DNA of 13,769 bases from Candidatus Thorarchaeota archaeon (lineage in GTDB: Archaea; Asgardarchaeota; Thorarchaeia; Thorarchaeales; Thorarchaeaceae): NCBI GenBank assembly GCA_016839605.1, contig JAEOTX010000224.1:1-13769 (forward strand), written 5' to 3'. Numbering within the stretch: the first letter of the stretch is position 1; each line of letters begins with the position of its first letter. The notes under the pieces were generated by a model that was not told the DNA's origin, did not search any database, and was given only the letters and a program-made list of their open reading frames with translations. The translations under genes were made by a program, and so were the position numbers. Below, piece after piece: positions 1-13,769 of this stretch.

Positions 1-2710
1 CAATCAACCAGTCAGCCGTCTTGATGACCTCTAGATTGTGTTCGACCAAGATGACTGTGTTGCCTCCCTCTACTAACCGATTCAAAACACGAAGTAGCAC
101 ATGAACGTCAGAAGCCGAGAGACCGGTAGTGGGCTCATCGAGTAAGTAAAGCGTCTGTCCTGTGCTCCGTCGTGAGAGTTCTGAGGCGATCTTCATCCGT
201 TGACTCTCGCCGCCTGAGAGTGTGGTTGCAGGCTGTCCGAGTTCCAAATAACCAAGTCCGACGGCCACTAACGTTGAAAGCTTGTCTGCAACTTTCGGAA
301 TGTCACGGAAGAACTCGAGAGCTTCTTCGATTGTCATTGATAAGACTTCAGTGATGTTCTTGCCCTTGTAGGTCACCTCAAGGGTCTCCCTATCAAAGCG
401 GTCGCCCTTGCACACATCACAGGTCATGAAAACATCGCTCATGAAGTGCATCTCAACCCTGAGCACTCCACTTCCTTTGCACTTCTCACATCGACCCTCC
501 CGTGTATTGAAAGAGAATCTACCAATGGAGAATCCTCTAGCCTTGGCCTCAGGCATCTGTGCGAATAGGGCTCGGATCGATGCGAAGGTCTTCGTGTACG
601 TCGCGGGGTTTGATCTTGGTGTTCTGCCGATGGGCGACTGGTCAACCAATACCAATCTATCGATATGTTCCATCCCCTCAATCTCATCATGCGCTCCTGG
701 AACCGGACCGGTTCCTTCCATCCCCCGACGTAGTGCTCTATACAGGGTTTCATAGGTCAGTGTGCTCTTGCCGCTCCCTGAAACACCAGTCACGCCGATG
801 AGCTTGCCTAATGGGAACTCCACTGTGATATTCTTGAGATTATGCTGGCTCGCACCTTTCAGTACTATTTTCTCCCCATTGCCTTCTCTTCTCATATTTG
901 GTACAGGAATCTGCTTCTTTCCAGCGAGATATTGTGCGGTGAGTGACTTTGGATCTGTCAGGACATCAGCTGGAGGCCCCTCTGCCACTACACGTCCGCC
1001 ATGAATACCTGCTAGTGGACCAAGGTCGATGATGTGGTCAGCCGCCTCTATCGTATCACGATCGTGTTCTATAACCACAACAGTATTGCCAAGAGACCTC
1101 AGATGATAGAAGGTCTCGATGAGGCGGTTGATGTCGCGTGGATGGAGCCCAATCGATGGCTCGTCGAGGCAGTAAAGTACTCCTGTAAGAGCCGAACCAA
1201 TCTGAGTCGCAAGTCGTATTCTCTGACTCTCGCCACCTGAGAGGCTCATTGACAGTCTATCCAGATTCAAATATTCGAGACCCACAGAGATGAGGAACTT
1301 CAATCGAGCCCGTATCTCCTTCAAGACAAGTTCTGCAATCTTCATCTCACGTTCTGTTAGGTCGATCCTCTCGAAGAAGTCGGAAGCTTCTTCGATTGTC
1401 ATTGATGTCACAACATCGATCGGCTTGCCACTTACCGTGACTGCAAGACTCTGAGGCTTGAGCTTCCTTCCGCCGCATGACTCACATGCCATCTTTCGCG
1501 AGAGGACATTCGCGATATAGCCGGCTCGATACTGGTACCATTGCTTCTCGCTAGATTTTCCATCCTCGAAGACTTTCTCCAGCCAAGGTATAAGGCCAAG
1601 CCACTTTCGAGTAATCTCCCATTGGGATGAGTCAGTACGCTGTATGTAGTGGAGTGTTATCTCAGGTCTTCCCCATAGCAGGGTTTCACGTTGAGCCTTG
1701 TTTAGTTCAGAGTAAGGAGTGTCTAATGTGAAGCCAATTTGTTCACCAAGTGCTTCAAGACGACGAGTGAACCACGGCCTATCAGAGCCGTTCACTCTCC
1801 TGCTTATGTCATGGATGGTCATAGACTTGCTGGGTATCACGAGATCTGAGTCAACCGCCATTGTAACTCCGAGGCCATTGCATGTCGTACAAGCTCCGTC
1901 TGGCCGGTTATAGGAGAACGCTTTGGGGCTGAGCTTCTCATATTGAAGGCCGCATTTAGGACACATCAGCTGCTCTGCAAACATAAGGTCAGGTTCCCCC
2001 TCTCTTGCTATGACAGCTGCTCCCTCACCAGTTTCCAGTGCGGTCTCTAGAGACCCTATGAGTCTCTCTCGAACTTTATGGCTGATCTCAAGGCGGTCTA
2101 CAACTACCTCGATGTCATGCTTCTTTCGACCATCAATCTCAATGCCATCGATTTCTTGGATATCGCCATCCACACGCACCCTAGCAAAGCCATTCTTCAG
2201 CAAACCCTGCAGGATCTCTTCATGCCTTCCTGCTTCATCTCTTACAACAGGAGCAAGAACAAAGACTCGATGTCCACCGTTCTCATCGAGGAGGAGTCGT
2301 GCAGCTGATTCAGCAGTCAACTGCTCCATGGCTCGTCCGCACTCGACACAATGGGGGATGCCGATATTGGCATAAAGAAGACGCAGATAGTCATGGATTT
2401 CTGTACTAGTACCGACCGTCGACCTAGGGTTCTTCGTCCTGCCCTTTTGTTCAATCGAGATGGCTGGAGGAAGTCCTGTTATCTTGTCCACCTTTGGCTT
2501 GTCTAGTCTACCAAGGAAACGCCTTGCGTAAGATGATAGTGACTCGACATATCTCCTCTGTCCTTCTGCAAAGATTGTGTCAAAGACTAGTGTGGACTTG
2601 CCTGAACCTGAGGGCCCAGTCACGACAACTAGTCTGTCTCGCGGGATGTCTACGTCGACTTTCTTGAGGTTGTGTTCCTCAGCCTGACGAACCTTGATGA
2701 AGCCAGTCAA
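1..2710 (-). CDS. uvrA: Excinuclease ABC subunit A, second paralog (UvrA-2); 3' end runs off the window (903 codons visible)
   Basis: Not in the ORF track. Manual translation from TTG at 2710-2708 is open to position 2: [58 protein letters not shown]... It has both Walker A motifs ([18 protein letters not shown]), both signatures (LSGGESQR twice), both Walker B motifs ([24 protein letters not shown]), six CxxC zinc motifs (CVEC, CPKC, CTTC, CESC, CEKC, CDVC), NPRSTVGT and [16 protein letters not shown]. It ends at ...[14 protein letters not shown] at the edge, about 40 aa short of the C-terminus by comparison with UvrA-1. Confidence 0.97.
320..341. repeat. 22-bp exact direct repeat, copy 1 (agcttcttcgattgtcattgat); partner at 1385-1406
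   Basis: Read directly from the sequence. It encodes SMTIEEA in the second ABC half of UvrA-2. Confidence 0.9.
1385..1406. repeat. 22-bp exact direct repeat, copy 2; partner at 320-341
   Basis: Identical string, encoding SMTIEEA at the homologous position in the first ABC half of UvrA-2. Confidence 0.9.
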
Positions 2711-5595
2711 TCCTTCGCACCTCCCACCGCCACTAAGTCCTTCAGATATCTCCCAGTGAAAGAGGTCTTCTTCCTCACGATATCCTCCGGTGTACCTTCA
2801 GCGACAACATACCCGCCTTCGTCCCCGCCTTCAGGTCCGAGATCAATGACCCAATCAGCTGTCTTCACAACATCCAGCTGATGCTCTATCACGAGAACTG
2901 TGTTTCCAAGGTCGACAAGGCGATGTAACACTTCTAGAAGCTTCTTAATGTCTGCGAAATGAAGGCCTGTTGTAGGTTCGTCGAGCATTATCAATGTCTG
3001 CCCTGTCGCAGGTCGTGACAGAAACTTGCTGAGCTTGACACGCTGGGCTTCTCCACCCGAGAGAGTTGTAGCTGGTTGGCCTAGCTTAATGTAGCCCATT
3101 CCTACCGCACATAGAGTTTCGAGGCGCCTATGAATCGAAGGAATACCTTCGAAGAACGCTACTGCTTCGTCTATTCTCATGTCAAGGATGTCTGCGATGT
3201 TCTTCCCCTTGAATCGAACCTGTAGAGTTTCTCTATTGTACCGACGTCCCTTGCACTCAGTGCAGGTCACCTGAACGGGAGGGAGGAACTGCATCTCAAT
3301 AATCTCGACTCCTGCTCCACGGCACTTCTCACAACGCCCGCCCTTGACATTGAAACTGAATCGTCCAGGTTTATACCCGCGAATCTGTGACTCTGGAAGG
3401 CTTGAGAACATCTCCCGAAGAGGACTCCATAGTCCAACATATGTTGCTGGATTTGAGCGTGGTGTCCGGCCGATGGGACTCTGATCAATCACAATCACTT
3501 TGTCAAGCTGCTCTGCACCAGCAATCGCGTCATGGGCTCCTGGCTTTTTCTCGGCTTTGTGGAACCTTCGAGCCAGCTCCCTCTGGAGCGTTTCTACGAT
3601 GAGGCTTGACTTCCCGCTCCCTGACACTCCTGTCACTGCAATGAACATGCCAAGAGGAAATCTGATGTTTATATTCTTGAGGTTGTTATGTCTGGCGCCT
3701 TGCACCTCTATGAACCGACCATTTGGGCCTCTTCGTTTCTCAGGGACAGGAATCTCAACCTCGCCTCGGAGGTACTTCGCCGTGATCGATTCCCTTGACT
3801 TCAGAATCCTACTCAAATCGCCAGCCACTACGACCTCGCCACCCTCTGCCCCTGCGCCTGGTCCAAGGTCGACAATATAGTCAGCGCTCTTCATTGTTTC
3901 CTCATCATGCTCGACGACTAAGACAGTGTTACCGAGGTCTCGCAGTCGCATCAAGGAGTTGAGGAGCCTTTGATTGTCTCGTGCATGCAAACCAATAGAG
4001 GGTTCATCACAAACATAGGTCACTCCGACCAGGTTCGAGCCTATCTGACTAGCAAGGCGGATGCGTTGAGCTTCACCACCCGCGAGAGACGGAGCAGTCC
4101 TGTTCAGCGTCAAATAGTCAAGACCAACGTCTCTCAGAAAGCCTATCCTTCCCATGATCTCTCTGAGGATGGGGTCAGCCACTGGTTCAAAGCGTGGATC
4201 TATCTTGACATTGCTGAAGAACTCCTGAAGGCCTTTCACTGATAGGACATCAAGATCTGCAATGGAACGACCACCAAAGGTTATTGCCTGTGATTCTGGC
4301 CTGAGCCGATTGCCGTTGCAAGTGGGGCAGGTCACTTCTGACATGTACCGAGACTCGATCTGTTTTCGAATATACTCAGACTTAGTTTGAGCGTAATTTC
4401 TTACAGCATGCTGCATCCATCCTTCGAAAGGACGCCTGAAGGTTCCGGAATAGGTGACACCATATTCCTCATTCCCGCCTTCCCATGTGGACTCAAAGGT
4501 CTCTTTGCCTGTCCCATGGAGAAGTATTTTCTGCTGCTTCTTTGTGAGGTCTTTCCATTTCGTGTCGAGTGTGAAACCATACTTTTCTGCTACCTTTTTC
4601 AGGCGACTTCGTTTCAACTTCCATTGGTAACCCTTGAGAGCACCTTCACGGATGGTCAGTTCAGGATCCTCGATGAACCTCTCAGCATGAAATTCGCGAA
4701 TTGTACCCATACCTGTGCACTGAGGACATGCACCCTGAGGTGTGTTCCAAGAGAAGATTCGAGGCTCCATCTCTGGCAGACTGATTCCGCAGTCAACACA
4801 GGCGAATTGCTCTGATAGAGTGACGTCACCATCCGATTTCGAGATGACCACAACACCTTCAGCCATATTCAGTGAGGTCTCTACTGCTTCTGAGATTCGA
4901 CCCCGCTCAGATGGCTTCACTCGTACCCTATCAATGACCACCTCAATAGTGTGCTCAAAGTAGCGGTCAAGTGACATTCCTTCCTCAATATCCTTGAGTT
5001 CGCCATCCACTCGGGCTCGGATGTAACCTTTCTTGAGGAGGGCTTTGAATTCTCTGCGATACTCTCCCTTTCTTCCCCTGACAATGGGAGCCATAATCAT
5101 GATTCGAGTGCCTTCCTCAAACTGGAGGATGTTGTCCACAATTTGCTGTGAGGTCTGTGGCTCAATTTTCTTTCCGCACTCAGGACAGTGAGGCTCACCA
5201 ACTCTCGCATAGAGTAGTCGTAGGAAGTCGTAGATCTCAGTTATTGTGCCAACCGTCGACCGAGGGTTCCTACCAACACTCTTCTGGTCAATCGATATCG
5301 AAGGTGAGAGGCCAGACATGAAATCTACTTTGGGTTTCTCAAGCATCCCAAGAAACTGACGTGCATAAGGCGAGAGAGACTCCACGAATCTTCGCTGACC
5401 TTCTGCAAAGATAGTGTCAAAGACCAGGCTTGACTTCCCACTGCCCGAAACCCCAGTAACTACTGTGAGGGTGTTCTTTGGAATCTCCACGTCGATGTGC
5501 CGCAGATTGTGTTCTGCAGCACCCATGACGACGATGGACCTCGGTCCGTCGAACTCAGTTGGGTCACCCTTGCGTTTCTTTGTCGCAGCCTTCAC
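2707..5595 (-). CDS. uvrA: Excinuclease ABC subunit A (UvrA-1), 962 aa
   Basis: Two GVSGSGKSS Walker A motifs, [24 protein letters not shown], an intact UvrB-binding domain (APIVRGRKG...GYIRARVDG...VIDR), signatures LAGGEAQR and [16 protein letters not shown] and DEPTTGLH, and three zinc modules. The GTG start overlaps the uvrB TGA. Confidence 0.98.
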   Translation of the reverse strand: MKAATKKRKGDPTEFDGPRSIVVMGAAEHNLRHIDVEIPKNTLTVVTGVSGSGKSSLVFDTIFAEGQRRFVESLSPYARQFLGMLEKPKVDFMSGLSPSISIDQKSVGRNPRSTVGTITEIYDFLRLLYARVGEPHCPECGKKIEPQTSQQIVDNILQFEEGTRIMIMAPIVRGRKGEYRREFKALLKKGYIRARVDGELKDIEEGMSLDRYFEHTIEVVIDRVRVKPSERGRISEAVETSLNMAEGVVVISKSDGDVTLSEQFACVDCGISLPEMEPRIFSWNTPQGACPQCTGMGTIREFHAERFIEDPELTIREGALKGYQWKLKRSRLKKVAEKYGFTLDTKWKDLTKKQQKILLHGTGKETFESTWEGGNEEYGVTYSGTFRRPFEGWMQHAVRNYAQTKSEYIRKQIESRYMSEVTCPTCNGNRLRPESQAITFGGRSIADLDVLSVKGLQEFFSNVKIDPRFEPVADPILREIMGRIGFLRDVGLDYLTLNRTAPSLAGGEAQRIRLASQIGSNLVGVTYVCDEPSIGLHARDNQRLLNSLMRLRDLGNTVLVVEHDEETMKSADYIVDLGPGAGAEGGEVVVAGDLSRILKSRESITAKYLRGEVEIPVPEKRRGPNGRFIEVQGARHNNLKNINIRFPLGMFIAVTGVSGSGKSSLIVETLQRELARRFHKAEKKPGAHDAIAGAEQLDKVIVIDQSPIGRTPRSNPATYVGLWSPLREMFSSLPESQIRGYKPGRFSFNVKGGRCEKCRGAGVEIIEMQFLPPVQVTCTECKGRRYNRETLQVRFKGKNIADILDMRIDEAVAFFEGIPSIHRRLETLCAVGMGYIKLGQPATTLSGGEAQRVKLSKFLSRPATGQTLIMLDEPTTGLHFADIKKLLEVLHRLVDLGNTVLVIEHQLDVVKTADWVIDLGPEGGDEGGYVVAEGTPEDIVRKKTSFTGRYLKDLVAVGGAKD
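2718..2724 (-). promoter_or_regulatory. Shine-Dalgarno GGAGGTG for uvrA-2, inside the last codons of uvrA-1
   Basis: The minus strand reads GGGAGGTG-CGAAGGA-TTG, a strong SD 7 nt before the TTG that overlaps the uvrA-1 TGA. Confidence 0.8.
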
Positions 5596-7577
5596 GTTCC
5601 GTTGCCCTCAACCTTCTTTCTCAAATCCATAATCTGGTCACGAAGTTTAGCTGCTCGTTCGAACTCTAGGTTCCTAGCAGCCTCCTTCATCTGCTCTTCT
5701 AGGTCAATGATATAGTCCATCATGTCTTCGATCTCTAAGGGATCGAAGTCACCAATCTCAGTCTGTACTGTCTTCTCCAGCCGCACAATGCCTTCAGCGA
5801 TATCACGGATATCTTTCACAATGGTTCGTGGCTCGATGTTGTGTTCCTCATTGAACTTGACCTGATAGCTCCTTCTGCGATTTGTCTCATCTATGGCACT
5901 CTGCATGGCATTCGACACATGATCTCCGTATAGGATGACTCGACCACGTACATTTCGCGAGGCGCGACCCATTGTCTGAATAAGTGCCCAGTCTGTTCTG
6001 AGGAATCCTTCCTTATCAGCATCAAGAACCGCAACAAGACCTACTTCAGGAAGGTCGAGGCCTTCCCGTAATAGATTGATACCAACAAGGACATCAAACT
6101 TGCCCTGCCTGAGCTGTCGAATAATCTCAATTCTCTCAACTGTGCCAATGTCTGAGTGGAGATACCTCGCCTTGATACCAGCTTCAACAAGATACTCCGA
6201 CAACATCTCAGCTGTCTTCTTTGTGAGTGTGGTCACGAGGACTCGATCTCGATCAGCTGTCGTCTTCTTTATCTCACCCAGTAAATGGTCAACCTGTCCT
6301 ACGACTGGACGAACTGTGATGTCCGGGTCTAGAAGACCTGTCGGTCTTAGGAGCTGCTCAACAATCTGGCCGCTCGCTTTTCGCTCGAATGGACCTGGTG
6401 TGGCACTGGTGTACACAACATGTTTCATGTACTTCTCAAACTCGTCAAACTTCATTGGTCGATTGTCAAATGCGGATGGCAGCCTGAAGCCAAAGTCAAC
6501 TAGATTCCTTTTTCGAGAGAGGTCTCCGTTGTGCATTCCTCGAATTTGCGGGATTGTCATATGGCTCTCATCAAGAATCATCAGGAAGTCTTCAGGGAAG
6601 TAATCCAGCAATGTGTAGGGCTTCTCGCCCTTGTTTCGCCCATCAATGTACCGAGAATAGTTCTCAATCCCTTGAGTCCTTCCGGTTTCCCTCATCATCT
6701 CCATATCATAGAGAGTGCGTCGTTTGAGCCGGTCCGCCTCTACAAGCTTACCTTGCTGCCTGAACCACTCAACACGCTCCCGCATCTCCTGCTCAATGGC
6801 ATCCAGAGAGTCTGTGATTCGTTCATAACGAGCAATGTGGTGTCTAGCTGGGAATAGCTCAACCCATTTCATGCTCTCTAAACGTCTTGAAGTCAGGGCT
6901 TCGAGGACTGATATTCTCTCAACAACATCACCATCGAGCTCGATTCTGATACTATTCCGAGAAGCAGATGGACATACATCTATAACATCACCTCGAACGC
7001 GAAATGATCCTGGCTTAACCTCCATGTCATTTCGGTCGTACTGCATTGCTACGAGTTTCTCAAGCAGACTTCGTCTGTCAATCTCTTTTCCAACCTCTAC
7101 CATCATTCTGAAATAGTCATATTCTGATGGATTACCAACTCCATAGATGCAAGACACAGAGGCAACCACAATAACATCCGTTCGAGACCTCAGTGAGTGT
7201 GTCGCTGAGTGCCGGAGGCGTTCAATCTCCTCGTTTATGTCAGCTTCCTTCTCAATGTACATGTCCTTTGATGGCACATATGCTTCTGGCTGGTAGTAAT
7301 CATAATAGGAAACAAAGTATTCCACAGCTGCATTGGGGAAGAACTGCCGATACTCTGAGGCCAGCTGTGCAGCGAGGGTCTTGTTGTGAGAGATAACCAG
7401 AGTAGGCTTGTTGTACTTCTCAATCACATTAGCCATGGTGAATGTCTTGCCACTCCCTGTGACTCCCAGGAGCGTCTGTTGCATGAGACCGCTCTCGAGA
7501 CCCTCCACTAGTTTATCAATCGCCTGTGGCTGATCGCCTGTGGGTTCAAAGGGGGCCACCAGTTTGAACTCTGCCAT
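5592..7577 (-). CDS. uvrB: Excinuclease ABC subunit B (UvrB); preferred start ATG 7577 (661 aa), alternative GTG 7607 (671 aa)
   Basis: PTGDQPQAI, Walker A GVTGSGKT, HNKTLAAQL, beta-hairpin YYDYYQPEAY, DESH, GFRLPSAFDNRP, SATPG, GINLLREGLDLPEV, DADKEGFLR, QTMGRASRN, and the C-terminal UVR coiled coil LEEQMKEAARNLEFERAAKLRDQI. ATG 7577 has GAGGT 8 nt upstream and begins the conserved N-terminus (MAEFKLVAPF). Confidence 0.98.
   Translation of the reverse strand: MAEFKLVAPFEPTGDQPQAIDKLVEGLESGLMQQTLLGVTGSGKTFTMANVIEKYNKPTLVISHNKTLAAQLASEYRQFFPNAAVEYFVSYYDYYQPEAYVPSKDMYIEKEADINEEIERLRHSATHSLRSRTDVIVVASVSCIYGVGNPSEYDYFRMMVEVGKEIDRRSLLEKLVAMQYDRNDMEVKPGSFRVRGDVIDVCPSASRNSIRIELDGDVVERISVLEALTSRRLESMKWVELFPARHHIARYERITDSLDAIEQEMRERVEWFRQQGKLVEADRLKRRTLYDMEMMRETGRTQGIENYSRYIDGRNKGEKPYTLLDYFPEDFLMILDESHMTIPQIRGMHNGDLSRKRNLVDFGFRLPSAFDNRPMKFDEFEKYMKHVVYTSATPGPFERKASGQIVEQLLRPTGLLDPDITVRPVVGQVDHLLGEIKKTTADRDRVLVTTLTKKTAEMLSEYLVEAGIKARYLHSDIGTVERIEIIRQLRQGKFDVLVGINLLREGLDLPEVGLVAVLDADKEGFLRTDWALIQTMGRASRNVRGRVILYGDHVSNAMQSAIDETNRRRSYQVKFNEEHNIEPRTIVKDIRDIAEGIVRLEKTVQTEIGDFDPLEIEDMMDYIIDLEEQMKEAARNLEFERAAKLRDQIMDLRKKVEGNGT
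5605..5609 (-). promoter_or_regulatory. Weak SD-like motif (GAGGG) for uvrA-1
   Basis: Minus strand GGTTGAGGG-CAACGGAAC-GTG, 9 nt spacing. Confidence 0.45.
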
Positions 7578-7585
7578 CTGCTCCG

Positions 7586-7590
7586 ACCTC
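7586..7590 (-). promoter_or_regulatory. SD motif GAGGT for uvrB (ATG 7577)
   Basis: Minus strand GAGAGGT-CGGAGCAG-ATG. Confidence 0.6.
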
Positions 7591-7615
7591 TCGTCAGTGT
7601 CGCTCACACCTGACT

Positions 7616-7631
7616 ACAAGTAACTCTTTGG
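7616..7631 (-). promoter_or_regulatory. Possible archaeal-type BRE/TATA-like promoter for the uvrB-uvrA-uvrA operon
   Basis: Minus strand CCAAAGAG-TTACTTGT is an AT-rich patch of the spacer. It would place a transcription start near 7593, just before the SD. The match to the TATA consensus is poor. Confidence 0.25.
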
Positions 7632-7793
7632 ATTTGTGCCACGCCTCGACAACATCTGAACGACTCGCACTTCTACTAGGAGTTTATCGTCTAGATGGGT
7701 TCGGTCGATGAAACATCAACGTCTGAGGGAGATGGTCGAAAGTATCAGGTGAAGCACCACCTCAAACCGATGAAGGTCGATATATCAGTGACA

Positions 7794-7808
7794 CTCGGAA
7801 TCTCCGAG
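7794..7808 (-). terminator. Short stem-loop 14 nt after the stop of the giant gene (possible 3' end or stability element)
   Basis: CTCGGA-GAT-TCCGAG, a 6-bp stem with a 3-nt loop. There is no U-tract, so function is uncertain. Confidence 0.2.
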
Positions 7809-7822
7809 AATGCTGAGCCTAC

Positions 7823-10800
7823 TTATTCCAGCTCTTTTCTCTTGACAGTTACTACAATGATACTGAGTGTGATTGCAGCTAGGCATCCAATCAGTGATAC
7901 AGTAATCACCATTCGTGCAACCCTTGCTTCCATACTCGGTGGCACCTCAGGGGGAGGTGGCGGAATTGGTGGGCGCTGATCGTCTGATAAAACATAGAGA
8001 TGTGAACCACTATATGCTGCAATGTCCAGAGAGTCCTTGGAACTGGCTCCATCAAAATGTCCAACCACCGGATTCAATATTGCCTCGTTCCGAACATAGT
8101 GCCATAGGAAATCACCTGTGTGCCCATCTATGACGTTGATATACTCATGATTGGTGAAGACCATGTCTGTATGACCATCGCTATTCATGTCACCAAACAC
8201 GCAGGTTGAGTACTGTGACCAAGGTTCGTATAGAGGATATCTCATTAGAGCGTTATAACTCCAGACAATTGCACTAGAATCGTCGTATCCACGTACGCCT
8301 AGATACCTGAGATTCAACACTAGTTCATCCACACCATCATTAAGATACACATCAGCGGCATGGATCTCTCTTATTGATGCTCCTGGAGACACAGAGTACA
8401 TCTCATCTTCAACAGATGGGTGTGTATCTATTACTCTGACTTGCATACCTGAGCTCAATGCAAAGTCCTCATTGCTATCTGCGTTGAAGTAACCCGCATC
8501 GATCTCCTCGATGTCTGCGAACATATTGTACTCCCACATGTAAGCACCTGTGGCACCATTGTACACACGAGCAATGTTCTCATCTCCGCCAAAGACTGCA
8601 TCCAGGGTGAATAGACCTCTGAAGTGTCCTACTGCCAGATGGTTATTATCATCAGTGGAGTTGACACTGGACGTGTATCGATATGTATCGCCATTGTACC
8701 ACGCGAGATATGCCTCAGAACCAAATGGTTTCTCAAAGAGAACAACTATCTCATCTCCTAGGTATATGGCATTGAAGTCCCCTATATAGTAATCAACAAT
8801 CTGGAATCCTGCGGGTGCATAGATATATCCCAGTTTGGCATATGTTTCTCCTTCTGCTAGCCCAATTGTGTCTTCATCGATACGAAACGCAAAGTCAGTG
8901 TTGCCTGAATTGTCGATGTCACCGAACCGTACCATGTCTATTTGATTCCCACTAGAAATTGAAGTCATCATTGTACCAGTGTAGGCATCCCAAATTGCTA
9001 TGCGGTCATCATCATATCTGATGAACACCTCGTCATACTCATCGTGGTCAAGATCAGCCGCCCAAGCTCCCTGAATTGTAGAACCAATATCCGCATCCCA
9101 ATATGGAATGTGTGCCAGGTATTGCGGTTCTATTGAAGGACCTGAAAAATCGAGGCCATCAAATGCATCAAGGTACGAGGATAACGGTTCTGCAGGGTAG
9201 TTCCAATAGAGAGTCACAACCGAGTCCTCACCATCATCATCAAAGTCAGCAGAGGCCAATAGACCAAGCTCATCCTCGATGAAGTTGACCCATAATGGAA
9301 GACCACTCCTACCATCCACAACCGCCAGAGCAGTACCATTAACGCCTATGGCTAGGTCTATTCCTCCAGAACCACCAAAATGGCCAGATGTAGCACTGAC
9401 CTGGAATAGACTGTATGAATCAGGTGTAACAAGCTCTGCGTCATAGTGCCATTGCGTCCTTAGAGTGCCAACTTCAACAAGATATGCCCCTCCGTCCTTA
9501 GTGAGGACGAAGACCTCAGCTTCATTATCTCCATCAAAGTCATCAACTATCAAGTTCATGAGTCTTGCATCCACTGTGGAGTTGTAGAAGATAGATTCTG
9601 ATACAACATCCACAATTCTCATCATGACATCGTTACCAAACAGGACATCATCGTATCCATCTAGATTGAAGTCATACGCCTCCATTGGTTGTCGTCCAAA
9701 GCTATGACCAACCAGGTCATTTGGTGATTCATAGAGAAGGGTGCCGTCTAATGGATTGATGACCTTCACAGCATAGGTATCGTTTGCATAAGCAACTCCA
9801 AGTATTGAGTCATCTGTGAAATCACCAACAACCAATCCCCAGATATCACCGGCATCCACTGATTCGCTGTGCCAGAGGTCTCCAGTATTGTTGACAACCC
9901 ATATCACACCATCCTCGGAACCAACAACGACTTCTTTGAATCCATTACCATCAATGTCTCCGATATCCATGTCTTCGATGTCAGCACTAAACACAGTGCA
10001 ATTCCAGAGCAATTGTCCGTCTGATCCATTGTATGCAAGAAGGAATTGCTCCCCCCATTGGACACATACGATTTCTTGCGTACCATCACCATCTAGGTCT
10101 GATAACTCTAAGGACAATAGCGTGGTGTCATGAGTGACATTCCATCCAATACTGCCATCATCATCTATCATGTATAGATTCATTCGAGGTGAGCCCGTCA
10201 ATACTGAGAATACTACCTCATCCTTAGAGTCCCCGTCGACATCTCCACTATCCAATACATATCCAGCTACACCGCCATAGAGATAGAGCGATGATGCTTT
10301 CATAGATGTCTTAAACCCGCTAGCACCATGTGATGGATCTCTATACTCCCAGACAAACACCTCCCCTCGTTCACAGGAAACCCCGATCTCTTCCCATCCA
10401 TTATGGTCTGAGTCATAGACGGTTAATCCTGTGATATCATATATGAACGGGTCAGAGAGATATGTCTCTTCGTATGTCATATATCCTGATCCATTTGTGG
10501 AATGAACCATCTCGTAGACTGCCATCGTTGAGTCATATGACACAATGACCTCACGTCTGCCATCTGAGTCAGTGTCGCCGACGACCATGTTCGAAACATC
10601 ACGAAGATGGTTGTCGACCCAATCACTTGATGGATTATAGCCCCAGATAGCATCTGGATTTGGTGTTCCTCCCCAGTCAAAGATGTTGAATGCCTGAAGA
10701 TAGAGGAATCCAGTATCTAGATGACCAAGCACAGTGGGCGAATAAGTCATAGGACCACTATATGGCATGCCGCCAATATCATAATACACGAGACCTGGGT

Positions 10801-13769
10801 ATCCTGGAAAATCGAGCCTGTCTAGGTAATCGGGATAGGTATTGAGGTGGTTCTGATCACTCCATGTAGAACCGTTGTCAACACTTGCCACCATCCCGGT
10901 TCGTCTCTCAAACGGTGCACCCCCAACCTCGTAAGCAATGACGATTGGATTGCCCTCGCTCCTCAAATAGTCAATATCAGGGTACATCTCATCATAGAAG
11001 GAGTCAGTTGCTCTATGAGGGATACTATTGTTGAAGTTGAAGGACGCGTTAGTATGCATCGACCAGATATCGTAGTCACCCTTACTCGTCATTGTGTTGA
11101 TTGCAGACATTGCTATCTCAAAATCCCCATTTGGCATTTGGATGACTGATGCCTTCTGTATGTCGAAGTAGTCCCAGCCTGGGTAGGTAAGAAGATATGG
11201 ACCACTCCTCTCAGAGAGGTCTTCTTTCATGAGGTAGTAGTATGCTTCCGAAGTATCGATTTCAGATTTGACATACATGATTCCGATATGTGTAGAGTTG
11301 TAGATGAACACCTCTGGGTGATTCCTACTTGCTAGACTTTCAGTATTGTTCATTACCCATACAGGATCACTCCACCACGTATCTCCAGTGCCAAATCTGG
11401 AGACCCAAAAGTCATTCTGGCCCCAGTCACGTTCTGCTTTCCATGTAAGCCAGATTGCATTGTCGCTGCTTGTTATTGATGGTTGAGCCTCAGAAACAAC
11501 GGTGACATCATTGTAGTCTCCAGAAATTGTCTGACCGATAAATGGTACTAAAGGTACCGTATTGACTTGAAGTGATGTTGTATTCAGACCCTTTACGTAA
11601 AGCTGTTCATTGTTTACTAGCACCATCACCGCTATATCACTCGCAGCATCTAGAGCATAGGTCATATCACTAGCACATCGGTTAGTGAAAGTTAGTGTGT
11701 CAATTCCAGAAAATAGAATGGACTCGAGTTGGATGTTTGGATAATTGGGAGAAGAGGTTACTTTCGCAGCATTGATGTATTCCTCTGAACTAGCATCCCA
11801 CTCCATGATGTCAAAGCCCTTTGTGTGACCAATGATGACTTCAAGGTTTGAGTCGTAGTCCTGATCATCAATCAGAACGACACTCACAGGATTCAATGTG
11901 ACGATATCAGAAGCTGCCTCCCATACCTTCTGGAAAGTCCCACCCCAACACTCGTAGATGTATACAAATCCATCATGTTGTGTAACTCTGGTATCGTAGA
12001 CTCCGCCCAGGATAATCTCTGGGTGACTGTCTCTATCTGTATCACCGACTGCTAGACTCCTGATGTCAGCGCCCTGATAGGGGTCAGCTCCATCAGGATT
12101 GCCAAGGAGATAGTAGCGACCATCGACATCACCCGTTCTTCCAAAGTAGTCATTGAGTTCAAGCCCGCTGAATGAATCCACATCAATGTTAAAGACAAAT
12201 AGGAAAGGTCCCACAGCGACAACAAGATCTCTTCGACCATCACTGTCCATATCAATTCCTGCTTCTATGGCAGTTATCTCAGTTACGTCCTCCCATGCAA
12301 CAGATTCTACATCTAGGTAACCAAGATCTCTCAAGTCAAAAGAGTAGGCGAGTTCAATAGTATCATCTATTCCTGTCGCCTCATAGATGTAGACTTGTAG
12401 ATCACTGGTGATGATTAACTCTGCTAATCCATCCTGATCAAGATCAGTGCCAGTCAACAGATGTTTTGCATGGTCCCATATCCGTCTATTGAATTCACCA
12501 GAGATTCCCTCGAGCTGTTGGTATGCATATGGACTGGACTCACTGATTTCCGTGTGGTTGAGATCGTGTGAGCGGAACATTCGCTTGTATGTAGCATTTG
12601 AAAGGTGTTCAAAGGCATAGACATTGTTATCATAATCACCAACTACAATCTCGCCTCTTCCATCACCATCGAGGTCTCCGGATGAAATTGTCATGGTCCA
12701 GTCTTCTAGATCAAAGTCTGTGTTCCATGATTCATGCATGTGATATCCCAGATTCCTGAATGACTCACTTTTCATCAGGCAGAAGTCCATCCTCGAAACA
12801 CGTGGATATGTAGCGACTAGATATGTGTCGATGGCGTCATAGTGAGAGATTGCCCATCTGAGGGAACCAATATCCTCCTGATATGCAGCAAGTGAAAAGT
12901 CACCATTTAGTTCAATGCCTTGGCTCTCAGCGATATTCTGGAGCGTATATCCTCCAGTATTAGGAACTAACCGTATGTCTTTCAGCTTAAGCAATGTCAT
13001 AGCTGTATCTGTATCAGGATTATTGAAAATGCGCCGGTCTTCATGCCAAACAGGTTTGTCATATGTACCCTTGTTCAGGAAACATGTGGCACCATATTTG
13101 TTATCATAGCTGAGAATTAGGTCAAGGACACCATCGCCATTGATGTCAACCAATTGAGGTTGCCCCCAGAGGATGCTTCCAGTATTGAGATTGATTTCGT
13201 CAAAGTACCCAGCTTCAAATTGGAGGATTTGAGCACCTGTTTCTGAGAACATATTCCTAGCCATGTATACAAACCCATTTGATATGACCATGTCAAGGTC
13301 CCCATCATTGTCATAATCACCGAAACTCATCCTTGGAGTGGCCTGTGACATTGAAAGAATCTGAGCTATCTGGCCGGTCCAGTCAAAGGTCTTGATAGAA
13401 CCTAGCTCCATGAAGTCCTCAAATGGTGTGTTGCGGTAGTAGAAGATGATGTTAGACCTGCTACTCCACGCTGTCGGGTCTGCATATCTTCCATCTGGAC
13501 TGTACCCACCAACAACAACCATAGGCATGAGACCCTGAGGCGTTGCTGGCCAGAGATTCACAATTTCTGCAGATGTGTAGTCGTGTTGTGATAGTGTTGC
13601 CGATAGCCTACCAGTCATTGTGAAGTCTGTCTCTCCTGAAACATCAAGGGCAGTTACAACACTTGCGTCTGTTCCTACGAAATAATACGGCTGACCGTTT
13701 CCGCCCATAGATATCGGACTGGGAACTCCGTTTGTCCAAGAGTTGTAGCTTCCGATATGGGGATTTATG
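7823..13769 (-). CDS. Giant FG-GAP/VCBS-like calcium-blade multi-beta-propeller surface protein with C-terminal membrane anchor (5' end outside the window, at least 1981 aa)
   Basis: The frame stays open upstream of the track's ATG 13708 to the window edge (INPHIGSYNSWTNGVPSPIS-M). About 25 DxDxDG-like loops (GDYDNDGDLD, GDLDGDGRGE, SDLDGDGTQE, GDMNSDGHTD and others), PQQ-repeat-like blade ends (YNGSDGQLLW, VDGRSGLPLW, IDGHTGDFLW), Asp-box SVDNGSTW, PPIPPPPPEVPP linker (7937-7972), 23-aa hydrophobic helix (7844-7912), tail KRKELE, TAA at 7823-7825. Confidence 0.93.
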   Translation of the reverse strand, partial: INPHIGSYNSWTNGVPSPISMGGNGQPYYFVGTDASVVTALDVSGETDFTMTGRLSATLSQHDYTSAEIVNLWPATPQGLMPMVVVGGYSPDGRYADPTAWSSRSNIIFYYRNTPFEDFMELGSIKTFDWTGQIAQILSMSQATPRMSFGDYDNDGDLDMVISNGFVYMARNMFSETGAQILQFEAGYFDEINLNTGSILWGQPQLVDINGDGVLDLILSYDNKYGATCFLNKGTYDKPVWHEDRRIFNNPDTDTAMTLLKLKDIRLVPNTGGYTLQNIAESQGIELNGDFSLAAYQEDIGSLRWAISHYDAIDTYLVATYPRVSRMDFCLMKSESFRNLGYHMHESWNTDFDLEDWTMTISSGDLDGDGRGEIVVGDYDNNVYAFEHLSNATYKRMFRSHDLNHTEISESSPYAYQQLEGISGEFNRRIWDHAKHLLTGTDLDQDGLAELIITSDLQVYIYEATGIDDTIELAYSFDLRDLGYLDVESVAWEDVTEITAIEAGIDMDSDGRRDLVVAVGPFLFVFNIDVDSFSGLELNDYFGRTGDVDGRYYLLGNPDGADPYQGADIRSLAVGDTDRDSHPEIILGGVYDTRVTQHDGFVYIYECWGGTFQKVWEAASDIVTLNPVSVVLIDDQDYDSNLEVIIGHTKGFDIMEWDASSEEYINAAKVTSSPNYPNIQLESILFSGIDTLTFTNRCASDMTYALDAASDIAVMVLVNNEQLYVKGLNTTSLQVNTVPLVPFIGQTISGDYNDVTVVSEAQPSITSSDNAIWLTWKAERDWGQNDFWVSRFGTGDTWWSDPVWVMNNTESLASRNHPEVFIYNSTHIGIMYVKSEIDTSEAYYYLMKEDLSERSGPYLLTYPGWDYFDIQKASVIQMPNGDFEIAMSAINTMTSKGDYDIWSMHTNASFNFNNSIPHRATDSFYDEMYPDIDYLRSEGNPIVIAYEVGGAPFERRTGMVASVDNGSTWSDQNHLNTYPDYLDRLDFPGYPGLVYYDIGGMPYSGPMTYSPTVLGHLDTGFLYLQAFNIFDWGGTPNPDAIWGYNPSSDWVDNHLRDVSNMVVGDTDSDGRREVIVSYDSTMAVYEMVHSTNGSGYMTYEETYLSDPFIYDITGLTVYDSDHNGWEEIGVSCERGEVFVWEYRDPSHGASGFKTSMKASSLYLYGGVAGYVLDSGDVDGDSKDEVVFSVLTGSPRMNLYMIDDDGSIGWNVTHDTTLLSLELSDLDGDGTQEIVCVQWGEQFLLAYNGSDGQLLWNCTVFSADIEDMDIGDIDGNGFKEVVVGSEDGVIWVVNNTGDLWHSESVDAGDIWGLVVGDFTDDSILGVAYANDTYAVKVINPLDGTLLYESPNDLVGHSFGRQPMEAYDFNLDGYDDVLFGNDVMMRIVDVVSESIFYNSTVDARLMNLIVDDFDGDNEAEVFVLTKDGGAYLVEVGTLRTQWHYDAELVTPDSYSLFQVSATSGHFGGSGGIDLAIGVNGTALAVVDGRSGLPLWVNFIEDELGLLASADFDDDGEDSVVTLYWNYPAEPLSSYLDAFDGLDFSGPSIEPQYLAHIPYWDADIGSTIQGAWAADLDHDEYDEVFIRYDDDRIAIWDAYTGTMMTSISSGNQIDMVRFGDIDNSGNTDFAFRIDEDTIGLAEGETYAKLGYIYAPAGFQIVDYYIGDFNAIYLGDEIVVLFEKPFGSEAYLAWYNGDTYRYTSSVNSTDDNNHLAVGHFRGLFTLDAVFGGDENIARVYNGATGAYMWEYNMFADIEEIDAGYFNADSNEDFALSSGMQVRVIDTHPSVEDEMYSVSPGASIREIHAADVYLNDGVDELVLNLRYLGVRGYDDSSAIVWSYNALMRYPLYEPWSQYSTCVFGDMNSDGHTDMVFTNHEYINVIDGHTGDFLWHYVRNEAILNPVVGHFDGASSKDSLDIAAYSGSHLYVLSDDQRPPIPPPPPEVPPSMEARVARMVITVSLIGCLAAITLSIIVVTVKRKELE

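Follow-up and report, generated by a model that had tools for sequence, protein, structure and literature searches.

The window analyzed here, 13,769 nucleotides in length, is one whole contig (C172) of a Thorarchaeota MAG that is 80% complete with 4.6% contamination. It carries three adjacent and co-oriented open reading frames on the minus strand, uvrB, uvrA-1 and uvrA-2 (proteins A1 and A2), which are joined by 4-nt overlaps just as the preliminary description had stated. The uvrB frame (5592..7607, minus strand) is opened by a GTG at 7607 (671 aa), but the likely start is the ATG at 7577, as the resulting 661 aa fit the length of 660-662 aa found in relatives; this ATG also matches the end coordinate given in the preliminary description. 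UvrB reaches 1008 bits against NCBIfam model NF003673 (cut-off 743) and its gene is single-copy in the assembly (80% complete). The uvrA-1 gene (2707..5595, minus strand) encodes a complete class I UvrA of 962 aa. In the case of uvrA-2 (2..2710, minus strand) 903 aa are present. The gene runs off the contig, the edge of which is also that of the window, and falls short of only its final ~50 codons; a search of the remaining assembly did not recover this 3' end. Its counterparts in the closest relatives (93% identity) are intact and specify 952-953 aa.

The junction between uvrB and uvrA-1 (5592..5609, minus strand) features a GTGA start/stop overlap at 5592-5595 and a GAGGG motif at 5605-5609, and that between uvrA-1 and uvrA-2 (2707..2725, minus strand) a TTGA overlap at 2707-2710 and a Shine-Dalgarno-like GGGAGGT motif at 2719-2725. 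Both junctions are equipped with a GGAGG-like motif 8-10 nt upstream. The uvrB/uvrA-1 overlap of 4 nt is kept in most of the 15 relatives compared, and an NTGA overlap of uvrA-1 and uvrA-2 occurs in 13 of them, with an upstream GGAGG-like motif in many. With an identity of 48% over 907 residues, A1 and A2 are too different for an assembly repeat or a recent duplication of uvrA, as had been claimed before, and the latter was rejected for this reason.

Both proteins surpass the NCBIfam UvrA equivalog NF001503 (cut-off 1147), A1 with 1396.5 bits and A2, despite its truncation at the contig end, with 1258.0 bits; the values for TIGR00630 are 1326 and 1224 bits, respectively, versus a cut-off of 729.8. 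The claim that both UvrAs keep all domains is borne out by Pfam matches and motifs. The UvrB-binding domain (PF17760) is encoded at 4834..5157 for A1 (minus strand, aa 147-254, 128 bits) and at 2003..2308 for A2 (minus strand, aa 135-236, 95.4 bits), and the DNA-binding insertion domain (PF17755) at 4354..4680 (minus strand, aa 306-414, 81.9 bits) and 1547..1852 (minus strand, aa 287-388, 61.3 bits), respectively. A1 and A2 each contain two ABC ATPase modules with two GxSGSGKS and two LSGGE motifs, DEPS/DEPT and EH, and the respective Walker A, signature, Walker B and H-loop elements are kept in 17-18 orthologues of each UvrA. All three zinc modules (3 x 4 Cys) are complete in both proteins and the CxxC pairs are kept across Thorarchaeota. 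A comparison of motifs across orthologues yielded no degenerate ATPase site in either A1 or A2 and therefore nothing that would point to a catalytically inactive partner.

The uvrB-uvrA1-uvrA2 layout is present in ~45 Thorarchaeota assemblies including two closed chromosomes. It was found in all eight further genera of this family that were sampled initially and also in the sister family. A1 and A2 are separate open reading frames in all ~45 Thorarchaeota loci, and neither uvrA occurs on its own in any locus where the contig continues. The possibility that uvrA-2 is broken or sporadic in relatives, named beforehand as a point to be checked, is contradicted by this distribution and by the completeness of the relatives' genes (~953 aa), downstream of which a TPR gene and then uvrC are located. 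The dN/dS ratio is ~0.03 for uvrA-1 and uvrA-2 alike, compared to 0.023 for uvrB. Strong purifying selection acts on both uvrA genes, and both are intact. No further class I uvrA was found in the assembly (80% complete), the genome encodes a separate, reduced double UvrA-like protein, and Asgard genomes contain many additional UvrA paralogues.

In length and domain order as well as in ATPase motifs, the three zinc modules and the UvrB-binding and insertion domains, A1 and A2 resemble the canonical class I UvrA homodimers from G. stearothermophilus (2R6F/3UWX), T. maritima (3PIH) and M. tuberculosis (3ZQJ, 9GXK series), and A2 matches 2R6F with 1028 bits. A further shared trait is the position of the genes next to uvrB in an operon that includes uvrC in relatives. 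They differ from the canonical system in that two diverged genes (48%) take the place of one and a heterodimer is predicted, and in one-sided, lineage-specific changes that affect the zinc-finger hairpin as well as the dyad (Y55F in A1, Q65R and S82P in A2). Class II UvrAs (D. radiodurans UvrA2, 2VF7; DrrC; Ecm16, 7SH1) likewise constitute a second UvrA paralogue in their genomes. Such second copies usually lack the UvrB-binding domain, a statement of the preliminary description that agrees with the literature on class II UvrA, and act without nucleotide excision repair partners, whereas A2 keeps the domain and is encoded inside the uvr operon. Since A2 holds the UvrB-binding domain and the first zinc module, it is not a class II enzyme and this assignment was rejected. 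The long UvrA of the Chlamydia type (NF001885/PRK00635, 1809 positions) also comprises two UvrA units, but with 697 bits for A1 and 655 bits for A2 versus a cut-off of 3054 each Thorarchaeota protein matches one half only.

Double-length UvrAs consisting of two full units were retrieved from Heimdallarchaeota, Chloroflexota, Planctomycetota and Spirochaetota in an exhaustive representative search with A2. Since the scores of both units are summed in such a search, double-length proteins prevailed among its results, and close single-length relatives of A2 were not found with it. [quoted passage not shown] In the fused proteins, e.g. those of Heimdallarchaeota with 1916-1961 aa, both units are complete, their order is the same as that of A1 and A2, and asymmetric substitutions are shared with the Thorarchaeota pair. 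A linker of ~20 residues joins the fused units, whereas two polypeptides with a stop/start overlap (TTGA) are encoded in Thorarchaeota. None of the fused genes examined from Heimdallarchaeota adjoins a uvrB, in contrast to the linkage of the Thorarchaeota pair to uvrB and uvrC. Furthermore, the fused C-halves are more degenerate, with a retention of canonical residues of 80% as compared to 92% for A2.

In an unconstrained maximum likelihood tree (LG+C20+F+G4) A1 groups with the fused N-halves (98/95) and A2 with the fused C-halves (98/94), the two resulting clades are sisters (92/97), and the topology is mirrored, with the Thorarchaeota proteins forming the sister of the fused group in each of the two subtrees. 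With LG+G4, two clade tests both beat a poorly searched free tree and three trees were hence compared directly; the same topology came out best, the clade of 44 rows received an SH-aLRT value of 99.2, and a Thorarchaeota-specific clade of A1 plus A2 was not rejected (p-AU 0.106). With FastTree (139 rows) and in a quick LG+G4 tree (62 rows) the backbone that carries A2 was not resolved. The C-halves are long-branched and some attraction is therefore possible. A screen for sites with the canonical residue retained in just one of the two lineages yielded eight that fit the pairing of A1 with N-halves and A2 with C-halves, and none that fits the cross pairing. Strict screens for derived residues or indels shared by A2 and the C-halves yielded almost nothing. 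Given the grouping in the tree, the pair represents the split form of the fused double UvrA, with A1 as orthologue of the N-half and A2 as orthologue of the C-half. This assignment is well supported, and it sustains the earlier suggestion that a double-length UvrA exists here as two genes, which is further in line with the conservation of the pair in the family and its sister family. Both uvrA-1 and uvrA-2 go back to a single old duplication of a class I uvrA.

UvrA dimer-interface residues as published (PMC12796330) were mapped onto A1, A2 and the fused halves. Almost all of them are canonical in A1 as well as in A2. The self-contacting Y55 is replaced by F in A1 and is Y in A2 in 17 of 17 pairs, and A2 keeps the canonical Y55/A84 pair. 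In the fused proteins this position is mixed Y/F in 10 out of 15 cases, which compares with ~8 expected. At the DNA-inserting Q65, R is found in every A2, in six of the 15 fused C-halves and in just one fused N-half, and in none of the sampled canonical UvrAs; the exchange never occurs in both halves of one fused protein. With few and related sequences, neither the Y/F nor the Q/R pattern is statistically significant alone. A2 further features S82P as a change at the dyad.

We regard an A1:A2 heterodimer as the most likely mechanism and assign it a probability of roughly 60%, judging from the fusion, the translational coupling, the strict co-occurrence and the patterns of dimer-axis residues. 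The locus would then constitute a bacterial-type nucleotide excision repair operon in which the damage sensor is made up of two different subunits. Coupled translation would provide A1 and A2 in about equal amounts, and the two may pair via the usual UvrA dimer interface in ATP-binding domain I, such that the heterodimer takes the place of the canonical UvrA2 homodimer. It would scan DNA and read distortions by means of two non-identical zinc-finger hairpins and insertion domains, then load the single UvrB, upon which UvrC would cut. A division of labour appears to have begun, with A2 and the fused C-halves altered at the DNA-probing center of the dimer and in the UvrB-binding domain, and A1 and the fused N-halves possibly remaining nearer to canonical UvrA. 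A stricter version, i.e. an obligate, hard-wired heterodimer with A2 as lesion prober (Arg for Gln, altered hairpin and UvrB-binding domain) and A1 as canonical UvrB recruiter, is conceivable but rather doubtful.

Other explanations differ in what they make of A2. An assembly or binning artefact, i.e. a chimeric contig or a collapsed duplicate, might be suspected from a short contig in a MAG of the given completeness and contamination, but it is hardly credible with just 48% identity between the two copies and was rejected, as ~45 independent assemblies share the arrangement, two closed Thorarchaeota chromosomes among them. A2 could also be an accessory UvrA acting outside nucleotide excision repair in the manner of class II UvrA2/DrrC/Ecm16, conferring drug or damage tolerance without UvrB. 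In agreement with such a role, its UvrB-binding domain is less similar to canonical UvrA (36% identity) than the A1 domain is (42%) and has the canonical R-K pair replaced that is kept in A1 (175-176) and in the N-halves. However, this domain is still recognizable (PF17760, 95 bits) and 69% conserved within Thorarchaeota, A2 passes the UvrA equivalog cut-off, its gene is part of a coupled operon in which uvrA-1 precedes and uvrC follows it, and the genome already encodes the separate reduced double UvrA-like protein, all of which makes an accessory function very improbable.

The remaining alternatives accept A2 as a repair protein and concern the partners in the dimer. Two independent homodimers, A1:A1 and A2:A2, may share the single UvrB and split lesion range or conditions of use, any heterodimer being incidental. 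Each protein holds every domain and motif of a self-sufficient class I UvrA and, with interface residues near-canonical in both, nothing seen forbids A1:A1 or A2:A2. In addition, divergence centers on the insertion domain and the zinc-finger hairpin, the parts that contact lesion and DNA, as expected for different substrate ranges, and the wealth of further UvrA paralogues in Asgard genomes would suit such a specialization. We nevertheless consider this explanation unlikely, as it leaves unexplained the single-chain fusion of the orthologous pair in a sister clade, the strict order, 4-nt overlap and co-occurrence, and the dyad-axis changes in one partner only. Even less probable appears a mixed population in which A1:A1, A2:A2 and A1:A2 all form, resulting in three sensors from two genes. 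It is compatible with an interface that is largely conserved in both proteins and with no feature seen that enforces exclusive pairing, but the 1:1 stoichiometry of N- and C-halves is fixed in the fused relatives. As a counterpoint to the heterodimer, the fused N-C chain could itself dimerize N:N and C:C.

Double-length fused UvrA is already known and the split two-gene pair is a variant of that theme; a description of a split class I pair was not found in the literature on UvrA in Thorarchaeota and Asgard archaea and on UvrA paralogues. UvrA has long been studied as a symmetric homodimer. Cryo-EM has revealed that its protomers differ in their roles on damaged DNA, with recognition and support insertion domains and a UvrA2UvrB1 intermediate, and that work leaves the choice of the damaged strand as an open question (PMC11985968). 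If the A1:A2 heterodimer exists, the ATPase sites, the UvrB-binding domain and the hairpin of each protomer would be separately mutable, which is impossible in a homodimer; the single-chain fusions of Heimdallarchaeota and several bacterial phyla would offer the same advantage. Should labour indeed be divided between A1 and A2, the pair would be a natural system for studying how a symmetric UvrA dimer resolves an asymmetric lesion and could reveal which protomer loads the first UvrB. The Asgard archaea have done more than simply borrow bacterial UvrABC, as UvrA is present in different lineages among them in a single, a split, a fused or a reduced form.

The window represents one complete contig, C172, from a metagenome-assembled genome of 3.08 Mb with 80% completeness and 4.6% contamination, and all four genes of interest reside on its minus strand. 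uvrB (5592-7607 when read from a GTG; an ATG at 7577 yields 661 aa, as in relatives) is followed by uvrA-1 (2707-5595, 962 aa) and uvrA-2 (2-2710, 903 aa), the latter running off the contig. The uvrB/uvrA-1 junction is a GTGA overlap, that between uvrA-1 and uvrA-2 a TTGA overlap, and a GGAGG-like motif lies upstream of both. At the second junction, an NTGA overlap is found in 13 of the 15 relatives examined. As its start codon (2708-2710, minus strand) uvrA-2 has TTG here; at this overlapped site most relatives use ATG or GTG. In one Thorarchaeota MAG (locus L057, CAYWJO010000015.1) about 2 kb separate uvrB and uvrA-1, which do not overlap; this gap may be an insertion.

UvrB and the products of uvrA-1 (A1) and uvrA-2 (A2) all pass the NCBI curated equivalog cut-offs. 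Both A1 and A2 contain the UvrB-interaction and insertion domains as detected with Pfam, and they share 48% identity across their whole length. Open reading frames, cut-offs, domains and identity thus bear out the preliminary description of adjacent, co-oriented and overlapping uvrB, uvrA-1 and uvrA-2 genes encoding two complete, diverged UvrAs. The zinc ligands are complete in both proteins, a degenerate ATPase site was looked for and found in neither, and by all sequence criteria tested each protein taken alone is an ordinary class I UvrA. Following the second Walker B motif, at residues 878-881 (window ~68-79, minus strand), the D-loop region of the distal ATPase site in A2 reads GLSASD, a sequence conserved in Thorarchaeota A2; canonical UvrA, A1 and the halves of fused double-length UvrA chains have GLHFxD.

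In a scan of species-representative genomes, the order uvrB-uvrA1-uvrA2 was present in about 45 Thorarchaeota loci, including the two closed chromosomes CP070761 and CP070658, and the two uvrA genes were adjacent in every Thorarchaeota locus where the contig continued. All eight of the other family genera that were sampled first have the pair, as do most genomes of the family within a 201-genome phylum sample, the exceptions being mostly fragmented assemblies. The sister family has it too, with A2 divided between two contigs. A2 measures 945-964 aa in these loci and 953 aa in relatives that are 93% identical; the possibility that uvrA-2 is broken beyond the window or sporadic is thereby answered in favor of a complete, conserved gene. 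An assembly artefact is excluded, and the pair is a real conserved feature. dN/dS values relative to the closest relative are 0.030 for A1, 0.031 for A2 and 0.023 for uvrB. Judged from these values and the conservation of the complete pair, A1 and A2 are therefore old, intact paralogs under strong purifying selection. The missing tail of A2 was sought in the remaining assembly and is not assembled elsewhere. In relatives, uvrA-2 is followed by a gene for a 151-aa TPR protein and by a complete uvrC 0.6 kb away. Since a uvrC fragment (C-terminal 419 aa) sits at a contig end in the window's own genome (G000:C258:1973-3160, L121), C258 probably adjoins the window start across an assembly gap holding the last ~50 codons of uvrA-2.

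Within the phylum sample, Asgard lineages differ in their uvrA state: the pair is split in Thorarchaeota; two further families, both Heimdallarchaeota, encode a fused protein of two full units (1916-1972 aa); and most remaining lineages contain a single uvrA, some together with extra class II-like copies. Proteins related to the fused Asgard UvrAs occur in Chloroflexota, Planctomycetota and Spirochaetota. The fused double UvrA is an already known, annotated and under-studied type. Unlike in the thorarchaeotal operon, uvrB does not adjoin the fused gene in Heimdallarchaeota (L100, L118, L119, L120).

In FastTree and a quick LG+G4 tree, A1 is sister to the N-halves (first UvrA units) of one fused-protein group with a support of 99; neither tree resolved the placement of A2. 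When three LG+G4 topologies were compared directly, the best united A2 with the C-halves (second units), and within that tree the clade of A1, A2, N-halves and C-halves has an SH-aLRT of 99.2. A Thorarchaeota-specific A1 + A2 clade was 32 log-likelihood units worse and not rejected (p-AU 0.106). A careful unconstrained search under the site-heterogeneous model LG+C20+F+G4 (40 rows, 938 columns) recovered A1 + N-halves (UFBoot/SH-aLRT 98/95) and A2 + C-halves (98/94) as sister clades (92/97), supports that are approximate because the bootstrap was short of full convergence and two C-halves are long-branched. In both subtrees Thorarchaeota are sister to the fused group. This topology is what a single old duplication would produce if it was followed either by a single fusion or by a single fission in the thorarchaeotal ancestor. 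The tree is matched by an independent site count, in which eight positions keep the canonical residue in one lineage (Thorarchaeota gene plus fused half) and have lost it in the other; all eight pair A1 with N and A2 with C, none the reverse. Tree and sites thus uphold the proposal of a two-gene version of double-length UvrA.

The insertion and UvrB-binding domains are the most diverged regions. Identity of the latter to canonical UvrA amounts to 42% for A1, 36% for A2, 35% for N-halves and 25% for C-halves, and its canonical Arg-Lys pair is kept in A1 and N-halves and absent from A2 and C-halves. Dimer-interface residue pairs known for Ct-UvrA (PMC12796330) were mapped onto the UvrA alignment and are almost all canonical in A1 and A2 alike. 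In 17 of 17 pairs A2 has the self-contacting Tyr55 and A1 has Phe there; 10 of 15 fused proteins are mixed (Tyr/Phe) at this site. Gln65, which inserts into the DNA helix center, is replaced by Arg in every A2, in 6 of 15 C-halves and in a single N-half. None of the 19 canonical UvrAs sampled has Arg there, and no fused protein has it in both of its halves. A2 further has Pro at Ser82, a site invariant in canonical UvrA. In the zinc-finger hairpin, a conserved aromatic residue (Ct 760) is lost in A1 and N-halves and kept in A2 and most C-halves, and further changes are common to A2 and C-halves. These one-sided dyad changes fit A1 facing A2 over the normal interface; they are few in number, derive from sequences related to one another and lack significance by themselves.

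We infer, at a probability of roughly 0.6, that the thorarchaeotal sensor is an A1:A2 heterodimer, a split form of the single-chain pseudo-dimeric UvrA. Translational coupling would yield A1 and A2 together with UvrB, and the heterodimer would cooperate with a single UvrB and UvrC. The main rival is a pair of homodimers that differ in lesion range, or else a mixture of the three possible dimers; it stands because either interface seems capable of self-pairing. A2 is unlikely to play a class II-like accessory role, and its assignment as a class II UvrA2 is ruled out, since those proteins lack the UvrB-binding domain that A2 keeps. The literature searched yielded neither a two-gene class I UvrA pair nor a UvrA heterodimer; a 2026 review states only that bacterial UvrABC was adopted by Asgards. 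For mechanistic studies, the pair would provide a naturally asymmetric UvrA.

The 80% complete assembly contains one uvrB and no class I uvrA besides A1 and A2. A third UvrA-family gene (G000:C98:18126-23042; L103:4126-9042, minus strand) encodes a 1638-aa double-length protein. The N unit of this protein has retained the UvrB-binding domain (PF17760, 37.5 bits) and lacks the insertion domain, while its C unit lacks the former and spans the insertion-domain region (BLAST to A1), so that the losses of the two units complement each other in a single chain. Five further genomes (G005, G011, G015, G020, G055) hold proteins that resemble it in length and match pattern. An exhaustive search with A2 returned more than 100 clusters (50% identity) of double-length UvrA-like proteins, comprising two full units, a full unit plus one without insertion domain, or two class II-like units. 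An extra, unlinked full-length UvrA of 943-974 aa (L104, G020:C5; L105, G016:C31; L113, G150:C13) is also present in some of the Thorarchaeota and in another Asgard family; it is about 42% identical to A1 and forms its own long-branched clade.

Immediately upstream of uvrB in the window, though not in the closest relative (L021), lies a gene (7823-13708, minus strand) for a 1961-aa protein with FG-GAP/beta-propeller repeats (PF13517, PF01839). The protein terminates in a stalk rich in Pro, a single hydrophobic helix and a short basic tail, and thus resembles a giant archaeal surface protein with a membrane anchor.

Follow-up and report, generated by a model that had tools for sequence, protein, structure and literature searches.

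What is the giant, very acidic protein encoded at one end of this archaeal contig, and what would it do at the cell surface? The window analysed here (the whole stretch of DNA, 13,769 nucleotides) holds a large open reading frame (ORF) whose repeats carry integrin-type calcium loops. This ORF encodes most of one subunit, B, of an Asgard surface module made up of two genes, and we find it probable that the two proteins, A and B, together form a Ca2+-stiffened contact complex.

Gene and host

The ORF lies on the minus strand (7823..13768) and comprises 1,981 codons and a stop. With a pI of 4.05, 10.8% Asp and 1.5% Lys, it agrees with an earlier sequence-only reading, which had described a very acidic frame of at least 1,981 aa. 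It is the 3′ part of a giant gene, here called B. Since the window is an entire contig (C172) and the reading frame runs off the contig end, the ORF is open at its 5′ end. The closest B orthologs (P0005, P0006 and P0007) are 2,630–2,632 aa long and 83% identical to the window protein, which aligns to ortholog residues 654–2630. As these orthologs begin with a signal peptide, the first ~650 residues of B are absent from the window. Judged by this alignment, the window protein is the C-terminal three quarters or so of a membrane-anchored B protein of ~2,630 residues. A signal-like segment at the N-terminus and a transmembrane (TM) helix at the C-terminus were found in every full-length B ortholog, so that the type-I layout proposed earlier, and the signal peptide that it calls for, hold in all of them.

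An archaeal SSU rRNA and the nearest B orthologs, which are named Thorarchaeota, identify the host as a Thorarchaeota (Asgard) archaeon; an Asgard host had been considered possible before. The DNA of the window was found in four marine-sediment runs, all from one study and possibly from the source sample. No RNA run was listed as containing it.

Calcium loops and repeat family

The strict loop motif D.[DN].[DN]G..[DE] occurs 11 times in the window protein, against 0.07 expected from shuffled sequences. A relaxed Ca-loop motif occurs 19 times, against 2.6 ± 1.6. N-glycosylation sequons were not enriched (17, with 14.3 ± 3.7 in shuffles). Two Pfam models scored above their gathering cut-offs, FG-GAP_3 in 10 stretches of the protein (2.7e-26, 92.4 bits, cut-off 26.9) and FG-GAP in six (2.1e-19, 69.4 bits, cut-off 22.1). 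This places the repeats in the FG-GAP/VCBS superfamily (PF13517, PF01839) and confirms the calcium blades recognised from the letters. The predicted blades are four-stranded, with the DxDxDGxxD/E loop between strands 1 and 2. An NCBIfam search of the giant B protein gave no match, and neither did a phmmer search of the whole protein against PDB sequences.

Previously, about 25 loops had been counted, in groups of 2, 7, 8 and 8. The relaxed pattern recovers 19 of them, and the remainder are degenerate blades outside the patterns. The grouping is consistent with two loops (151, 208), seven loops (365, 442, 506, 576, 635, 1065, 1119), six recognisable loops in an eight-bladed propeller (1176–1508) and four in the last propeller (1572–1860), but the group of seven is interrupted by a 370-residue Asp-box propeller. 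Across 50 homologs, the first seven loops and loops 1065, 1176 and 1410 show little or no variation at D1, D3, D5 and E/D9, except for D5 of loop 506, which 32 of the 50 retain.

Domain architecture of B

The window protein was modelled with AF2 in two halves, model 1 (pLDDT 83.8) and model 2 (pLDDT 84.6). Both models are all-beta and propeller-type, and propellers account for nearly the whole protein. Blade counts and nesting were read from strand patterns in DSSP, from the ranges that the fold matches cover and from comparative alignment. The confident models thus do form propellers, and the predicted number exceeds four, in keeping with the four or more that had been proposed. Foldseek searches with both multi-domain models returned generic tandem-propeller proteins only (DDB1, Utp, IFT-A). 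The segments are given below as residues of the window protein, with window positions in brackets, all on the minus strand.

Residues 1–350 (12719..13768) would form a partial propeller of ~6 blades that starts upstream of the window. The four-strand patterns of model 1 have a pLDDT of mostly 85–93 here, the blade count is from DSSP, and two blades carry Ca loops (151 and 208, both invariant). Next come residues 351–678 (11735..12718), where conservation within the window protein is highest (column identities of 0.6–0.8), with five Ca-loop blades of the FG-GAP type (loops 365, 442, 506, 576 and 635; Pfam FG-GAP, DSSP). Beyond the central region described in the next section, residues 1150–1542 (9143..10321) are predicted to fold into an eight-bladed propeller with FG-GAP-type loops at 1176, 1224, 1271, 1366, 1410 and 1508. 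In VIA-align, this propeller (model-2 residues 110–503) matched Fbw7 (7t1y_B, Z 31.2), Cdc4 (1nex_B, Z 31.0), YxaL (7eq5_A, Z 29.1) and BamB (8adg_B, Z 29.0), and profile matches of the region included BamB (1e-7) and ITFG2 (1.7e-6). The last, membrane-proximal propeller spans residues 1543–1928 (7985..9142; model 2, pLDDT ~90). It has loops at 1572, 1617, 1762 and 1860, with the others degenerate, and loop conservation is lower than elsewhere. Tandem-propeller fold matches reach model-2 residue ~890, and the ~8 blades of this propeller were counted from strand patterns.

The C-terminal end, read from the translation, is as had been described: a Pro-rich stalk (residues 1933–1944; 7937..7972), a single TM helix (residues 1953–1975; 7844..7912) and the six-residue cytoplasmic tail KRKELE (7826..7843). 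The stalk is found in most homologs. The TM helix is conserved in the family and corresponds to the AF2 helix 907–941 of model 2. Tails of B homologs are polybasic and 5–12 residues long.

A probable sialidase-fold propeller inside an FG-GAP propeller

The earlier domain list had missed a central sialidase-fold propeller nested in an FG-GAP propeller. According to VIA-align, residues 679–1045 (10634..11734) would form a six-bladed propeller of the sialidase (BNR/Asp-box) fold. The matches included GH93 arabinanase 3a72 (Z 27.9, rmsd 3.1, 306 aligned residues), Neu2 1snt (Z 25.9) and many sialidases (Z 23–27), with ranges from 669 or 681 to 1045. One canonical Asp-box is present (SVDNGSTW, 960–967), and sub-threshold profile matches to sialidases are located at it. 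A predicted six-bladed propeller with an Asp-box, at Z 24–28, agrees with the GH33 sialidase/BNR fold.

Two further FG-GAP Ca-loop blades (loops 1065 and 1119) occupy residues 1046–1149 (10322..10633). In every one of 50 members, the alignment to an HMM of an insert-less paralog family is collinear, with hmm positions 32–540 matching window residues 136–680 and positions 543–635 matching residues 1058–1143. Conservation of residues 1046–1149 is 0.69, like that of 351–678 and unlike that of either neighbour. Model 2, which lacks their partner blades 351–678, places the two blades poorly. Most likely, they complete the propeller begun at 351–678, and the Asp-box propeller is inserted into it. 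A propeller within a propeller is an unusual protein design.

The fold match to the GH93 arabinanase and the GH33 sialidases could mean that B is a surface glycan-processing enzyme. The Asp-box propeller would then be an active glycoside hydrolase serving polysaccharide foraging, and the FG-GAP propellers would serve as scaffolds that bind carbohydrate, like those of PL11 lyases and lambda-carrageenase. The FG-GAP blades also resemble, weakly and in Pfam and PDB searches, the propeller of lambda-carrageenase and the YesW/YesX lyases, which points the same way. However, conservation within the window protein is lowest in the Asp-box domain, where the mean column identity is 27%. In 13 diverse members, the only invariant residues of the domain are one Pro and the Ser and Trp of the Asp-box. 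In 50 members, column conservation reaches 90% for just two Arg (R697 and R984). With only two Arg at this level, the sialidase Arg triad and the Tyr/Glu/Asp set do not appear to be conserved. A Pfam search of the domain alone gave no match, including none to BNR or GH families, and Heimdall-type members have a large additional insertion in this region (lamin tail domain by its NCBI name). The domain of B thus shares its fold and one Asp-box with GH33 exo-alpha-sialidases and GH93 arabinanases, whereas its place inside another propeller, its variability and its apparent lack of a conserved catalytic set differ from theirs. We regard the enzyme reading as improbable. The Asp-box propeller may be a non-catalytic binding module.

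The partner protein A

In 49 genomes, B is immediately preceded on the same strand by a gene for another large protein, A, in fixed order and spacing. A is 2,100–2,300 aa long. It has a signal peptide, an N-terminal domain of ~1,150 aa, ~800 aa of thrombospondin-type-3 Ca repeats (Pfam TSP3_bac, 7.2e-16) and, at the C-terminus, one TM helix and a Lys/Ser-rich tail of 60–70 aa. The N-terminal 1,160 residues had no Pfam match, and A had no match among PDB sequences by phmmer. Identity between A proteins is 56–60% across the host's family and 35–39% in other Asgard families. Among 301 Asgard genomes, both genes were present in 66, B only in 7, A only in 19 and neither in 209. One genus has A and B fused into single ORFs of 4,716–4,901 aa, with the topology TM, basic loop, TM. 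A physical interaction between A and B is inferred solely from the gene linkage and the fusion.

B is cut off by the end of the window, and a fragment of A on another contig of the host genome, C167, runs off the end of that contig in the right orientation. It is 75% identical to the A beside the ortholog of the window's B, and 44% identical to the other A of the host genome. On this evidence of identity and orientation, the fragment probably belongs to the A partner of the window's B. Between the two contigs, ~6.9 kb would be missing, made up of the remainder of A and the first ~650 codons of B. A paralogous B, 39–41% identical to the window's B and with A adjacent, is located on host contig C143, and by this comparison the window gene represents a diverged second copy of B in this genome.

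Distribution of the family

The B family comprises ~90 clusters at 50% identity, and the named sources are all Asgard (Thor, Loki, Hermod, Njord, Heimdall, Hod and Odin). About 90 B representatives carry the whole 558-position profile of the conserved propeller module, at about residues 780–1350. Genomes have one to three copies of A/B, and both cultured Loki strains have the pair. B was found in 73 of the 301 Asgard genomes, in none of the 68 genomes of one well-sampled family, and in 4 of the 13 genomes of the host's own genus, many of these assemblies being incomplete. This patchy distribution implies that the A/B complex is no universal part of the Asgard envelope. A survey of homologs had been proposed with the sequence-only reading; it shows a family widespread in Asgard archaea, and our literature search found no paper describing the A/B family and none combining Asgard with FG-GAP. 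The supplements of a preprint on crawling motility contain no mention of FG-GAP, VCBS or NEF87_004126.

The distribution also bears on whether A and B are simply a structural coat. They would then be part of a disordered protein layer that replaces an S-layer and protects or shapes the membrane, for example at curved protrusions, with no specific ligand. Asgard cells have no ordered S-layer; they show layered densities at the surface, in part at sites of high curvature (PMC9834061). The predicted ectodomains are huge, rigid and Ca-loaded, and the length (~2,600–3,300 aa) and architecture of B homologs are strongly conserved, all of which would suit a coat. However, no more than about one in four of the Asgard genomes sampled has the pair and whole families lack it, which would be strange for a basic component of the envelope; genomes carry one to three copies. 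We consider a coat unlikely, though far from negligible.

Related VCBS/TSP3 proteins bear an automatic arCOG label (arCOG10338-type), after which A and B might be read as polymorphic-toxin or contact-dependent delivery proteins. Against this, the C-terminus of every member consists of stalk, TM helix and short basic tail, with no variable toxin module, and the length of B is tightly conserved. The gene downstream of the window's B is uvrB, and other genes occupy that place in other genomes; as these downstream genes differ, there is no immunity gene. Without a variable C-terminal toxin domain or a constant neighbour gene, toxin delivery is disfavoured and appears very improbable.

Proposed role

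Our best guess, drawn from sequence features, is a Ca-stabilised two-subunit adhesion or contact complex. On the Asgard membrane, which has no S-layer, A and B would join their ectodomains into one heteromeric complex stiffened by Ca2+. The two ectodomains would be outside, and inside only the basic tail of A would be available; the cytoplasmic tail of B is too short for signalling. Most likely, the complex would serve cell–cell or cell–substrate contact. The conserved distal propellers of B may bind a conserved partner, which could be A itself or like complexes.

Cultured Asgard cells have no S-layer and bear unidentified 'complex surface proteins' (PMC9834061). Asgard cells crawl while adhered, and the paper reporting this names no adhesion molecule (PMC13716822). 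Large surface structures and contacts via protrusions are likewise described for cultured members, and the literature examined names no adhesion molecule. More tentatively, and with less confidence than we attach to a contact complex as such, the A/B pair could be this missing Asgard adhesion machinery. The Ca2+-dependent complex would correspond to the 'complex surface proteins' seen by cryo-ET in Lokiarchaeum and would mediate contacts for crawling and syntrophy, with the basic tail of A coupling it to the cell inside. If so, a functional analogue of integrins would have arisen independently in archaeal relatives of eukaryotes, including Hodarchaeales. With ~4,800 residues of predicted Ca-binding ectodomain, pairing or fusion kept across seven named lineages and presence in both cultured Loki strains, the A/B unit is a concrete, testable candidate.

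Comparison with known systems

Integrin alpha chains are marked by thigh, calf-1 and calf-2 legs, by GFFKR in the tail and by a beta partner with a vWA-like beta-I domain. In the window protein, the blades run to residue ~1928 and are followed by the 12-residue Pro stalk and the TM helix, with no thigh or calf legs. GFFKR is absent from KRKELE, and homolog tails have no conserved motif. In A, Pfam shows only TSP3_bac and no vWA/beta-I domain. Lacking leg domains, GFFKR and a beta-integrin-like partner, B is not an integrin, as the sequence-only reading had judged.

The FG-GAP repeats with integrin-type Ca loops, the type-I layout and the two-subunit arrangement might nevertheless suggest that B is truly homologous or ancestral to eukaryotic integrin alpha (or to ITFG1/LINKIN) and that A functions as a beta-like subunit. 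Passages in two papers (PMC9258230, PMC9197732) attribute a listing of integrin-repeat proteins in Asgard genomes to Liu et al. 2021; the preprint of that study does not mention integrin. Besides the missing integrin marks, there was no integrin chain among the listed profile matches or the top 50 fold matches, both dominated by other propellers, and no eukaryote among the named sources of the ~70 B sequence homologs. Matches to eukaryotic FG-GAP families span one or two blades only. We give this ancestry hardly any credence. Beyond such motif-level Pfam/PDB matches, there was no specific link to integrin alpha, ITFG1 or FAM234, with which a comparison had been proposed earlier.

Integrin alpha/beta heterodimers, known from Metazoa and some other eukaryotes, and A/B are alike in the FG-GAP propeller with DxDxDGxxD/E loops, in having two single-pass type-I subunits with large ectodomains, and in the very short tail of one subunit. 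They differ in that integrin has one propeller and B about five propeller units, and in that the integrin partner has a beta-I domain, in place of which A shows TSP3 repeats and a large N-terminal region with no database match. By this comparison, the resemblance is one of layout, by analogy, and does not make B a member of the integrin family.

ITFG1/LINKIN, ITFG2, FAM234, BBS2/BBS7 and EMC1 share FG-GAP-type propeller blades with B, and ITFG1 also resembles it in placing a C-terminal TM helix after a propeller ectodomain. Single-blade Pfam matches were to Itfg2 (36.7 bits) and, in an ortholog, to BBS7 (40.9) and BBS2_Mid (38.2). As the matches span 45–90 residues of 300-aa models, the similarity to eukaryotic FG-GAP proteins is motif-level. 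The fold match to ITFG2 (Z 20.7) lies below those to WD40 and BamB propellers. Orthology of B to any of these proteins is not indicated.

Prokaryotic FG-GAP/VCBS proteins, including the CRTAC1/ASPIC-type and BamB/PQQ-like ones, have in common with B the repeats, the Ca loops and the eight-bladed fold (Z 29–31). In contrast to them, B is a distinct family with a conserved length and a fixed order of propellers, an Asp-box propeller nested in another, a TM anchor at the C-terminus, a partner gene and named sources that are all Asgard.

Genomic setting of the giant gene

The giant ORF covered positions 7823-13768 on the minus strand, with 1,981 codons, and was open at the contig end. The window makes up the whole of this contig (G000:C172, 13,769 bp), and all four of its long ORFs were on the minus strand. 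The host assembly was 80% complete, in 259 contigs. Its SSU rRNA scored 1,323 bits with the archaeal model, versus 1,002 with the bacterial model, and the closest homologs of the giant protein (82-83% identity) included a record named Candidatus Thorarchaeota archaeon. The Asgard host, regarded as unproven in the sequence-only reading, is therefore right. The SSU rRNA gene (G000:C82:4569-6699) was 2,131 nt long, for an archaeal model of 1,478 positions; the ~650 nt of extra sequence may be an intron or an insertion.

Nucleotide excision repair genes of bacterial type, here in an Asgard archaeon, occupied positions 2-7607: uvrB (5592-7607), uvrA (2707-5595, with a 4-nt overlap with uvrB) and a second, diverged uvrA-like gene running off the contig (2-2710). 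All three were on the minus strand and exceeded the NCBIfam equivalog cut-offs. The G+C content was 0.49-0.51 across the uvr genes, versus 0.44-0.46 in the giant gene.

Composition and membrane layout

The giant protein, hereafter B, was very acidic (pI 4.05, 10.8% Asp, 1.5% Lys). Integrin-type calcium loops were found 11 times with a strict pattern and 19 times with a relaxed one, versus 0.07 and 2.6 expected from shuffles. The minus-strand translation ended with a Pro stalk (residues 1933-1944), a hydrophobic helix (residues 1953-1975) and the tail KRKELE. ORF, composition and shuffles confirmed the acidic giant protein with calcium loops, Pro stalk, TM helix and KRKELE claimed earlier.

Orthologs had 2,630-2,632 aa, and the window part aligned to their residues 654-2630. 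The ~650 missing N-terminal residues were not found elsewhere in the host assembly. At the N-terminus, all full-length B homologs had a short basic segment followed by ~16 hydrophobic residues and a cut region rich in Pro; at the C-terminus, all had a TM helix and then 5-12 residues of polybasic tail, in which no conserved motif was found. The signal-like segment of the full-length orthologs supports the type-I layout predicted for the window protein.

Fold and calcium loops

Residues 1-1045 and 1040-1981 were each aligned with 49 full-length homologs and then folded (model 1: mean pLDDT 83.8, pTM 0.79; model 2: mean pLDDT 84.6, pTM 0.54). Both models were all-beta, with the terminal helix as the sole exception, and Foldseek matched them to generic tandem-propeller proteins only. 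Searches with VIA-align against 48,000 PDB representatives gave six- and eight-bladed propellers, in agreement with the proposed stack. Residues ~670-1045 superposed on six-bladed sialidase-fold propellers (GH93 arabinanase 3a72, Z 27.9; human Neu2, Z 25.9; more than 12 bacterial sialidases, Z 23-27). Residues ~1150-1542 superposed on eight-bladed propellers (Fbw7 and Cdc4 WD40, Z 31; BamB and YxaL, Z 29; ITFG2, Z 20.7). The last propeller block was covered by tandem-propeller matches extending to ~residue 1930; its ~8 blades were counted from DSSP strand patterns only.

The sialidase-fold domain had a single canonical Asp-box, SVDNGSTW. Pfam gave no match in it, and its profile gave only sub-threshold sialidase matches, all located at the Asp-box. 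It was the most variable part of B, and no invariant catalytic set was kept among the members aligned. This variability and the lack of an invariant set favour a binding or structural role over hydrolysis.

Among 50 homologs of 29-83% identity, positions 1/3/5/9 (D, D, D, E/D) were invariant or nearly so in the first seven calcium loops as well as in loops 1065, 1176 and 1410, the sole exception being D5 of loop 506 (32/50 homologs). The loops of the membrane-proximal propeller were more degenerate. Integrin and FG-GAP loops of this type bind Ca2+, and by analogy it follows that the conserved loop residues of the window protein would do so.

An Asp-box propeller probably nested in an FG-GAP propeller

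The calcium-loop blades at 1046-1149 had a conservation of 0.69, close to that of block 351-678 (0.6-0.8). Their neighbours were far less conserved (Asp-box domain, 0.36-0.57; following propeller, 0.39-0.47). These blades were poorly placed in model 2, where the neighbouring blades are absent. A related family of ~1,950-aa proteins has no Asp-box domain, and an HMM built from its C-terminal 681 residues was run on 50 B-family members. In all 50, it aligned as two collinear pieces: HMM 32-540 corresponded to window 136-680, and HMM 543-635 to window 1058-1143, with E-values mostly between 1e-7 and 1e-14. The split alignment and the conservation of 1046-1149 argue that the Asp-box propeller was probably inserted within an FG-GAP propeller; the likeliest site is between blades 5 and 6, in a ring of seven. 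Such nesting makes sense of the 2 + 7 + 8 + 8 loop grouping of the sequence-only reading.

Linkage to a TSP3-repeat partner

The host genome had a B paralog on contig C143, 39-41% identical to the window copy, with its start codon 1 nt past the stop codon of the preceding gene (2,180 aa), hereafter A. In this A, a signal peptide preceded an N-terminal domain of ~1,150 aa with two hydrophobic segments; TSP3_bac repeats (Pfam, 7.2e-16) took up a further ~800 aa, and the protein ended with a TM helix and a tail rich in Lys and Ser. The ~1,150-aa domain had no Pfam or PDB sequence match. In the A at L106:5205-11744, the two hydrophobic segments (residues ~1044-1120) had interspersed charges and closed the N-terminal domain, immediately ahead of the TSP3 repeats; they may form a buried core or a hairpin that inserts into the membrane.

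An A homolog was directly upstream of B at 8 of the 9 loci first examined. Across 301 sampled Asgard genomes, 66 had A and B, 7 B alone, 19 A alone and 209 neither; mismatches were mostly weak paralog matches or fragmented assemblies. The two genes shared contig and strand in 49 genomes, A first, at a near-constant offset of 6.5-9.4 kb. In one genus, A and B were fused as a single ORF of 4,716-4,901 aa (L121, G115:C28 1631-16333, minus strand; L122, G259:C144; and G165:C50); three TM segments followed the signal peptide. The order was A ectodomain, TM, ~65-aa basic loop, TM (the former signal segment of B), B ectodomain, TM, a predicted topology that puts both ectodomains outside the cell.

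On host contig C167, an A gene was present up to codon 615, where it ran off the contig end. The fragment was 75% identical to the A adjoining the window ortholog in a relative and 44% to the C143 A, which indicates that the window-copy A/B locus is split into C167, an unassembled ~6.9 kb and C172. Putative FtsX/MacB-like ABC permease genes, recognized from N-terminal sequences only, were near the A/B pair at L100, L103, L108 and G000:C167 5207-6472, together with an ABC ATPase gene at L103.

Family spread and variants

Among 1.84 billion cluster representatives searched with a profile of residues 130-680, ~90 proteins of 2,500-3,300 aa had the whole module, at residues ~780-1350. The ~1,950-aa paralogs ranked next, ahead of thousands of generic FG-GAP repeat proteins matching over two blades only. 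All names on B-family members were Asgard (Thorarchaeota, Lokiarchaeota, Hermodarchaeota, Njordarchaeia, Heimdallarchaeota, Hodarchaeales and Odinarchaeota), with no eukaryote among the named sources. The cultured Lokiarchaeum ossiferum had two B copies. Heimdallarchaeota, Hodarchaeales and Odinarchaeota members had 3,100-3,300 aa (L123 = G264:C1; P0082, P0099, P0105, P0118) and the NCBI name 'lamin tail domain-containing protein'; the Heimdall-type G264 member had a ~120-residue insertion in the Asp-box propeller region.

A paralogous variant had three genes (L126, G022:C29; L127, G024:C4; L128, G021:C26). In order, they encode a TSP3-repeat protein ending in a Lys/Ser tail, a multi-propeller protein of ~1,950 aa (NHL + FG-GAP) that has no TM helix, and an Fn3-containing protein of ~600 aa with signal peptide and C-terminal TM helix, as though the membrane anchor had been split off as a separate gene. 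Two more giant ORFs of the host (2,257 and 2,414 aa; G000:C180:26000-32100) had many matches to the TSP3 repeats of A, and the shorter of the two (2,257 aa) also matched an FG-GAP stretch of B. They represent a different, predicted giant surface protein locus.

Possible role at the cell surface

We found no paper describing the B family in the literature. Two papers (PMC9258230, PMC9197732) refer to Liu et al. 2021 on 'integrin repeat' proteins of Asgard genomes. A TSP3 + FG-GAP ortholog group in a supplementary table (PMC9834061) has an automatically assigned arCOG label, 'polymorphic toxin delivery'; the C-termini of B homologs gave this label no support. Cultured Asgard cells lack an ordered S-layer, and among the complex, unidentified proteins on their surface are some that bridge protrusions (PMC9834061). 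The proteome of P. syntrophicum gave no S-layer protein (PMC11284389). Cultured Asgard cells also crawl while adhered; the paper on this crawling gives no adhesion molecule by name (PMC13716822).

Against this background, the best-supported reading is that A and B would form a Ca-stiffened complex at the Asgard cell surface, for contact or adhesion, although the role itself is proposed tentatively. The main rival is a non-specific coat of A/B complexes. The patchy distribution argues against A/B as an essential part of the envelope. The most conserved parts of B were the membrane-distal propellers, which suggests a conserved ligand, e.g. A or like complexes, over variable environmental targets. 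The tail of B appears too short to signal, so only the long basic tail of A could reach cytoplasmic partners of the proposed contact complex.

Comparison with integrins

Pfam matched the window protein to FG-GAP_3 (2.7e-26) and FG-GAP (2.1e-19), bearing out the proposed integrin-type FG-GAP/VCBS calcium blades. Short one-blade matches were to the Itfg2, BBS7, BBS2, EMC1 and FAM234 models. Profile searches against PDB sequences gave BamB (1e-7), ITFG2 (1.7e-6), CRTAC1 (1.9e-6) and BBS2. From the suggested comparison with integrin alpha, ITFG1 and FAM234, the calcium-blade superfamily stood, but no integrin was among the profile matches listed and FAM234 matched one blade only. Integrins have thigh and calf domains and GFFKR, whereas the window protein has neither, and A, unlike the integrin partner subunit, has no vWA domain. 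An integrin identity was rejected on these grounds, as the sequence-only reading had anticipated. The window protein belongs to the FG-GAP/VCBS superfamily and resembles integrins in layout only.
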